Assembly (NCBI GenBank): GCA_977020255.1
Contig: CDROCS010003739.1
Location: 62,001-126,000, forward strand
From: Obrimoposthia wandeli
Taxonomy: Eukaryota
DNA length: 64,000 nucleotides
Direction: 5' to 3'
Shown: one piece after another, positions 1-64,000 of the stretch
How the letters are laid out: every line of letters begins with the position of its first letter
How positions within the stretch are numbered: position 1 is the first letter of the stretch
Translations under genes and position numbers: made by a program
Notes under the pieces: model-generated
The model's input: only the letters and a program-made list of their open reading frames with translations
Database searches by the model: none
Told to the model about the DNA's origin: nothing

Positions 1-17
1 GGTTTACGGTTGCTCAT
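1..17 (-). CDS. frdC: Fumarate reductase subunit C, 5' end only (truncated by window edge)
   Basis: Minus strand ATG AGC AAC CGT AAA CC (MSNRKP) begins 3 nt after the frdB stop with AAGG upstream; matches the FrdC N-terminus and frdABCD order. Confidence 0.8.
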
Positions 18-19
18 CC

Positions 20-760
20 TTATGCCTCCTGAGGCTTAATCATGGCAATAATAAAATCTTTAGAAGATTCAACTTTACCTTGGTTAACCGCTGCTGCTGG
101 ATCGACGCTCTTCGGACAAACTTCAGAACAGTAACCAACAAATGTACAACCCCAAGCGCCGTTTTCGCCGTTAATCAGCTTCATACGCTCTTGAGCACCG
201 TTATCACGGCTATCTAGGTTGTAGCGGTGTGCTAGTGTCAGTGCAGCAGGACCAATGAATTCAGGGTTCAAACCAAACTGAGGACATGCTGAGTAGCAAA
301 GACCACAGTTGATACAACCTGCAAATTGCTTGTATTTAGCCATTTGCTCAGGTGTTTGGTTATTCGGACCATCTTCAGGGGTACGGTTGTTACCAATGAT
401 GTATGGCTTGATAGCTTCAAGACGTTCGATGAACGGCGTCATATCAACAATCAAATCTTTTTCGATAGCAAAGTTAGCCAATGCTTCGATTTTCAGACCA
501 TTTGGGTATTCACGTAAGAAGGTTTTACAAGCTAACTTAGGTACCTTGTTAACCATCATGCCGCAAGAACCACAGATTGCCATACGGCAAGACCAACGGT
601 AAGCCAGATCTTTATCTAGGTTATCTTTGATGTAACCCAGTGCATCAAGCACTGACATGGTATCGTTAAACGGTACTTCAAATAGTTCAAAATACGGTTC
701 TGCGTCTTTTTCTGGATCATAACGCAGGATTTCTACTTTTTGGATGCGATTGCCTGACAT
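20..760 (-). CDS. frdB: Fumarate reductase iron-sulfur subunit
   Basis: [10 protein letters not shown] [2Fe-2S] motif, [12 protein letters not shown] and [12 protein letters not shown] ferredoxin motifs; follows frdA. Confidence 0.97.
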
Positions 761-2571
761 TATGCCTTCTCCTCTGCTTGCTTTGCTTCAGCGGCTTCTT
801 TTGCTGCTGCTTCTTCAGCTGCTGCACCGTATAGGCGTGCTTTAGGCTGAGACTTAGTGATTGTCACATCGCTGTATTCAATACGAGGTGCTTTATCACC
901 GTTGTAGAATGCAAGTGAGTGCTTCAGGTAGTTTACGTCATCACGTTCTGTGCAGTTGTCATCTAGACGTTGGTGTGCACCGCGTGATTCGCGACGAAGA
1001 ATAGCTGAATGAGCCATTGTTTCTGCCACTTCCAGACCGTAACCAATTTCGATGGCATAAAGCAGATCGGTGTTGAATACTTTGCCTTTATCTTTGATGC
1101 TGATCTTCTTATAACGCTCACGAAGCTCTGCTAGTTTATCAACAGTCGCTTGCATTAGAGATTCTTCGCGGTAGATACCACAACCCGCTTCCATGGAGTG
1201 ACCCATTTCAGTACGGATATCAGACCAATTTTCGTCGCCTTCTTGAGACATTAGCGCATCAAGACGATCTTGAACGGCTTGAATCTGCTTAGTGATAGAT
1301 GCTTCATTCCAACCCTTGAATTCTACTGCACGCTTCGCTGCACCTTCACCCGCAAGGCGACCGAATACAACAAGCTCAGCTAGAGAGTTAGAACCTAGAC
1401 GGTTAGCACCGTGAAGACCAACAGATGAACATTCACCGACTGCGAATAAACCAGCAATACGTGTTTCGTTGTTCTTGTCTGTTTCAATACCGCCCATGGT
1501 GTAGTGAACCGTTGGACGAATTGGAATTGGCTCTTCAGCAGGATCGACGTTTACATATGCTTTAGATAATTCACAGATGAACGGTAAGCGTTCATGTAAA
1601 TATTCTTTACCTAGGTGGCGCAAATCAAGGTGAACCACGTCGCCCAATGGGTGCTGGATCGTGTTGCCTTTTTGCTGCTCGTGCCAGAATGCTTGAGAAA
1701 CCTTGTCACGTGGACCAAGTTCCATGTATTTGTTCTTAGGCTCACCGATAGGGGTTTCAGGACCCATACCGTAATCTTGTAGGTAACGGTAGCCATTTTT
1801 GTTTAGCATGATACCGCCTTCACCACGACAACCTTCAGTCATCAAGATGCCAGTACCAGGTAAACCTGTTGGGTGATACTGAACGAATTCCATATCACGT
1901 AGTGGTACACCGTGGCGGAACGCCATAGCCATACCATCACCAGTTACGATGCCGCCGTTCGTATTACAGTTGTAAACACGACCCGCGCCACCTGTTGCTA
2001 GTACAACAGATTTAGCTTTAATACAGATCAACTCGCCTTCAGACATGTGAATAGCGACAAGACCTTGTGCTTGACCATCTTCAACCAGTAAGTCAACAAC
2101 GAAATATTCGTCAAAACGGTTGATTTGCTTGTATTTTATAGATGTTTGGAAAAGTGTATGTAGCATGTGGAAGCCGGTTTTATCCGCAGCAAACCATGTA
2201 CGCTCTACCTTCATTCCACCAAAACGACGAACGTTCACATCACCGTTTTCTTTACGGCTCCATGGACAACCCCATTGCTCTAATTGGGTCATCTCGCGAG
2301 TCGCGTTTTCTACGAAATATTCAACAACGTCCTGTTCACATAGCCAGTCGCCACCACCAACAGTATCGTTGAAGTGATTGTCTAAGCTATCCTCATCCTT
2401 GATGACGGCAGCGGAGCCACCCTCTGCAGCTACAGTGTGAGAGCGCATTGGGTAAACTTTAGAAATAAGTGCAATCTCTAAGTCTGGGTTTGCTTCAGCA
2501 GCAGCGATGGCGGCACGTAGGCCAGCACCACCAGCACCGATTACAGCGATATCTGTGGTAATTGTCTTCAC
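760..2571 (-). CDS. frdA: Fumarate reductase flavoprotein subunit
   Basis: GAGGAG FAD loop, [10 protein letters not shown] covalent-FAD histidine, [11 protein letters not shown]; GTG start with GGAGG RBS. Confidence 0.97.
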
Positions 2572-2648
2572 AGTTATCCTCCGGAGGTAAGACGATAAAA
2601 AATTTAACAGATGCGCAACAGTGCACCTGTCCTTGAAATCCTAGGTAC

Positions 2649-2690
2649 ATTCTATGCAACAAAATAGATAAAAAAGTTGATTTAGACGCA
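2649..2690 (-). promoter_or_regulatory. Candidate FNR-dependent class II promoter of frdA
   Basis: Minus strand -10 TAGAAT (2654-2649). FNR-like TGCGT-CTAA-ATCAA (2690-2677, one perfect half-site) is centred at exactly -41.5 from that -10. Confidence 0.6.
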
Positions 2691-2736
2691 GCTTTCTTAT
2701 GGAAATAGCCCAAAAGTATAAGGTGATTACAATAAT

Positions 2737-2752
2737 TGTGATTTTTGTCACA
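2737..2752. promoter_or_regulatory. CRP-binding site
   Basis: Perfect TGTGA-N6-TCACA (TGTGAtttttgTCACA) with AT-rich flanks, in the frdA-epmA divergent intergenic region. Confidence 0.65.
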
Positions 2753-3120
2753 AAATGTAATGTTTTATGAGTGTTAATTAATCGGTTTATTTTGTGATAA
2801 TTGTTTCTAGCTCATTAATTGTGTGTTTCTTGGTTTAATGCTAAGTCACTAATAATAAATATAAACTAAAACAAACAAGGTAGAGCAAAGGGCGTAAATG
2901 TTGATATTATGCTGGAATGGTTGCTTTTATGTTGATTAGAGGTTGGTAATGAGTGTGTTCTCTTGGGGGTAATACGTAACAATTATTAGCATTCTATTCA
3001 TAATCTGACGTAAATAATTAATCTGTTTTATTTCAATTGGTTATGTTTTTTGGCGTGTCGCCTGTTCTTTGCTTTGATATTATGCTTCTAGATGATTTAT
3101 TACTAATAAAGATGAGTATT

Positions 3121-4092
3121 ATGTCTCAGCCTTGGCAACCAACGGCTTCAATAAAGCAGCTTAAGCAACGCGCTATTATTCTCTCCTCCATTCGTGATTT
3201 CTTTGCTGGCAAGGGGGTTATCGAAGTCGATACGCCTGCTATGAGTCAAGCGACGGTGACCGATGTACATCTGCATACTTTTCAAACAGAATTTGTAGGT
3301 CCGGGTTACGCCGGAGGGCAGACGCTGTATATGATGACCAGCCCTGAGTTTCACATGAAGCGTCTTTTATCGGCAGGAATCGGTCCTATCTATCAGATTT
3401 GTAAATCATTTCGTAATGAAGAATCGGGGCGATACCATAACCCTGAGTTCACGATGCTGGAATGGTACCGACCTGACTTTGATCACCATGATTTGATGAA
3501 TGAAATGGATGAGCTGCTACAACAGGTATTGCAATGTGATAAAGCTGAACGCATGAGCTATCAGCAAGCCTTTATTCAAGAGCTTGGAGTATGCCCTTTA
3601 GAAGGGGCGATGGAGCAGCTTAAAAGCGTAGCACGGTCATTAGGGTTGGCTGATATTGCCGATCCTGAACAGGATCGTGATACTTTACTGCAATTATTAT
3701 TCAGCATGGGTGTTGAAAATAAGATAGGGCTGCAAGTTCCTGCTTTTGTTTATGATTTTCCAGCCTCTCAAGCTGCATTGGCACAGATAAATCCAACAGA
3801 TAACCGTGTTGCAGAACGTTTTGAGGTGTATTTTAAAGGGATCGAGCTAGCAAATGGTTTTCATGAGCTAGCCAATGGTGATGAGCAACTCGTCCGCTTT
3901 AAACAAGATAATGTAAAGCGTATTAGCATGGGGTTAAAACCACAACCTATTGATTTACATCTTATTGAAGCGTTACGGGCTGGCTTTCCTGATTGTGCGG
4001 GTGTTGCGCTAGGTATTGATCGCTTGATCATGCTTGCATTAAAACTGGATCATATTGATCAAGTTACTGCATTTCCGATCGGCATTGCCTGA
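3121..4092 (+). CDS. epmA: EF-P--(R)-beta-lysine ligase (LysRS2 paralogue)
   Basis: WQPTASI N-terminus, [40 protein letters not shown]; divergent from frdA as in enterobacteria. Start moved from the ORF-track 3037. Confidence 0.95.
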
Positions 4093-4154
4093 TTTGTTAG
4101 GCATTGATCTTTAGTAGGGTTAAGCGGCGTTATTGAGTCGCGATATCAACGACG

Positions 4155-4182
4155 AAAGCGCAGCGATTAGCTGCGCTTTTTT
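4155..4182 (+). terminator. Rho-independent terminator after epmA
   Basis: aaagcgcagc-gatta-gctgcgcttt followed by a T run. Confidence 0.8.
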
Positions 4183-4407
4183 GTCTGGCGTCATATTTAT
4201 CTGGGGGCAGATAAATATGACATGCCGCACCAAAGTCAGAATAATACGGGCTTAATTTTTCTGTACTAGGTAAAAAATAGAGAAAAGTAGCTAGTTTTTA
4301 CCAATCCTTTTGTTTGAAGGGGTCTGTTTTGAAGACTTGTTCAAAACTTTTGCTATTGCACAGCGACGAATGAGTAGGATTTCAAGGTGCTTTATCGCAA
4401 TGGAAAC

Positions 4408-4453
4408 ACTATAATCAACTCGGCCATTAAATGCAAATGATAATCAATTGCAT
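4408..4453 (-). promoter_or_regulatory. Sigma70 promoter overlapped by a Fur-box-like palindrome
   Basis: Minus strand TTGCAT(4436-4431)-N17-TATAGT(4413-4408). The 23-bp palindrome ATGCAAATGATAATCAATTGCAT (4431-4453) matches GATAATGATAATCATTATC at 14/19 in its core. Confidence 0.6.
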
Positions 4454-4571
4454 GTTTGGTGATTTTGACTATCACAGTACAACCATGCCGACATCACAGC
4501 AGCTAGTGCCAACCATTTGTATCCCATAACCATCCTTATTATGTATACACCGACTGATTTTATCCTGCTTT

Positions 4572-5297
4572 TTATTCTAAGATCAGGCGCGCATTAAGTG
4601 GTTGTAACGGACGCGCGTTATTCCCCATAATTCCCTGTAATTTTTCAGTTTGTGCTTTTGAGCTGGTTTGTGGTTCTTGCATAACAAACCAACGTACGCC
4701 TTCACTACAAGGTGGGGTCGTTAATGATCCATTGAAGCGGTAGTATTCGCGATCTCTTGGCAGTAAATCTACTGGATTGAGGGCTTCTTTTAGCGCGACC
4801 TTTTGCCCATCATCTGGAATCGACGCCAGTAGTGTGGTGAGCTCGCTATTACTACGAGGGCCAACATCAAACATCACGGCAACAACCGCTAATTCGCCTT
4901 TGTCTGTGGCATGTACAAAGTGCGCTTCCAGTGGATATTGCTTACCCTTTAAGTAATTTTCTGAAGGGGTATGGAAATGAAACTGTTTTAGTTCGAAGGT
5001 TTGGCCATCAACCGTTAAGGTATTTTTACCAGTCAAATTAGCTTGAATGGTGTGACCATTGTTCACGAGTTCGGTTACTTTACCTTCGTAATCGATATGC
5101 AATGGTGCCAGCTCTGCTTGGGTTGTTTGGTTAATATCAATCGGTGTTTGATTGACCCCTTCACCACAGGTTGCGAATAATTCTCCCCAGTGTTCAGTGC
5201 CGTGTTCGCCGGTATAACTCCATTCAGCAGCGTAGCTTGTTGTTGCCCATGTGGTCATCATTGCGAATGCTAGTACGTGCAGTGTTCTTGTTTTCAC
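4572..5297 (-). CDS. cah: Periplasmic alpha-class carbonic anhydrase
   Basis: Signal peptide; QTPIDI, NNGHTI, QFHFHTPSEN and EAHFVH Zn ligands, GSLTTPPCSEGVRW. Confidence 0.93.
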   Translation of the reverse strand: MKTRTLHVLAFAMMTTWATTSYAAEWSYTGEHGTEHWGELFATCGEGVNQTPIDINQTTQAELAPLHIDYEGKVTELVNNGHTIQANLTGKNTLTVDGQTFELKQFHFHTPSENYLKGKQYPLEAHFVHATDKGELAVVAVMFDVGPRSNSELTTLLASIPDDGQKVALKEALNPVDLLPRDREYYRFNGSLTTPPCSEGVRWFVMQEPQTSSKAQTEKLQGIMGNNARPLQPLNARLILE

Positions 5298-5568
5298 TGA
5301 GAGTTCCTTCTCTTATGTAATGGGATATCTTGCCAACAGAGGTGATATCACTTAGCCAACGTATTTAATTTAAGCAGAGATTAAGAGCTGGTAACAATAT
5401 CGAACAGAAAAATGTGTACTCACTTCCGCAAATTGAAATTTTATGCCCGTATAAACGAAATCAAAGTTCACAGGAATAAAGTAATAGCACTGAAATTAAA
5501 GCACCCAAACTATGATGAATAATTTGGGCGCTTTGAAAGTGCAATAATAGTGATGATTTACGTTGTTA

Positions 5569-7452
5569 TTACACGTTAAAACGAGACATATCTTGTCGCA
5601 TAGCTCCTGCTGAATCACTGATCTTTTGTGCGCTTTGGCTTACTTCAAGGGTTTGATTCGCTAAATGGTCAGAGACATCTTTAATTGCTTGCGTATTACG
5701 GCTGATATCTTCGCTAACGGCACGTTGCTCTTCTGCTGCGCTAGCAATGTGGGTTGCCATGTCGGAAATCTCAGTAATGGCATCAGTAATTTTACACAGA
5801 CTTTGGTTGGCTTCTTCTGCATATCCCACGCTTTCATCCGCCAGTTTGGTACTTTTTTGCATGCTATTTACGGCTTGGTGGGTATTCTTTTGCAAAGTAT
5901 CAATCATACTACGAATTTCTTCGGTCGAATCATGGGTGCGTTTACTCAATACTCGTACTTCATCGGCGACCACGGCAAAGCCTCGCCCTTGCTCTCCGGC
6001 TCGTGCTGCTTCAATTGCAGCATTAAGTGCCAGTAGATTCGTTTGCTCGGCAATACCTTGAATGGTCGACAAAATTTGATTGATGCCTTGTGCGTTGCTT
6101 TCGAGTTCATGAATAACCGTCGCGGCTTCTTGTACTTGATTGGCTAGCATTGTAATTGCATCACGGTTTTGACCAATGACGTGCTGACCTTCATCGCATG
6201 CATTCGTCGATGCTTGTGCGGCGGCTGCGGTCATTTCAGCATGGCTGGCCACTTCGCCCGAAGTTGCCGACATTTCATGAATTGCGGTGGCGATTTGATT
6301 CACATCGTTTTGCTGCTCGGCGACTTTTTCTGAGGCCAGTATGGTTTGCTTTGATGAGGTATCAGCGTATTCACTTAAGGTGTGTGAGTGCGCGACAGCA
6401 TCTTTAATCATTGCTTGTAGCTGTGATAAAAATCGATTCATGCTATCAGCAAGTTCACCGATTTCATCCATACGTTCAATTTCAATACGTTGTGTTAAAT
6501 CACCGCTACCTTGAGCTAACTGGCTTACTGATTTATTTAAGTTATTCAGTGGGCGCAGTAAATTATTAATGGTCAGCGTCGCAATAATTGAAATGATGAT
6601 GTATAGCCCTATCGATGCCAGAACCAAAAACTTCATTTGTTCGGTAATCGAGGCGAATGCTAAGGACTTATCTTCAATAATACCTAGTGTCCAGTTTGTG
6701 CCTGCGATCGGAGTGACAAAAATCATCTTCTCGCTGTTTTCACTGTCTAAAGTAAAGGTATGAATGGTTTGGTCATTTTGCAGCTTACGAATAAGGTCAG
6801 GTGTTAGCTCACTATCAAGCTGAGTAAGTGGTTGCTGACTTAATGCCTCATCGCGATACGCGACAATACGGTTATTACCATCAATTAAGAAAGCGAACCC
6901 ATCATGATTCAACTCTAGGCTGAGAACTTGGTCGATAATATGATTAACCGTTAAATCAGCGGCTAATACTCCCGAATTTTGACCGCGAAATGCTTTAGCA
7001 AAACTCACGACAACACTACCATCGAAGTCTTTGTATGGGTCAGTAAGTACTAACTTATTCTGGGTGATCGCATCTTTATACCAAGGACGAGTACGTGGGT
7101 CATAATCTGCGGGCCAATCTTCTGATTTATCACCGTAAGCAATGCTACCATCTGAAAACCCGGCATAAACAGACAGAAAGTGTCCTGCGCGTTTGGTTAA
7201 TAATAGCTCGCGGTCGATATTATTTTCGCTCGCAATCAATGATTCATTGGCTAGCATCATGTCGCTACGTGTATCGAGCCAATTACTGATATAACGGTTG
7301 GTGGCTTCACCAGCATCTGTCATTTGACGGCTGATTTCGGTGGTCGTTTCTTGCTTTAGTTGGCTTATCGAAATCCAAGCTTGCACAGCGCTGACGGCAG
7401 CAATGATCGTCGCAATCGCTATTTGGATTTTAAACTTGATCGTATATCTCAT
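5569..7452 (-). CDS. Methyl-accepting chemotaxis protein with dCache_1 sensor
   Basis: Two TM segments, dCache [13 protein letters not shown], and [34 protein letters not shown] signalling hairpin. Start moved to ATG 7452. Confidence 0.93.
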
Positions 7453-7554
7453 AAAAAAATCTCTGCATTGTGTCGGCAAGTAACGGCAGGCGTATAAATT
7501 TGAAAACGTCTAACGTTCTTGTCGTTATATTTATTGCAATATGAACCACTGAGA

Positions 7555-7581
7555 CTATCGGCAGAAGTAGAATATAACTTA
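7555..7581 (-). promoter_or_regulatory. Sigma28 (FliA) promoter of the chemoreceptor gene
   Basis: Minus strand TAAG-N15-GCCGATAG versus consensus TAAA-N15-GCCGATAA. Confidence 0.7.
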
Positions 7582-7718
7582 ATGATAAAAAGCAAAAATG
7601 AGTCAATATCATGAAGTGGCTGATAGGAAGTGTGATATGCAGCCATATTTGGCAGGGTAAGTAGAATACAAGAAGTCATAATGGGGAGGTACGAACCCTC
7701 TCCCCATTATGTTAATGC

Positions 7719-9134
7719 TTACGTAATAATCAGTGCGGCAACGTATACAATCGCCAAGCCCACAAGACCGATAATAAGTCCGGTTTTTGCCATGTCTTTA
7801 CTTTCAATTAAGCCAGTTGAATAAGCCAGCGAATTGGGTGGGGTAGAGACGGGTAAGATCATACCTAGTGATGCCGAGAATGCGACGACCACAAGCACAC
7901 CCTGTAATCCACCGATTGATGCCAAGCTTTCCATTGAAGCGGCAACCGCAGCAGCAATGGGCAGCAATAAGTTGGCGGTGGCAGTATTAGACATGAAGTT
8001 AGCCATTACCCAACAAATCATGGATAAAGTTAATACAACGGCGATTGGCGAGAGTGAATCATAGTCGATGGAGTGAGCGAGAGCGGATGCTAAGCCGGTT
8101 TTATCTAGCCCCAATCCTATCGCGATACCCCCTGCAACTAGCCACAGTACATCCCAGTTAATTAACTTGATCTCTTCTTTGCCCATGATGCCCGTTAAGG
8201 TAAATACGGCGAGAGGAATAATAGAGACCACATAGGTATTCATACCATGCAGTGCTGTGGTCATCCATAAAATGATGGTCGTCGCAAAAGTGATATATAC
8301 CACAATGGCCTGCCAGCTCTTTTGAAATGATCCCTCTAGTTTTAATTCCATGCGTTTTTGTGTTGATGGGAACAGCTTTTGCAACAACCACCAAGCAAAT
8401 GCGAGTAGTACGATGACAAAAGGTAAACCAAACATCATCCAACCGAGAAAACTAATACTGTTATCACCAGTTAAGTATTGTAGTGCGATGGCGTTAGGTG
8501 GTGTACCAATTGGGGTGGCCATGCCACCGGTATTGGCTGCAATAGGGATACACAATACCAAGGCTTTAATCCCGATATCTCCTTTAGGCACCGAGGCGAC
8601 AATGGGAGCCAATAGCGCAAGCATCATAACGGTTGTTGCGGTGTTAGACATAAACATTGAAAACGCGGCAGTAATCAGCATTAACCCCAGCATGATGTAT
8701 CGAGGTTCTGTACCAAAGGGTTTTAGCAAAACACGTGCAAGGTTATTATCAAGTTCGTATTTAGAGGCGGAAATGGCTAAAGAGAATCCCCCCATAAAAA
8801 GGATAATGATCGGAGATGAAAAGGCACCCAAAATGTCGGTATATAGCATCATATCGCCCATTTCGTGTCCAACTGGCGGCGCTCGAAATAAGTGCAATCC
8901 CTTGTCTGAAATCATGATCAGTTCTAAGGTAATTATCAATATGGATGTGGCAAATACGGGAACGGGTTCTAGCACCCAAAGCAGAGCTGCAAGTGCAAAA
9001 ATCGCGAGAAGGCGATGCTGAATAAGAGTAAGGCCTTCGATGGGAATGGCATCGATAGGGATCATCAAAATACCGAGGGGGATCCCGAAAGCAACGAGCA
9101 GCTTTACCAACCGTGATATTGATGATCTTTCCAT
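7719..9134 (-). CDS. SLC13/DASS family sodium:anion (sulfate/dicarboxylate) symporter
   Basis: Many TM helices; FSMFMSNTATT, GMATPIGTPPNAI, NFMSNTATA, PVSTPPN motifs. Confidence 0.88.
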   Translation of the reverse strand: MERSSISRLVKLLVAFGIPLGILMIPIDAIPIEGLTLIQHRLLAIFALAALLWVLEPVPVFATSILIITLELIMISDKGLHLFRAPPVGHEMGDMMLYTDILGAFSSPIIILFMGGFSLAISASKYELDNNLARVLLKPFGTEPRYIMLGLMLITAAFSMFMSNTATTVMMLALLAPIVASVPKGDIGIKALVLCIPIAANTGGMATPIGTPPNAIALQYLTGDNSISFLGWMMFGLPFVIVLLAFAWWLLQKLFPSTQKRMELKLEGSFQKSWQAIVVYITFATTIILWMTTALHGMNTYVVSIIPLAVFTLTGIMGKEEIKLINWDVLWLVAGGIAIGLGLDKTGLASALAHSIDYDSLSPIAVVLTLSMICWVMANFMSNTATANLLLPIAAAVAASMESLASIGGLQGVLVVVAFSASLGMILPVSTPPNSLAYSTGLIESKDMAKTGLIIGLVGLAIVYVAALIIT

Positions 9135-9223
9135 ATTATGTGTTTGCCTTTATTAAAATAATTACAAATCAGCATACTATTGGAATGCGTGAAGAATCCT
9201 CGATATGGTCAATTTTTCACATG

Positions 9224-9252
9224 AAAAAAGGGGCGCTAAGCGCCCCTTTTTT
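9224..9252. terminator. Bidirectional terminator after psd
   Basis: aaaaaaggggcgc-taa-gcgcccctttttt. Confidence 0.8.
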
Positions 9253-9269
9253 CTAAAACTGTTAACTGG

Positions 9270-10145
9270 TTACTCTTTCTCAGAGCTGTCCAACTCGGCA
9301 TAAGGTTCACCCATGCGTGTTGGTTGCTCCGGTTGCATGGCTTCAACAAAGCGCACCATGTCTTTAGGGAATAAATTAATTACCGTGGAGCCTAGTTTGA
9401 AGCGACCCATTTCTTGACCTTTCTTCAATACAATGGCTTGTGTACCTGTTACTGGGTAATCCCAACGACGAACCTCTGGGCCTGTTGGCGGGGTAACTGT
9501 GCCAGCCCAAACCGTTTCTATACTACCCACAATTGTTGCACCCACTAACACTTGAGCGATAGGGCCATGTGCGGTATCGAAAATGCAGACGACACGCTCA
9601 TTACGTGCAAAGAGGTTAGGTACATTTTGTGCTGTAAGTGGATTTACGGAGAATAAATCACCCGGCACGTAAATCATTTGGCGTAACGTGCCATCACACG
9701 GCATGTGTACACGGTGGTAATCACGTGGCGATAAGTACAACGTGGCAAAATCACCACCAACAAATTCTTCAGCCAGTGCTTTATCACCACCAAGTAACTC
9801 ACCAGCATCAAAATAATGCCCTTTAGCTTGGAATAGACGACCTTCTTTAATCGGACCCAATTGGCTAACACAAGCATCAGCAGGGTGACTTACGATATTG
9901 TCATCGTTATTAATTGGACGAGCACCTTCTTTTAGCTCTCGAACAAAAAAATGATTAAACGTTGAATAAGCCGCTGGGTCTGGGTTACGCGCTTCAGACA
10001 TGTCAACGTTGTACTGACCGATAAACCAACGAATGATCGCGGTAGTGAGCTTTCCTGCTTCTAATGAAGCCAGTTTACCTACTAAACGGGTTAAAGCATG
10101 TTTTGGGGTGCAATATTGCAGGCCAATTTTAATGTTATCAAGCAC
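9270..10145 (-). CDS. psd: Phosphatidylserine decarboxylase proenzyme
   Basis: [22 protein letters not shown] and FKLGSTVI autocleavage (LGST) motif; GTG start at 10145; next to rsgA. Confidence 0.95.
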
Positions 10146-10358
10146 AGTGTGGTTTCCAGAAAGTATCAATTAATCAACAGTCTAGTTATTCATTTTAACA
10201 TCTAGGAATAACTCGAACCGAGAATATTACCTAAAAGTCGCTAGAAAGTCAGTTAATTAGGCCTAAGTATGAGGGTTTGTTCTAAGAAGGAGGCTGTCTG
10301 TATGACGGATGAAGAGCTAACAGCCTCTGCGATGTGAGCAGAAACTGTTAGTTTTTAT

Positions 10359-11411
10359 CTAGCTTGGCTTGTTACGAGAAAACTGACGGTTTGCCACGTT
10401 TTCAGACATGCTTTCGATTATTTTGTGGTAGCTCTTAAAGCGTTCACGGCTGATTTTTCCTGCGTCAACGGCTTCACGGATTAAACAGCCCGGATCGTTG
10501 TTGTGTTTACAATCACGGAACTTACAGCCACCTAAATACTCTCGAAACTCAACAAAGGCTTTAGTGACTTGTTCTGTCTCTAAATGCCATAAACCAAATT
10601 CACGAACACCCGGTGAGTCAATCAGATCACCCCCATCTTCAAAATGGTAAAGGCGAGCAGCAGTTGTGGTGTGTTGTCCTAAACCTGAGTTTGTAGAAAC
10701 ATCCCCGATTTCAGCTTTCACTTCTGGCATTAGGGTATTAATCATACTTGATTTACCTACACCAGATTGACCCGCAAAGATATTCACTCGGTCTTTAAGG
10801 TCATTTTTTAATTCTTCCATACCTTCACCCGTTTCAGAGCTTACATAACGTAGCTCGTAACCGACTTTTTGGTAAAGAGAAAGCGTTTTTTCCACTTGCT
10901 TGCGAACATCTGGTTCTAATAAATCGATTTTATTTAATACAATTAGAGGTTCGATGCCGACAGTCTCGGCTGCAATCAAGTAGCGATCGATAATATTAAG
11001 TGACAGCTCAGGTAAAATCGCCGAAACAATGATGATTCGGTTTACGTTTGCTGCGACAGCTTTAACGCCATCGTAGTAATCAGGACGAGTTAGTACTGAT
11101 TTACGTTCGTGAACGGCTTCTACGACACCTGAAATACCATGTAATGTTTCAACACCTGGACGCCATACCACACGATCACCAGAGACTAAACTCTGAATGC
11201 TTCGACGTAGGTTACAACGATGAATCACCCCTGTTTGAGGATCTTCGACATCAGCATGTTGACCAAAACGGGTGATCACCAGACCCTCACGGGCTGATTC
11301 AAGCAGCGTTTCATCCCAATGGACTTCGGCTTTTTCGCGATTTAGTCGTTTATTTTGGTTAGAGCGTACGCGACGGCTCTGCCCTTGAGTCAGCTTTTTC
11401 TTTTTTGCCAC
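10359..11411 (-). CDS. rsgA: Small ribosomal subunit biogenesis GTPase
   Basis: Circularly permuted GTPase ([17 protein letters not shown]) and [14 protein letters not shown] Zn finger; GTG start at 11411. Confidence 0.95.
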
Positions 11412-11490
11412 AAGAATATCGCCAGTTTGGTTGGCTTTCAGTATAAGCCAAGTATGATACATGGTTTAGTCACAAAATAGGCAATATCGA

Positions 11491-12036
11491 ATGACAATCA
11501 GCGATCAGAATCTTATTTGGGTTGATTTAGAGATGACTGGCTTAGATCCAGAGATCCATCAAATCATTGAAATCGCAACTATCGTGACCGATGCTCAATT
11601 GAATATTTTAGCCGAAGGTCCAGTTTTAGCTATTCATCAGTCTGAAGCTGAATTAGCTAAAATGGATGATTGGTGCACAAATACACATACCAACAGTGGC
11701 TTGGTTGAGCGCATTCGTCAAAGTACGTTTACGGAAGAAGATGCGATCCGACAGACTATTGCGTTTTTAGAGCAATGGGTACCAAAAGGTGCATCGCCTA
11801 TTTGTGGCAACAGTATTGGTCAAGATCGTCGTTTCTTATATAAGCATATGCCTGAGCTAGAGCAGTACTTTCATTACCGCTATCTAGATGTAAGCACGAT
11901 TAAAGAGTTAACACGACGCTGGCAACCAGAGCTACTTGACGGCTTTTCTAAAAAGGGCAGCCATCTAGCGCTTGATGATATTTATGATTCAATCGCTGAG
12001 CTGCGCTACTATCGTGAGCATATTTTCACTATTTGA
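11491..12036 (+). CDS. orn: Oligoribonuclease
   Basis: [21 protein letters not shown] and H-x-ALDDI DEDDh motifs; divergent from rsgA. Confidence 0.96.
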
Positions 12037-12086
12037 TGGTAAAATAAGCACTTGAAGAAAAATGTGCGGATTTTTATTTAGATCTA

Positions 12087-12122
12087 TTGCATCCGTCATT
12101 TTTCCTCGTATAATGCGCAGCC
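12087..12122 (+). promoter_or_regulatory. Stable-RNA-type sigma70 promoter of the tRNA operon
   Basis: TTGCAT(12087-92)-N16-TATAAT(12109-14), then GC-rich discriminator GCGCAGCC, with an A/T tract upstream; rrn P1-like architecture. Confidence 0.8.
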
Positions 12123-12165
12123 TCGAAAGGGAATAACGTGTTTGTTCCTTTTTGTGAAAATCGGA

Positions 12166-12182
12166 CGCGGGATGGAGCAGTT

Positions 12183-12216
<34 letters not shown>

Positions 12217-12242
12217 TGGTTCAAATCCAGCTCCCGCAACCA
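12166..12242 (+). tRNA. tRNA-fMet (CAT), copy 1
   Basis: 77 nt, C1xA72 mismatch, GGG/CCC anticodon stem, encoded CCA. Confidence 0.97.
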
Positions 12243-12265
12243 ACTTACTTGATATGTTCAAGTAT

Positions 12266-12341
12266 GCGACACTAGCTCAGCTGGTAGAGCGCAACCTTGC
12301 CAAGGTTGAGGTCACGAGTTCGAGCCTCGTGTGTCGCTCCA
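12266..12341 (+). tRNA. tRNA-Gly (GCC), copy 1
   Basis: 76-nt cloverleaf, CAACC-TTGCCAA-GGTTG, U73, CCA. Confidence 0.97.
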
Positions 12342-12424
12342 CTCTTTCTTATGAAAGAGCGTTTCATTGCTCAGGCGATGAAGCAAAAGTTGTTATCGTA
12401 CTTAACGGTGAGATATAAATCGGA

Positions 12425-12441
12425 CGCGGGATGGAGCAGTT

Positions 12442-12475
<34 letters not shown>

Positions 12476-12501
12476 TGGTTCAAATCCAGCTCCCGCAACC
12501 A
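12425..12501 (+). tRNA. tRNA-fMet (CAT), copy 2
   Basis: Identical to copy 1. Confidence 0.97.
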
Positions 12502-12532
12502 ATTTACTTGTTGAGAGACAAGGACCAGAGAT

Positions 12533-12608
12533 GCGACACTAGCTCAGCTGGTAGAGCGCAACCTTGCCAAGGTTGAGGTCACGAGTTCGAGCCTCGTGTG
12601 TCGCTCCA
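12533..12608 (+). tRNA. tRNA-Gly (GCC), copy 2
   Basis: Identical to copy 1. Confidence 0.97.
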
Positions 12609-12678
12609 AATTGATGTCATAGCGATAAGCTGTGAGATGATAGTTGTTACCGTACTTTAACGGTGAATATAAATCGGA

Positions 12679-12695
12679 CGCGGGATGGAGCAGTT

Positions 12696-12729
<34 letters not shown>

Positions 12730-12755
12730 TGGTTCAAATCCAGCTCTCGCAACCA
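12679..12755 (+). tRNA. tRNA-fMet (CAT), copy 3, G5.U68 variant
   Basis: Single C>T at 12747 turns an acceptor-stem G-C pair into G.U; otherwise intact. Confidence 0.93.
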
Positions 12756-12786
12756 ATTTACTTGTTGAGAGACAAGGACCAGAGAT

Positions 12787-12860
12787 GCGACACTAGCTCA
12801 GCTGGTAGAGCGCAACCTTTGCTGTTGAGGTCACGAGTTCGAGCCTCGTGTGTCGCTCCA
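12787..12860 (+). pseudogene. Degenerate tRNA-Gly, copy 3 (anticodon arm 2 nt short, GCC lost)
   Basis: CAACCTTGCCAAGGTTG is replaced by CAACCTTTGCTGTTG; 74 nt. Confidence 0.8.
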
Positions 12861-12930
12861 AATTGATGTCATAGCGATAAGCTGTGAGATGATAGTTGTT
12901 ACCGTACTTTAACGGTGAATATAAATCGGA

Positions 12931-12947
12931 CGCGGGATGGAGCAGTT

Positions 12948-12981
<34 letters not shown>

Positions 12982-13007
12982 TGGTTCAAATCCAGCTCCC
13001 GCAACCA
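12931..13007 (+). tRNA. tRNA-fMet (CAT), copy 4
   Basis: Identical to copy 1. Confidence 0.97.
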
Positions 13008-13038
13008 ATTTACTTGTTGAGAGACAAGAACCAGAAAT

Positions 13039-13114
13039 GCGACACTAGCTTAGCTGGTAAAGCTCAAGCTTTGCAAAGTTCAGGTTGCGCGCTCGAGCCT
13101 CGTGTGTCGCTCCA
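13039..13114 (+). pseudogene. Degenerate tRNA-Gly, copy 4 (12 substitutions, nominal anticodon TGC)
   Basis: Substitutions at tRNA positions 13, 22, 26, 30, 34, 35, 39, 43, 48, 49, 52, 54; acceptor stem and CCA intact. Confidence 0.8.
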
Positions 13115-13183
13115 AATTGATGTCATAGCGATAGCTGTGAGATGATAGTTGTTACCGTACTTTAACGGTGAATATAAATCGGA

Positions 13184-13200
13184 CGCGGGATGGAGCAGTT

Positions 13201-13234
<34 letters not shown>

Positions 13235-13260
13235 TGGTTCAAATCCAGCTCCCGCAACCA
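13184..13260 (+). tRNA. tRNA-fMet (CAT), copy 5
   Basis: Identical to copy 1. Confidence 0.97.
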
Positions 13261-13291
13261 ATTTACTTGTTGAGAGACAAGGACCAGAGAT

Positions 13292-13367
13292 GCGACACTA
13301 GCTCAGCTGGTAGAGCGCAACCTTGCCAAGGTTGAGGTCACGAGTTCGAGCCTCGTGTGTCGCTCCA
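13292..13367 (+). tRNA. tRNA-Gly (GCC), copy 5
   Basis: Intact, identical to copy 1. Confidence 0.97.
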
Positions 13368-13436
13368 AATTGATGTCATAGCGATAGCTGTGAGATGATA
13401 GTTGTTACCGTACTTTAACGGTGAATATAAATCGGA

Positions 13437-13453
13437 CGCGGGATGGAGCAGTT

Positions 13454-13487
<34 letters not shown>

Positions 13488-13513
13488 TGGTTCAAATCCA
13501 GCTCCCGCAACCA
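13437..13513 (+). tRNA. tRNA-fMet (CAT), copy 6
   Basis: Identical to copy 1. Confidence 0.97.
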
Positions 13514-13544
13514 ATTTACTTGTTGAGAGGCAAGAACCAGAGAT

Positions 13545-13619
13545 GCGACACTAGCTCAGCTGGTAGAGCGCAACCTTACCAGGTTGAGGTCACGAGTTCG
13601 AGCCTCGTGTGTCGCTCCA
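13545..13619 (+). pseudogene. Variant tRNA-Gly, copy 6 (6-nt anticodon loop TTACCA)
   Basis: CAACC-TTACCA-GGTTG: G34>A plus loss of one A; 75 nt. Confidence 0.75.
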
Positions 13620-13689
13620 AATTGATGTCATAGCGATAAGCTGTGAGATGATAGTTGTTACCGTACTTTAACGGTGAATATAAATCGGA

Positions 13690-13706
13690 CGCGGGATGGA
13701 GCAGTT

Positions 13707-13740
<34 letters not shown>

Positions 13741-13766
13741 TGGTTCAAATCCAGCTCCCGCAACCA
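13690..13766 (+). tRNA. tRNA-fMet (CAT), copy 7
   Basis: Identical to copy 1. Confidence 0.97.
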
Positions 13767-13797
13767 ATTTACTTGTTGAGAGGCAAGGACCAGAGAT

Positions 13798-13873
13798 GCG
13801 ACACTAGCTCAGCTGGTAGAGCGCAACCTTGCCAAGGTTGAGGTCACGAGTTCGAGCCTCGTGTGTCGCTCCA
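13798..13873 (+). tRNA. tRNA-Gly (GCC), copy 7
   Basis: Intact. Confidence 0.97.
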
Positions 13874-13943
13874 AATTGATGTCATAGCGATAAGCTGTGA
13901 GATGATAGTTGTTACCGTACTTTAACGGTGAATATAAATCGGA

Positions 13944-13960
13944 CGCGGGATGGAGCAGTT

Positions 13961-13994
<34 letters not shown>

Positions 13995-14020
13995 TGGTTC
14001 AAATCCAGCTCCCGCAACCA
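13944..14020 (+). tRNA. tRNA-fMet (CAT), copy 8
   Basis: Identical to copy 1. Confidence 0.97.
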
Positions 14021-14051
14021 ATTTACTTGTTGAGAGGCAAGAACCAGAAAT

Positions 14052-14127
14052 GCGACACTAGCTCAGCTGGTAGAGCGCAACCTTGCCAAGGTTGAGGTCA
14101 CGAGTTCGAGCCTCGTGTGTCGCTCCA
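14052..14127 (+). tRNA. tRNA-Gly (GCC), copy 8
   Basis: Intact. Confidence 0.97.
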
Positions 14128-14197
14128 AATTGATGTCATAGCGATAAGCTGTGAGATGATAGTTGTTACCGTACTTTAACGGTGAATATAAATCGGA

Positions 14198-14214
14198 CGC
14201 GGGATGGAGCAGTT

Positions 14215-14248
<34 letters not shown>

Positions 14249-14274
14249 TGGTTCAAATCCAGCTCCCGCAACCA
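14198..14274 (+). tRNA. tRNA-fMet (CAT), copy 9
   Basis: Identical to copy 1. Confidence 0.97.
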
Positions 14275-14305
14275 ATTTACTTGTTGAGAGACAAGGACCA
14301 GAGAT

Positions 14306-14381
14306 GCGACACTAGCTCAGCTGGTAGAGCGCAACCTTGCCAAGGTTGAGGTCACGAGTTCGAGCCTCGTGTGTCGCTCCA
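14306..14381 (+). tRNA. tRNA-Gly (GCC), copy 9
   Basis: Intact. Confidence 0.97.
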
Positions 14382-14451
14382 AATTGATGTCATAGCGATA
14401 AGCTGTGAGATGATAGTTGTTACCGTACTTTAACGGTGAATATAAATCGGA

Positions 14452-14468
14452 CGCGGGATGGAGCAGTT

Positions 14469-14502
<34 letters not shown>

Positions 14503-14528
14503 TGGTTCAAATCCAGCTCCCGCAACCA
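14452..14528 (+). tRNA. tRNA-fMet (CAT), copy 10
   Basis: Identical to copy 1. Confidence 0.97.
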
Positions 14529-14559
14529 ATTTACTTGTTGAGAGACAAGGACCAGAGAT

Positions 14560-14635
14560 GCGACACTAGCTCAGCTGGTAGAGCGCAACCTTGCCAAGGT
14601 TGAGGTCACGAGTTCGAGCCTCGTGTGTCGCTCCA
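14560..14635 (+). tRNA. tRNA-Gly (GCC), copy 10
   Basis: Intact. Confidence 0.97.
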
Positions 14636-14693
14636 AATTGATAGGTTATTGCTCTTGCAGTGATGACCGGAAGGTGAAAAACTTCCATGTGAT

Positions 14694-14769
14694 GCGACAC
14701 TAGCTCAGCTGGTAGAGCGCAACCTTGCCAAGGTTGAGGTCACGAGTTCGAGCCTCGTGTGTCGCTCCA
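14694..14769 (+). tRNA. tRNA-Gly (GCC), copy 11 (Gly-Gly doublet breaking the alternation)
   Basis: Intact; flanked by unique spacers. Confidence 0.97.
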
Positions 14770-14831
14770 AATTCTTCTTCTTCGGAAGAGATAAGTTTTC
14801 ATCGTACTTTGAACGGTGAGTATAAATCGGA

Positions 14832-14848
14832 CGCGGGATGGAGCAGTT

Positions 14849-14882
<34 letters not shown>

Positions 14883-14908
14883 TGGTTCAAATCCAGCTCC
14901 CGCAACCA
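14832..14908 (+). tRNA. tRNA-fMet (CAT), copy 11
   Basis: Identical to copy 1. Confidence 0.97.
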
Positions 14909-14939
14909 ATTTACTTGTTGAGAGACAAGGACCAGAAAT

Positions 14940-15029
14940 GCGACACTAGCTCAGCTGGTAGAGCGCAACCTTGCCAAGGTTGAGGTCACGCCAGTTCCTT
15001 GAAGATCAGGAGCCTCGTGTGTCGCTCCA
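14940..15029 (+). pseudogene. tRNA-Gly, copy 12, with +14 nt in the T arm
   Basis: ACG-AGTTCG-AGCC is replaced by ACG-CCAGTTCCTTGAAGATCAGG-AGCC; 90 nt; GCC anticodon intact. Confidence 0.8.
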
Positions 15030-15099
15030 AATTGATGTCATAGCGATAAGTTGTGAGATGATAGTTGTTACCGTACTTTAACGGTGAATATAAATCGGA

Positions 15100-15116
15100 C
15101 GCGGGATGGAGCAGTT

Positions 15117-15150
<34 letters not shown>

Positions 15151-15176
15151 TGGTTCAAATCCAGCTCCCGCAACCA
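15100..15176 (+). tRNA. tRNA-fMet (CAT), copy 12
   Basis: Identical to copy 1. Confidence 0.97.
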
Positions 15177-15383
15177 ATTTACTTGTTGAGAGACAAGACA
15201 TGCAATACTCATATAATGAGTTAAGCATACCTACTACTGGGAAGTAGTAGCACAATGTAGCATTCCTGGATTTATCGATTACCGACAATCTAGTGTGTTG
15301 CCTCAAAGCGCTTTTAAACATTGGTTTAAAAGACCATAGGAAGCAATCAGCTTCAATACATCATCTTAGTTTCTATATCAGCA

Positions 15384-15408
15384 CAGCCTCTATGAGGTTG
15401 GTTTTTTT
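15384..15408 (+). terminator. Terminator of the tRNA operon
   Basis: cagcctc-tat-gaggttg followed by gttttttt. Confidence 0.7.
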
Positions 15409-15611
15409 ATCTGATAAAAAGCAAATAAGATGCGCTGTAGTCACCAATCCTGTGAAGCATTGGTATCAAAATACGGTATAAGCCTTTCATAGCATCGCTA
15501 TACTAAAGAGTTTGTAATACGTATCGGCTCTCATTTATCCAGATCATAAAGCAGTATGGAAACCTATGTTTTCAGGCTTTATACCCTTATTGTTAAGTGA
15601 AAAGTAGCGCT

Positions 15612-15955
15612 TAATTCACAGAGTTATCCACAAAAAATAATCTGTGGGTAAGTCAGTTGATTACATGTGCTGATGCAGTGTGAATAACTCTATATCCCCC
15701 CTTGATTCCCCTTTTTTTTTAATTATCCACAAACTGATTATTAACAGGCTAACATACTGTTTTATATGGTCTAGTTGCCAGTTTTATTACACTTATATAC
15801 AGCTTGATCAGTATGCTTATTTATGGGGTTAATAGACTGAATTTTTTATCCACCACCTGTGTTTAATATTTAAGAAGCAGGTAGGAAAGAGAAGTGTTGA
15901 AAATGTTTTCCACATTCACTAAGAATGTAGGCTACCTCTCATTTTGTGTGTATAA
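15612..15955. promoter_or_regulatory. datA: DnaA-box cluster, datA-like locus
   Basis: Perfect TTWTNCACA at 15624(+), 15679(-), 15723(+), 15906(+), 15947(-); one-mismatch boxes at 15612, 15643(-), 15793, 15846. Lies between the tRNA-Gly(GCC) cluster and the queG 3' end, as E. coli datA does. Confidence 0.75.
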
Positions 15956-15998
15956 CTTCAGTGTATTACAGTATGCGGGCTTGTGATTTTGAGTATTG

Positions 15999-17132
15999 CT
16001 AAGCGTCTCGTGGAAGACCTTTCTCGACAATGCGAACTAACCTTTTCGTGTTTGATGGTAGTACATCAATCGCATTCTTGGCGTATTTGTTATGTTGCTT
16101 TTTGATTGCCCACTGAATATGTATATCGAGTATCTTATTAAGGGCTAATCGACTGTTTAACGCTTCAAGAATGTCTTCGTTATAAGGTGCGTTACCCATT
16201 GCTATCGCGATGTTTCGTAGCCATTGGATATGACCGATACGACGAATAGCTGAGCCTTCAGTATTCTTTAGGAATGTTGCTTCATTCCATAAAAATAGTG
16301 TTGTTAAGTCTTGTTGATACAAGTTGTCTCGGCAGTGATAATCCGTTTCTTGCGTGATTTCACCGTTGCGGCTAAATGGGCAGACTAACTGACAATCATC
16401 ACAACCGTATATACGGTTTCCTATCTTCTCTCTTAATTCCTCTGGTATTACACCATCAAATTCAATCGTTAAATAAGAAATACAGCGTCGTGCATCGACA
16501 ATACCTTCTTCAATAATGGCGCCGGTTGGGCAGCTTGTTATGCAGGCAACACATTTACCACATTGGTTCTCTTGAGGTGTATCGACGGGAAGTGGCAGAT
16601 CAATTAGCAATTCGCCAAGAAAGAACCAAGAGCCACTATCACTGTTTAGAATCAATGAATGTTTCCCCGTCCAGCCTAGTCCTGCTTTTTCAGCTAATGG
16701 GCGCTCTAGAATGGGGGCAGAGTCTACAAACGGGCGATACCCAAATTGACCTACTTCCTTTTCGATTCGTTGACCAAGCTGTTTAAGGCGATTACGAATG
16801 AGCTTGTGATAATCGCGCCCTAAAGAGTAACGACTAATATAAGCTTTAAGCGGTTGTTTAAGTGTTTGAGCAAATCCAGCCTCAGGAGGCAGGTAATTCA
16901 TTCTTACACTGATCACGCGAACGGTATTTGGCAGTAATTCAGCTGGGCGGGCACGCATCATACCGTGGCGTGCCATCCAATCCATCTCACCGTGGTATCC
17001 TGCATCTAGCCAGCGTTGTAGCTGGGCTTCATGTTTTTGCAGATCAACATCGCAGATCCCGACTTCTTGGAATCCTAGCTCTTTTCCCCATAGCTTTATT
17101 TGCTGAGTGAGTGCGGTGTAATCAATGCTCAT
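15999..17132 (-). CDS. queG: Epoxyqueuosine reductase
   Basis: YSLGRDYHK, FVDSAPILER, CGKCVACITSCPTGA and YGCDDCQLVCP 4Fe-4S motifs. Confidence 0.95.
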   Translation of the reverse strand: MSIDYTALTQQIKLWGKELGFQEVGICDVDLQKHEAQLQRWLDAGYHGEMDWMARHGMMRARPAELLPNTVRVISVRMNYLPPEAGFAQTLKQPLKAYISRYSLGRDYHKLIRNRLKQLGQRIEKEVGQFGYRPFVDSAPILERPLAEKAGLGWTGKHSLILNSDSGSWFFLGELLIDLPLPVDTPQENQCGKCVACITSCPTGAIIEEGIVDARRCISYLTIEFDGVIPEELREKIGNRIYGCDDCQLVCPFSRNGEITQETDYHCRDNLYQQDLTTLFLWNEATFLKNTEGSAIRRIGHIQWLRNIAIAMGNAPYNEDILEALNSRLALNKILDIHIQWAIKKQHNKYAKNAIDVLPSNTKRLVRIVEKGLPRDA

Positions 17133-17390
17133 GATAATTAGAGAATAGCCGTAAATTATGGGGTGCGAAGTGTATCACATAACATTAAAACCAAAAGGGC
17201 TAGAACGGAAGAAAGAGTCAGGTGGGATATATTCAAGGTTTTGACTGTTTTTCTCGTTTAATGCTGAATTTTTTTTATACTTAGTCATTAACATAAAGCC
17301 TCAGCCGTTTTAGTGTGTTTCTATTAATATGTCTCCATCGTTATGGTGAAGCCCCCATACACTTTGCGATAAATTAGAAGGCAGGTAATA

Positions 17391-18878
17391 ATGATTGCGC
17401 AGCTACCAACAAAGCTATATCGATCAGAACAAGTACGTAACGGCGAAAAAGCCGCGGCAAAAATACGGCATATCGATATGTACGAGCTTATGGAGCGTGC
17501 AGGTCAAGCTGTGTTTATTACCTTAAAGAAATGCTACCCAGTAGCACGATCGATAACGGTTTGCTGCGGAGGCGGAAATAATGGTGGTGATGGTTACATT
17601 GTTGCCCGTTTAGCACTTCAAGCTGGTTTAGACGTGCAACTGTTACAACTTGATGCAGCCAAAGCATTAATGGGGGATGCCGCTAGAGCGCGAGACGCGT
17701 GGTTAGCCGCTGGCGGTAAAATTGAGACGTTTTCTGATACAGCGACATTTACTTCAACAGATGTCATCATCGATGCTGTATTAGGCACAGGGCTAAGTGG
17801 AGCGGTACGAACGAATATCGCTCGCCATATCGAAATGATGAATCAAGCCAGTAAACCGATTATTGCCGTTGATGTTCCTTCAGGGCTTTGCGCTGATACT
17901 GGTGCTATGCTTGGCATTGCGATTAATGCGACGTTAACGGTGACTTTCATTGGTATAAAACAAGGGTTGTGTACTGGTCAAGCTGGTCATCACTGTGGTG
18001 AACTATTGTATGCCGACCTTGAATTGGAGAGTACTTTTTCAGCCATTGAAAAACCAGCCGCATTCCGTGTAGAACACAATTATGTTAAACAATGTTTACC
18101 TGTACGGCATCGTTCAGCACATAAAGGATCTTATGGTCGGGTATTGTGTGTCGGTGGGGACATTGGCATGACAGGGGCGATTCGTTTAGCTGCAGAAGCA
18201 TGCGCTAGAACAGGCGCTGGACTGTCAGCTGTTATCACACAACCTGACAATATTTTGTCAATCGTAACCACAAGACCTGAAATAATGGTACAAGGTTGGT
18301 CTGAAAAAGCCCATAAGAGCATTTCAAGAGTCGAATGGGCGGATGTTGTCGTATTGGGACCAGGGCTAGGAACGAGTAATTGGAGTAAAGCCTTATTCGA
18401 TATTGTACGATCAACAGAAAAAAAGACGGTATTTGATGCAGATGGATTGAACTTATTAGCACAATCACCAGACTATAAAAAGAATCGTATAATAACGCCC
18501 CACCCAGGTGAAGCCGCGCGTTTATTAAATATAACTATTCATGAAGTTGAACGTGACCGTTTTGCTGCTGTGCGAAAATTGCAACAAAAGTATGGCGGTG
18601 TGGTGGTATTAAAAGGCGCTGGCACCCTTATTTTTGATGGGCAGCAACTTTGGGTTTGTACTGCTGGGAATCCAGGAATGGCAACGGGTGGTATGGGCGA
18701 TGTACTATCAGGTATTATTGGCGCGTTATTAGGACAGGGATTATCCTTGGCTGATGCTGCCTGTGTAGGCGTATGGATCCACAGTAAATCGGCAGATTTA
18801 TGCGCTCAAAAGGGAGAGCGTGGTATGCTGGCAAGTGATCTCTTTCCGTATATTCGGCAATTAATAAACCCAAGATAA
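17391..18878 (+). CDS. nnr: Bifunctional NAD(P)H-hydrate epimerase/dehydratase
   Basis: YjeF-N ([23 protein letters not shown]) plus carbohydrate-kinase domain ([25 protein letters not shown]). Confidence 0.95.
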
Positions 18879-18886
18879 AGATAATA

Positions 18887-19351
18887 ATGCAAAAATTTGA
18901 AACCTTTCTTGCTGATGAGCAGGCAACAGTAGATTTAGGCCTTTGCCTTGCTAAGGCATGTGAACGCCAAACAACGATTTATCTTCATGGTGATCTTGGC
19001 GCAGGTAAAACAACGTTTAGCCGTGGTTTTATTCGTGCTTTAGGGCATAAGGGGAATGTTAAAAGCCCTACTTATACCTTGGTTGAACCGTATGCGTTAC
19101 CACCTTGGCAAGTGTATCATTTCGATTTATATCGTCTTGCTGATCCTGAAGAATTGGAATTTATGGGGATCCGAGACTATTTTACAAACGATGCAATTTG
19201 TTTAGTGGAATGGCCTGAAAAAGGACAAGGCTTCTTACCTGAGCCTGATGTCGACCTAGAATTACGCTATCAAGGTGAACAACGACAAGTAACGATTACA
19301 GCCAATAATGAATATGGCTGCATGTTGATTAAGCGTTTGGAGATGTGTTGA
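18887..19351 (+). CDS. tsaE: t6A biosynthesis ATPase
   Basis: [28 protein letters not shown]. Confidence 0.96.
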
Positions 19352-19355
19352 TAGG

Positions 19356-21074
19356 ATGTCTGTTCGGACCTGTATAACGATTTGGGTATTAGGCATGGTG
19401 GGGCTATTTAGCTCCATCGTTGCAGCTAATGAATTGAAAGGTGTTCGAGTTTGGCCTGCGCCAGATGAAACACGTGTTGTGCTCGATATGAAAAGTGAGG
19501 CGACATATTCCTACTTTACGCTGACTAAGCCTAACCGCTTAGTGGTTGATTTAAAAACAACAACATTAAAAACTAAGCTACCTGTGATCGTAAGTGACAG
19601 TGCTGTATTGACGAAAATTCGTAGCAGCAGTGCACCTGATAAGGGATCTTTTCGCCTTGTTTTTGAAATAAAAACGGGTATGACCCCCAAGCTATTCACA
19701 TTAGCACCGACGCCTGATGGGCATTACGGTTATCGCTTAGTGTTAGATTTGCCGCACGGTAAAAAAACCTCTGTTGTCCAAAAAGAAAGGGCGTCAAGCA
19801 AAGTAACCGCTAACCAGCAAGCGCAATTACCATCAGGGCGTGATGATATTATTATCGCGATTGACCCTGGGCATGGTGGTGAAGATCCAGGTTCTATTGG
19901 ACCAACCAGAAAATACGAAAAAAATGTAACGTTAGCCGTCTCTAAAAAAGTAGCAGCCAAAATTAATGCGACACCAGGTATGAAAGCTGTAATGACACGT
20001 AGCAGTGATTACTTTGTGAATTTGAATAAGCGTTCTGAAATTGCACGTAAAAATAAATCACATTTATTAGTGTCAATACATGCCGATGGCTTTACTAAAC
20101 CACAGCCTCGTGGGGCATCTGTTTGGGTACTTAACACTCGACGTGCAAATAGCGAAATAGGACGTTGGTTAGAGCAGCAAGAGAAGCAATCTGAATTGCT
20201 GGGTGGTGGTGATGTGCTGTCTGGTGATAATGATGATCAGTATCTCAGCATGGCGGTGCTTGATTTGCAGTTCGGCAATTCGACCAAAGAAGGCTATGAA
20301 GTTGCCACCAATGTATTAAAAGAAATCAGCAAAGTAACGCGTTTGCATAAAAGCAAACCAGAACACGCAAGTTTAGCTGTACTGAAATCGCCAGATATTC
20401 CATCGTTGTTGGTTGAAACTGGGTTTATAACGAACCCAAGCGAAGAGCGTTTATTAAATTCGTCATCGCACCAAAATAAGTTAGCCAATGCGATCTATAA
20501 AGGTATCTTGGCGTATTTTGAAACCAACCCACCAGAAGGTACATTGTTTGCCTCTCGCAAAGGTGGTATGAAGCATAAAGTAACGTCGGGGCAGTCATTA
20601 AGTGTGATTGCTAAGCGCTATGGGGTGTCGATATCGTCGATAAAGTCAGTGAATAACTTGAAGTCGAATAATTTACATATTGGGCAAGTTTTAGTTATTC
20701 CTGGTTCTGCGACAGCGAATACTTCAAAATCATCTTCTGTATCAACGGCCTCTTCGGCAACAACCGTTAAGAAAGTGGTGATACATAAGGTACAGCGTGG
20801 TGACTACCTTGGTAAAATTGCCAGTAAATACAGTGTTACGATGGACAGTATTCGTAAGCTCAACAGTCTAAAATCTGACAATGTTATGGTCGGACAGAAG
20901 TTAAAAGTGGAAGTTGATGCACCAAAGTCGATTAGCCATAAAGTGAAGCGCGGTGAATTTCTTGGTAAAATTGCAACCAATTATGGGGTCTCGGTAGATA
21001 GCATACGTAATGCTAATAAGCTAAAGTCTGATAAACTAGCAGTTGGTCAGACGTTAATTATACCAAGAAGTTAA
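19356..21074 (+). CDS. amiB: N-acetylmuramoyl-L-alanine amidase (AMIN + Amidase_3 + 3 LysM)
   Basis: [22 protein letters not shown] catalytic motifs; three C-terminal LysM repeats. Confidence 0.93.
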
Positions 21075-21076
21075 TT

Positions 21077-23173
21077 ATGCCGATTCAAATTTTACCTGCT
21101 CGGCTGGCAAACCAGATCGCAGCAGGTGAAGTCGTAGAACGACCAGCCTCTGTGGTTAAAGAGCTGGTCGAAAACAGCCTAGATGCCGGTGCTACTCGTA
21201 TTGATATTGATATCGATAAAGGTGGTAGCCGCACGATCCGTATTCGCGATAACGGTAACGGGATTGCGAAGGATGAACTCGGATTGGCACTTAGCCGCCA
21301 TGCAACCTCTAAAATATCGTCGTTAGATGATTTAGAAGCCATTGTCAGCCTCGGTTTTCGTGGTGAAGCCTTGGCCAGTATCAGTTCTGTCTCGCGTTTA
21401 ACACTCACTTCACGTACAGCGACCCAAGAAGAAGCTTGGTCTGCGTATGCTGAAGGACGGGATATGGATGTGCAGTTAAAACCAGCGGCACACCCTATAG
21501 GCACTACGATTGAAGTGCTTGACCTCTTTTTCAATACTCCTGCTCGGCGTAAATTCTTACGAACTGAAAAAACAGAATTTAATCACATTGATGAACTACT
21601 AAAGCGCATTGCGCTTAGCCGCTTCGATGTGTCGATTACCTTGCGTCATAACGGTAAGACCATTCGTCAATACCGAACTTCGCAAACACAAATTCAAAAA
21701 GAGCGTCGTTTAGTGTCGGCGTGTGGTCAAAGCTTTTTGCAACATGCTTTAGCGGTGGAACTTGAGCACGGTGATTTAAAGTTATCGGGTTGGATTTGCA
21801 CGCCGCAAGGTTCACGATCGCAAAATGATGTTCAGTATTGTTATGTGAATGGTCGCATGATGAAAGATAAGCTGATCAATCATGCCATTCGTCAAGCTTA
21901 TGAAGCCAGCTTAGCCTCAGATCAATACGCTGCGTATGTATTATTCATCGAAGTTGACCCTCATCAGGTAGATGTAAACGTACACCCAGCTAAACATGAA
22001 GTGCGTTTTCACCAAGCTCGGTTAGTGCATGATTTTATTTATCAGGGGATTCAAAGTGCTCTTCAGCAAGGGGCGATGGATGATCAGCAGAGTTATCATA
22101 CGCCACAGCGTGCAAGTGCAATAGCAGCACCTTATGCTGATACTGCCTCTGAGTCGTCGGAAAGTACCCACTCTCATCACATAGCAGAAACTGCCCCCGC
22201 ATTGCAGGCAATTGCAGAAACACCTAATTATCCCAATAAAGCGCAACCTGAAGCATGGCTGTCTACTTCTGTGGTGAGTGAATCGGCATCGAAGATACAA
22301 CCTCAAGAACGTAGTGATAAACGAGAACGCGATTACCGTGCTGTCGATTCGGATTACACGAGTGATAAGCGCATCTCTGGTAGCTTGTCACCACAGGGGA
22401 AGAGTCGTAGTGAGTCTGTGGGAAGTACGCAATCTAATTATGATGCTCATCAACGTCGCAACAATGCTGGATATCAACCAGAAAGCGCGCCCTCAAAGCA
22501 AGAGGTTGCGGCTTACCAACGACTCATTCAAACGCCAGCAATACCTTCACATGCACCCACCACACCACCAACCCGGCAAAATGTGGTCGATACACACGTT
22601 GGGGTTGGGTTAGGTAAAGCACTGAGTATAGTGGCAGAGCGTTATTTATTGGTTAGTCGGCATGATGGTATTCATGTACTGTCACTCGATCATGCTCAAC
22701 GCTTGCGTCATAAAGGTCAATTGCGCTTAGCAGCAACGGAAGGGTTGAAACCTCAGCCGTTATTGATCCCCCATTCAGTGCCTGTTGAGCAAGGTTTGAT
22801 AGCCTGTGCAGAGCAGCATGCACTACTTTTAAAACAGTTAGGCATCAATTTAAAAGCGAAAGGTAAGTCTGGATTGATTATTTTGTCGGTTTGTTTGCCT
22901 TTAAGGCAGCAAAACTTACAACAGCTTATCCCAAATTTGTTAACCTACTTGTTATCTATCGCAGAAGATCCTGACGCACAGGGTTGGGATAAATTATGGG
23001 ATTGGTTGGCAACACAGTGTGTGATGCCCGTTGATACGTTTAGTTTGTCTCAGGCGATCCAATTAGTGACCGAATTAGAACAACTGTGGGGAAGTGATAT
23101 TGAGCAACATAAGCAATATTTACTTCGTCCCGTAGATGTTAGTACAGCAATAGAAGCCTTTTTATATGAGTAA
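21077..23173 (+). CDS. mutL: DNA mismatch repair protein MutL
   Basis: [48 protein letters not shown]. Confidence 0.97.
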
Positions 23174-24104
23174 GCCATTACTACCCCAAGCTATTTTTCT
23201 TATGGGTCCAACAGCATCAGGAAAAACGGATCTTGCTATTCGTTTGCGAGAACAATTGCCTGTAGAGTTGATTAGTGTCGACTCCGCCCTTATTTATAAG
23301 GGAATGGATATCGGAACAGCCAAGCCGGATGAGCGAGAACTTTCGCTAGCCCCGCATCGTTTGATCGATATTCGTGATCCAGCGCAAAGTTATTCTGCTG
23401 GAGACTTCCGTACTGATGCACTTAAAGAAATGGCTGATATAGTTGCAGAAGGGCGTATACCTTTGTTAGTTGGTGGTACTATGTTGTACTACAAGGCTTT
23501 ACTTGAAGGTTTGTCACCTTTACCTGCATCGGATCCAGATGTTCGAGCGGGGATAGAACGAGAAGCACAAGAGAAAGGCTGGCAATTTTTGCACGAGGAA
23601 TTAGTAAGGATTGACCCCGTTTCGGGCGCTAGGATCCATCCTAATGATCCCCAACGTTTATCTCGAGCATTAGAAGTTTTTCGTATTTCAGGTAAAACAT
23701 TAACTGAGTTGACGAAAACTCAAGGTGAACCATTGCCATATCGGGTTCATCAATTTGCAATAGCACCCAAGGATAGGGCTGTTTTACATCAACGGATCGA
23801 ACAACGTTTTGAGAACATGATCGAAGCTGGCTTTGAAGAAGAAGTACGTGCTTTGTATCAGCGAGGTGATCTTCACCCCGACCTGCCATCAATTCGTTGC
23901 GTTGGTTATCGACAGATGTGGGACTACTTGGGCGGGAATTGTGATTTAGACGAAGCGGTCTTCCGTGGTGTCTGTGCAACCCGTCAATTGGCGAAGCGTC
24001 AAATTACCTGGCTACGTGGCTGGAAAGATTTGACGTGGTTGGATAGCAATGAGGGGGATGCTGCGTTACAAACAGTCACAAACTCAATTAGATGTGATGT
24101 TTGA
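23166..24104 (+). CDS. miaA: tRNA dimethylallyltransferase
   Basis: [35 protein letters not shown]. Confidence 0.97.
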
Positions 24105-24184
24105 TTAGCGTGTATACTCTGAATTGTTTTGCGTATTTTTTAGTTTGTGTTCGTTGCTAATTACAACTACAAATAAATAAATAA

Positions 24185-24457
<273 letters not shown>

Positions 24458-24486
24458 TATTTTATTCAATGTAAGGAGTTGATTGC

Positions 24487-25776
24487 TTGTTTGACCGTTA
24501 TGAAGCCGGTGAACAGGCGATTCTTGTTCATATCAACTTCACGCAAGACGGGGAATGGGAAGACCTAAGCGAATGTGAAATGCTGGTCTCCTCTGCGGGA
24601 GTGAATACGCTACGTGTTGTCACTGGTAGCCGAAAAACGCCCCTTCCTAAGTACTATGTGGGAGAAGGTAAAGCGCAAGAAATTGCCGATGCAGTTCGTG
24701 CTGAAGAAGCCGAAATTGTCATATTTAACCACTCCCTATCACCAGCGCAAGAGCGTAATCTTGAGCAACTGTGTCAATGTAGGGTGATAGATAGAACAGG
24801 TTTGATCCTTGATATCTTCGCCCAGCGTGCACGTACCCACGAAGGTAAACTTCAAGTGGAACTTGCTCAGTTACGTCATATTTCAACTCGATTAATTCGA
24901 GGCTGGACCCACCTTGAGCGTCAAAAAGGTGGTATTGGTCTTCGAGGCCCGGGTGAAACTCAGCTGGAAACGGATCGCCGCTTATTGCGTGATCGCATTA
25001 AGACAATTTTACGTAGATTAGATAAAGTGTCAAAACAGCGAGAGCAGGGACGACGAGCACGAAATCGTGCTGAAATTCCTACTATTTCTCTGGTTGGTTA
25101 TACCAATGCTGGTAAATCCACTTTGTTTAATCGCATTACCGATGCAGGGGTGTACGCAGCCGATCAGCTGTTTGCAACACTGGATCCTACATTACGTAAA
25201 ATAGATGTAGCCGATGTGGGAATAGCAATCCTGGCTGATACAGTAGGATTTATTCGTCACTTACCCCACGATTTAGTGGCTGCATTTAAAGCAACACTGA
25301 AAGAAACCCAAGAAGCGACGTTGTTGCTTCATGTGGTCGATGCCAGTGATGAGCGTTTCCGTGAAAACATGGACGCAGTTCATTTAGTGCTAGATGAAAT
25401 CGATGCTGGTGATGTACCTCGCTTAATCGTCATGAATAAAATTGACTGCTTAGAAGGTGCAGAGCCTCGTATTGAAAGAGATGAAGATGGGGTTCCCCGT
25501 TGTGTTTGGGTATCTGCAATGGAAGGGGTAGGCATAGACCTATTGTTCCAAGCGTTAACTGAACGTCTTTCTGGCACCATGGTAAAACATACTTTGCGTT
25601 TACCGCCTGAGAATGCTGGTCGATATCGAAGTACGTTTTATCAACTTGGCTGTATTTTGCGTGAAGAGTATGAATCTGATGGATGCCTAATGGTTGACAT
25701 TCGATTACCGTTGGCCGATTGGTCACGGTTACAAAAAAGAGAAAGTAATTTGTTAGATGACTTTATCGTTGCTTAA
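24487..25776 (+). CDS. hflX: Ribosome-splitting GTPase HflX
   Basis: GPGETQLETDRR, GYTNAGKST, LFATLDPT, DTVGFI, NKID; TTG start with AAGGAG RBS. Confidence 0.97.
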   Translation: MFDRYEAGEQAILVHINFTQDGEWEDLSECEMLVSSAGVNTLRVVTGSRKTPLPKYYVGEGKAQEIADAVRAEEAEIVIFNHSLSPAQERNLEQLCQCRVIDRTGLILDIFAQRARTHEGKLQVELAQLRHISTRLIRGWTHLERQKGGIGLRGPGETQLETDRRLLRDRIKTILRRLDKVSKQREQGRRARNRAEIPTISLVGYTNAGKSTLFNRITDAGVYAADQLFATLDPTLRKIDVADVGIAILADTVGFIRHLPHDLVAAFKATLKETQEATLLLHVVDASDERFRENMDAVHLVLDEIDAGDVPRLIVMNKIDCLEGAEPRIERDEDGVPRCVWVSAMEGVGIDLLFQALTERLSGTMVKHTLRLPPENAGRYRSTFYQLGCILREEYESDGCLMVDIRLPLADWSRLQKRESNLLDDFIVA

Positions 25777-25829
25777 TGGACTGCTAACGGATTTAAACTG
25801 TCGTCATATCATTTTGATGGAGTTCTATA

Positions 25830-26993
25830 ATGGCGTGGAATGAGCCTGGTAATAACGATGGCCGTGATAAAGACCCTTGGGGTAATAAAAATCGCGGCGG
25901 ACGTGAGCAAGGACCACCAGACCTAGACGAGGTTTTTTCAAAACTAAGTCGTAAACTTGGTGGTATTTTTGGGAATGGAAATAAAAAAGGTCCTTCAACT
26001 GGTAGCAGCGCTATTGGTTTAGGGGTGGTTGCTGTGCTGGCTACTGCAGTTTGGGGTTTTTCAGGTTTTTACACCATTGGTGAGGCTGAGCGAGGCGTAG
26101 TATTACGTTTTGGTAAGTTTTATGAAATGGTTGATCCTGGCCTTAACTGGAAGCCAACATTTGTTGATGAAGTTACACCGGTAAACGTTCAAGCGATTCG
26201 TTCACTACGCAGCTCTGGTTTAATGTTAACCAAAGATGAAAACGTATTGAAAGTTGAAATGGATGTGCAATACCGTGTTTCTGATGCGCAAAGCTACCTA
26301 TTCAGCGTAACAAATGCTGATGATAGTTTACGTCAAGCAACAGATTCTGCATTGCGTGCCGTGATTGGTGATTCGTCGATGGATGAGGCCTTAACAACGG
26401 GTCGTCAGGTTATTCGAGCGAGCACTCAAGAAGCGATTGAGAAGATCATTGAAAACTACTACATGGGTATCCTTGTTGTTGATGTGAACTTCCAGTCAGC
26501 GCGTCCACCAACAGAAGTACAAGATGCTTTTGATGATGCGATTGCCGCACGAGAAGATGAAGAGCGTTTTGTTCGTGAATCGGAAGCTTACAGCAACGAT
26601 ATTTTGCCGAAAGCAACAGGTCATGCAGAGCGTTTGAAGAAAGAAGCACAAGGTTATTCTGAGAAAACCATCAATGGTGCTCTAGGTGAAGTGGCTCAAT
26701 TTGAGAAACTATTACCTGAGTATGAAGTTGCTAAAGAAGTAACGCGTAGTCGTTTGTACCTTGAGACGATGGAACGTGTTTACAGCAATACCAGCAAAGT
26801 GATGATTGACTCTAAGTCGAATGGTAACTTGTTGTATTTACCACTTGATAAACTGATGAATCAATCTGGTGATACGAAGACTAAAGCCGGTACATCAAGC
26901 AGTTCATATGGTATCGAGCTTGAAAAGGCTGAAAGCCCAACTCCAGTATCGACGTCACCACGTTCTGATACTGGCCGTCAAGGGAGATATTAA
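25830..26993 (+). CDS. hflK: FtsH modulator HflK
   Basis: MAWNEPG...DPWG...GPPDLDE N-terminus plus SPFH domain. Confidence 0.97.
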   Translation: MAWNEPGNNDGRDKDPWGNKNRGGREQGPPDLDEVFSKLSRKLGGIFGNGNKKGPSTGSSAIGLGVVAVLATAVWGFSGFYTIGEAERGVVLRFGKFYEMVDPGLNWKPTFVDEVTPVNVQAIRSLRSSGLMLTKDENVLKVEMDVQYRVSDAQSYLFSVTNADDSLRQATDSALRAVIGDSSMDEALTTGRQVIRASTQEAIEKIIENYYMGILVVDVNFQSARPPTEVQDAFDDAIAAREDEERFVRESEAYSNDILPKATGHAERLKKEAQGYSEKTINGALGEVAQFEKLLPEYEVAKEVTRSRLYLETMERVYSNTSKVMIDSKSNGNLLYLPLDKLMNQSGDTKTKAGTSSSSYGIELEKAESPTPVSTSPRSDTGRQGRY

Positions 26994-26995
26994 TC

Positions 26996-27991
26996 ATGCG
27001 TAAATTAATGATCCCAGTGGTTGTCATCTTTATCGCTCTGTTACTCATGTCTTTATTCGTAGTGAATGAAGGTGAGCGCGGTATTGTGGTACGTTTTGGT
27101 CGTATCTTGAAAGACAACAATACTGAAATTGCTCGTATTTACGAGCCTGGTTTACACTTTAAAGTACCACTATTTGACCGTGTACGTACACTAGATGCAC
27201 GTATGCAGACAATGGATGATCAAGCTGACCGTTTTGTAACAGCAGAGAAAAAAGATGTCATCATCGATACGTACGTTAAGTGGCGTATCAGTGATTTCGG
27301 TCAGTACTACCTAACAACAGGTGGTGGTGATAAGTCGACTGCTGAAGCACTCTTAAAGCGTAAAGTTGTTGATAACCTTCGTGCCGAAATCGGTTCGAAA
27401 GAAATCAAGCAAATTGTTTCAGGTCCAGAGCGTAAAGCTATTGTTGAGGTTGTAGATGAACCTGCTGCTGCTGAAGCCGTTGTGAATGAGATTATTGCTG
27501 AAATTGCACCTCGTAAAGAAGTGGAAGGCCAGCGTGATCAAATCATGGCTGATGTACTTGCTGAAACTAAAATAAGTGCAATGAAAGATTTGGGTGTTGA
27601 AGTTGTTGATTTCCGTATGAAGAAAATCAACCTTCCAGACGAAATCAGTGAATCTATCTACCGTCGTATGCGAGCTGAGCGTGAGTCTGTTGCGCGTAAG
27701 CACCGTGCACAAGGTAGAGAGAAAGCTGAAGTAATCCGTGCTCAATCTGAACTTGAAGTAGCTAAGATTCTTGCAGAAGCTGATCGTGAAGCGCGTGTGC
27801 TTCGTGGTACTGCAGATGCAACTGTTGCTAAGATTTATGCTGATGCATTTAATCAAGATCCAGAGTTCTATAATTTCTTACGTTCACTAAAAGCGTATGA
27901 GAAGAGCTTTAGTTCTAAGAGCGATATTCTGATTGTTGATCCGAATACAGAGTTCTTTAAGTACATGAAAAAATCAAACGTCGTAAACTAA
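26996..27991 (+). CDS. hflC: FtsH modulator HflC
   Basis: SPFH domain, RMRAERE, DPEFYNFLRSL; follows hflK. Confidence 0.97.
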   Translation: MRKLMIPVVVIFIALLLMSLFVVNEGERGIVVRFGRILKDNNTEIARIYEPGLHFKVPLFDRVRTLDARMQTMDDQADRFVTAEKKDVIIDTYVKWRISDFGQYYLTTGGGDKSTAEALLKRKVVDNLRAEIGSKEIKQIVSGPERKAIVEVVDEPAAAEAVVNEIIAEIAPRKEVEGQRDQIMADVLAETKISAMKDLGVEVVDFRMKKINLPDEISESIYRRMRAERESVARKHRAQGREKAEVIRAQSELEVAKILAEADREARVLRGTADATVAKIYADAFNQDPEFYNFLRSLKAYEKSFSSKSDILIVDPNTEFFKYMKKSNVVN

Positions 27992-28013
27992 TACGCGGTT
28001 GATAATAGATAAG

Positions 28014-28044
28014 AAGACAAGGCATTAGCCTTGTCTTTTTTTTT
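28014..28044 (+). terminator. Terminator after hflC
   Basis: aagacaaggc-atta-gccttgtctt plus T run. Confidence 0.75.
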
Positions 28045-28083
28045 GTGGCAACAATGCCACGAGTTATTACAGAGAAACAGAAT

Positions 28084-28278
28084 ATGTCGAATACGATCTG
28101 GATGGCATTAGGATTAGTCTTAATTGTTGAGGGGTTAGGTCCACTGCTTGCGCCGAAGGGGTGGCGAGATATGGTGAGTCAGTTAAGCCAACAGAATGAT
28201 AACAACTTACGCCGCATTGGCGGATGCCTTGTTGTTACTGGTAGTGTTATTGCTTACATGATGTATCGCAGTATGTAA
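28084..28278 (+). CDS. yjeT: DUF2065 small membrane protein
   Basis: IWMALGLVLIVEGLGPLLAPKGWR...LRRIGG; between hflC and purA. Start moved to ATG 28084. Confidence 0.88.
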   Translation: MSNTIWMALGLVLIVEGLGPLLAPKGWRDMVSQLSQQNDNNLRRIGGCLVVTGSVIAYMMYRSM

Positions 28279-28390
28279 ATCGGACAAGTATATATTCGTG
28301 ATGCCCTTCTTGCTGAAATATTCCTTACCGTTAAAAAATGACTGCAAGGCGTAGAGTAAGGTGCTAGAATCCTTTTTTAACTACAGATAG

Positions 28391-29716
<1,326 letters not shown>

Positions 29717-29747
29717 TTACCTTTAAGGTAATTGATAATGTTTGATG

Positions 29748-29774
29748 AAAGCCAACCGAAAGGTTGGCTTTTTT
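29748..29774 (+). terminator. Terminator after purA
   Basis: aaagccaacc-gaaa-ggttggcttt plus T run. Confidence 0.85.
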
Positions 29775-29850
29775 ATTGCTTGTCATTTGAGGCAACATTG
29801 TTGTTTTCATTTTAAGTGGCAAAAAGTTGCCGTTTTTTATCGCTTTTCTC

Positions 29851-29877
29851 TAAAGTCTGAAATGGTGTGGTCGATAA
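29851..29877 (+). promoter_or_regulatory. Sigma28 promoter of motX
   Basis: TAAA-N15-GTCGATAA, 30 bp upstream of motX; motX is a known late flagellar gene in Vibrio. Confidence 0.75.
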
Positions 29878-29906
29878 GCTATTTACGGCTTAAGAGAGAT
29901 TAGTAG

Positions 29907-30533
29907 ATGAATCTGCGTCACTTATTATTTTCGACATTACTGGTAGTTACACCTGTATATGCATTGGAATATGTAGGTGATGCTGTACCTGTTTATACTG
30001 ACGCTGAATTGATTACGTTATTTGAAAGCAATGGTCATCTGCAGCAGCTAAAAGCAGATGATTGCCAGTTGGTACAAGATATTGAAGCACGAGCGAAACG
30101 CGTAGAATCCCCCTCTTACCAGTTCTTGTATGGCGATATGCTGGCTTGGGGTGTCTGTGTTAAGCGGGATGTTGAGTTAGGTGTGTATTATATGCAGTCT
30201 GCTGCGCACCAAGGTTCACCTGCGGCACTTGAACAGCTTGGTCGTTATTATGCAAAAGGCACGTTAGTTCAACAAGATCGTGAACGAGCTATCCCATATT
30301 TGCGTGAAGCTGCTGCAATGGGGAATGTTGATGCCCGTATTCAGCTTGCAGAGTTATTATTGAATAATTACGGCAGCCCACTGGATTTTGAAGATGCATA
30401 CCGCTGGTTATATAACACCGTTACTGCCAGTAAGAGCTCGCATCGAAAAATTGCCCAGCTGCGTATGGGACTTGAGCGCCGGATGCCTGAAAACATTATT
30501 GCACGAGCCAAACGGCGTGATACTTTCTGGTAA
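29907..30533 (+). CDS. motX: Sodium-driven polar flagellar motor protein MotX
   Basis: Signal peptide, Sel1-like repeats, LYGDMLAWGVCV, C-terminal IIARAKRRDTFW. Confidence 0.93.
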   Translation: MNLRHLLFSTLLVVTPVYALEYVGDAVPVYTDAELITLFESNGHLQQLKADDCQLVQDIEARAKRVESPSYQFLYGDMLAWGVCVKRDVELGVYYMQSAAHQGSPAALEQLGRYYAKGTLVQQDRERAIPYLREAAAMGNVDARIQLAELLLNNYGSPLDFEDAYRWLYNTVTASKSSHRKIAQLRMGLERRMPENIIARAKRRDTFW

Positions 30534-30585
30534 AGATTTATTTTGTCGTAATAATCTCGATTTCTAACCCCGTATTACCCCCAAT

Positions 30586-30613
30586 AAAAAAGCGTAACCA
30601 TTGGCTACGCTTT
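30586..30613 (-). terminator. Terminator after hmp
   Basis: Minus strand aaagcgtagcca-a-tggttacgcttt plus T run. Confidence 0.65.
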
Positions 30614-30684
30614 ATATCAATAACACTTAGCTTATTGTACATACTGAATTAGCGAGCAGCTTCAGCATGTTTCCATTGTATTTT

Positions 30685-31869
30685 TTATAATACTTTATGT
30701 GGACCAAAGCATTCGTAGTGAATATTGTCTTCTTGCACACCGAGTTCAATAAGCTGTTTTGCAACATGCTGCATGAAACCAACAGGGCCACAGAAGTAAT
30801 AATGCATTGTAGGATCAATTAATTGCGGTGCAACAGCATTTAAATCAATCATGCCTTGATAGTCAAAATCTTCAGCAGGGCGATCAGTCGCGAGTGGTTC
30901 ACGATACCAAGTCGTTGCACTGATATGATCGTGCTTATCTGCAAGCGTATTTACATAATCTTTAAAGGCGTGGTGGTTACCATTTTCAGTCGCGTGCAAC
31001 CAATGTACCGATGCTTGGTGCTCTGTTAGCGCATCTAACATTGATAGTGTTGGTGTTAAACCTACACCAGCTGAAATTAACGTAACGGGTGTTGTTGTGG
31101 GTACATCTAAGAAGAAATCACCTGCAGGTGCGGCAAGTTGTACGGTATCACCAACAGTGAGTTCACTGTGCAGGTAATTAGATACTTTACCGCCTTCTTC
31201 TCGCTTAACCGAGATTCGGTAGCTGTCGGTACGTGGCGCTGATGATAGGCTGTACTGACGTATTTCCTGAAATTCAAAGGCGTCAGGAGTGAGGTAGATA
31301 CCTAGGTATTGTCCCGGTTTAAAGCTTGAAACCGTGCCGCCATCTGTTGGTTTGAAAGTGAAGCTAGTAATAACATCACTTTCTTGTGTTTTTTCGATTA
31401 ACGTAAATTCACGCGTACCACGCCAGCCACCCGTTTTGTCTTCATTTTCTTGATAGATCGCTTCTTCACGAGTAATGAATACGTTGGCAAGCACGCCGTA
31501 TGCTTCACCCCAAGCGTCTAATACTTCTTGTCCTGGTGACAACAATTCATCAATTGTTGCTAATAAATGACCGCCAACAATTTGATATTGTTCAGCTGTA
31601 ATCATGAAACTTGTGTGTTTATGAGCGATTTTTTCAACAGCAGGCAATAGGGCTGCTAGATTGTCGATATTGTTCGCATAAGCGCAAATTGCATTAAATA
31701 ATGCTTCACGTTGATCACCGTTACGCTGATTACTCATGTTAAAAATATCTTTGAGTTCAGGGTTATGGCTAAACATGCGCTCATAAAAGTGCGCGGTTAG
31801 TTTTGGGCCTGTTGCGGCGACAACAGGTGCTGTTGCTTTAACAATATCAATAGTTTGTTGACTAATCAT
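30685..31869 (-). CDS. hmp: Flavohemoglobin (NO dioxygenase)
   Basis: Globin domain (FYERMF, IAHKH, AWGEAY) plus FAD/NAD domain ([20 protein letters not shown]). Confidence 0.95.
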
Positions 31870-31881
31870 GACTTTCTCTTA

Positions 31882-31904
31882 AAGTTATATTTATAATGCA
31901 CCTT
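31882..31904. promoter_or_regulatory. NsrR operator upstream of hmp
   Basis: AAGTTATATTTATAATGCACCTT matches the 11-1-11 NsrR consensus AAGATGYATTT-N-AAATRCATCTT at 18/22, 13 bp before the hmp ATG. Confidence 0.7.
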
Positions 31905-31971
31905 ATAAGTTGTATCTGATCTGTATCTTTTAGTCAATAACAAGATTAAAATGGGCGAAAGAGGAGTTATT

Positions 31972-32406
31972 GTGCAGTTAACCAGTTTTACAGACTATGG
32001 CCTTCGTGCCTTGATATACCTTGCGACTTTGCCTGAGGGCGAATTAACCAGCATTAGTAAAGTGACTGAAGTTTATGGTGTATCCCGTAACCACATGGTT
32101 AAGATCATTAATAAATTAGGTCAACTTGGCTATGTGGATACTGTGCGAGGAAAAAACGGTGGTATTCGTTTAGGAATGCCTGCTAACAGAATTATTCTGG
32201 GCGATGTTGTGCGTGCAACTGAACCACTGCAGATCGTTAATTGCAGTGAAGACTTTTGTCATATTACGCCAGCCTGCCAACTTAAAGGAATTTTGGCATC
32301 AGCAAGAAGTGCGTTTTTAGCTGAGCTTGATAAACATACTTTGCTAAGCTTAATTGATAATAATCCACCGTTACTTATATTGCTTGATCGTCCTGTAACG
32401 GAATAA
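31972..32406 (+). CDS. nsrR: NO-sensing Rrf2 repressor NsrR
   Basis: [18 protein letters not shown], three Cys (C..C..C), precedes rnr; GTG start with GAGGAG RBS. Confidence 0.95.
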
Positions 32407-32523
32407 CGCATATAACAATAACTTCCCATCTTATTAGTGGAGTAAAGTTTTTTGCTTTGCTCCCGTCTGTTCACCTATGGTTTGAGTATACCTAACGTAT
32501 ATTTTGCCAACATGGATCAGCTT

Positions 32524-35085
32524 ATGTCCAAAGGTACAACCGATTTACCGGTCGATCCTTTCCGCGATCGCGAAGCATCAAATTACGAAAACCCCATTCC
32601 AAGCCGTGAACTTCTACTTGAAGTGATTCGTGGCTTTTCTACTCCTGTTAGCCGCGATCAGTTATTTACTGAGTTAAAGCTAGAAGGGGATGATCATTAC
32701 GAAGGTTTACGCCGTCGCTTACGTGCAATGGAACGTGATGGTCAACTTATTTTCACTCGTCGTCAGTGTTACGCCTTACCTGAGCGCCTCGATCTCATTA
32801 AAGGTCATGTTATTGGTCATCGTGATGGCTTTGGTTTCGTGCGCCCTGAAGGGGTTGGAAATAAAGAAGACCTCATGCTGCCTAGCCACCAAATGCGTGG
32901 TGTGATTCACGGTGATTACATTCTGGCGCAAGTGTCAGGTGTTGATAAACGCGGTCGTCGTGAAGGTCGTGTTGTTCGTATTTTGCAAGAAAGTACCAAG
33001 CAAATTGTGGGTCGTTTCTTTATTGAAGACAGCATGGGCTACGTGGTACCTGACGACTCTCGCATTTCACAAGATATCGTGATCCCGAACGACTTCCGCA
33101 TGGGTGCTCGTATGGGAAATGTTGTGGTGGTTGAAATTAATCAACGTGCCACTCGTCAGCATAACGCGGTAGGTAAAGTCGCCGAAGTATTGGGCGAAAA
33201 CCTGGCACCAGGCATGGAAATCGAAATTGCCCTGCGTACCCATGATATTCCTAACGAATGGCCATCTGAAGTCACTAAGCAAATTCAGGGGCTAGGCGAA
33301 GAAGTACCTGAAGAAGCGAAAGCAGGGCGTGTTGATTTACGTGATTTACCATTAGTGACTATTGATGGTGAAGATGCACGTGACTTTGATGATGCTGTTT
33401 TTTGTGAGCGTAAAAAGTCAGGTGGCTGGCGTTTATGGGTAGCCATTGCTGACGTAAGTCATTACGTTCGTCCAGCTTCAGCATTAGATAACGAAGCAAC
33501 CAAACGTGGTAACTCGGTTTATTTCCCTTCTGAAGTGATCCCGATGTTACCTGAAATCTTGTCGAACGGTTTATGTTCACTGAATCCACAAGTCGATCGT
33601 TTGTGTATGGTCTGTGAAATGACTATTTCTGATTCAGGTAACCTGTCAGGTTATAAGCATTACGAAGCGGTAATGAACTCTCATGCACGTCTTACTTACA
33701 CGAAAGTGAGTAAAATGTTAGATGGGGATGAAGAGTTACGTGAACGTTATGCGCCATTAGTTCCTCATTTAGAAGAACTCTTTGGCATGTATAAAGTGCT
33801 GAAGAAATCACGTGAAGAGCGTGGTGCGATTGAGTTTGAAACAATCGAAACGCAGTTTATTTTCAATGCAGATCGTAAGATTGACCGCATCGTGCCTGCA
33901 GAGCGTAACGAAGCACATAAAATCATCGAAGAATGTATGATTTTAGCCAACATTGCATCTGCACGTTTTGTTGAAAAAGCCAAAGAGCCAGCACTGTACC
34001 GTGCACACGATGTTCCTGGTGAAGAACGCTTACAGGGTTTCCGTGATTTCTTAGGTGAGTTGAGCTTGCATTTATCGGGTGGACTTGAACCTACACCGCG
34101 TGATTATGCAGAGCTGGCGACGTTAATTCATGATCGCCCTGATAAAGTATTGATCCAAACCATGCTGCTTCGTTCTATGAAGCAAGCCTTGTATCAAGCA
34201 GATAATATTGGTCATTTCGGTTTAGCACTGAAGCAATACGCGCACTTTACGTCGCCAATTCGTCGTTACCCTGATTTAACATTACACCGCGCAATTAAGT
34301 ATTTAATCGCGAAAAATGAAGGTAAGAACGAAGATCGTTGGACACTTTCTGGTGGTTATCATTACTCATTCGATGATATTGATAAAATCGGTGAACAATG
34401 TTCAATGACAGAGCGGCGTGCAGATGATGCAACACGTGATGTGGCTGATTGGCTGAAATGTGAGTACATGCAAGACCATATCGGCGATGAGTTCGAAGGT
34501 GTGATTGCGAATGTAACAGGCTTTGGCTTCTTTGTTCGTTTAAAAGAGTTGAACATTGATGGCTTAGTACACATCTCGAATCTAGCGAATGATTACTACC
34601 AATATGATGCCATTGGTCAGCGATTGATTGGCGACAGTTCTGGTCTGGTATACCGTTTAGGCGATACGGTTCAGGTTAAGGTTGCTGGCATCAACTTGAA
34701 TGATCGCCAGATTGATTTTGATATTGCTGGTAGTAACCGCAAACCACGTGGTGAAGGTAAAACGGCAAAGAAAAAACAACAGCGAATGCGTAAAGCAGAA
34801 GGCATGCGCTCGTTGGGTGGGAACCCTGCGAAGAAAGCGTTCATTGTTGAAGATGGTGAAGCAAAAACTGAGCATCGCTCGAAATCAAAGAGAGTACGCT
34901 CATCTGTGCGCCAAAAGCTGAAAGAAGGTGCTGTGCCACAAACGGAAGGGGATAAAGCCTCTGCAGTGGGTGATACGGCGTCAAAAAAAGCGAATGATCC
35001 TAAGCGTAAAGTGAAGAAATCAAGCAAGGCACGAAAGAAACAGCGTGCTGGTAAAAAAGAACGGTTAGAGAAGAAGGCCAATTAA
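32524..35085 (+). CDS. rnr: Ribonuclease R
   Basis: [41 protein letters not shown]1 domain and basic tail. Start moved from 32452. Confidence 0.97.
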
Positions 35086-35822
35086 TGAGTAATGACATGA
35101 TTTTCGGTATTCATGCCGTAAAAGCTGTTTTAGCGACAGATCCGGTACGTTTAATCGAAGTATTTGTGCTTAAAGATCGTCAAGATGATCGCTTAATGCC
35201 TCTAGTTACTGAATTGAAAGACTTAGGTATTACTATTCAGCAAGCAGGTCGTAAAGCATTGGATGACAAAGCTAAAGGCGCATCTCATCAAGGTATTATT
35301 GCTCGTGTTAAGCCAGCAAAACAGCTTAATGAGCACGATTTAGATACCCTCTTAGAGGGTTCTGAAAATCCGCTATTATTGATTCTAGATGGTGTAACCG
35401 ATCCTCATAACCTCGGTGCTTGTATACGTAATGCAGATGCTGCTGGTGCCGTTGCGGTTATTATTCCTAAAGACCGTGCAGCGCAACTGACAGCAACCGC
35501 AAGCAAAGTGGCTTGTGGTGCTGCTGAAGTGATGCCTCTGGTACGTGTAACGAACTTGGCGCGTACAATGCGTGCACTACAAGATAAAGGCGTGTGGATT
35601 GTCGGTACTGCTGGTGAAGCAACGCATGATGTTTACGACAGTAAACTAACAGGGCCACTAGCCATTGTTATGGGTGCTGAAGGTGAAGGTATGCGCCGTC
35701 TGACTCGTGAAACATGTGATGACTTAATCAAGATCCCAATGGCAGGCTCTGTTTCAAGTCTTAATGTGTCTGTCGCGACAGGTATCTGTTTATTTGAAGC
35801 TGTACGTCAACGTCAGATTTAG
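35085..35822 (+). CDS. rlmB: 23S rRNA Gm2251 methyltransferase
   Basis: SPOUT motifs DPHNLGA, GAEGEG, SLNVSVA; follows rnr. Confidence 0.96.
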
Positions 35823-35928
35823 CCTTTTATTTTAGCTAGATAGCGACATTATGAAGTGCATAAAAGGGCTGTGATTTTCACTGCCCTTTTTTATTTTTAT
35901 TTTCACTGAGATTTATGCCTAAAATTTC

Positions 35929-35957
35929 TTGCGTAAATTGGGTATTCTCTATACTAT
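35929..35957 (+). promoter_or_regulatory. Sigma70 promoter of the rpsF operon
   Basis: TTGCGT-N17-TACTAT. Confidence 0.55.
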
Positions 35958-35989
35958 TCGGTGTCCAAATTCTCGGTTCTTTTTTTAGT

Positions 35990-36045
35990 TCCTTGCTTCC
36001 TTTGGTTAACCGAGCCAAATCTGGAAGCTGATTAATCCGTAAGGA
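35990..36045 (+). promoter_or_regulatory. S6:S18-binding rpsF leader RNA
   Basis: tccttgc pairs with gtaagga and sequesters the RBS; gcttcc pairs with ggaagc; internal loop contains CCG, as in the known S6:S18 autoregulatory element. Confidence 0.7.
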
Positions 36046-36052
36046 GCAACCA

Positions 36053-36484
36053 ATGCGTCATTACGAAATAGTATTCATGGTGCACCCTGATCAAAGCGAA
36101 CAGGTTGCTGGCATGATCGAACGTTACACTAGTTCAATCAAAGATTCTGGTGGTCAAATTCACCGTCTAGAAGATTGGGGTCGCCGTCAAATGGCTTACC
36201 CAATCAACAAACTGCACAAAGCTCACTATGTTCTTATGAACATCGAAGCTGAACAGTCTGTAGTAGACGAGCTTGAATCGACTTTCCGTTTCAACGATGC
36301 TGTGATCCGTAACATGATCATGCGTGCGAAAAACGCTGTAACTGAGCCATCTCCAATGATGAAGGCTAAAGAAGAGCGTTTCACTAAGCGTGACGACCGC
36401 GAAGAGCGTTCAGATCGTTCAGAAGCGCCACGTGCAGAAGCTCCAGCGCAAGCTGAAGCTGAAGACGAAGCTGCAGCTGAGTAA
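36053..36484 (+). CDS. rpsF: 30S ribosomal protein S6
   Basis: [18 protein letters not shown]...[10 protein letters not shown]; acidic tail. Confidence 0.99.
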
Positions 36485-36492
36485 TTTGTAAT

Positions 36493-36807
36493 ATGACCAA
36501 TCGTCTGGAGTTATCTGGCGTTATCGCCAAAGACCCCAAACGAAGCCAATCCCCGGCGGGTGTGCCTCATTGTCACTTTGTGCTTGAGCATCGCTCCTAC
36601 CAACGGGAAGCTGATTTACTTCGACAGGTGTATTGTTACATCAACGTAGTAAGCAGTGGTAAAGGTCTACAAGTTCTCACTAAAGATTTAGCCGTTGGTG
36701 TTCACACTAAGGTAGCGGGATTTATCTCATACCAAACTGGCCGTAATGGCATAGGTAAATTAGTGTTGCATGCCGACCACATTGAAATAATTTGTTCAGG
36801 AGATTAG
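36493..36807 (+). CDS. priB: Primosomal replication protein N
   Basis: MTNRLELSG...SPAGVPHC.F.LEHRS; rpsF-priB-rpsR-rplI operon. Confidence 0.95.
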   Translation: MTNRLELSGVIAKDPKRSQSPAGVPHCHFVLEHRSYQREADLLRQVYCYINVVSSGKGLQVLTKDLAVGVHTKVAGFISYQTGRNGIGKLVLHADHIEIICSGD

Positions 36808-36810
36808 CCC

Positions 36811-37038
36811 ATGGCACGTTTCTTCCGTCGTCGTAAATTCTGTCGTTTCACTGCAGAAGACGTACAAGAGATCGACTACAAAGACGTAGTTACTCTAAAA
36901 AACTACATTACTGAAGCTGGTAAAATTGTACCGAGCCGTATCACTGGTACTCGTGCTAAATACCAACGTCAGCTAGCTCGCGCTATCAAGCGTTCTCGTT
37001 ACCTAGCACTTCTACCGTACACAGATAAGCATCTGTAA
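36811..37038 (+). CDS. rpsR: 30S ribosomal protein S18
   Basis: [16 protein letters not shown]...IDYKD...SRITG. Confidence 0.99.
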
Positions 37039-37075
37039 GCGTAGTAGTTTTTAGACTTATAAAGAGGACAAGATA

Positions 37076-37528
37076 ATGCAAGTTATTCTACTTGATAAAA
37101 TCGGTAACCTAGGTAGCCTAGGCGATCAAGTAAACGTTAAGTCTGGTTATGCTCGTAACTTCCTTATCCCACAGGGTAAAGTTGTTATGGCTACTAAAGC
37201 TAACGTTGAAATGTTCGAAACTCGCCGTGCAGAACTAGAAGCTAAAGTTGCTGAGCAACTAGCTGCTTCTGAAGCTCGTGCAGAAAAATTAGTTGCTCTA
37301 GAAGCGGTTGTTATCGCATCTAAAGCAGGTGACGAAGGTAAACTATTCGGTTCTATCGGTACTCGCGATATCGCTGACGCTATTACAGCGGCTGGCGAAG
37401 CAGTAGTGAAGAGCGAAGTTCGTCTACCTGAAGGCGCACTACGTAACACTGGTGAATACGAAGTTAGCATTCAGCTAAACTCTGACGTAATCGCTAAAGT
37501 TAACCTAACAATTGTTGCTGCAGAGTAA
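37076..37528 (+). CDS. rplI: 50S ribosomal protein L9
   Basis: [39 protein letters not shown]. Confidence 0.99.
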
Positions 37529-37546
37529 TAGTTTTTAGTGTTAATA

Positions 37547-37576
37547 AAAAAAACCAGCCTTTGGGCTGGTTTTTTT
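37547..37576. terminator. Bidirectional terminator between rplI and the DUF481 gene
   Basis: aaaaaaaccagcc-tttg-ggctggttttttt. Confidence 0.85.
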
Positions 37577-37645
37577 GTATCTGTAATATGCCATTCATAA
37601 CCGGATTTCGTGGTTTCGACAGTGTTTCTCCCTGAAACCGACGCG

Positions 37646-38398
37646 CTAAATCTTAAACAGTAAATTGACCGTCATGGTTGAATCTTTCTTTTTCAAACCA
37701 TCGGGTACCCAACTATTATATTTTTGTGAACTGCTAATCTTTATCGCAATGTGTTCGGTAACAGAGCTGGTCAGGTTTAATTCACTTTCTAACGTACTGT
37801 TACTGTTACCCGCTATACCTGTTAGTCGTAGATTCAATTCGACATTTTTTAAGGGCTTCCACGTTACTTTGGTACTTGCCCTGATAATCAGCTCGTCGAC
37901 CGTTTCTGGTAATACGATGTCATCATCGCTAATTTCATCAATATTGGGTTCTTGGTGTCGATAGCCTGGTCCCGCTTCCACTTCCATCAATACTGTTTCG
38001 CGGCGTAAGAGCTGATAACCCATACCTGTTGCTAATGTGAAATCAATAAAGTACGGCCCATAGCGATCGTCAACATAATTAGCATTACCCAATAGATAGG
38101 CACGCTCATTAATTTTCATATCAGACTGTAATTCTAATGAACCTTTACGCTTGTCTTCTTCGCCATCTTTATTGACTAATAAGTACTTTGCTTCACCTGA
38201 GTGACGGAATTGGTTTTTTACATATGTAAGCCCCAGCCGTGTGTTCAATGACTGTGAGTCTGAATTGCCCGACAATGATTGATAGCCGAGCTCTATCTCC
38301 GTTGATAACGGCGAAGGGGGGAGGTTAGGCGTATCGTTATCATCAGCATAAGCGTGAGAGTTGGCAAGCAGTAGTAAAGCGAGTAAGTATCTTGCCAA
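37646..38398 (-). CDS. DUF481/YdiY-family outer-membrane beta-barrel protein
   Basis: Signal peptide, ELGYQSLSGNSDS, G.GY...E.GPGYR, amphipathic strands. Confidence 0.8.
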   Translation of the reverse strand: MARYLLALLLLANSHAYADDNDTPNLPPSPLSTEIELGYQSLSGNSDSQSLNTRLGLTYVKNQFRHSGEAKYLLVNKDGEEDKRKGSLELQSDMKINERAYLLGNANYVDDRYGPYFIDFTLATGMGYQLLRRETVLMEVEAGPGYRHQEPNIDEISDDDIVLPETVDELIIRASTKVTWKPLKNVELNLRLTGIAGNSNSTLESELNLTSSVTEHIAIKISSSQKYNSWVPDGLKKKDSTMTVNLLFKI

Positions 38399-38644
38399 AT
38401 GTCCTCCGTTGCTCGAGTGTTATTTAAGTAGCGTATAGGCATAATGCTGCGGGCAGTTTACCTTAAAATTGTCAGCTTTTGGTCAAGAATAGCAAAGGGA
38501 TACATCTTGCTCGCAGAAAAAACGTCATAATCATCTTAATTCAACAAAAAGGCATCTTTCTATTTATCGTGTACGAGATATGCGTAGAGATGACCTGAAT
38601 AAGGTATACTAACAGGCTTCGTTTCAGGTAACCGCGCGATCATT

Positions 38645-40042
38645 ATGGCTGATAATAGTAAACCAAAAAAATACAAAGATACCCAGATGGATGCAATCAA
38701 AATGCCTCCACATTCATTAGAAGCCGAGCAGTCTGTGCTGGGCGGTTTAATGCTGGATAATGAAAAGTGGGATCGCGTTGCGGAGAAGGTTGTCTCAAAA
38801 GACTTTTACAGTCGTCCCCATCGTATTATTTTTGAAGCTACAGCGGCGTTACTTGAGGGTGGGCAGCCCCTCGATCTGATTACGTTGTCTGAACATTTAG
38901 AGCGTGCAGATAAATTAGAAGATGTGGGTGGTTTTGCTTACCTTGCAGAATTGGCTAAAAATACGCCGTCAGCTGCAAACATAGGCGCATACGCAGAGAT
39001 TGTCCGTGAGCGAGCATTAATTCGAGACATGATTGCTGTGGCGAATGATATTGCTGATGCTGGGTATGATCCGCAAGGGCGTACCAGTGAAGACTTGCTC
39101 GACATGGCAGAAAGTAAAGTTTTTGCGATTGCAGAGCAGCGCACTAATGACAATGAAGGTCCACAGAGTGTTGATACCATTCTGGAAAAAACCTTAGAGC
39201 GAATTGAGCTGCTATACCAATCACCACAAGATGGTGTGACAGGTGTCTCGACCGGTTTTAGTGATCTAAATAAGAAAACCGCGGGCCTACAGGGCTCTGA
39301 TTTAATCATAGTTGCGGCACGTCCATCTATGGGTAAAACCACGTTTGCGATGAACTTGTGTGAAAACGCTGCGATGGACCAAGAAAAGCCAGTGCTTATC
39401 TTTTCATTGGAAATGCCCTCAGAACAAATCATGATGCGTATGTTGGCGTCATTATCTCGTGTTGATCAAACGAAAATTCGTACCGGTCAACTTGATGATG
39501 AAGATTGGGCGCGTATCTCATCAACAATGGGTATTCTGATGGAAAAGAAGAATATGTTCATTGATGATAGCTCGGGTTTGACACCGACAGAGTTGCGTTC
39601 ACGTGCGCGTCGTATTGCCCGTGACCACGGTGGGTTAAGCATGATCATGATTGATTACCTTCAGCTAATGCGGGTACCTGGCATGCAAGATAATCGTACT
39701 TTAGAAATATCTGAAATTTCACGCTCTCTTAAGGCATTAGCGAAGGAATTGAATGTTCCTGTTGTTGCCCTTTCGCAGCTTAACCGATCATTGGAGCAGC
39801 GTGCTGATAAACGTCCTATTAACTCCGACTTGCGTGAATCTGGAGCGATCGAGCAGGATGCCGATTTGATTATGTTTATTTATCGTGACGAAGTGTATAA
39901 CGAAGAAAGTGCATTAAAAGGCATTGCAGAAATTATCATCGGTAAGCAGCGTAATGGTCCCATTGGCTCTGTTCGCTTAACGTTCCAAGGTCAATACTCT
40001 CGCTTTGATAATTATGCGGGACCTGCATTCGATGAAGAATGA
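38645..40042 (+). CDS. dnaB: Replicative DNA helicase
   Basis: PPHSLEAEQSVLGGL, AARPSMGKT, IDYLQLM, SDLRESGAIEQDAD. Confidence 0.98.
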   Translation: MADNSKPKKYKDTQMDAIKMPPHSLEAEQSVLGGLMLDNEKWDRVAEKVVSKDFYSRPHRIIFEATAALLEGGQPLDLITLSEHLERADKLEDVGGFAYLAELAKNTPSAANIGAYAEIVRERALIRDMIAVANDIADAGYDPQGRTSEDLLDMAESKVFAIAEQRTNDNEGPQSVDTILEKTLERIELLYQSPQDGVTGVSTGFSDLNKKTAGLQGSDLIIVAARPSMGKTTFAMNLCENAAMDQEKPVLIFSLEMPSEQIMMRMLASLSRVDQTKIRTGQLDDEDWARISSTMGILMEKKNMFIDDSSGLTPTELRSRARRIARDHGGLSMIMIDYLQLMRVPGMQDNRTLEISEISRSLKALAKELNVPVVALSQLNRSLEQRADKRPINSDLRESGAIEQDADLIMFIYRDEVYNEESALKGIAEIIIGKQRNGPIGSVRLTFQGQYSRFDNYAGPAFDEE

Positions 40043-40069
40043 TCTTAGAACAAGAATTAGGAATTAACG

Positions 40070-41149
40070 ATGAAAGCGGCGACAGCTTATATCAATACCG
40101 ACGCGCTAACACATAATATTCGACAACTGCATTTACAGGCACCGAATAGTAAATTATTAGCCGTAGTGAAAGCGAATGGATACGGACATGGCTTACTACA
40201 TGTAGCAAAAAGTTTACCCGATGCCGACGCATTTGGTGTTGCTCGTATTGAGGAAGCGTTAACATTACGTGCAGGGGGGGTAGTTAAACCTATCTTATTA
40301 TTAGAAGGTTTTTATGGCGCATCTGATTTACCTATTATCGTTACGAATAATATTCATACTGTCGTCCATTCAATCGAGCAACTAGAAGCGTTAGAATCGG
40401 CTGAATTAGACAATCAAGCGGTTGTTTGGTTGAAGATTGATACGGGAATGCATCGCTTAGGTGTGCGTCCTGAGCAGCTCGATGATTTTGTACAACGCTT
40501 ACATGCCTGCGATAATGTCGCCAAACCATTGCGCTATATGAGTCACTTTGGTTGTGCTGATGATTTAGCGAGTAATGTCACTAACCAACAAATTAATACC
40601 TTCCTATCGTTAACGGAAGGCTGCAGCGGTGAGCGTTCTTTGGCTGCTTCGGCGGGGATATTGGCTTGGCCTGATAGCCAGCTTGAATGGATTCGCCCTG
40701 GCATTATTATGTATGGTGTCTCTCCATTTATTGAACCAGACCGTTCAGCTGAAGCATTTAACCTGCAACCTGTCATGACACTAACCTCTAGCTTAATTGC
40801 TGTTCGTGATGTGAAAGAAGGTGAGCAAGTCGGTTATGGCGGCATATGGACTAGTACGCGCGATACAAAAGTCGGCGTAATTGCGATTGGTTACGGTGAT
40901 GGCTACCCACGCACAGCACCAAATGGCACCCCAGTTTTAGTTAACGGTCGTATTGTACCCATGGCTGGGCGTGTATCTATGGATATGCTGACTGTCGATC
41001 TTGGACCCAATGCGCAAGATAAAGTCGGTGATGAAGCAATTTTGTGGGGTAATGGTTTACCTGCAGAGGTTGTCGCTGAGCATATTGGCACGATCGCGTA
41101 CGAGCTTGTGACCAAGCTGACATCACGTGTTGATATGGCCTATTTATAA
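40070..41149 (+). CDS. alr: Alanine racemase
   Basis: [14 protein letters not shown] lysine, [22 protein letters not shown]. Confidence 0.97.
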
Positions 41150-41173
41150 TTGCAAAGTGAAGAAAAAATTAAT

Positions 41174-42424
41174 TTGAATTTCTATGAAAATATTAAAGCC
41201 GTAGCCCTTGCTGCGGCTTTATTGCATTCAGCATTCGCTCTATCTGATGATTATCATAAAGACTATACCCCAGATTTTGCTGCTGTTCCGTTCGCTTTTT
41301 CGAGTGACTCTTTAGGGTTTGCGGTTGGTGCGGCAGGCTTGATTAAAAGTGCCGGTCAGCCTCAGGCATCGTTGCTTGGTGTGGGTGTTATTACCGATAA
41401 AAATTCGTGGATAACCTTTCTTGCTGCGAACAATTATGTGTTATCACAAGATAGTCGATGGTTATTTGGTGCTGAACTGTACGCTGCTGATTTTAATCAG
41501 GCTGATTATTATGTGGGTGACGGTACATTGAATGATTCTTCTCAAGACGATGCCATTATTGCTGATGGAAAAGAAGCACAGTACCGTTTGACGGCACGCT
41601 ATATTTTACCGTTTGGGGCTGGGGAGTCTGAGGGTTTTATGGCGGCGATTAAGCCAGTGCGTACCATAACCGGCAGTAGCCCATGGACGAGTGGGGTATC
41701 GTCATTAGAGTTGCGTCCATTTTATCAAAGTCGTGAGTTTACCGATTCTACTACTAGTGATATAGGCTTTGAAGAGCCGACCAGTGTATGGGGGCTTGAG
41801 ACTCGCTTTGATTGGGATAACCGAAATAATACTCGTAACCCCACTGAAGGTAGCCGTAGCCAGTTTTCTGTAACCTATTCCCCTGGTGATTCTGACAGCC
41901 CTGAATGGTGGAAATGGGAGCTGAGTCAAAGCTGGTTTTGGGATTTAGGGGCATTTAAGGATCTTATTGATCAACAAGTCTTTGCCTTTAATGTTTATAC
42001 AGGGGATAGCCCTAGTTGGAATAATACCCAAAATATCAACGGTAAAGACGAATTAAACCGTCCGCCAGAATACGCAGGTACTCGTCTAGGTGGCTTATAT
42101 CGTTTGCGTAGCTTCCAAGGTGGTCGTTATGTTGATCGTTCAGCACTGAGTTACAGCATGGAATATCGAGTACTACCAGACTGGCAACCGTTAGGTGAAT
42201 GGCCGGTTTTTGATTGGTATGACGTACCATGGTGGCAGTGGGTTGCTTTTGCTGATATTGGTCGTGTCGCGGATGAATATAATTTAATTGAGCTACATAA
42301 AGATATGAAATGGAGCGCTGGTGGTGCAATTCGTTTTCAAGTTGAAGGTGTGGTTGTGCGTTCTGAAATCGCGTGGGGTAGTGAAGATAATATGTTTCGC
42401 GTAATGATTAACCAGCCGTTTTAA
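41174..42424 (+). CDS. Omp85 (BamA/TamA) superfamily barrel-only outer-membrane protein
   Basis: Signal peptide; DNRNNTRNPTEG, GGLYRLRSF (loop-6 VRGF-like), FADIG, GGAIRF, terminal QPF; no room for POTRA domains. TTG start is uncertain (41150 or 41174). Confidence 0.75.
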   Translation: MNFYENIKAVALAAALLHSAFALSDDYHKDYTPDFAAVPFAFSSDSLGFAVGAAGLIKSAGQPQASLLGVGVITDKNSWITFLAANNYVLSQDSRWLFGAELYAADFNQADYYVGDGTLNDSSQDDAIIADGKEAQYRLTARYILPFGAGESEGFMAAIKPVRTITGSSPWTSGVSSLELRPFYQSREFTDSTTSDIGFEEPTSVWGLETRFDWDNRNNTRNPTEGSRSQFSVTYSPGDSDSPEWWKWELSQSWFWDLGAFKDLIDQQVFAFNVYTGDSPSWNNTQNINGKDELNRPPEYAGTRLGGLYRLRSFQGGRYVDRSALSYSMEYRVLPDWQPLGEWPVFDWYDVPWWQWVAFADIGRVADEYNLIELHKDMKWSAGGAIRFQVEGVVVRSEIAWGSEDNMFRVMINQPF

Positions 42425-43037
42425 TGGTTCAATCCCATGATATAAGTATCGAGGTTTCCATGACTCGGTACTTATTGCCTTTCGTTTTCATTATCACTGT
42501 GTCCTCCTCAATACATGCTATGCCCCTAATGTTAATTACCTTGCAGAAATTGACACTATAATATTCTTACCAAGAACAGATGTCGGCATATTACCTTTAT
42601 CGATATGCAGGTAAGGCTCGTAGAAGTCTATTGAATAAAAATATGTACTAAACCAACAGAAAGTTGGTGTATCTCTGTGATTTGTTGTTCAATTTCATCG
42701 GTTATAATATAGGGTCTGGGGTTGCGCTTTCAGTTGGCATTGCCTTTTGAAACCACATTAATTCTTGCGTCTTGGTTGAAGCTCTGTTGCAATCAGAGAT
42801 GTTACTGGAACAAGAAATAATAATAGCGTCTATTATTTACTCTTGGTTTTCGTGACCTGACTCAATGAAGGTAGATATGTCTTCACGTCATAATCTGTCA
42901 TAAGTTGTAAAATTACAAAAAAGTCTGATAAACAGACTGTATGCGCCACAACAACATTCGAATATCGGGGATCCATTGAGTGATTTGATTCGACATGCTC
43001 GATGGATTGTACAACTAAAAATATCAGGAACTTCACC

Positions 43038-44690
43038 ATGTTGAAAAACATCAACCCAACGCATACTCAAGCTTGGAAAGATCTGACTGCACACTATGAA
43101 GATGCGCAAGATCTACAATTAAGTGACTTGTTTGCTAACGACAGCGAGCGTTTTGCTAAATTTTCTGCAACATTCGGCTCAGATATTCTGCTTGATTACT
43201 CTAAAAACCTGATCACTGAAGAAACGCTGACAAAGCTATTTGCATTAGCTGAGCAAACTGAGCTAAAAGCGGCTATTGCTGAAATGTTCAGTGGTGAAAA
43301 GATTAATAAGACTGAAGATCGTGCTGTTCTTCACTCTGCGTTACGTAATCGTAGCAATACACCAGTCGTTGTTGATGGTGAAGACGTTATGCCTAAAGTT
43401 AACGCTGTACTAGAGAAGATGAAAGCCTTCACTGCACGTATCGTTGACGGTGATTGGAAAGGTTATACAGGTCAAGAAATTACCGATGTTGTTAATATCG
43501 GTATTGGTGGTTCAGACCTTGGTCCTTACATGGTTTCTGAGGCACTAGTACCTTATAAAACGCGTTTGAGCATGCACTTTGTATCAAACGTCGACGGTAC
43601 GCATATCGCAGAAACGTTGAAAGATTTGAATCCAGAAACAACGTTATTCTTGATTGCCTCTAAAACGTTCACAACACAAGAAACGATGACGAATGCACAC
43701 TCTGCACGTGATTGGTTCTTAGCTACAGCTCAAGATCCAGCGCATGTTGCTAAGCACTTTGCTGCGCTTTCAACCAATGCAGGTTCAGTATCTGAGTTTG
43801 GTATCGATACTGACAATATGTTTGAATTCTGGGATTGGGTAGGTGGTCGTTACTCACTATGCTCTGCTATCGGTCTATCTATTTGCCTATCGATTGGTTT
43901 CGACAACTTTGTTGAGCTATTAGATGGTGCTCACGAAATGGATCAGCATTTTGCACAAGCACCGTTAGAAGAAAACCTACCGGTTATTCTGGCGCTAATC
44001 GGCATTTGGTACAATAATTTCCACGGTGCTGAATCTGAAGCGATTCTGCCATACGATCAATATTTACACCGTTTTGCTGCTTACTTCCAGCAAGGTAATA
44101 TGGAATCAAATGGTAAGTGTGTAGATCGTGGTGGCAATCCTGTTGATTACCAAACGGGTCCAATTATTTGGGGTGAACCAGGTACTAATGGTCAGCATGC
44201 TTTCTATCAGTTGATTCACCAAGGGACTAAACTAATTCCATGTGATTTCATTGCACCATCGATTAGCCATAACCCATTAACGGATCACCATCCGAAACTA
44301 ATGGCTAACTTTTTTGCGCAAACTGAAGCATTAGCATTTGGTAAAACGAAAGAGCAAGTTGAAGCCGAATTTGTTGCTGCAGGTAAGACCTTAGATGAAG
44401 TGAAAGATCTGGTACCGTTTAAAGTATTTGATGGTAACCGTCCAACTAACTCTATCTTGATTAAGCAAGTAACGCCGAAAGTATTGGGTTCTTTGATGGC
44501 TCTGTATGAGCAAAAGATTTTCACGCAAGGTGTTATCTGGAATATCTTTAGCTTTGATCAGTGGGGTGTTGAGTTAGGTAAGCAGCTAGCTAACCAAATT
44601 CTTCCAGAGCTAAATGATGCAAACAGTATTACTGGCCATGATAGCTCAACGAATGGTCTTATTAACGCCTTTAAACAATGGCGTAAATAA
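43038..44690 (+). CDS. pgi: Glucose-6-phosphate isomerase
   Basis: [49 protein letters not shown]; ATG 43038 with AGGA RBS. Confidence 0.98.
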
Positions 44691-44722
44691 GTTCACGTTG
44701 TGAAATAGTGATTAGAAATAAG

Positions 44723-44747
44723 AACACCGCATTCGCGGTGTTTTTTT
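44723..44747 (+). terminator. Terminator after pgi
   Basis: aacaccgc-attc-gcggtgtt plus T run. Confidence 0.85.
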
Positions 44748-44766
44748 ATCTGAAGGTTAAGCAGGG

Positions 44767-45228
44767 TTAATCAAAACAGATTTCGATGAACGCTTTACCG
44801 TATTCAGAATTGAAAGGCATGATGATGATGACACCATCCGTCTTATGGGTAATTGTATGGCCTCGCCCTGAGACGACGGCTGGGGTTGCCATTTCAAAAT
44901 TATAACCTTTATCGGCTAAAATACGTTTAGCCCCTCCCGTTACCATGTTGGTAATTTCACCAACCATATCAGTGACTTCTTCGTTGATACCATTCGGGCG
45001 CTCGCCTAGCATGCGTTGCATGATTTCTAAAGCGAGGTTTTCATCAAAGGTAATCGACATTGACCCTTTCGTTTGTGGGCCAATTAAACCAATTAAACCT
45101 GATACATCACCGCGTGCCACTTCATCTTTTTTAATGCGTGGCTTTTGTGGGGCCAATTCCATTGACGCCATGGTTTTCAAAACATTCAAAAGTGATGCTA
45201 AGAAGGGATTTACGAATTCTGCTCGCAT
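44767..45228 (-). CDS. cheX: Chemotaxis phosphatase CheX
   Basis: MRAEFVNPF, GDVSGLIG, EITNMVTG CheC/CheX motif. Confidence 0.92.
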   Translation of the reverse strand: MRAEFVNPFLASLLNVLKTMASMELAPQKPRIKKDEVARGDVSGLIGLIGPQTKGSMSITFDENLALEIMQRMLGERPNGINEEVTDMVGEITNMVTGGAKRILADKGYNFEMATPAVVSGRGHTITHKTDGVIIIMPFNSEYGKAFIEICFD

Positions 45229-45261
45229 AATTACGTATTGTGCCTATGAAAATTTAAAAGA

Positions 45262-45708
45262 TTATTTGCTGCTTTGACACTTACGGCAAATACCATGGCT
45301 TTCTACGACATGATGATTAATTTTGAAGCCGTATTTCTCTGATTTTTGGCGTAATAATTTTGCTAAATCATCATCATGAGATTCTTCTACATAGCTGCAT
45401 TCATCACAGATTAATAATTGTGAACAATGATCGGCGTGCCCAAGTACACAGCAAGCTATATAGCTGTTAGTCGATTCAACTTTATGAACGAACCCTTGAG
45501 TCAATAGAAAATCGAGAGCGCGATATATTGTTGGAGGTTTAGCTTGAGGCTCAGTGACTTTGAGTAAATCTAATAACTCATAAGCGCTTATTGAACTGTG
45601 GTGCTCAATAATTAATTCAAGAACTTTTAACCGTTGAGGTGTAAGTCTAACTCCTCGTTGATCGCAAAGCTGTTGTGCTTTATTCAGCAGTTGCGTTTGA
45701 TTAGCCAT
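45262..45708 (-). CDS. zur: Zinc uptake regulator (Fur family)
   Basis: RLTPQR, AYELLDLL, PPTIYRALDFL, HKVES, two CxxC motifs; near dusA-pspG as in enterobacteria. Confidence 0.9.
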   Translation of the reverse strand: MANQTQLLNKAQQLCDQRGVRLTPQRLKVLELIIEHHSSISAYELLDLLKVTEPQAKPPTIYRALDFLLTQGFVHKVESTNSYIACCVLGHADHCSQLLICDECSYVEESHDDDLAKLLRQKSEKYGFKINHHVVESHGICRKCQSSK

Positions 45709-46076
45709 TAAAACCTCAGAAAACAGCGATAAGTCAGATAGTTTATCACAGCATTCGATAAACGTATGTCTGGTCTATAAATTCTAGATCAATCAGGAGA
45801 ATATTTCGCGTGTTTGATCACGCTACTGGCTGTATTCGACGAAAATAACGGGGATATGTAAATTTATAGCGTTTTCTTAAATTGTCACTGGCTTGTAATA
45901 GACGTTTATAACGTAAGCGTATTCGATAGCAATTTGTAAAGAGTGTCGGGAAGGTTGAATAAGAATGTTAATTTTAACCCTTTGAAATAAAAGGTGGGGT
46001 GACGTGTGAGTATATCCGCCTTTACAGTTTTTAATGGGGGAGGTGAATTGGTTGTTATCTGGTTTTAGTTTCTATC

Positions 46077-46113
46077 TTGGGCTTCGTTAATAAATCGCGT
46101 AAACTAGCGCGCC
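46077..46113 (+). promoter_or_regulatory. Candidate sigma70 promoter of dusA with GC discriminator
   Basis: TTGGGC-N17-TAAACT-AGCGCGCC. Confidence 0.5.
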
Positions 46114-46204
46114 TTGCTAAGAAACACTGTGCTTTTTACTTTTATAAGTATTGAAAAGGCTATTAGCAATATTTTGTATTTGTAGCTCCACTTAAAATGA
46201 AGGT

Positions 46205-47251
46205 ATGACAATGGTCACTGATGCTTTATTGAATAACCAAAATGATGAAATAACAACGCAAGATAATTCTGGTTATCCAATGCAGCGTTTTTCCGTCGCG
46301 CCCATGCTTGATTGGACTGATCGCCATTGTCGTTATTTCCATCGTCTATTAAGTGAAAATGCTTTGCTTTATACCGAGATGGTCACAACTGGGGCGATCA
46401 TTCATGGTAAAGGCGATTTTCTGACGTTTAATGAAGAAGAGAACCCTGTCGCATTACAATTGGGTGGTTCAAACCCTGTTGATTTAGCGCACTGTGCGAA
46501 ACTAGCTCAAGAACGTGGCTACGATGAAATTAACTTGAATGTAGGTTGCCCATCAGATCGTGTTCAGAATGGACGGTTTGGGGCTTGCCTAATGGGTGAG
46601 GCAGATCTGGTGGCTTTATGTGTTTCATCAATGCGTGAAGTGGTTGATATTCCTGTTACCGTTAAAACTCGAATTGGTATTGATGAGCAAGATTCTTATC
46701 AGTTCTTGGTTGACTTCATCGGTACTGTTAACGAGAAGAGTGGTTGTGATAATTTTACGATTCATGCGCGTAAAGCGTGGCTCAAGGGGTTAAGCCCGAA
46801 AGAGAACCGTGAGATCCCACCGCTTGATTACCCGCGTGTTTATCAATTAAAACGTGATTTTCCAAATATAATCATGGCGATTAATGGTGGCATTAAGACG
46901 TTTGATGAGATGGAAGAGCACTTGAAACACATGGACGGAGTGATGGTGGGTCGCGAGGCTTATCAAAATCCGTACTTGATGGCAGAAGTTGATCAACGTT
47001 TATTTGGCAGCTCAAAGCCAATTATGAAGCGTCGTGAGGCTGCAGAAGCAATGTTCCCTTATATTGAACGCCAGTTGGCGAATGGCTCTAAGCTGGGGCA
47101 TATTACCCGTCATATGCTTGGGCTATTTCAAGGTATACCTGGTGGTCGTCAGTGGCGTCGCTATATCAGTGAGAATGCGCATAAGCCAGGCTCTGGCATT
47201 GAAGTGGTGCAATGTGCGTTAGACAAAGTTCCCCATGATCTCGATGTATAA
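46205..47251 (+). CDS. dusA: tRNA-dihydrouridine(20/20a) synthase
   Basis: [41 protein letters not shown]; start could be as late as 46280. Confidence 0.95.
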
Positions 47252-47284
47252 CGAATATCAGTATTATTCAGACTGATTAAAGGT

Positions 47285-47321
47285 TGGCAATATTAACCAT
47301 AGTAAATGGTTATTTTGACCA
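47285..47321. promoter_or_regulatory. Paired palindromes, candidate PspF upstream activating sites
   Basis: TGGCAATATTAACCA (47285-99) and TGGTTATTTTGACCA (47307-21), 22 bp apart, ~90 bp upstream of a sigma54 motif. Confidence 0.5.
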
Positions 47322-47406
47322 AACTTAGAAAGCGTAATCTTAATGAAAGGTTACGCTTTTTTTGTATCGTTATGAAATATAATAACTTATGTTCTAACTT
47401 AAATGA

Positions 47407-47422
47407 TGGCTTACTTTGTGCA
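47407..47422 (+). promoter_or_regulatory. Sigma54 promoter of pspG
   Basis: TGGCTTACTTTGTGCA has GG and GC separated by the required 10 nt; pspG is sigma54/PspF-dependent in enterobacteria. Confidence 0.6.
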
Positions 47423-47455
47423 GTAGTTATGTGTAGATAATAAAGGGGAATGAAT

Positions 47456-47698
47456 ATGATCGAATTTTTATTTTTAATCGCTTTTTCATTAGTGCTGGTT
47501 TTTACTGGTGTCAGTATGATTGGTGTATTACTTGCCGTAGCAGCTGGTTTTGCCATTATGGCCGTCGCGGGTATGATTGGAATTGTATTTAAGTTATTAC
47601 CATGGATTGCATTGATTGCGGTTGTTGTGTGGTTTTATCGCGAGAAAAAAGCCGACAAGTCTCACCGAGAGAGATCGACATACCGCCGTCGTTACTAG
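47456..47698 (+). CDS. pspG: Phage shock protein G
   Basis: Small hydrophobic protein MIEFLFL...TGVS..G......F.LLPW; downstream of dusA. Confidence 0.88.
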   Translation: MIEFLFLIAFSLVLVFTGVSMIGVLLAVAAGFAIMAVAGMIGIVFKLLPWIALIAVVVWFYREKKADKSHRERSTYRRRY

Positions 47699-47840
47699 CG
47701 GTATCGCGTTAATTTGTATAGCAACAATAAGTATTTTTGGGCTCAATAATTCAGCAAAGCGAATGAAGTGCGGTTTTCTTGTACAGCTTCTGCTATAGTC
47801 TTGCCGATTTTTTAAAATACTTATAAGAGCGGAGACTCGA

Positions 47841-48479
47841 ATGAACAAATTAATGCTTACAGCTGTAGCGGCTGCTGTAGCTTTTTCTGTAGCAGTACCA
47901 GCACAAGCTGCAGCACTTTTAGGGGTTAAAGCCGGCGTTGACGTATGGGCTGCTAATGCGAAAGTCAATAGCGCTAATAGTGACAAAAGTGACGATACTT
48001 CTCCTTCATTTTACGTAGCATTTGAGCACTTTATTCCATTAGTGCCTAACTTTCGCCTTCGTTACAACGACATCGATACCGGCGCTGTTGCTTTCGAACA
48101 AACAGACTTAACTGCTTACTACGAAATCTTAGATAACGATGCGATTGCATTTGATCTTGGTCTTACAATGACGAAGTTCGGCTCTGGTAAAGTTAAAAAT
48201 GAGACGTTTGATGAGTGGCAGCCTAGCATCTACGGTAACGTAGAAGTGGGCATCCCGATGACGCCACTATTTGTGTTTGGTGATTTAAACTTCAGTAGCT
48301 TCAATAGCAACAGTACTGTTGACGGTCAAGCGGGTGTTAAGTGGTCTATTCCTTTGGTTGCGCTTGATCTAAACGTTCGCGGTGGTTACCGTGTGATGGA
48401 TTACGATTTTGATAGCGTTAAAAACAGCAGTAGCGTGAAGCTTGATGGCTGGTTTGCTGGCGTTGAATTAGATTTCTAA
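47841..48479 (+). CDS. TIGR04219-type outer-membrane beta-barrel protein
   Basis: Signal peptide, AFEHFIPLVPN, DLTAYYEILDN, GYR, terminal Phe. Confidence 0.75.
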   Translation: MNKLMLTAVAAAVAFSVAVPAQAAALLGVKAGVDVWAANAKVNSANSDKSDDTSPSFYVAFEHFIPLVPNFRLRYNDIDTGAVAFEQTDLTAYYEILDNDAIAFDLGLTMTKFGSGKVKNETFDEWQPSIYGNVEVGIPMTPLFVFGDLNFSSFNSNSTVDGQAGVKWSIPLVALDLNVRGGYRVMDYDFDSVKNSSSVKLDGWFAGVELDF

Positions 48480-48504
48480 GCCTGACTAATTGTATCAATA
48501 TTAT

Positions 48505-48531
48505 AAAGCCACGAATTATTCGTGGCTTTTT
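48505..48531 (+). terminator. Terminator
   Basis: aaagccacgaa-tta-ttcgtggcttt plus T run. Confidence 0.8.
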
Positions 48532-48595
48532 GTTGCCTGTTTCTCTGTTTTTGTACCATTTTTAATAAGTGACACATTCATCAGGAAACAGAATT

Positions 48596-48829
48596 ATGAC
48601 TATAGATGAATTACAGCGTTTATATTTAACCAGCGATTTAGTGGAAGCTGTTGTCGAGCCGTCAATCCAAACTAACGGATGGATAGTGGAGTTTCGTCAC
48701 CGTCGTGGCGGATTAGTCCCTTTAACGGACCAGTCTGGTAGTGAAAAATGCTATCAAGATGTCGATTCTGCAACAGAAAGTGCGTTTGAGGTGGGTTTTC
48801 ATCAAGTGAGAATTGCCGACGCCTTCTAA
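48596..48829 (+). CDS. Small hypothetical protein (77 aa)
   Basis: ORF with AGGA RBS fills the gap between the terminator and cysJ; globular composition. Confidence 0.7.
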   Translation: MTIDELQRLYLTSDLVEAVVEPSIQTNGWIVEFRHRRGGLVPLTDQSGSEKCYQDVDSATESAFEVGFHQVRIADAF

Positions 48830-48997
48830 CGTATTCTTTCGTTTATCCCGCCAAATTACATGCTTAATAACCCATTGAGCTGCTACTTCACACCTCAAGT
48901 CCTAACTAAAAGTTATAAAACATTCTCATCTATTCTTTCTTGTTATTTCATTCAGTGGCTAATCTAACATAACGCAATGTATAGGGAACGTCGTGTC

Positions 48998-50815
48998 ATG
49001 TTACTTAAGGAATTATCGGCTGTAGCCAGCCCACTCAATGATCAACAAATAGATCAGCTACAACAAGCCGCTGCTGAATCATCACCCCAGCAGCTAGCCT
49101 GGATCAGTGGTTACTTCTGGGGGCTAAGCCAAACTCAGGCTTCAACTCACCTTCAGTCAGTATCACAGCCCGGCGTTGTTGCCGCTGCACAGCCCGCTGG
49201 TAAATTAACCATTATCTATGCGTCACAAACGGGTAATGCTAAAGGGGTTGCCGTTGCGTTAAAGGAAGAAGCGACTGCGGCAGGTATTGCGGTTGAGCTA
49301 GTGTCAGCTGGTGATTACAAAGGTAAAAATCTCGCGAAAGAAACCCATGTCATAATTATTGCTTCTACCCATGGTGAAGGCGAAGCGCCTGATGATGCGA
49401 TCGACCTACATGAATTTTTACAGTCAAAGAAAGCCCCTAAACTGCCTAACCTACAATATGCCGTCATTGGCTTGGGTGATTCAAGTTATGAGTTCTTCTG
49501 CCAAACGGCGAAAGACTTTGATCGTTACTTAAGCAAGCTTGGCGCTCAGCCGATGCTAGATCGCTTAGATTGTGATGTTGACTATGATGCACCTGCAGCG
49601 GAATGGCGAGTGAAGGCATTAGCCAAAGCTAAAGAGACATTATCAACGGGTGATGCCGACGTTGTGCAGCTGCCTGTTACTCAATCTCAACAGGCTGTGT
49701 CGCAATACTCCAAGCAGAATCCATATGAAGCGACACTGCTGGCTAGCCAGAAGATCACCGGTCGTGATTCAGGTAAAGATGTTCGCCATATTGAAATTGA
49801 TTTAGAAGGTTCAGGCTTAACCTATCAAGCTGGTGATGCGCTAGGCGTATGGTATGAAAATGATCCTGAATTAGCGTTAGCCATTGTTGCTAAAGTGGGG
49901 CTAACCGGTGAAGAGCTGGTTGAGGTTGATGGCGAAAGCATCCAACTTGTAACGGCTTTAGTCAGCCGATATGAAATTACCTCAGCAAACCCACAGTTCG
50001 TGACTAAATTTTCAGAATGCTCTAAAAGTAAAAAGTTAGAAAAGCTGGTGGCAGATAAAAATAAGCTTCGTGAATACTCGGGTAATACTCAAATCATTGA
50101 TGTGTTAGCTGAAAAGAAAACCCAATTAAGTGCTGAACAACTTATTGGTTTATTACGTCGTTTAACGCCTCGTTTATATTCTATTTCGTCTAGTCAGGAA
50201 GAGGTGGGTGAAGAAGTTCACTTAACTGTTGGCGTTGTTGAATTTGAAAAAGGTGAAGAAAGCCGTCAAGGTGGCGCTTCTAGCTTCTTATCTCATCGTC
50301 TGGAAGAAGGCGCAGCGGTGAAAGTTTTTGTTGAAGAAAACAATAATTTTAAACTGCCTGCAGATGATAATGTTCCGGTCATTATGATTGGTCCTGGTAC
50401 CGGTATCGCCCCCTTCCGTGCATTTGTACAAGAGCGAGACAACCGAGAAGCTGAAGGCAAAAATTGGTTATTCTTTGGTGACCGTACATTTACTGATGAT
50501 TTCCTGTATCAAGTCGAATGGCAAAAGTACCTGAAATCGGGCGTGGTACATCAGCTTGATGTGGCATTCAGTCGTGACCAAGCAGAGAAAGTATATGTAC
50601 AACACCGTGTGCTGGAGCATGCCGAGCAGGTATGGCAATGGCTACAAGATGGTGCACATGTTTATGTTTGTGGTGATATGAACCGCATGGCGAAAGATGT
50701 ACACGACGCGTTACTGACAGTGATTGAGCAGCAAGGAAAACAAAGCCGTGAGCAGGCTGAACAATATTTAAATGAGCTACGTAAGAGCAAGCGTTATCAA
50801 AAGGATGTGTACTAA
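48998..50815 (+). CDS. cysJ: Sulfite reductase flavoprotein subunit
   Basis: Flavodoxin [38 protein letters not shown]. Confidence 0.96.
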
Positions 50816-52506
50816 TGACTGAACAAAAACTATCAGATAACGAACGCCTAAAACGTGAAAGTAATTTCTTACGTGGCACCATTGTTGATGATCTGCAAGA
50901 CCGTATTACTGGTGGCTTTACGGCTGATAACTTCCAATTAATCCGCTTTCATGGCATGTATCAGCAAGATGATCGTGATATTCGAGCTGAACGTGCAAAG
51001 CAAAAGTTAGAGCCTCTGCACAATGTAATGCTGCGTGCGCGTATGCCCGGTGGCATCATTACTCCGACACAGTGGCTGGCTATCGATAAGTTTGCTGAAG
51101 AAAGCAGTCTATACGGCAGTATTCGTTTAACGACTCGTCAAACATTTCAGTTTCATGGTGTTTTGAAGCCAAATATTAAGTTGATGCATCAAACACTGAA
51201 CAGCATAGGCATTGATTCAATTGCGACGGCTGGAGACGTGAACCGTAATGTTCTTTGTACCACTAACCCGATTGAATCTGAATTACATCAAGAAGCGTAT
51301 GAGTGGGCAAAAAAAATCAGTGAACATTTACTGCCTAAAACCCGTGCGTATGCTGAAATTTGGCTTGATGGTGAAAAGGTCGAAGGTGGTGATGAAGAGC
51401 CTATTTTAGGCAGCAATTACCTGCCACGTAAATTTAAGACGACCGTGGTGATCCCACCGCAGAATGACGTTGATGTGCATGCCAATGACCTTAACTTTAT
51501 CGCGATTGCTGATAATGGAAAGCTTGTCGGCTTTAATGTGTTGGTTGGTGGTGGTTTAGCCATGACTCATGGTGATAAAACGACGTATCCACGTCGGGCT
51601 GATGACTTTGGTTTTATTCCGCTGGTTAACACGCTTGATATCGCCGCAGCTGTCGTTACGACGCAGCGCGATTGGGGTAATCGTTCTAACCGTAAAAATG
51701 CCAAAACTAAATACACCTTAGATCGTGTTGGGGTTGATGTCTTTAAGGCGGAAGTTGAAAAGCGTGCAGGAATTACCTTTGCAGCGAGTCGGCCATATGA
51801 GTTTACTGACCGTGGCGATCGTATTGGCTGGGTTGAAGGCATCGATGGTAAGCACCATTTAGCGTTATTTATCGAAAATGGTCGCTTGTTAGATACTCCA
51901 GGAAAATCGCTGAAAACAGGTGTCGCTGAAATTGCCAAGATTCATAAAGGTGATTTCCGCATGACGGCGAATCAAAACTTAATTGTGGCAGGTGTACCTG
52001 CGGCAGATAAGAGTAAGATCGAGCAGATTGCTCGCGATCATGGCTTGATCGATGATGGTGTCAGTGAGCAGCGTAAAAACTCGATGGCGTGTGTGGCTTT
52101 TCCTACCTGTCCGTTGGCGATGGCAGAAGCTGAGCGTTTTTTACCTGACTTTGTCACGGATGTCGAAGGTGTGTTAGCCAAGCATGGCCTTGCGGAAGAC
52201 GACAATATCATCTTGCGTGTAACTGGCTGTCCGAATGGCTGTGGTCGCGCCATGTTGGCTGAGATCGGTTTAGTGGGTAAAGCGCCGGGTCGTTATAACG
52301 TGCACCTTGGTGGTAATCGTAACGGTACACGCGTTCCTAAAATGTACCGTGAAAACATAACAGTGCCACAAATAATGGATGAAATTGATCTGCTTGTTGG
52401 TCGCTGGGCTAATGAACGTGAAGACGGCGAAGGCTTTGGCGACTTTACTGTTCGTGCAGGCATTATTGAACCCGTTCTAGTATCTAAGAGAGATTTTTAT
52501 GCCTAA
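50815..52506 (+). CDS. cysI: Sulfite reductase hemoprotein subunit
   Basis: [30 protein letters not shown] siroheme-4Fe4S ligands. Confidence 0.96.
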
Positions 52507-53260
52507 CTATGCATTAGCAGATTTGCTAACAAAAACGAAGATAGAACAGATCCTTCAATTGGCTGAGATTAATGCTGAACTTGAAGCGCTTTCTGCACAA
52601 GAAAGAGTACGTTGGGCACTGACAAATCTTGGTAGTGAATTTGCTCTTGCGTCTAGTTTTGGTATTCAATCTGCTGTGATGTTGCATTTGGTCACAAATG
52701 AATCCCCTAAAGTGCCGGTTATTTTAACGGATACGGGGTATTTGTTTCCTGAAACCTATCAATTTATTGATCAGCTGACCCGTCGCCTATCGTTAAACCT
52801 TTATGTATACCGTGCTGAAATAAGCTCAACATGGCAAGAAGCACGATACGGTAAGTTGTGGGATCAAGGGGTTGATGGCATTAAACAATATAACCGCTTG
52901 AATAAAGTAGAGCCTATGCGGCGCGCGTTAGATGAATTGAATGTCAGCGCATGGTTTTCAGGGCTACGTCGCGAACAATCGAGTTCTCGTGCATCATTGC
53001 CGGTGTTAGCGATTCAAAACGGGGTGTTTAAATTCCTGCCTCTTATTGATTGGACTGATAATGATATCGAGCAATACTTGAATCAATATGATCTGCCTTA
53101 TCATCCTCTTCGTGATGAAGGCTACCTTTCTATGGGTGATACACATACGACCAAAAAGTGGGAACCTGGAATGACGGAGGAAGAAACCCGTTTCTTTGGT
53201 TTAAAGCGAGAGTGTGGTTTACATGAAGAAGATGCAGAATCTGATGGATCCGGTATTTAA
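52499..53260 (+). CDS. cysH: PAPS reductase
   Basis: [29 protein letters not shown]; no 4Fe-4S Cys pair visible, so PAPS rather than APS type. Confidence 0.93.
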
Positions 53261-53287
53261 TCGTTAGCTCGTAATGATTTATTATTG

Positions 53288-53324
53288 AAAAAAGCCTTAC
53301 CTATTAGTAGATAAGGCTTTTTTT
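53288..53324. terminator. Bidirectional terminator between cysH and the DUF2780 gene
   Basis: aaaaaagcctta...taaggcttttttt. Confidence 0.8.
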
Positions 53325-53402
53325 ATGTCATTATTTTACGTGTTCATGACAAGATAAAATATTTTACTTGTATGATCTTGGCGTGAAATTTTTGGGATAT
53401 GA

Positions 53403-53894
53403 TTAACTGGTAGGACTCCACACTTTACCTAAGGCTTCAACAAGCCCAGCACTTGCACCTTGATCACCAACGAATTGTAGAACAACAGGTATAAACTGGC
53501 TGACCATGCTGGCATCCATACCAAGTGCAGAAAAAACTTGATTCAACCCCTCGGTGTTACCAAGTAGGCTGCCTAACCCTGCAGGAATAGCACTGGTTAG
53601 AGCATCACCGCCGGGGATCATATTGGCAAGTTCAGTGGCTTGATCGCCTGAAAGTTGGCTACTGGCCATAGAGAGAAGTGCACCAGCACCACCGGCAGCT
53701 TGTTCTGATGAAACGCCAAGCTGTCCAGCAAGTAATTCCGTAAGAGGATTCGTTGCAACAGAGGCTTGTTCTTCATCACCACCACCAAAAATGTCAGAAA
53801 AGCTAAATGCCATACTGACTTGGCTGGAAACCAGCAGAACGAAAAGTGTGGTGAAGCTGAAAAAACGGCGGGTTACTTTTTGAATGTTATCCAT
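53403..53894 (-). CDS. DUF2780 domain secreted protein
   Basis: Signal peptide; LGVSSEQAAGGAGALL, F.ALGMD..MV.QF.PV. Confidence 0.75.
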   Translation of the reverse strand: MDNIQKVTRRFFSFTTLFVLLVSSQVSMAFSFSDIFGGGDEEQASVATNPLTELLAGQLGVSSEQAAGGAGALLSMASSQLSGDQATELANMIPGGDALTSAIPAGLGSLLGNTEGLNQVFSALGMDASMVSQFIPVVLQFVGDQGASAGLVEALGKVWSPTS

Positions 53895-54075
53895 GTCATT
53901 CTCCTGATAGGTTTTTCATAATCCTAGTGGAGAAAGTGGGAAAGTTATAATTAATATAGGTTAAATGTGATTAACTAGAGAAGAAAGCAGAGCGGGGGGC
54001 AAGAAGAAAAAAGACAAAACAATGTGAACACTGTCTCGTCTTCTTTGTAATTAACTGGAAGTTACCGAAGGGAAC

Positions 54076-54696
54076 TTACAGGATGTCTAGTAATTCAACT
54101 TCGAATACTAGCGCTGCGTATGGCGGAATAGCAGCACCTGCGCCACGTTCGCCATATGCAAGGTCTTGAGGAATGCATAGTTTCCACTTAGAACCAACAG
54201 GCATCATCTGTAGAGCTTCAACCCAACCAGCGATTACGCCAGTTACAGGGAACTCAGCAGGTTGACCGCGAGTTACAGAGCTATCGAATACAGTACCGTC
54301 AGTTAGCTCACCGTGGTAGTGAACACGTACTTGCTTGTCAGAAGTAGGGATTTCGCCGTTACCTTCAACAAGAACTTCAAACTGAAGACCAGACTCAGTT
54401 ACTGTTACTTCTGAGCGTAGTGCGTTATCTTTTAGGAAAGCTTCACCGTCAGCAGCTGCAACTTTAGCTTGCTCTTGACGAGCAGCATCAGCAGTCGTGT
54501 GAAGTTCACGAAGTGCATTGTTGATTTCATCAACTTCGATTTCTGGCATCTCGCCAGTTAGTGAAGTAGCGATACCTTTTGCAATAGCAGCAACGTTTAG
54601 GCCTTCAAGACCACTTTGTGCTAGTTGTTGGCCCATTTGTAGACCAATACCGTAGCTTGCTTTAGTTTCAACTGTATCTAGTTTAACGTCAGACAT
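54076..54696 (-). CDS. fklB: FKBP-type peptidyl-prolyl isomerase FklB
   Basis: ASYGIG dimerisation domain, [22 protein letters not shown]; divergent from ytfB as in E. coli. Confidence 0.92.
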
Positions 54697-54822
54697 TTTT
54701 GTCATCTCTTAATGTTTTAGAGTGAATTAAAGCAGAAAGGATAACAGTTTCGACCCCAATGGGTAAATGTTTGAATTAGTATTCCTTGATTGTGCAGCTT
54801 AAGAAGCTCGGGAGTGTTGTAT

Positions 54823-55536
54823 ATGGGACAGGCCAAACGCCGTTCAGCGAAAAAAAGTGAATTTAAACTACCTGAATTTTCTTTTGATAAAAAAAAGTTC
54901 AATGAAATAAAAGTCTCGTTGCTAGAAAAAATGACGCCACTAGCGAACAGGTGGCAGCAGTTTCCTGTTTTACACCGTCGTGTTTTGTTTGTTCTTGTTC
55001 CTGTCGTGTCAGTACTGCTTATGCTTCCAACAACAGAGCAATTAAATAATGACATTGGAGTACAAGACACTTCTGTTCGACGAGATATTGCGTTAAATAT
55101 TGCCAGTGAAGAATTGGCGACCAGTGAAGAGCTAGCGCCATTTGAAGAGCCTGTTGAACAGCGAGTTCGGGCAATTACAAATAATATTCAGCCATTAACC
55201 AACGCTAAACCTAAGGCTGCAGTTGTATCACCACCTGCGCCAGTAAAGACGTCGAAGAGTTCTGGTGCCATTTCGAGTGAGTGGACGAAGCACCAAGTAC
55301 AGAAGGGTGAAACGTTATCGAATATCTTCCGCGAAAAATCACTGCCGTTATCAGATTTATATGCAGTTGCCGCAATAGAGGGGCAAGGTAAGCCATTAAG
55401 TCAGATTAAGTCAGGACAATGGTTACGCTATAAGCAAACTCCAGATGGAAAACTTGATGCGTTGCAAATCGAAAGCAGCGCCGGTTCAACGATGTATTTT
55501 CGTCGTTCTGATGGAAGTTTTGCGCGTGGGAAGTAG
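54823..55536 (+). CDS. ytfB: OapA/YtfB LysM-like cell-division protein
   Basis: N-terminal TM (HRRVL..L), C-terminal H.VQKGETLSNIFR and YFRRSDGSF. Confidence 0.8.
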   Translation: MGQAKRRSAKKSEFKLPEFSFDKKKFNEIKVSLLEKMTPLANRWQQFPVLHRRVLFVLVPVVSVLLMLPTTEQLNNDIGVQDTSVRRDIALNIASEELATSEELAPFEEPVEQRVRAITNNIQPLTNAKPKAAVVSPPAPVKTSKSSGAISSEWTKHQVQKGETLSNIFREKSLPLSDLYAVAAIEGQGKPLSQIKSGQWLRYKQTPDGKLDALQIESSAGSTMYFRRSDGSFARGK

Positions 55537-55628
55537 CCTATAATCGCCAGTCTCTTTGTATAAAATGGTCACATTAGTGACCTTTTTATATGAGATCACG
55601 AGTAAATCGTGATACTTAATCTGTGTAA

Positions 55629-56081
55629 TTAACTTTTTGCTAAACGCATATCAACATGTGGAATGTCATCTTCTAAATACATGGCTGAGATTGCGTTGAA
55701 ACCATGCTGCTTGTAATAAGCCTGTAAGTGCTCTTGTGCACCAATATCGATATCTTGTTTTGGCCAAAGCGATTCGGCATGTTCAAGGCCTTGTATTAAT
55801 AACTGGTGTCCAATACCTGTACCTCGCGCAGAACCTGAGGTCGCCACACGGCCCATACTGACATTATCGTAAGTTGTACCTGCAGGTAATAAACGGAGAT
55901 AGGCGACTAATTCATCATTTTTATAACCAAGTAAGTGATGAGTGCCGTCTTTTCGGTCGAGGTTATCGAGATCATGGAAAGGGCAGTTTTGTTCAACAAC
56001 GAAAATGTCGATCCGTAGTTTAATCAGGTCGTACAGCTGGTCGGTTGATAATTGATTGAAAGAAAGACATTGCCACTGCAT
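55629..56081 (-). CDS. elaA: ElaA-family GNAT acetyltransferase
   Basis: LY..LR..IFVVEQNCP, GRVAT..ARG.G.G, GAQ.HL..YY. Confidence 0.85.
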   Translation of the reverse strand: MQWQCLSFNQLSTDQLYDLIKLRIDIFVVEQNCPFHDLDNLDRKDGTHHLLGYKNDELVAYLRLLPAGTTYDNVSMGRVATSGSARGTGIGHQLLIQGLEHAESLWPKQDIDIGAQEHLQAYYKQHGFNAISAMYLEDDIPHVDMRLAKS

Positions 56082-56184
56082 ACGTTTTGCTCCTGAATGA
56101 GACTATTAGATAATCGAGATATATACTTATAAGGTACTGGTTTCGTGGCGGCTTCGCCTTAACAATTGTTAATATACCCTGTGA

Positions 56185-56751
56185 TTATTCTTCATTTATA
56201 CGTTTTTTTATACGGCTTAAGCTTATCGGGCTAATGCCAAGGTAAGACGCCAATTGATAATCTGTTATTCGCTCTAATAAAGCAGGAAAATTTTCGCTAA
56301 AGAGTTTGAAACGCTCTTCAGGTGTATGCATTAACATAAAACGCTCTTTCTGTTCTTTATAGATTAACTGGCGTTCAATAAGCTTGATGTAAAGAGGGTT
56401 ACCTTGTTCTCGCCAATCCTGTAATAATTGGATCGGTAAAGAAAGCAACTGGCAGGCAGACAATGTTTCTAATAAAAAAGGTGACGCTTGCTGGGTTATA
56501 AGGCTTTCAAAACCTAATAAAACGTCTTGATCCCAATAAAACTCTTTACTGAACTGATTGCCGTCTTCTGTTAAATAACATGCATGACAAATGCCATCGA
56601 GTAAAAAGAAGCAATGTTCTGAATACTCACCTTGATTGAGTAATATATGGCGAGTGGGAAGTTCTAATAACTTCGCTTGTTCTGTTATGTGGTGCGCTTG
56701 TTCGCTGGTGGCACCTAGCTGCTGTAAAAACTGGTCCAGTGCTTCTTTCAT
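56185..56751 (-). CDS. Crp/Fnr-family cNMP-binding HTH protein
   Basis: cNMP-binding beta-roll (LLNQGE...F.L.G) and terminal HTH LASYLGISPISLSRI. Confidence 0.85.
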   Translation of the reverse strand: MKEALDQFLQQLGATSEQAHHITEQAKLLELPTRHILLNQGEYSEHCFFLLDGICHACYLTEDGNQFSKEFYWDQDVLLGFESLITQQASPFLLETLSACQLLSLPIQLLQDWREQGNPLYIKLIERQLIYKEQKERFMLMHTPEERFKLFSENFPALLERITDYQLASYLGISPISLSRIKKRINEE

Positions 56752-56788
56752 AATAATATCGATTCATTTGCGTTTTAAACATCATAGC

Positions 56789-56818
56789 AAAAAAATACCG
56801 CAGCCTAAGCCGCGGTAT
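56789..56818 (-). terminator. Terminator after cpdB
   Basis: Minus strand ataccgcggc-ttag-gctgcggtat plus T run. Confidence 0.75.
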
Positions 56819-56850
56819 GTCTATGTCTTCATTTTATGATAAATGAACGC

Positions 56851-58815
56851 TTATTTAGCTTGAAGATCTAACTGGTAAACCGCAAAGCCCACTTTGTCTG
56901 TACCCACTTTTTTCATTGGATATTGACCTTTTTCTTTGATAAATGCAGCAGCTTTTTCACTTGGTGACGTTTCAAAAGTGATGTTTAATTTTTTATCACT
57001 CTTCAGTGGTGTGAAGTACCAGTTATTATCAGCACTTGGTACAACCTGACCTTCTTCTTTGCTTACGCGGCTGATGTAATCGGCAACAACAGTGCGGTTT
57101 TCATCGGGTGCAGAGAAAGCAACGAAGTCTTCACCGGTACCTGCAAATTTACCACTGTAAGCACGGTAGTTATTCGTCGCAATAATAAACGGTTGCTTAG
57201 GATTAACAGGCTTACTATTGAAGGTTAAACCAGTAATACGCTCTGCATCTGCATTGATTAACTTACAGTCACCGTCATAACGTGCTGGTTGCGATAAATC
57301 GATTCCGTACTCAACCCCGTCCATTACATCGAAGTTATAAGTACGGAAGCCATCCCAATTAATCAGGCCTTGTTGAGCTGAGCTGGTCAGATCAATTTGA
57401 TTGAATTGTCCTGCTGAACACTCCAGCCATTCCTTCACTTCTTTCCCCGTTACTTTCATAGCAACAAGGGTATTAGGGTATAAGTAAAGATCAGCGGCAT
57501 TGCGGAATGTTAGCTGGCCTGACTCAACTTCAGAAAAGTTTGTAGGATCATTTCCTCGACCGCCCGCCTTAAATGGTGCAGCGGCAGAAAGTACTGGTGT
57601 ACCATCTAAATCAGGGTCACCTTGAATAAAGCGTTCAACGTAATCTTTTTGTGCCAAGTTGACGATTTGTACGGTTGGATCATCTTGTACTAATGCAAGG
57701 AAGCTATACATCACATCACTTGCTTTACCAATCGGTTGGTTTACAAATGTACGTGTAGCGTCATGATCTTCGCTGATAGCTTTTACTAGTTCTGCATCGG
57801 CCTCAACGATTGGTTTACCTTCAAATTTATCAAAGATTGGACGAGCTTCTGTTTGCGCGTTAGTAACAGCCCAAGAATCGCCTTCTTTATTAAGTGTTAG
57901 ATCCATAACACCAAGGTGATCACCCCAACGACCCGGCATAACCGCTGCTACACCATTGATAGTTCCTTTCTCAATGTCGGCATTGGGAACATTGGCAAAT
58001 TCTTTGCCTGGGAATACACCGTGTGAGTGACCAAATGCGATTGCATCGATGCCTTTTACTTCTGTGAGGTAATAAACAGAATTTTCAGCCATCACTTTAT
58101 ACGGGTCGGTTGATATACCAGAGTGTGGAATAGCGACAATAACATCAGCTCCTTCTGCTTTCATTTGTGGAACAAATTTTTCTGCAGTTTGCTTGATGTC
58201 TAACGCTTCAACTTTACCTTCTAGGTTTTTCTTATCCCAGATAAGGATTTGAGGCGGAACAAAACCGATATAACCCACTTTGATTTCGTGCTCTACACCA
58301 TCGGTATCTTTAAACATGTAAGGTTTAATAATATATGGTGTGAACATGTTTTTACCTGTTTTTAGGTCAATCACGTTCGAGTTGATGTAAGGGAAGTTAG
58401 CCCCTTTAATAGATGTTTTTAGGAAGTCTAAACCGTAGTTGAATTCGTGGTTACCCAAGTTACCTACTTCATAGCCAAGCTGATTCATCACCTTATACAC
58501 AGGGTGAACTTCGCCTGCTTTAATTCCTTTTGCTGCCATGTAGTCACCCATTGGGCTACCTTGCAGTAAATCACCGTTATCTACCAATACGGTGTTAGTT
58601 GCTTCTGCTTGTGCTTCTTTTACTAACGTTGCGGTACGAACAAGCCCCGTTTTTTTTGTCGGTGCGTCTTTGTAGTAGTCGTAATCCATTATATTTGTAT
58701 GGATGTCTGTTGTTTCTAGAATTCGCAACTTAATGGTTTCAGCAGTAGCAGGGCCAGCCATCATTAGTAGACCACCCAATATGGCTAATGACAGTGGCTT
58801 GGCAGATAATTTCAT
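56851..58815 (-). CDS. cpdB: 2',3'-cyclic-nucleotide 2'-phosphodiesterase/3'-nucleotidase
   Basis: Signal peptide, [25 protein letters not shown] metallophosphoesterase motifs; ATG 58815 with GGAG RBS. Confidence 0.95.
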
Positions 58816-58899
58816 GTATTTCTCCAGAAGATTAGGCATGGGAAAGCATGCTTAAAGTATCAAATATAGTGTGGAAGTAATTCTTGTCTCTCATGATAT

Positions 58900-58915
58900 T
58901 GTGCTTCGCATCTCA
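58900..58915. promoter_or_regulatory. Candidate CRP site upstream of cpdB
   Basis: TGTGC-N6-TCTCA (8/10); cpdB is CRP-activated in enterobacteria. Confidence 0.4.
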
Positions 58916-59225
58916 TTATTTTGAAACGTAGAGCATATTCAATTTGTTACCGATGGGGATTTAAACGATTTCCATTTATTTTACTAAGATAAAAAAGGCA
59001 TAAGTTAAGTCCAACGGATCTAGTTTATTTTAGTACTATTACTAAATTGTTCTGGATAAGGACTCTTTTTAGTTAAATTCTACTTTTATTATTCAATTTT
59101 CATCGTTGATGTCTTTTCCGTCTCCCGACCAAACTTTTTGGAATAAAAGATTAGATTTTAGAATTACAAGTAATATCACCCTACAGCTATAGTGCAGTTA
59201 AGTTAATAAATGTAGGGCACTGGAA

Positions 59226-60650
59226 ATGGATTACTTGCCAATTTTTGCGGATCTGAAGCGTAGACCTTGCCTAGTGGTGGGGGGGGGTGATGTGGCATGG
59301 CGTAAAGCTCGCATGCTATTAAAAGCCGGAGCGGATGTTCGTGTTATTGCACCAGTGTTGAATCAAGCATTTCAACAAGCCATTGAGCAACAGCAAGTCA
59401 GCCATGTAGCTGATGAATTTGAACCTTTACACCTTGATGGTATTTTTCTTGCGATAGCGGCGACTGACCGTAAAGCCGTTAATGCACTTGTGTATCAATC
59501 GGCGAATCAGCGTCAAGTATTAGTCAACGTGGTGGATGATACACCGCGTTGTAGTTTCATTATTCCTTCTATTATCGATCGCTCTCCTATTCTTGTTGCG
59601 GTTTCCTCATCAGGCAAAGCCCCTGTTCTTGCGCGTTTAATCCGTGAAAAGCTCGAAGCGTTATTACCGCAGCATTTAGGCCGCATGGCGACTCTAGCGG
59701 GTAATTTTCGTGCTCGCTTAGCGAAAACAGTCACCTCATTTTCTGCTCGTCGTCAATTTTGGGAACAAGTTTTTGATGGTCGGTTTGCAGAGCTTGTGGC
59801 TTCTGGTCAAGAGCAAGATGCCAAGCAAGAGTTAATTAACCTGACACAATCTACGTCACCTCTATCTATTCCACCTCAAGGTCAAGTTGCGCTTATTGGT
59901 TCAGGTCCTGGCGACGCAGGGTTATTGACCTTGCGTGCATTGCAGTTAATGCAACAAGCCGATGTGGTTTTATATGACTACCTCGTTTCTGATGAGGTGA
60001 TGGATTTAGTTCGCCGAGATGCCGAGTTAGTCTGTGTCGGAAAAAAAGCAGGCTTCCACAGTGTGCCTCAAGAAGAGACCAACCAGCTTATCGTTAACTA
60101 TGCGCAGCAAGGAAAACGTGTTGTGCGTTTGAAAGGTGGTGATCCTTTTGTCTTTGGTCGAGGCGCTGAAGAGCTTGAGGTGTTATTTGATGCTAACATT
60201 CCTTTTCAAGTTGTGCCTGGTATAACGGCAGCGGCTGGGGCGACAGCTTATGCTGGTATTCCGTTAACTCACCGTGATTATGCCCAAACTGCGATGTTTG
60301 TTACTGGCCACTTAAAAGCTGAAAGCGATCAGATGGATTGGTCAACATTAGCGCGCGGTAAGCAAACTCTCGTTATTTATATGGGCTTGATGAAATCGGG
60401 TCATATTCAGCAACAGCTTCTTACTCATGGTCGTTCTGGTGATACGCCGATAGCGATTATTGAGAGAGGTACGCAGAAAAACCAGAAAGTTATCAAAGGT
60501 CAGTTGAGCGAACTTGAGCAACTGGCGAAAAACGCTGAGTCACCGTCACTAATTGTTATCGGTGAGGTGGTTAATTTATCAGAAAAGTTACATTGGTTCG
60601 GAAAACAGGAGCAGTCTTTACAACAGTCTGCTGTTGTAAAGCTGGCATAA
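59226..60650 (+). CDS. cysG: Siroheme synthase (multifunctional)
   Basis: VVGGGDVA dehydrogenase/ferrochelatase domain plus [19 protein letters not shown] methyltransferase domain. Confidence 0.96.
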
Positions 60651-60663
60651 CATGGAGAGAGTC

Positions 60664-61572
60664 ATGGACCCAAAACGATTAACTCACCTCAAGCAACTTG
60701 AAGCGGAAAGTATACATATTCTTCGTGAAGTGGCTGCTGAGTTTGATAACCCTGTGATGATGTATTCCATCGGGAAAGATTCATCAGTCATGTTGCACTT
60801 AGCTCGGAAGGCATTTTATCCAGGGAAAATCCCATTTCCTCTTTTACATGTTGATACCGATTGGAAATTTCGCGAGATGATTGAGTTTCGTGATCGTACC
60901 GCAGAAAAATACGGTTTTGAGCTTCTGGTACATAAGAACCCTGAAGGTATGGCGATGGGGATTAGCCCGTTTGAGCATGGCTCTTCAAAACATACCGATG
61001 TAATGAAAACCCAAGGCTTGAAACAGGCGTTGAATAAATACGGTTTTGATGCGGCATTTGGTGGCGCGCGCCGTGATGAAGAAAAGTCACGAGCCAAAGA
61101 ACGCATCTATTCATTCCGCGATAAAAATCATACTTGGGATCCAAAAAATCAACGTCCTGAGTTATGGAAAACCTATAACGGTCAAATTAATAAAGGTGAA
61201 AGCATTCGTGTCTTCCCGCTATCAAATTGGACTGAACTGGATATTTGGCAATACATCTATCTAGAAAGTATCGAGATCGTCCCGCTTTATTTGTCGAATA
61301 TACGACCTGTTGTTGAGCGTGATGGTATGTTGATCATGGCTGATGATGACCGATTAAAATTGCAACCGGGTGAGAAGATTGAACACAAGAGCGTCCGTTT
61401 TCGAACGTTAGGGTGTTATCCGCTAACTGGTGCGATTGAATCGAAAGCCGATACATTGCCCGGCATTATTGAAGAAATGCTGGTGGCTACCTCAAGTGAA
61501 CGTCAAGGTCGAGCGATTGATCACGATCAGTCTGGTTCGATGGAATTGAAAAAGCGTCAAGGTTACTTCTAA
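60664..61572 (+). CDS. cysD: Sulfate adenylyltransferase subunit 2
   Basis: [30 protein letters not shown]; GGAG RBS favours ATG 60664. Confidence 0.96.
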
Positions 61573-61582
61573 GGAAAGATGT

Positions 61583-63013
61583 ATGAACAGTCTTATTGAA
61601 CAACAAGTGGCAGAGATAGGCATCGAAGCTTATCTAGACCAACACCATCATAAATCACTGCTTCGATTCTTAACGTGTGGTTCCGTCGACGACGGCAAAA
61701 GTAGCTTGATTGGTCGTTTGCTCCATGATTCTCATCAGATTTATGAAGATCAGTTAGCTGCTATTCATACCGATAGTCAAAAGGTAGGGACCACGGGTGA
61801 TAAACCCGATCTCGCATTATTGGTTGATGGGCTGCAAGCTGAGCGTGAACAGGGAATTACCATTGATGTTGCATATCGTTATTTTTCGACGAAAAAACGT
61901 AAGTTCATCATTGCAGATACCCCTGGGCACGAACAGTACACGCGAAATATGGCAACGGGTGCGTCAACCTGTGATGTCGCTGTTATTTTGATTGATGCTC
62001 GTAAAGGTGTATTGGATCAAACTCGTCGTCACTCGTATATCGCAAGCCTTTTAGGGATTCGCCATTTTATCGTGGCTGTTAATAAGATGGATCTTGTGGA
62101 GTTTGACGAAGAATGCTTTACATCCATTCGCGATGAATATTTAGAATTTGCTGAAAAACTAAATAAACATATTGATATTAAGTTAATACCACTTTCAGCT
62201 TTAGATGGCGACAACGTGGTAAGTCTTAGTGAGAAAACGCCATGGTACGAAGGTGACTCATTACTAACGTTACTTGAAGATGTTGATTTTGTTCAGGAGC
62301 AAGAATCCAGCAATTTTCGTTTTCCTGTGCAGTATGTTAATCGCCCCAACCTAGATTTCCGAGGTTTTGCAGGTACGATTGCGTCAGGCCTTGTGAAGGT
62401 CGGCGATAAAGTTAAAGCGTTACCGTCAGGGAAAATCTCGACGATTGATCGCATCGTGACATTTGATGGTGATCTACCTGAAGCATACTCAGGGCAAGCG
62501 ATAACATTAACACTTAAAGATGAAATCGATATTAGTCGTGGCGATACAATTGTTGCCGCTGATGATGATGTTCCATTAAGTAATAACTTGTTGGCTGACA
62601 TTGTCTGGATGGCAGAAGCACCATTAGAGGTTGGTCGTCAGTATGATATCAAGGTTGCCGGTAAGAAAACGGTTGGTTCAGTGCAAGGCATTCGCCACCA
62701 AGTCGATATCAATAACCTTGAGACTTTTACCACCGAGGCATTGCCACTAAACGGCATTGGGTTATGTGAGGTAGTATTAAATGAAGCCATTGCGGTAGAT
62801 GCTTACCAAAACAGTACTGATACTGGTGGATTCATTTTCATCGATCGTTTAACGAATGTGACGGTTGGCGCTGGTATGGTGCGTGAAGCGTTAATTGATA
62901 AAACCGTCGTACCTACTGGTGATTTCAGTGCATTTGAAATTGAATTTAATGCATTAGTTCGTAAGCACTTCCCTCATTGGAATGCAGACGACATTAGTAA
63001 GTTACTGGGGTAG
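61583..63013 (+). CDS. cysN: Sulfate adenylyltransferase subunit 1 (GTPase)
   Basis: [30 protein letters not shown]; no fused CysC domain. Confidence 0.96.
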
Positions 63014-63017
63014 CAGC

Positions 63018-64000
63018 ATGAACTGGGAGCAAGGTGTCGTTCTGGCCATGCTAATGGTGATAGTGACGTGTTTGATAACCACGAAAATTAAACCCGCATA
63101 TTTGTTTGCAGGTTCAGCTTTTATTGGATTTCAAACGGGAATGATTGATTTGCCAACATTGGCAGGCAATTTTACTAATTCTTCATTATTGACGTTAGTG
63201 TTGCTGGTTCTTGCTTCTATTGCTCTAGAAAAAACCCGTTTGATAAGCTGGGTTGGGCGACAAATTTCAGAGGGTGGACATTCACTGGTTGTTGCAAAAC
63301 TTGGCTTATCAACGGCGCTTCTTTCTTCTTTTACGAATAACACCGCTGTAGTGGTATCGTTGATTGGTGCTGTAAAGCGTAATCAAACCCACGCGCCGTC
63401 GAAGTTACTTATTCCACTGTCATACGCTGCGATATTAGGTGGCACACTGACCTTAATTGGTACTTCAACCAATTTAATCATAAATAGCTTTGTTGTAGAT
63501 GCCGGTTTACCGAGTCTTGGCTTTTTTGCCCCTACGATGATTGGCCTAGCTGTTTTGTTTGTAGGCTTAATTGTTCTGATTCCACTTAGCCATTTCCTTC
63601 CTAGTTATGATGATGGCGCGGATGACGAACTACCGTACTTTTTAGAAGCGAGAATCGAAGGTGGTTCTCCGCTAGTGGGTAAAACCGTATCAGAAAATGG
63701 ACTCCGAGCTTTACGCCGCCTTTTTTTAGCAGAGCTATTACGAGACGGACAAACTATTGCACCTGTATGTCCTGATACAAAACTTCAGGCGGGCGATACC
63801 TTACTATTTTGTGGTGATGTCGAAAGTGTTACCACCCTGCAAGAGATCAACGGATTACATTTGTTTGGTCAGCATCATCTTAATGGTCAATCAATGATGG
63901 AAGTGATTGTTAGCCACTCTGCAGGTATACGCGGTAAGACGCTTAAAGATGTCGAATTCAGAGACCGTTTTGATGCGGTTGTGGTAGCAATACGTCGGGG
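63018..64000 (+). CDS. SLC13-type permease with TrkA-C domains, 5' part (runs off the window; absent from the ORF track)
   Basis: Manual translation MNWEQGVVLAML...SSFTNNTAVV...PLSYAAILGGTLTLIGTSTNL...EARIEGGSPLVGKT; directly after cysN, so probably a sulfate transporter. Confidence 0.85.
   Translation, partial: MNWEQGVVLAMLMVIVTCLITTKIKPAYLFAGSAFIGFQTGMIDLPTLAGNFTNSSLLTLVLLVLASIALEKTRLISWVGRQISEGGHSLVVAKLGLSTALLSSFTNNTAVVVSLIGAVKRNQTHAPSKLLIPLSYAAILGGTLTLIGTSTNLIINSFVVDAGLPSLGFFAPTMIGLAVLFVGLIVLIPLSHFLPSYDDGADDELPYFLEARIEGGSPLVGKTVSENGLRALRRLFLAELLRDGQTIAPVCPDTKLQAGDTLLFCGDVESVTTLQEINGLHLFGQHHLNGQSMMEVIVSHSAGIRGKTLKDVEFRDRFDAVVVAIRR

What the first reader, a model, noticed from the sequence alone, without database searches (positions are those of the whole stretch)
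12166..15176. Very large tandem amplification of an initiator-tRNA/tRNA-Gly cassette
Seen: 12 tRNA-fMet and 12 tRNA-Gly(GCC) genes in one operon under a single stringent-type promoter. Known: the syntenic E. coli locus (orn-glyVXY-queG) has three Gly tRNAs and no fMet, and E. coli has four initiator tRNA genes in total. Inference: an expandable and contractible gene-dosage device for translation-initiation capacity, probably origin-proximal. Copy number may vary between strains or even within a culture.
Basis: partly seen in the sequence, partly recalled or inferred. Interest (0 to 1): 0.7.

Follow-up and report, generated by a model that had tools for sequence, protein, structure and literature searches.

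The report
Record-size initiator-tRNA/tRNA-Gly tandem array
A Photobacterium chromosome carries 12 initiator-tRNA genes alternating with 12 glycine-tRNA genes (8 intact, 4 damaged) in one tandem operon; this is the largest example I found of an array that all Vibrionaceae have at this spot, so it is a known kind of feature, not a new one.

Summary
Window 12166-15176 (+) holds 12 initiator tRNA-fMet genes; 11 are identical and one has a benign G:U change. It also holds 12 tRNA-Gly(GCC)-derived genes. Only 8 of these are intact. Three carry private anticodon-arm or multi-site lesions, and one is a 90-nt copy with an expanded T-arm.

The contig is a Photobacterium of the profundum/frigidiphilum group. 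Gene order (psd-rsgA-orn-array-queG-nnr-tsaE-amiB) matches E. coli orn-glyVXY-queG.

An alternating fMet/Gly array after orn occurs across Vibrio, Aliivibrio and Photobacterium with variable copy number. P. profundum SS9 has 7 fMet, 5 Gly and the same T-arm variant. Published work already names P. profundum and Vibrio as record holders for initiator tRNA genes.

Twelve in one array is the largest I saw. This scan also noted the Gly lesions on this same stretch (s1-217685).

An rrnB-P1-like promoter, covarying processing hairpins and one terminator fit a single operon. The locus lies about 280-310 kb from dnaA in relatives.

Copy-number change between species is shown. Change within a culture is not.

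The side finding worth follow-up is the T-arm-expanded tRNA-Gly-like gene, present in 37 of 67 Photobacterium genomes.

The parts
11491..12036 (+). orn (oligoribonuclease), upstream flank
   Evidence: NCBIfam NF003765, E 3e-89. 98% identical to P. frigidiphilum Orn.
12066..12086 (+). A+T-rich stretch directly upstream of the -35 hexamer, possibly an UP element (inferred)
   Evidence: Read from the sequence. Conserved in SS9, P. frigidiphilum and P. sagamiensis leaders.
12087..12121 (+). Operon promoter: -35 TTGCAT (12087-12092), 16-bp spacer, -10 TATAAT (12109-12114), GC-rich discriminator GCGCAGC
   Evidence: Read from the sequence. Conserved in four species. The layout resembles E. coli rrnB P1 (own knowledge). 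The consensus scan did not list it because the -35 matches only 3 of 6 positions.
12166..12242 (+). tRNA-fMet copy 1
12266..12341 (+). tRNA-Gly(GCC) copy 1, intact
12425..12501 (+). tRNA-fMet copy 2
12533..12608 (+). tRNA-Gly(GCC) copy 2, intact
12649..12664 (+). Hairpin ACCGT-loop-ACGGT, 14 nt before the fMet 5' end. It recurs before every internal fMet gene and is a likely processing signal.
   Evidence: Conserved position with compensatory changes across Photobacterium, Vibrio and Aliivibrio.
12679..12755 (+). tRNA-fMet copy 3 (C69T, giving a G4:U69 wobble)
12787..12860 (+). tRNA-Gly-derived pseudogene, 74 nt, with a rewritten anticodon loop
   Evidence: Unique to this contig.
12931..13007 (+). 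tRNA-fMet copy 4
13039..13114 (+). tRNA-Gly-derived pseudogene with 13 substitutions, a broken anticodon stem and T54 changed to C
   Evidence: Rfam 32.1 bits against 65.7 for intact copies. Not called by ARAGORN. Alignment. Unique to this contig.
13184..13260 (+). tRNA-fMet copy 5
13292..13367 (+). tRNA-Gly(GCC) copy, intact
13437..13513 (+). tRNA-fMet copy 6
13545..13619 (+). tRNA-Gly-derived pseudogene, 75 nt, with G34A plus a 1-nt deletion that leaves a 6-nt anticodon loop
   Evidence: Unique to this contig.
13690..13766 (+). tRNA-fMet copy 7
13798..13873 (+). tRNA-Gly(GCC) copy, intact
13944..14020 (+). tRNA-fMet copy 8
14052..14127 (+). tRNA-Gly(GCC) copy, intact
14198..14274 (+). tRNA-fMet copy 9
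14306..14381 (+). tRNA-Gly(GCC) copy, intact
14452..14528 (+). tRNA-fMet copy 10
14560..14635 (+). tRNA-Gly(GCC) copy, intact (first of a Gly-Gly doublet)
14694..14769 (+). tRNA-Gly(GCC) copy, intact (second of the doublet, with its own 58- and 62-nt spacers)
14832..14908 (+). tRNA-fMet copy 11
14940..15029 (+). T-arm-expanded tRNA-Gly(GCC)-like gene, 90 nt. It sits at the same penultimate position as in P. profundum SS9 and P. sagamiensis.
   Evidence: Below the Rfam tRNA threshold.
15100..15176 (+). tRNA-fMet copy 12 (last gene of the array)
15177..15383 (+). Conserved 3' trailer with two conserved hairpins
   Evidence: Alignment of 11 Photobacterium loci and consensus fold. No Rfam match. 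An RNA-run contig covers 15168-15471 while orn has none.
15384..15410 (+). Intrinsic terminator (7-bp stem followed by a T run), the likely operon end
   Evidence: Its position is conserved in relatives.
15999..17132 (-). queG (epoxyqueuosine reductase), downstream flank
   Evidence: NCBIfam TIGR00276, E 4e-146.

Best explanation
This is the Vibrionaceae version of the orn-linked tRNA-Gly operon. In this family, initiator tRNA-fMet genes alternate with tRNA-Gly(GCC) genes in a tandem array. In this Photobacterium the array has grown to 12 fMet plus 12 Gly-derived genes through repeated unequal recombination of a ~254-bp fMet-Gly unit. It is most likely transcribed as one polycistronic precursor. 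Transcription would start at an rrnB-P1-like, growth-rate or stringently controlled promoter upstream of the first gene. It would run to an intrinsic terminator about 210 nt after the last gene. The precursor would be cut into tRNAs with the help of a conserved hairpin in front of each fMet gene. The array runs in the same direction as replication and lies in the origin-proximal tenth of chromosome 1. Its effect is high and growth-coupled supply of initiator tRNA (at least 13 genes, counting a metY-like copy elsewhere) and of tRNA-Gly(GCC). Shown here: the anatomy, the synteny, the family-wide occurrence, copy-number differences between species, and exchange among units. Inferred: promoter use, co-transcription, and the dosage benefit, which could serve fast growth or growth in the cold.
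For: Anatomy. Initiator identity: C1xA72 mismatch, three G:C pairs in the anticodon stem and A11:U24 (read), and 93.5% full-length identity to the E. coli gene present at a median of 4 places per genome. Synteny. Family-wide arrays after orn in Photobacterium, Vibrio and Aliivibrio; 28 gap-free arrays have medians of 3 fMet and 4 Gly, with maxima of 7 and 9. Complete Photobacterium genomes: SS9 has 7 fMet + 5 Gly + 1 variant, G047 has 9+9, G067 has 8+11. Flanks are ~95% identical to SS9 while the copy number differs. SS9 lacks the distinctive first unit that this window shares with P. sagamiensis. Three biallelic spacer sites give 6 haplotypes among 10 units, which means exchange between units. 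The promoter is conserved in four species. The hairpin before fMet covaries across genera, whereas the TATAAA next to it is not conserved outside Photobacterium. RNA-run contigs span Gly-to-fMet and fMet-to-Gly spacers and the trailer but not orn. Terminator. Distance to dnaA in three complete relatives is 275-310 kb. GC skew is positive across the window. Literature: P. profundum had the most tRNA-fMet genes (8) of 234 genomes (PMC1635315). Vibrio has very high initiator tRNA copy numbers, linked to fast growth (PMC5143459). In E. coli the initiator tRNA level follows gene copy number, and loss of metZWV gives cold sensitivity (PMC3017606). Losing initiator copies is harmful in rich medium and helpful in poor medium (Samhita 2014, as summarised in PMC9981150).
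Against: No reads span the array, so the exact count of 12 rests on one assembly, and that assembly is a mixed 1.35-Gb collection with at least 18 full-scoring dnaA matches. Promoter use and co-transcription are not shown by stranded raw reads; the RNA evidence consists of contigs from another sample with a related strain. Each Photobacterium unit also carries a weak promoter-like TTGTTA-18-TATAAA, so some internal initiation is not excluded. The dosage benefit has not been tested in any Vibrionaceae.
Confidence: 0.8

Rival explanations
1. The assembly over-expanded the array or stitched together strain variants. The real array would be closer to the 7 fMet units of P. profundum SS9, and the odd Gly lesions would be polishing or strain-mixing errors.
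For: The source assembly is a mixture of many bacteria. k-mer contigs of the best-matching run break at both array edges. The three private Gly lesions were found nowhere else: not in 67 Photobacterium genomes, JGI metagenome contigs or the rest of this assembly.
Against: Eleven of the 12 fMet-bearing units carry distinguishing markers, namely spacer SNP haplotypes, a 69/70-nt spacer length difference, lesions, the Gly-Gly doublet, and unique first and last units. Over-expansion of a collapsed repeat gives identical copies. Flanking genes are intact. Flanks match the best run with 0 differences at about 14x depth. Complete relatives have arrays of 13-19 genes. In that run the exact fMet 41-mer unitig has about 22 times the flank depth; this is consistent with many copies but is not a copy number.
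Confidence: 0.1
2. The array is not one operon. Each 254-bp unit would have its own promoter (TTGTTA-18-TATAAA just upstream of each fMet gene), so that output scales with copy number independently of the upstream promoter.
For: The motif is present in every internal Photobacterium unit and is conserved among Photobacterium species.
Against: The -10-like TATAAA is replaced by unrelated sequence in Vibrio and Aliivibrio. What is conserved there is a hairpin with compensatory changes, which is an RNA-level signal. A start 7 nt after TATAAA would fall inside the tRNA. RNA contigs span the spacers. The consensus scan lists no promoter inside the array.
Confidence: 0.12
3. One reading: the array is a dynamic dosage device whose copy number changes within a strain or culture in response to temperature, pressure or nutrients.
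For: Long, near-identical direct repeats (97-100% identical over 254 bp) are good substrates for RecA-dependent gain and loss. Units show past exchange. Sister species differ by 5 units. Tandem amplification of initiator tRNA genes under selection is reported for Salmonella (Nilsson et al. 2006; the title is cited in PMC11721125, the details are from my own knowledge). E. coli genomes range from 1 to 8 initiator places.
Against: No population data are available here. The single short joint in one run (12246 to 15095, 20-nt side) is of the kind the tool itself warns against. Persisting unit-specific markers and an ancient edge variant at the same position in three species show that turnover is slow enough for units to diverge.
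Confidence: 0.15
4. The array is a horizontally acquired or phage-derived tRNA island.
For: None beyond its repetitive nature.
Against: It sits in conserved core-gene synteny shared with E. coli. It is present at the same site across three genera. There are no mobility genes in the flanks.
Confidence: 0.01

Closest known systems
P. profundum SS9 orn-linked fMet/Gly array (chromosome 1, ~3.8086-3.8102 Mb)
   Same: Same locus, same promoter leader, same 254-bp unit and identical fMet and Gly genes. The same 90-nt T-arm variant sits at the penultimate position, followed by the same trailer and terminator. Its 8 tRNA-fMet genes were reported as the maximum among 234 genomes (PMC1635315).
   Different: SS9 has 7 fMet, 5 intact Gly and 1 variant; this window has 12 fMet, 8 intact Gly and 4 damaged Gly. 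SS9 lacks the distinctive first unit and the Gly-Gly doublet, and it has none of the three private Gly lesions.
E. coli orn-glyVXY-queG operon
   Same: Orthologous position and flanking genes, with tandem tRNA-Gly(GCC) genes.
   Different: E. coli has three Gly genes and no initiator tRNA at this locus. Its initiator genes lie elsewhere, at metZWV and metY (own knowledge); a median of 4 places per genome match.
E. coli/Salmonella metZWV tandem initiator tRNA genes and their selected amplification
   Same: These are tandem initiator tRNA genes whose number sets the initiator tRNA level (PMC3017606). They can be amplified by unequal recombination when more initiator is needed (Nilsson et al. 2006, cited in PMC11721125; details from own knowledge).
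   Different: They are homogeneous fMet repeats without interleaved Gly genes, at a different locus. Their amplification is a laboratory response to selection, whereas here a large array is fixed in the lineage.
Multi-copy tRNA and rRNA redundancy linked to fast growth
   Same: High copy number, a growth-rate-controlled promoter, an origin-proximal position and co-orientation with replication. Redundancy is beneficial in rich medium and costly in poor medium (PMC9981150).
   Different: This is a general principle rather than a specific system, and it was not tested for this organism.

Membership tests
Bacterial initiator tRNA (tRNA-fMet) | Mismatch at positions 1 and 72 (C1 x A72) | tested here: met
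   All 12 copies begin with C and have A at position 72 (sequence).
Bacterial initiator tRNA (tRNA-fMet) | Three consecutive G:C pairs in the anticodon stem (29-31:39-41) and a CAU anticodon | tested here: met
   GGG and CCC flank the loop CTCATAA in all 12 copies.
Bacterial initiator tRNA (tRNA-fMet) | Close sequence relationship to experimentally defined initiator tRNA genes | tested here: met
   93.5% identity over all 77 nt to the E. coli tRNA-Met genes present at a median of 4 places per genome.
Bacterial initiator tRNA (tRNA-fMet) | Formylation by Fmt and use in the ribosomal P site | not testable with these tools
   This requires biochemistry.
tRNA-Gly(GCC), glyV type | Cloverleaf with GCC anticodon, 7-nt anticodon loop, intact T-arm and encoded CCA | tested here: met
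   Met by 8 copies at 65.7 bits each. Not met by the copies at 12787, 13039, 13545 and 14940.
Vibrionaceae orn-linked fMet/Gly tandem array | Located between orn and queG on the same strand as orn | tested here: met
   relatives.
Vibrionaceae orn-linked fMet/Gly tandem array | Alternating tRNA-fMet and tRNA-Gly(GCC) genes in tandem | tested here: met
   The same pattern occurs in 40+ related loci.
Stringent or growth-rate-controlled promoter of the rrn P1 type | Near-consensus -10, 16-bp spacer and a GC-rich discriminator after the -10 | tested here: met
   TTGCAT-16-TATAAT-GCGCAGC at 12087-12121, conserved in four species.
Stringent or growth-rate-controlled promoter of the rrn P1 type | Down-regulation by ppGpp/DksA and dependence on growth rate | not testable with these tools
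   This requires reporter or in vitro transcription assays.
Dynamic gene duplication-amplification locus | Copy-number heterogeneity within a clonal population | tested here: inconclusive
   Only k-mer contigs were available, and they collapse at the array.

The most novel reading that the evidence does not exclude
The 90-nt copy at 14940-15029 may not be a dead gene. It could belong to a conserved class of T-arm-expanded tRNA-Gly(GCC)-like RNAs. These keep the acceptor stem, the discriminator base and the GCC anticodon, which are the GlyRS identity elements. They replace the T-loop with a 14-15-nt insert holding a small covarying hairpin (CUYGA-AGA-UCRGG). Such an RNA could be charged but would fit EF-Tu and the ribosome poorly. 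It might act as a non-ribosomal glycyl donor, a decoy, or a tRNA-derived regulatory RNA. The class occurs in 37 of 67 Photobacterium species genomes, often in tandem, at the distal end of Gly-containing tRNA operons, and at the same array position in three species.
Probability: 0.25. Interest if true: 0.6.

Novelty: new member of a known kind. Interest (0 to 1): 0.3.

Why it matters
Initiator tRNA supply limits translation initiation. In E. coli it affects growth rate, initiation fidelity and cold tolerance. A cold- and deep-sea-clade Photobacterium with at least 13 initiator genes extends the known range; the published maximum was 8, in its sister species. The pair of 7-unit and 12-unit arrays in near-identical flanks gives a natural system for testing whether initiator dosage is adaptive at low temperature or high pressure. 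There is also a practical lesson. Many short-read drafts break at this array, so initiator tRNA counts from draft genomes are underestimates. The T-arm-expanded tRNA-Gly-like genes are the only part that may be new biology.

Tried and rejected
(1) Read laying on four runs. All were k-mer contigs. They stop at the first tRNA and resume at the last, so they give no copy number, no check of the lesions and no transcription starts. The one joint (12246 to 15095) has a 20-nt side and was disregarded.

(2) The look-up of encoding contigs for the exact Orn protein, to find same-species strains.

(3) Searches for the anticodon-loop lesions: the gap pattern for the 12787 and 13545 lesions in JGI metagenome contigs, in 67 Photobacterium genomes and in the rest of this assembly, and a separate pattern for the 13039 lesion in this assembly only. 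Nothing was found outside this contig, so the lesions remain unconfirmed by independent data.

(4) Internal promoters in each unit. I considered this because of TTGTTA-18-TATAAA, and judged it unlikely after cross-genus comparison showed a covarying hairpin instead.

(5) Family-wide count of fMet genes in 251 Vibrionaceae genomes. Only 3 candidates per genome were scored, so it says nothing about maxima.

(6) A test of whether lesions hit Gly genes preferentially. Four of four lesions in Gly gives p of about 0.05. One of them is ancestral, leaving three events (p of about 0.11-0.125), which is not significant.

(7) Rfam at a permissive threshold on the trailer: no match.

(8) The hypothesised GYTCC/GGARC inner stem in the T-arm variant. 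I rejected it because C:A combinations are common. The smaller CUYGA/UCRGG hairpin fits better.

(9) Nilsson 2006 and Samhita 2014 could not be read because they are not held. They are cited only through papers that cite them.

(10) The distance to oriC on the window's own contig could not be measured, because no dnaA lies on C3739.

Full report
**What is there.** ARAGORN finds 23 tRNA genes between 12166 and 15176, all on the + strand. The Rfam tRNA model also finds 23. It adds a weak one at 13039-13111 (32 bits) and misses the long copy at 14940. Tandem Repeats Finder reports a 254-bp unit, 8.9 copies, 97% matches.

Reading the sequence gives 12 copies of a 77-nt tRNA with anticodon CAU. Eleven are identical. 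The copy at 12679 has C69T, which changes the G4:C69 pair to a G:U wobble. There are also 12 copies derived from a 76-nt tRNA-Gly(GCC). All copies encode CCA.

**The CAU tRNA is the initiator.** It has the C1xA72 mismatch, three G:C pairs closing the anticodon stem, and A11:U24. It is 93.5% identical over its full length to the E. coli tRNA-Met genes that occur at a median of four places per genome.

**The correction to the observation.** Only 8 Gly copies are intact, and these are identical to each other. Four are not intact:
- 12787-12860 has lost two bases, and its anticodon loop is rewritten.
- 13039-13114 has 13 substitutions. They break the anticodon stem and change T54.
- 13545-13619 has G34A plus a one-base deletion, leaving a 6-nt anticodon loop.
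- 14940-15029 is 90 nt long because 14 nt are added in the T-arm.

The first three lesions occur nowhere else I could look. I searched 67 Photobacterium species genomes, JGI metagenome contigs and the rest of this assembly. They are therefore either recent private mutations or assembly errors. I confirm the pattern, but with three independent events it is not statistically significant.

**Whose DNA it is.** The 'own genome' handle is a 1.35-Gb mixed assembly with at least 18 full-scoring dnaA matches. Orn encoded at 11491-12036 is 98% identical to that of Photobacterium frigidiphilum. The flanks are about 95% identical in DNA to P. frigidiphilum and to a complete genome whose chromosome 1 has 4,085,304 bp. 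I take that genome to be P. profundum SS9, from my own knowledge of that length and from its 8 initiator genes.

The flanking genes are psd, rsgA and orn on one side and queG, nnr, tsaE and amiB on the other. This is the same order as in E. coli MG1655, where three tRNA-Gly genes (glyV, glyX, glyY) and no initiator gene lie between orn and queG.

**Why it is not unusual for its family.** I scanned 48 of the 80 loci recovered with Orn for tRNA genes; nearly all carry tRNA-fMet and/or tRNA-Gly(GCC) genes directly after orn, alternating wherever the contig continues. Photobacterium arrays start with fMet; Vibrio and Aliivibrio arrays start with Gly.
- Among 28 arrays without assembly gaps the medians are 3 fMet and 4 Gly, and the maxima are 7 and 9.
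- Many draft contigs simply end inside the array.
- In complete Photobacterium genomes the array holds 7 fMet + 5 Gly + 1 long variant (SS9), 9 + 9, and 8 + 11.
- Among 67 Photobacterium species genomes the highest total of initiator genes found was 10 (at most 13 candidates were scored per genome).

The literature already records this. P. profundum had the most tRNA-fMet genes (8) of 234 bacterial genomes (PMC1635315). Very high initiator tRNA copy numbers in Vibrio have been linked to fast growth (PMC5143459). With 12 in the array, plus a 100% identical metY-like copy next to tRNA-Leu on another contig, this organism has at least 13. That is the largest number I saw, but it is the same kind of thing.

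**Evidence that the array grows and shrinks.**
- SS9 and this window share the promoter leader, the unit, the trailer and ~95% identical flanks, yet they differ by five units.
- This window keeps a distinctive first unit (23-nt and 83-nt spacers) that is also present in the more distant P. sagamiensis but missing from SS9. It also has a Gly-Gly doublet with its own spacers.
- Three biallelic sites in the 31-nt fMet-to-Gly spacer occur in six of eight possible combinations among ten units. This requires exchange between units.

These findings support expansion and contraction by ordinary unequal recombination on evolutionary time scales. Nothing here bears on variation within a culture.

**Is the copy number an assembly artefact?** The public runs that hold this sequence are stored as k-mer contigs. 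In the best one, the flanks match with no differences at about 14x depth, and the contigs stop at the first fMet gene and resume at the last. I could not count units from reads.

Against over-expansion, eleven of the twelve fMet-bearing units can be told apart by their own markers. Complete relatives also carry arrays of 13-19 genes. I put about 10% on a materially wrong count.

**How it is probably expressed.** Upstream of the first gene lies TTGCAT, a 16-bp spacer, TATAAT and the discriminator GCGCAGC (12087-12121), preceded by an A+T-rich stretch. This layout resembles E. coli rrnB P1 (own knowledge), and it is conserved in four Photobacterium species. The consensus scan did not list it because its -35 matches only three positions.

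The same scan finds no promoter inside the array. It finds a terminator at 15384-15410, 208 nt after the last gene.

Each internal unit has TTGTTA-18-TATAAA just before the fMet gene, which could be read as a promoter. Across genera, however, the TATAAA is not conserved. What is conserved is a short hairpin 8-14 nt upstream of the fMet 5' end, with compensatory changes (ACCGT/ACGGT, CATTG/CAATG, CATCAT/ATGATG). That points to an RNA processing signal in a polycistronic precursor.

Contigs from a fish-associated metatranscriptome span Gly-to-fMet and fMet-to-Gly spacers and the trailer but not orn. This is consistent with co-transcription. However, these are contigs from a related strain in another sample, so the evidence is only suggestive.

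**Position.** In three complete Photobacterium chromosomes the array lies 275-310 kb from dnaA, which is 7-9% of the chromosome. It is on the strand that is co-directional with replication there. The window has positive GC skew throughout, with the array on the + strand. 'Origin-proximal' is therefore supported by relatives. It could not be measured on the window's own contig.

**Function.** In E. coli, initiator tRNA level follows gene copy number, and removing metZWV causes slower growth and cold sensitivity (PMC3017606). Losing copies is harmful in rich medium and helpful in poor medium (Samhita et al. 2014, as summarised in PMC9981150).

By inference, a large array under a growth-rate-controlled promoter near the origin gives high, growth-coupled initiator supply. 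A benefit in the cold for this psychrophile/piezophile clade is plausible but untested.

With 12 fMet genes against 8 intact Gly genes, the array now favours the initiator, the reverse of the family median. This fits selection acting on fMet dosage, with Gly copies free to decay. The numbers are too small to prove it.

**The side finding.** The 90-nt copy at 14940-15029 is not a private lesion. The same kind of gene sits at the same penultimate position in SS9 and P. sagamiensis. A pattern specific for its T-arm insert matches 37 of 67 Photobacterium species genomes, with no hit for the reversed control.
- It is often in tandem: ten copies in one genome, and 4.6 copies on another contig of this assembly. 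There, each copy is followed by a terminator, after a Cys-Gly-Leu-Gly operon.
- It also appears in loci of Vibrio chagasii and a Vibrionaceae MAG.
- The insert has an invariant core. A five-pair hairpin within it shows U:A, U:G and C:G at one pair, with two exceptions among 49 distinct sequences.
- The acceptor stem and the GCC anticodon are mostly kept, while other tRNA positions drift.
- An RNA contig from another sample shows an initiator tRNA with a 14-nt insert at the same T-loop place, beginning with the same seven letters.

I found no paper on this and no Rfam family. It may be an old pseudogene lineage carried along at array edges, or it may be a functional tRNA-like RNA. I give the latter about one chance in four.

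**Other observations.**
- The 3' trailer (15177-15383) carries two hairpins conserved across Photobacterium, one with compensatory changes, and has no Rfam match.
- An earlier report of this scan (s1-217579) places a datA-like DnaA-box cluster just downstream at 15612-15955. I did not test it.

**Verdict.** This is a real array, but the Gly count needs correcting. It is an ordinary feature of Vibrionaceae that happens to be at record size here.

Noticed in passing
window 14940-15029; L081 2441-3100 (G000:C1674); L083, L002, L018, L037, L040, L075, L080: T-arm-expanded tRNA-Gly(GCC)-like genes of 90-91 nt. They have a conserved insert core and a small covarying hairpin. They are present in 37 of 67 Photobacterium species genomes, often in tandem at the distal end of Gly-containing tRNA operons. 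There is no Rfam family and I found no paper.
   Followed up: partly
window 15177-15410: Conserved ~230-nt 3' trailer of the tRNA operon, with two hairpins conserved across Photobacterium and an intrinsic terminator. RNA contigs of a fish metatranscriptome cover it. There is no Rfam match even at E=1. It may be an RNA derived from the 3' external transcribed spacer.
   Followed up: partly
window 12649-12664 and the same place in every internal unit: Hairpin 8-14 nt upstream of each internal fMet gene, with compensatory changes across Photobacterium, Vibrio and Aliivibrio. It is a likely precursor-processing signal.
   Followed up: partly
loose end at window 12483 in RNA run X15: A contig from another sample carries an initiator tRNA whose T-loop is replaced by a 20-nt stretch, a net gain of 14 nt. 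The stretch begins CCAGTTC, the same start and the same net size as the Gly T-arm insert.
   Followed up: no
window 12787-12860, 13039-13114, 13545-13619: Three private lesions in Gly copies. Two of them share a TTTGC motif in place of TTGCC in the anticodon loop. The copy at 13039 has a compensated D-stem change (C13T with G22A) among its 13 substitutions. The same G34A change appears in a truncated variant copy on another contig (L081 3037).
   Followed up: partly
G000 as a whole: The 'own genome' is a 1.35-Gb mixture in 6912 contigs, with at least 18 full-scoring dnaA matches. Several other bacterial contigs in it (C506, C253, C5871, C4570, C6304) also carry tandem initiator tRNA arrays of 4-7 copies.
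   Followed up: no
L001, L003-L011, L013, L016, L017 and other draft loci: Short-read draft assemblies of Vibrionaceae very often end within a few hundred bases after orn, inside this array. Initiator tRNA counts from drafts are therefore underestimates.
   Followed up: no
E. coli complete genomes: Places matching the initiator tRNA range from 1 to 8 per genome (median 4) across 5426 complete E. coli genomes, so initiator copy number varies within that species too.
   Followed up: no

Follow-up and report, generated by a model that had tools for sequence, protein, structure and literature searches.

A dense cluster of DnaA boxes occupies the non-coding DNA between a tRNA array and queG in this contig, and it very probably represents a conserved regulatory locus, predicted to bind DnaA, at the position that datA holds in Escherichia coli. 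On balance, we take this locus to be the Vibrionaceae counterpart of datA, that is, an early-replicated, non-coding site at which DnaA would assemble and which would thereby lower the re-initiation potential of the chromosome I origin. The sequence-only reading had proposed that the locus corresponds to E. coli datA while arranging its boxes differently, and this proposal is well supported by the gene order, the conservation footprints, the orientation of the boxes and of the IHF-type motif, and the origin-proximal location in relatives. From the same comparisons, we consider it reasonably probable that the locus restrains initiation in the role of a negative regulator. The further step, a restraint that works through IHF-dependent ATP hydrolysis, is suggested more tentatively, by analogy with E. 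coli.

Detailed knowledge of how DnaA is controlled away from the origin comes almost exclusively from E. coli, and work on Vibrio has centred on chromosome II, with RctB and crtS. In the literature searched, the original DDAH paper and other subscription papers aside, we found no earlier description of a Vibrionaceae datA; the openly readable reviews mention DARS-like sequences in V. cholerae and no datA. A datA counterpart that is footprinted across the whole family provides a concrete target of 330 bp for the restraint of chromosome I initiation in two-chromosome bacteria. Its altered geometry, with equally lengthened arms and an added inverted box, also serves as a natural experiment that can show which datA features are important.

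Gene order and the non-coding spacer

The window (the whole stretch of 64 kb that was analysed) lies on a contig whose QueG is 98-99% identical to that of the P. frigidiphilum/P. indicum/P. profundum group in a homologue search, and the contig is therefore assigned to Photobacterium. The assembly containing it (1.35 Gb in 6,912 contigs) carries at least 18 full-length dnaA genes, each on a different contig and some of these contigs megabase-sized, and it must therefore combine the DNA of many organisms. The window's own contig yielded no dnaA.

The genes in the contig follow the order orn, tRNA array, box cluster, queG (convergent), nnr, tsaE and amiB. The tRNA array, as called by ARAGORN, comprises 23 genes on the plus strand (12166-15176), mainly Met-CAT and Gly-GCC, and is transcribed towards the DnaA boxes. 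The convergent queG gene, encoding epoxyqueuosine reductase (TIGR00276, 486 bits), is on the minus strand at 15999-17132, and the cluster sits just beyond its 3' end. E. coli K-12 has the order orn, glyVXY, datA, queG (convergent), nnr and tsaE. Every neighbour of E. coli datA has the same position and orientation as at the Photobacterium cluster, with glyVXY as the counterpart of the tRNA array. The array itself is irregular in places, having a tRNA-Gln(TTG) at 12787, an unassignable tRNA at 13545, a 90-nt tRNA-Gly at 14940-15029, and a Met gene after 13007 that is without a Gly partner.

Within the family, 70 of the 80 Vibrionaceae loci have a convergent tRNA-Gly or tRNA-Met gene on the far side of the element, and the contigs of the remaining 10 end too early. 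An order-wide sample of 91 genomes, of which the best 30 QueG loci were examined, places this arrangement in a broader frame. Ten of these best 30 loci have a box cluster past queG, either of the Vibrionaceae type or of the Enterobacteriaceae type, and a convergent tRNA-Gly operon was present within 900 nt in eight of the ten. In the remaining 20 there is no tRNA at that place and at most a single near-consensus box. Within this sample, the module made of tRNA genes, box cluster and queG is thus common to the Vibrionaceae-type and Enterobacteriaceae-type loci, and it was not seen in the other 20 of the 30.

The boxes had been described as lying in some 345 bp of non-coding DNA, and this description is borne out. 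The spacer at 15177-15998, bounded by the end of the last tRNA (15176) and by the queG stop codon (which ends at 15999), is non-coding, and an Rfam search with permissive thresholds gave no match in 15150-16100. One open reading frame of 50 aa with a GTG start (15680-15832) was considered and rejected as a gene, on account of indels and a conservation of ~0 bits there.

Past the tRNA array, a terminator-like hairpin (15384-15400) and a T-run were identified on the plus strand by a terminator scan (15384-15410 together), and both are kept in the three closest relatives. The sequence-only reading had this terminator shield the locus from the strong tRNA operon. The hairpin and the T-run are there as stated, but the shielding is only a supposition, and just 40 of 70 relatives have a hairpin with a T-run between the tRNA array and the element by the crude rule that was applied. 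E. coli datA loses its IHF, in a manner that depends on the cell cycle, when read-through from glyVXY enters it, and this read-through is part of its regulation (PMC10950094); because of this precedent, the terminator at 15384-15410 may as likely be a regulator as a shield.

This setting brings up one alternative to the datA reading. The locus could be a DnaA-bound site with no effect on the nucleotide state of DnaA, either a passive titration sink or a roadblock or regulator that deals with the collision between tRNA read-through and queG. In its favour, the element sits where two transcription units converge, a terminator-like hairpin precedes it in this clade, and E. coli datA was itself first described as a titration site (PMC3937223). 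Against this, the alignments of the element contain no conserved promoter hexamers or ORF, and several features of the layout described below are not needed for a sink or a roadblock. We regard this alternative as unlikely.

DnaA boxes, GATC sites and the IHF-type motif

Five exact matches to TTWTNCACA are present in 15612-15955, at 15624(+), 15679(-), 15723(+), 15906(+) and 15947(-), which confirms the five perfect boxes counted from the sequence at the outset; the whole 64 kb has nine. The accompanying count of four boxes with one mismatch was too low, the actual number in the same interval being seven (15612, 15643, 15738, 15793, 15846, 15858 and 15895), with an additional one at 15535. With the strict consensus TTATCCACA, there are two perfect boxes (15624 and 15723) and six with one mismatch between 15535 and 15955, so that 8 of the window's 19 matches at up to one mismatch fall in this short segment.

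Such a cluster could in principle be a chance gathering of AT-rich near-matches, given that the spacer has 34.7% G+C versus 43.1% for the window, and that matches to the relaxed consensus with one mismatch are common throughout (126 in the 64-kb window). Random placement of the same number of matches, however, produced such a cluster in 0 of 20,000 trials. A more demanding null model, first-order Markov simulations of 15409-15998 with the dinucleotide make-up of the spacer (n = 5,000), gave an expectation of 0.12 relaxed boxes against the 5 seen and of 0.24 strict boxes with up to one mismatch against the 8 seen, and none of the 5,000 simulations reached the observed counts. The boxes are, moreover, conserved across five genera, and a chance origin of the cluster is scarcely credible.

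Conservation across the Vibrionaceae had been named beforehand as a check on the locus. For this purpose, 80 loci from Photobacterium, Vibrio, Salinivibrio, Grimontia and Enterovibrio were retrieved via QueG and joined with the window to make 81 sequences. A pair of boxes, A and B, is present in 78 of the 81, a figure which, like the other counts over these 78 sequences, is made of related and therefore non-independent cases and overstates the independent support. Of the three exceptions, two are contigs that stop within 600 nt. The third is P. damselae, where the boxes lie ~800 nt further out; they are found ~870-970 nt past queG, compared with the usual 85-370 nt, an indication that DNA has been inserted between queG and the element. 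The information content reaches ~2 bits per position in the conserved blocks and drops to ~0 in the spacers, the 10 bases that separate A from B among them, and two independent MAFFT alignments agree with this picture of fixed blocks and drifting spacers. Even with related sequences, fixed blocks beside freely varying spacers in five genera are the signature of constraint on the blocks.

Box A, a perfect TTATCCACA on the plus strand at 15624-15632, is exact in all 78 elements. It is oriented like box 2 of E. coli datA with respect to the tRNA genes and queG, and we read it as the counterpart of that box. Two further boxes precede it in the same direction. The nearer one is a weak box, TAATTCACA, on the plus strand at 15612-15620, only 3 bp before box A; its end forms an ACAG about two bases before box A that is near-invariant in the family (76/78). 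The other is a one-mismatch box, TTATCCAGA, on the plus strand at 15535-15543, 89 bp upstream of box A and overlapping the GATC at 15542-15545. The block at 15535 is conserved in many Photobacterium, a match with up to one mismatch being found in just 6 of the 78 Vibrionaceae elements, and it is possible that this box is the counterpart of E. coli box 7.

Box B (TTACCCACA, minus strand, 15643-15651) stands head-to-head with box A across a variable spacer of 10 bp, and is found as TGTGGRTAA at +18 or +19 from box A in all 78 elements. A third site follows 3 bp past box B on the minus strand at 15655-15663, where the plus strand reads AGTTGATTA; it is conserved as NGTTGATNA or GGTGGGTAA across the Vibrionaceae elements. 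At the distal end is box E (TTTTCCACA, plus strand, 15906-15914), with the same direction as box A. Its offset from box A is +262 to +282; 75 of the 78 elements have it exactly and the other three read TTGTCCACA, and it would be the counterpart of box 3 of E. coli datA. Box D, a weak inverted box TTAAACACA on the minus strand at 15858-15866 (plus strand TGTGNNTAA), is placed 48 bp before box E in the window, and all 78 elements have TGTGNNTAA at 47-48 bp upstream of their box E. Weak boxes thus accompany the two strong ones in either arm.

The remaining boxes have narrower distributions. The box TTATTCACA on the minus strand at 15679-15687 is limited to Photobacterium, where it accounts for 18 of the 78 elements at +55, while the second perfect TTATCCACA (plus strand, 15723-15731) is a gain of the P. 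profundum group, seen in the window and in the loci L002-L004 only. A one-mismatch box, TTATCCACC, on the plus strand at 15846-15854 is also found in the P. profundum group only, and the box TTATACACA on the minus strand at 15947-15955 in close relatives only (the window, L002 and L004). One block that is conserved in the genus according to the alignment, at 15793-15809 on the plus strand, combines a one-mismatch box, TTATATACA, with a GATC at 15806-15809.

The GATC sites of the element are positionally conserved, unlike in E. coli datA. Between boxes A and E, 185 of them were seen in the 78 loci versus 63.5 expected, which is an enrichment of ~3-fold. Vibrio has them at ~+76, +183 and +205 from box A, Photobacterium at +181 to +182 (15806 here), and most family members have one at +181 to +183. 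The window contains one GATC only between boxes A and E. The fixed offsets hint at an involvement of Dam/SeqA.

The sequence-only reading had also pointed to an IHF-like sequence on the minus strand at 15662-15649, between boxes. The letters of this 14-mer are present as given, but they fit the IHF consensus only with a shifted spacing, the segment 15649-15662 overlaps both box B and the third site, and a canonical IHF motif with up to one mismatch is found at this position in only 1-2 of the 78 relatives. The role assigned to it does not hold up, and the sequence is more likely to be the putative third DnaA site. An IHF-type motif, YAANNNNTTGATW, occurs elsewhere in the element: with up to one mismatch, 51 of the 78 have it in the interval +116 to +129 from box A (mostly +120 to +126), and 16 of 78 have it perfectly, compared with 0-7 of 78 for other 16-nt windows within the element. 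Matches in the opposite orientation come largely from Photobacterium. In the MAFFT alignment, the invariant columns TAA and TG are positions specified by the IHF consensus, and IHF alpha is encoded in both V. cholerae and P. profundum. At this family-conserved site the window has TAACATACTGTTT (plus strand, 15750-15762), with two mismatches to YAANNNNTTGATW, and the case for IHF therefore comes from the relatives.

In many Photobacterium (for example the loci L005, L007 and L011), there is an 8-bp inverted repeat, made of TATCAACA, 8 bp and TGTTGATA, at ~+117 to +138 from box A (15738-15765 in the window), and the IHF-type motif forms its right half. This repeat can also be read as two weak head-to-head DnaA boxes, and it is degraded in the window genome.

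Comparison with E. coli datA and with DARS

DDAH in E. coli is described as requiring boxes 7, 2 and 3, all in one direction, with the IHF site located between boxes 2 and 3 (PMC5742627). Box 2, the IBS and box 3 of E. coli datA have the same orientation as box A, the IHF-type motif and box E of the Vibrionaceae element, the IBS being at +65 and box 3 at +162 from box 2. Measured from centre to centre, the distances in E. coli are 67 bp from box 2 to the IBS and 95 bp from the IBS to box 3, and those in the Vibrionaceae are 124-127 and 151-154 bp. Both arms are ~57 bp longer in the Vibrionaceae, and the difference of 27-28 bp between the arms is kept. As a numerical observation, such an equal lengthening of the two arms fits a complex folded at the IHF bend. 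The two strong boxes of the same direction are consequently 262-282 bp apart in the Vibrionaceae versus 159-165 bp in the Enterobacteriaceae-type loci.

Other features differ from E. coli datA more fundamentally. Neither E. coli datA nor the Enterobacteriaceae-type loci have an inverted partner box following box 2, whereas the Vibrionaceae have the invariant inverted box B and the third site; with box B following box A at 9-10 bp in 78 of 78, the boxes of the element do not all point in one direction, as the essential ones of datA do. Another difference is box D, the weak inverted box held 48 bp ahead of the distal box E, and box 4, which adjoins box 3 in E. coli, has no such equivalent in the Vibrionaceae element. 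E. coli box 7 is a low-affinity box 66 bp from box 2 and in the same direction. No family-wide counterpart of it was seen in the 78 Vibrionaceae elements, and of the two candidates in the window, at 15612 (with a 3-bp gap) and at 15535 (genus-limited), neither is at the 66 bp of E. coli. The window departs from E. coli datA further still, its IHF motif being degraded and three extra boxes having been gained. Considering the longer arms, the inverted partner and the third site, the DnaA contacts must therefore differ in detail from those of E. coli datA, and the Vibrionaceae locus, judged by its layout, is no plain copy of datA.

The invariant inverted box B, the lack of a family-wide box 7 and the nearly doubled distances to the IHF motif are evidence against the datA reading, as are the two mismatches in the IHF motif of the window genome. 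So is the module of box A, box B and the third site, which looks like the core of a DARS, an element of the opposite activity. The cores of E. coli DARS1 and DARS2 consist of box I, 5 bp, inverted box II, 3 bp and box III, the 5-bp gap being confirmed in the literature (PMC6868365), while the Vibrionaceae element has box A, 9-10 bp, inverted box B, 3 bp and the third site. As box III does in a DARS, the third site comes 3 bp past its neighbour and in the same direction (15643-15651, then 15655-15663), so that box B and the third site together match the box II-III module of the DARS-type cores present elsewhere in Vibrionaceae genomes. The DARS-type cores of the Vibrionaceae have the form TGTGGATAA-N3-TGTTGATGG, and the third site NGTTGATNA resembles box III, TGTTGATGG, of the cores in the same genomes. 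DARS2 likewise uses IHF at a distance (PMC5742627).

These likenesses would allow a DARS-like or a two-way activity, in which the A/B pair and the third site release the nucleotide from DnaA-ADP and reactivate it, or in which the locus switches between inactivation and reactivation. The gap between boxes A and B speaks against it: it is 10 bp in the window and 9-10 bp in 78 of 78 elements, never 5 bp, and by the defining spacing the locus is therefore not a DARS. The four Vibrionaceae genomes searched each have one to three true cores with a 5-bp gap at other places, and the pair next to queG is the only longer-gap case among 13 distinct sites in these four genomes. The DARS-like sequences of V. 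cholerae have been reported at the uvrB and mutH positions (PMC6090056), and the genomic position of the queG-adjacent element is that of datA, different from that of a DARS. Taken with these points, a DARS-like or two-way role looks quite improbable. Some of the DARS-type cores were noticed on the second-largest replicon of two genomes (G002 and G003), which is probably chromosome 2.

The layout also bears on the possibility of a passive sink or a roadblock raised above. What would suit such a site is the strong, invariant, high-affinity box A in an extended context that is common to other strong sites. Neither a sink nor a roadblock, on the other hand, has a need of distances fixed over 280 bp, of an oriented IHF-type motif, or of a weak box 48 bp before box E. 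The context of the strong box had been considered separately as a proof of shared descent, with AACAGAG as a flank common to box A and E. coli box 2, and was rejected as such. The 16-mer made of AACAGAG and the box is found in 24 of the 91 genomes, and 5 of its 28 occurrences are beside queG; since it occurs away from queG in many genomes, the flank is only the context of a strong box.

Clusters of DnaA boxes outside the origin are also present in B. subtilis and S. coelicolor, where they are thought to restrain untimely initiation (as cited in PMC10950094). Their positions and layouts are unrelated to those of the Vibrionaceae element, and no homology is implied by the comparison; an involvement of IHF is not described for them in the literature covered.

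Proposed activity, Hda and chromosomal position

As a datA counterpart, the locus could work in the following way. IHF would bend the DNA at ~15756 and draw the two arms together, and DnaA-ATP would oligomerise over the boxes and become sequestered there. The ATP of the sequestered DnaA would then probably be hydrolysed, as in DDAH of E. coli. Read-through from the tRNA array, together with Dam/SeqA acting at the conserved GATC sites, may time the formation of the complex.

The importance of such a site depends in part on which other routes of DnaA inactivation are available. Hda is the factor of RIDA, the main route of DnaA inactivation in E. coli. The NCBIfam model for Hda found nothing above its cut-off in five Vibrionaceae genomes, while it scored 275-288 bits in two control genomes of the Enterobacteriaceae type, and the E. 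coli Hda protein used as a query matched only DnaA in three Vibrionaceae genomes. Over the 41 Vibrionaceae genomes sampled, Hda was found in one and not found in 40. If this absence is true, the main route of DnaA inactivation in E. coli is missing in the Vibrionaceae, and a datA-like site would therefore matter more there than it does in E. coli. In the sole Hda-positive genome, too, DnaA boxes cluster between tRNA-Gly genes and queG, and the A/B pair there is degenerate; no clean link emerged between the presence of Hda and the layout of the element.

One could go further and imagine a hybrid locus, which joins the position and the IHF arm of datA with a DARS-like core that has a 10-bp gap, and which serves as the principal switch of the DnaA nucleotide state for chromosome I in a family apparently without Hda. 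It would be timed by early replication, Dam/SeqA and tRNA read-through and, via chromosome I, would set the firing of chromosome II. We offer this as a speculation with a low chance of being correct.

E. coli datA is located at ~10% of the chromosome from oriC and is thus duplicated early after initiation, and the corresponding locus has a comparable place in two complete relatives. On chromosome 1 of Vibrio sinus (3.28 Mb), two perfect boxes within 300 bp are found at only three places. One of them, a box pair 13 kb from dnaA, is the likely origin, judged by its position near dnaA only, and the queG locus, another of the three, is ~256 kb (7.8%) from this pair. On chromosome I of Enterovibrio, the queG locus is ~244 kb (6.9%) from dnaA. 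A cluster of DnaA boxes might also be a relic or a second replication origin, an idea as hard to credit as that of a chance cluster. The single GATC between boxes A and E in the window and the flanks of tRNA genes and queG, rather than gidA/mioC, are not those of an oriC, where GATC sites are dense, and in V. sinus the likely origin pair lies at the distance just given. The third of the three places in V. sinus chromosome 1, at 599921-600048, has two perfect, oppositely oriented DnaA boxes 119 bp apart.
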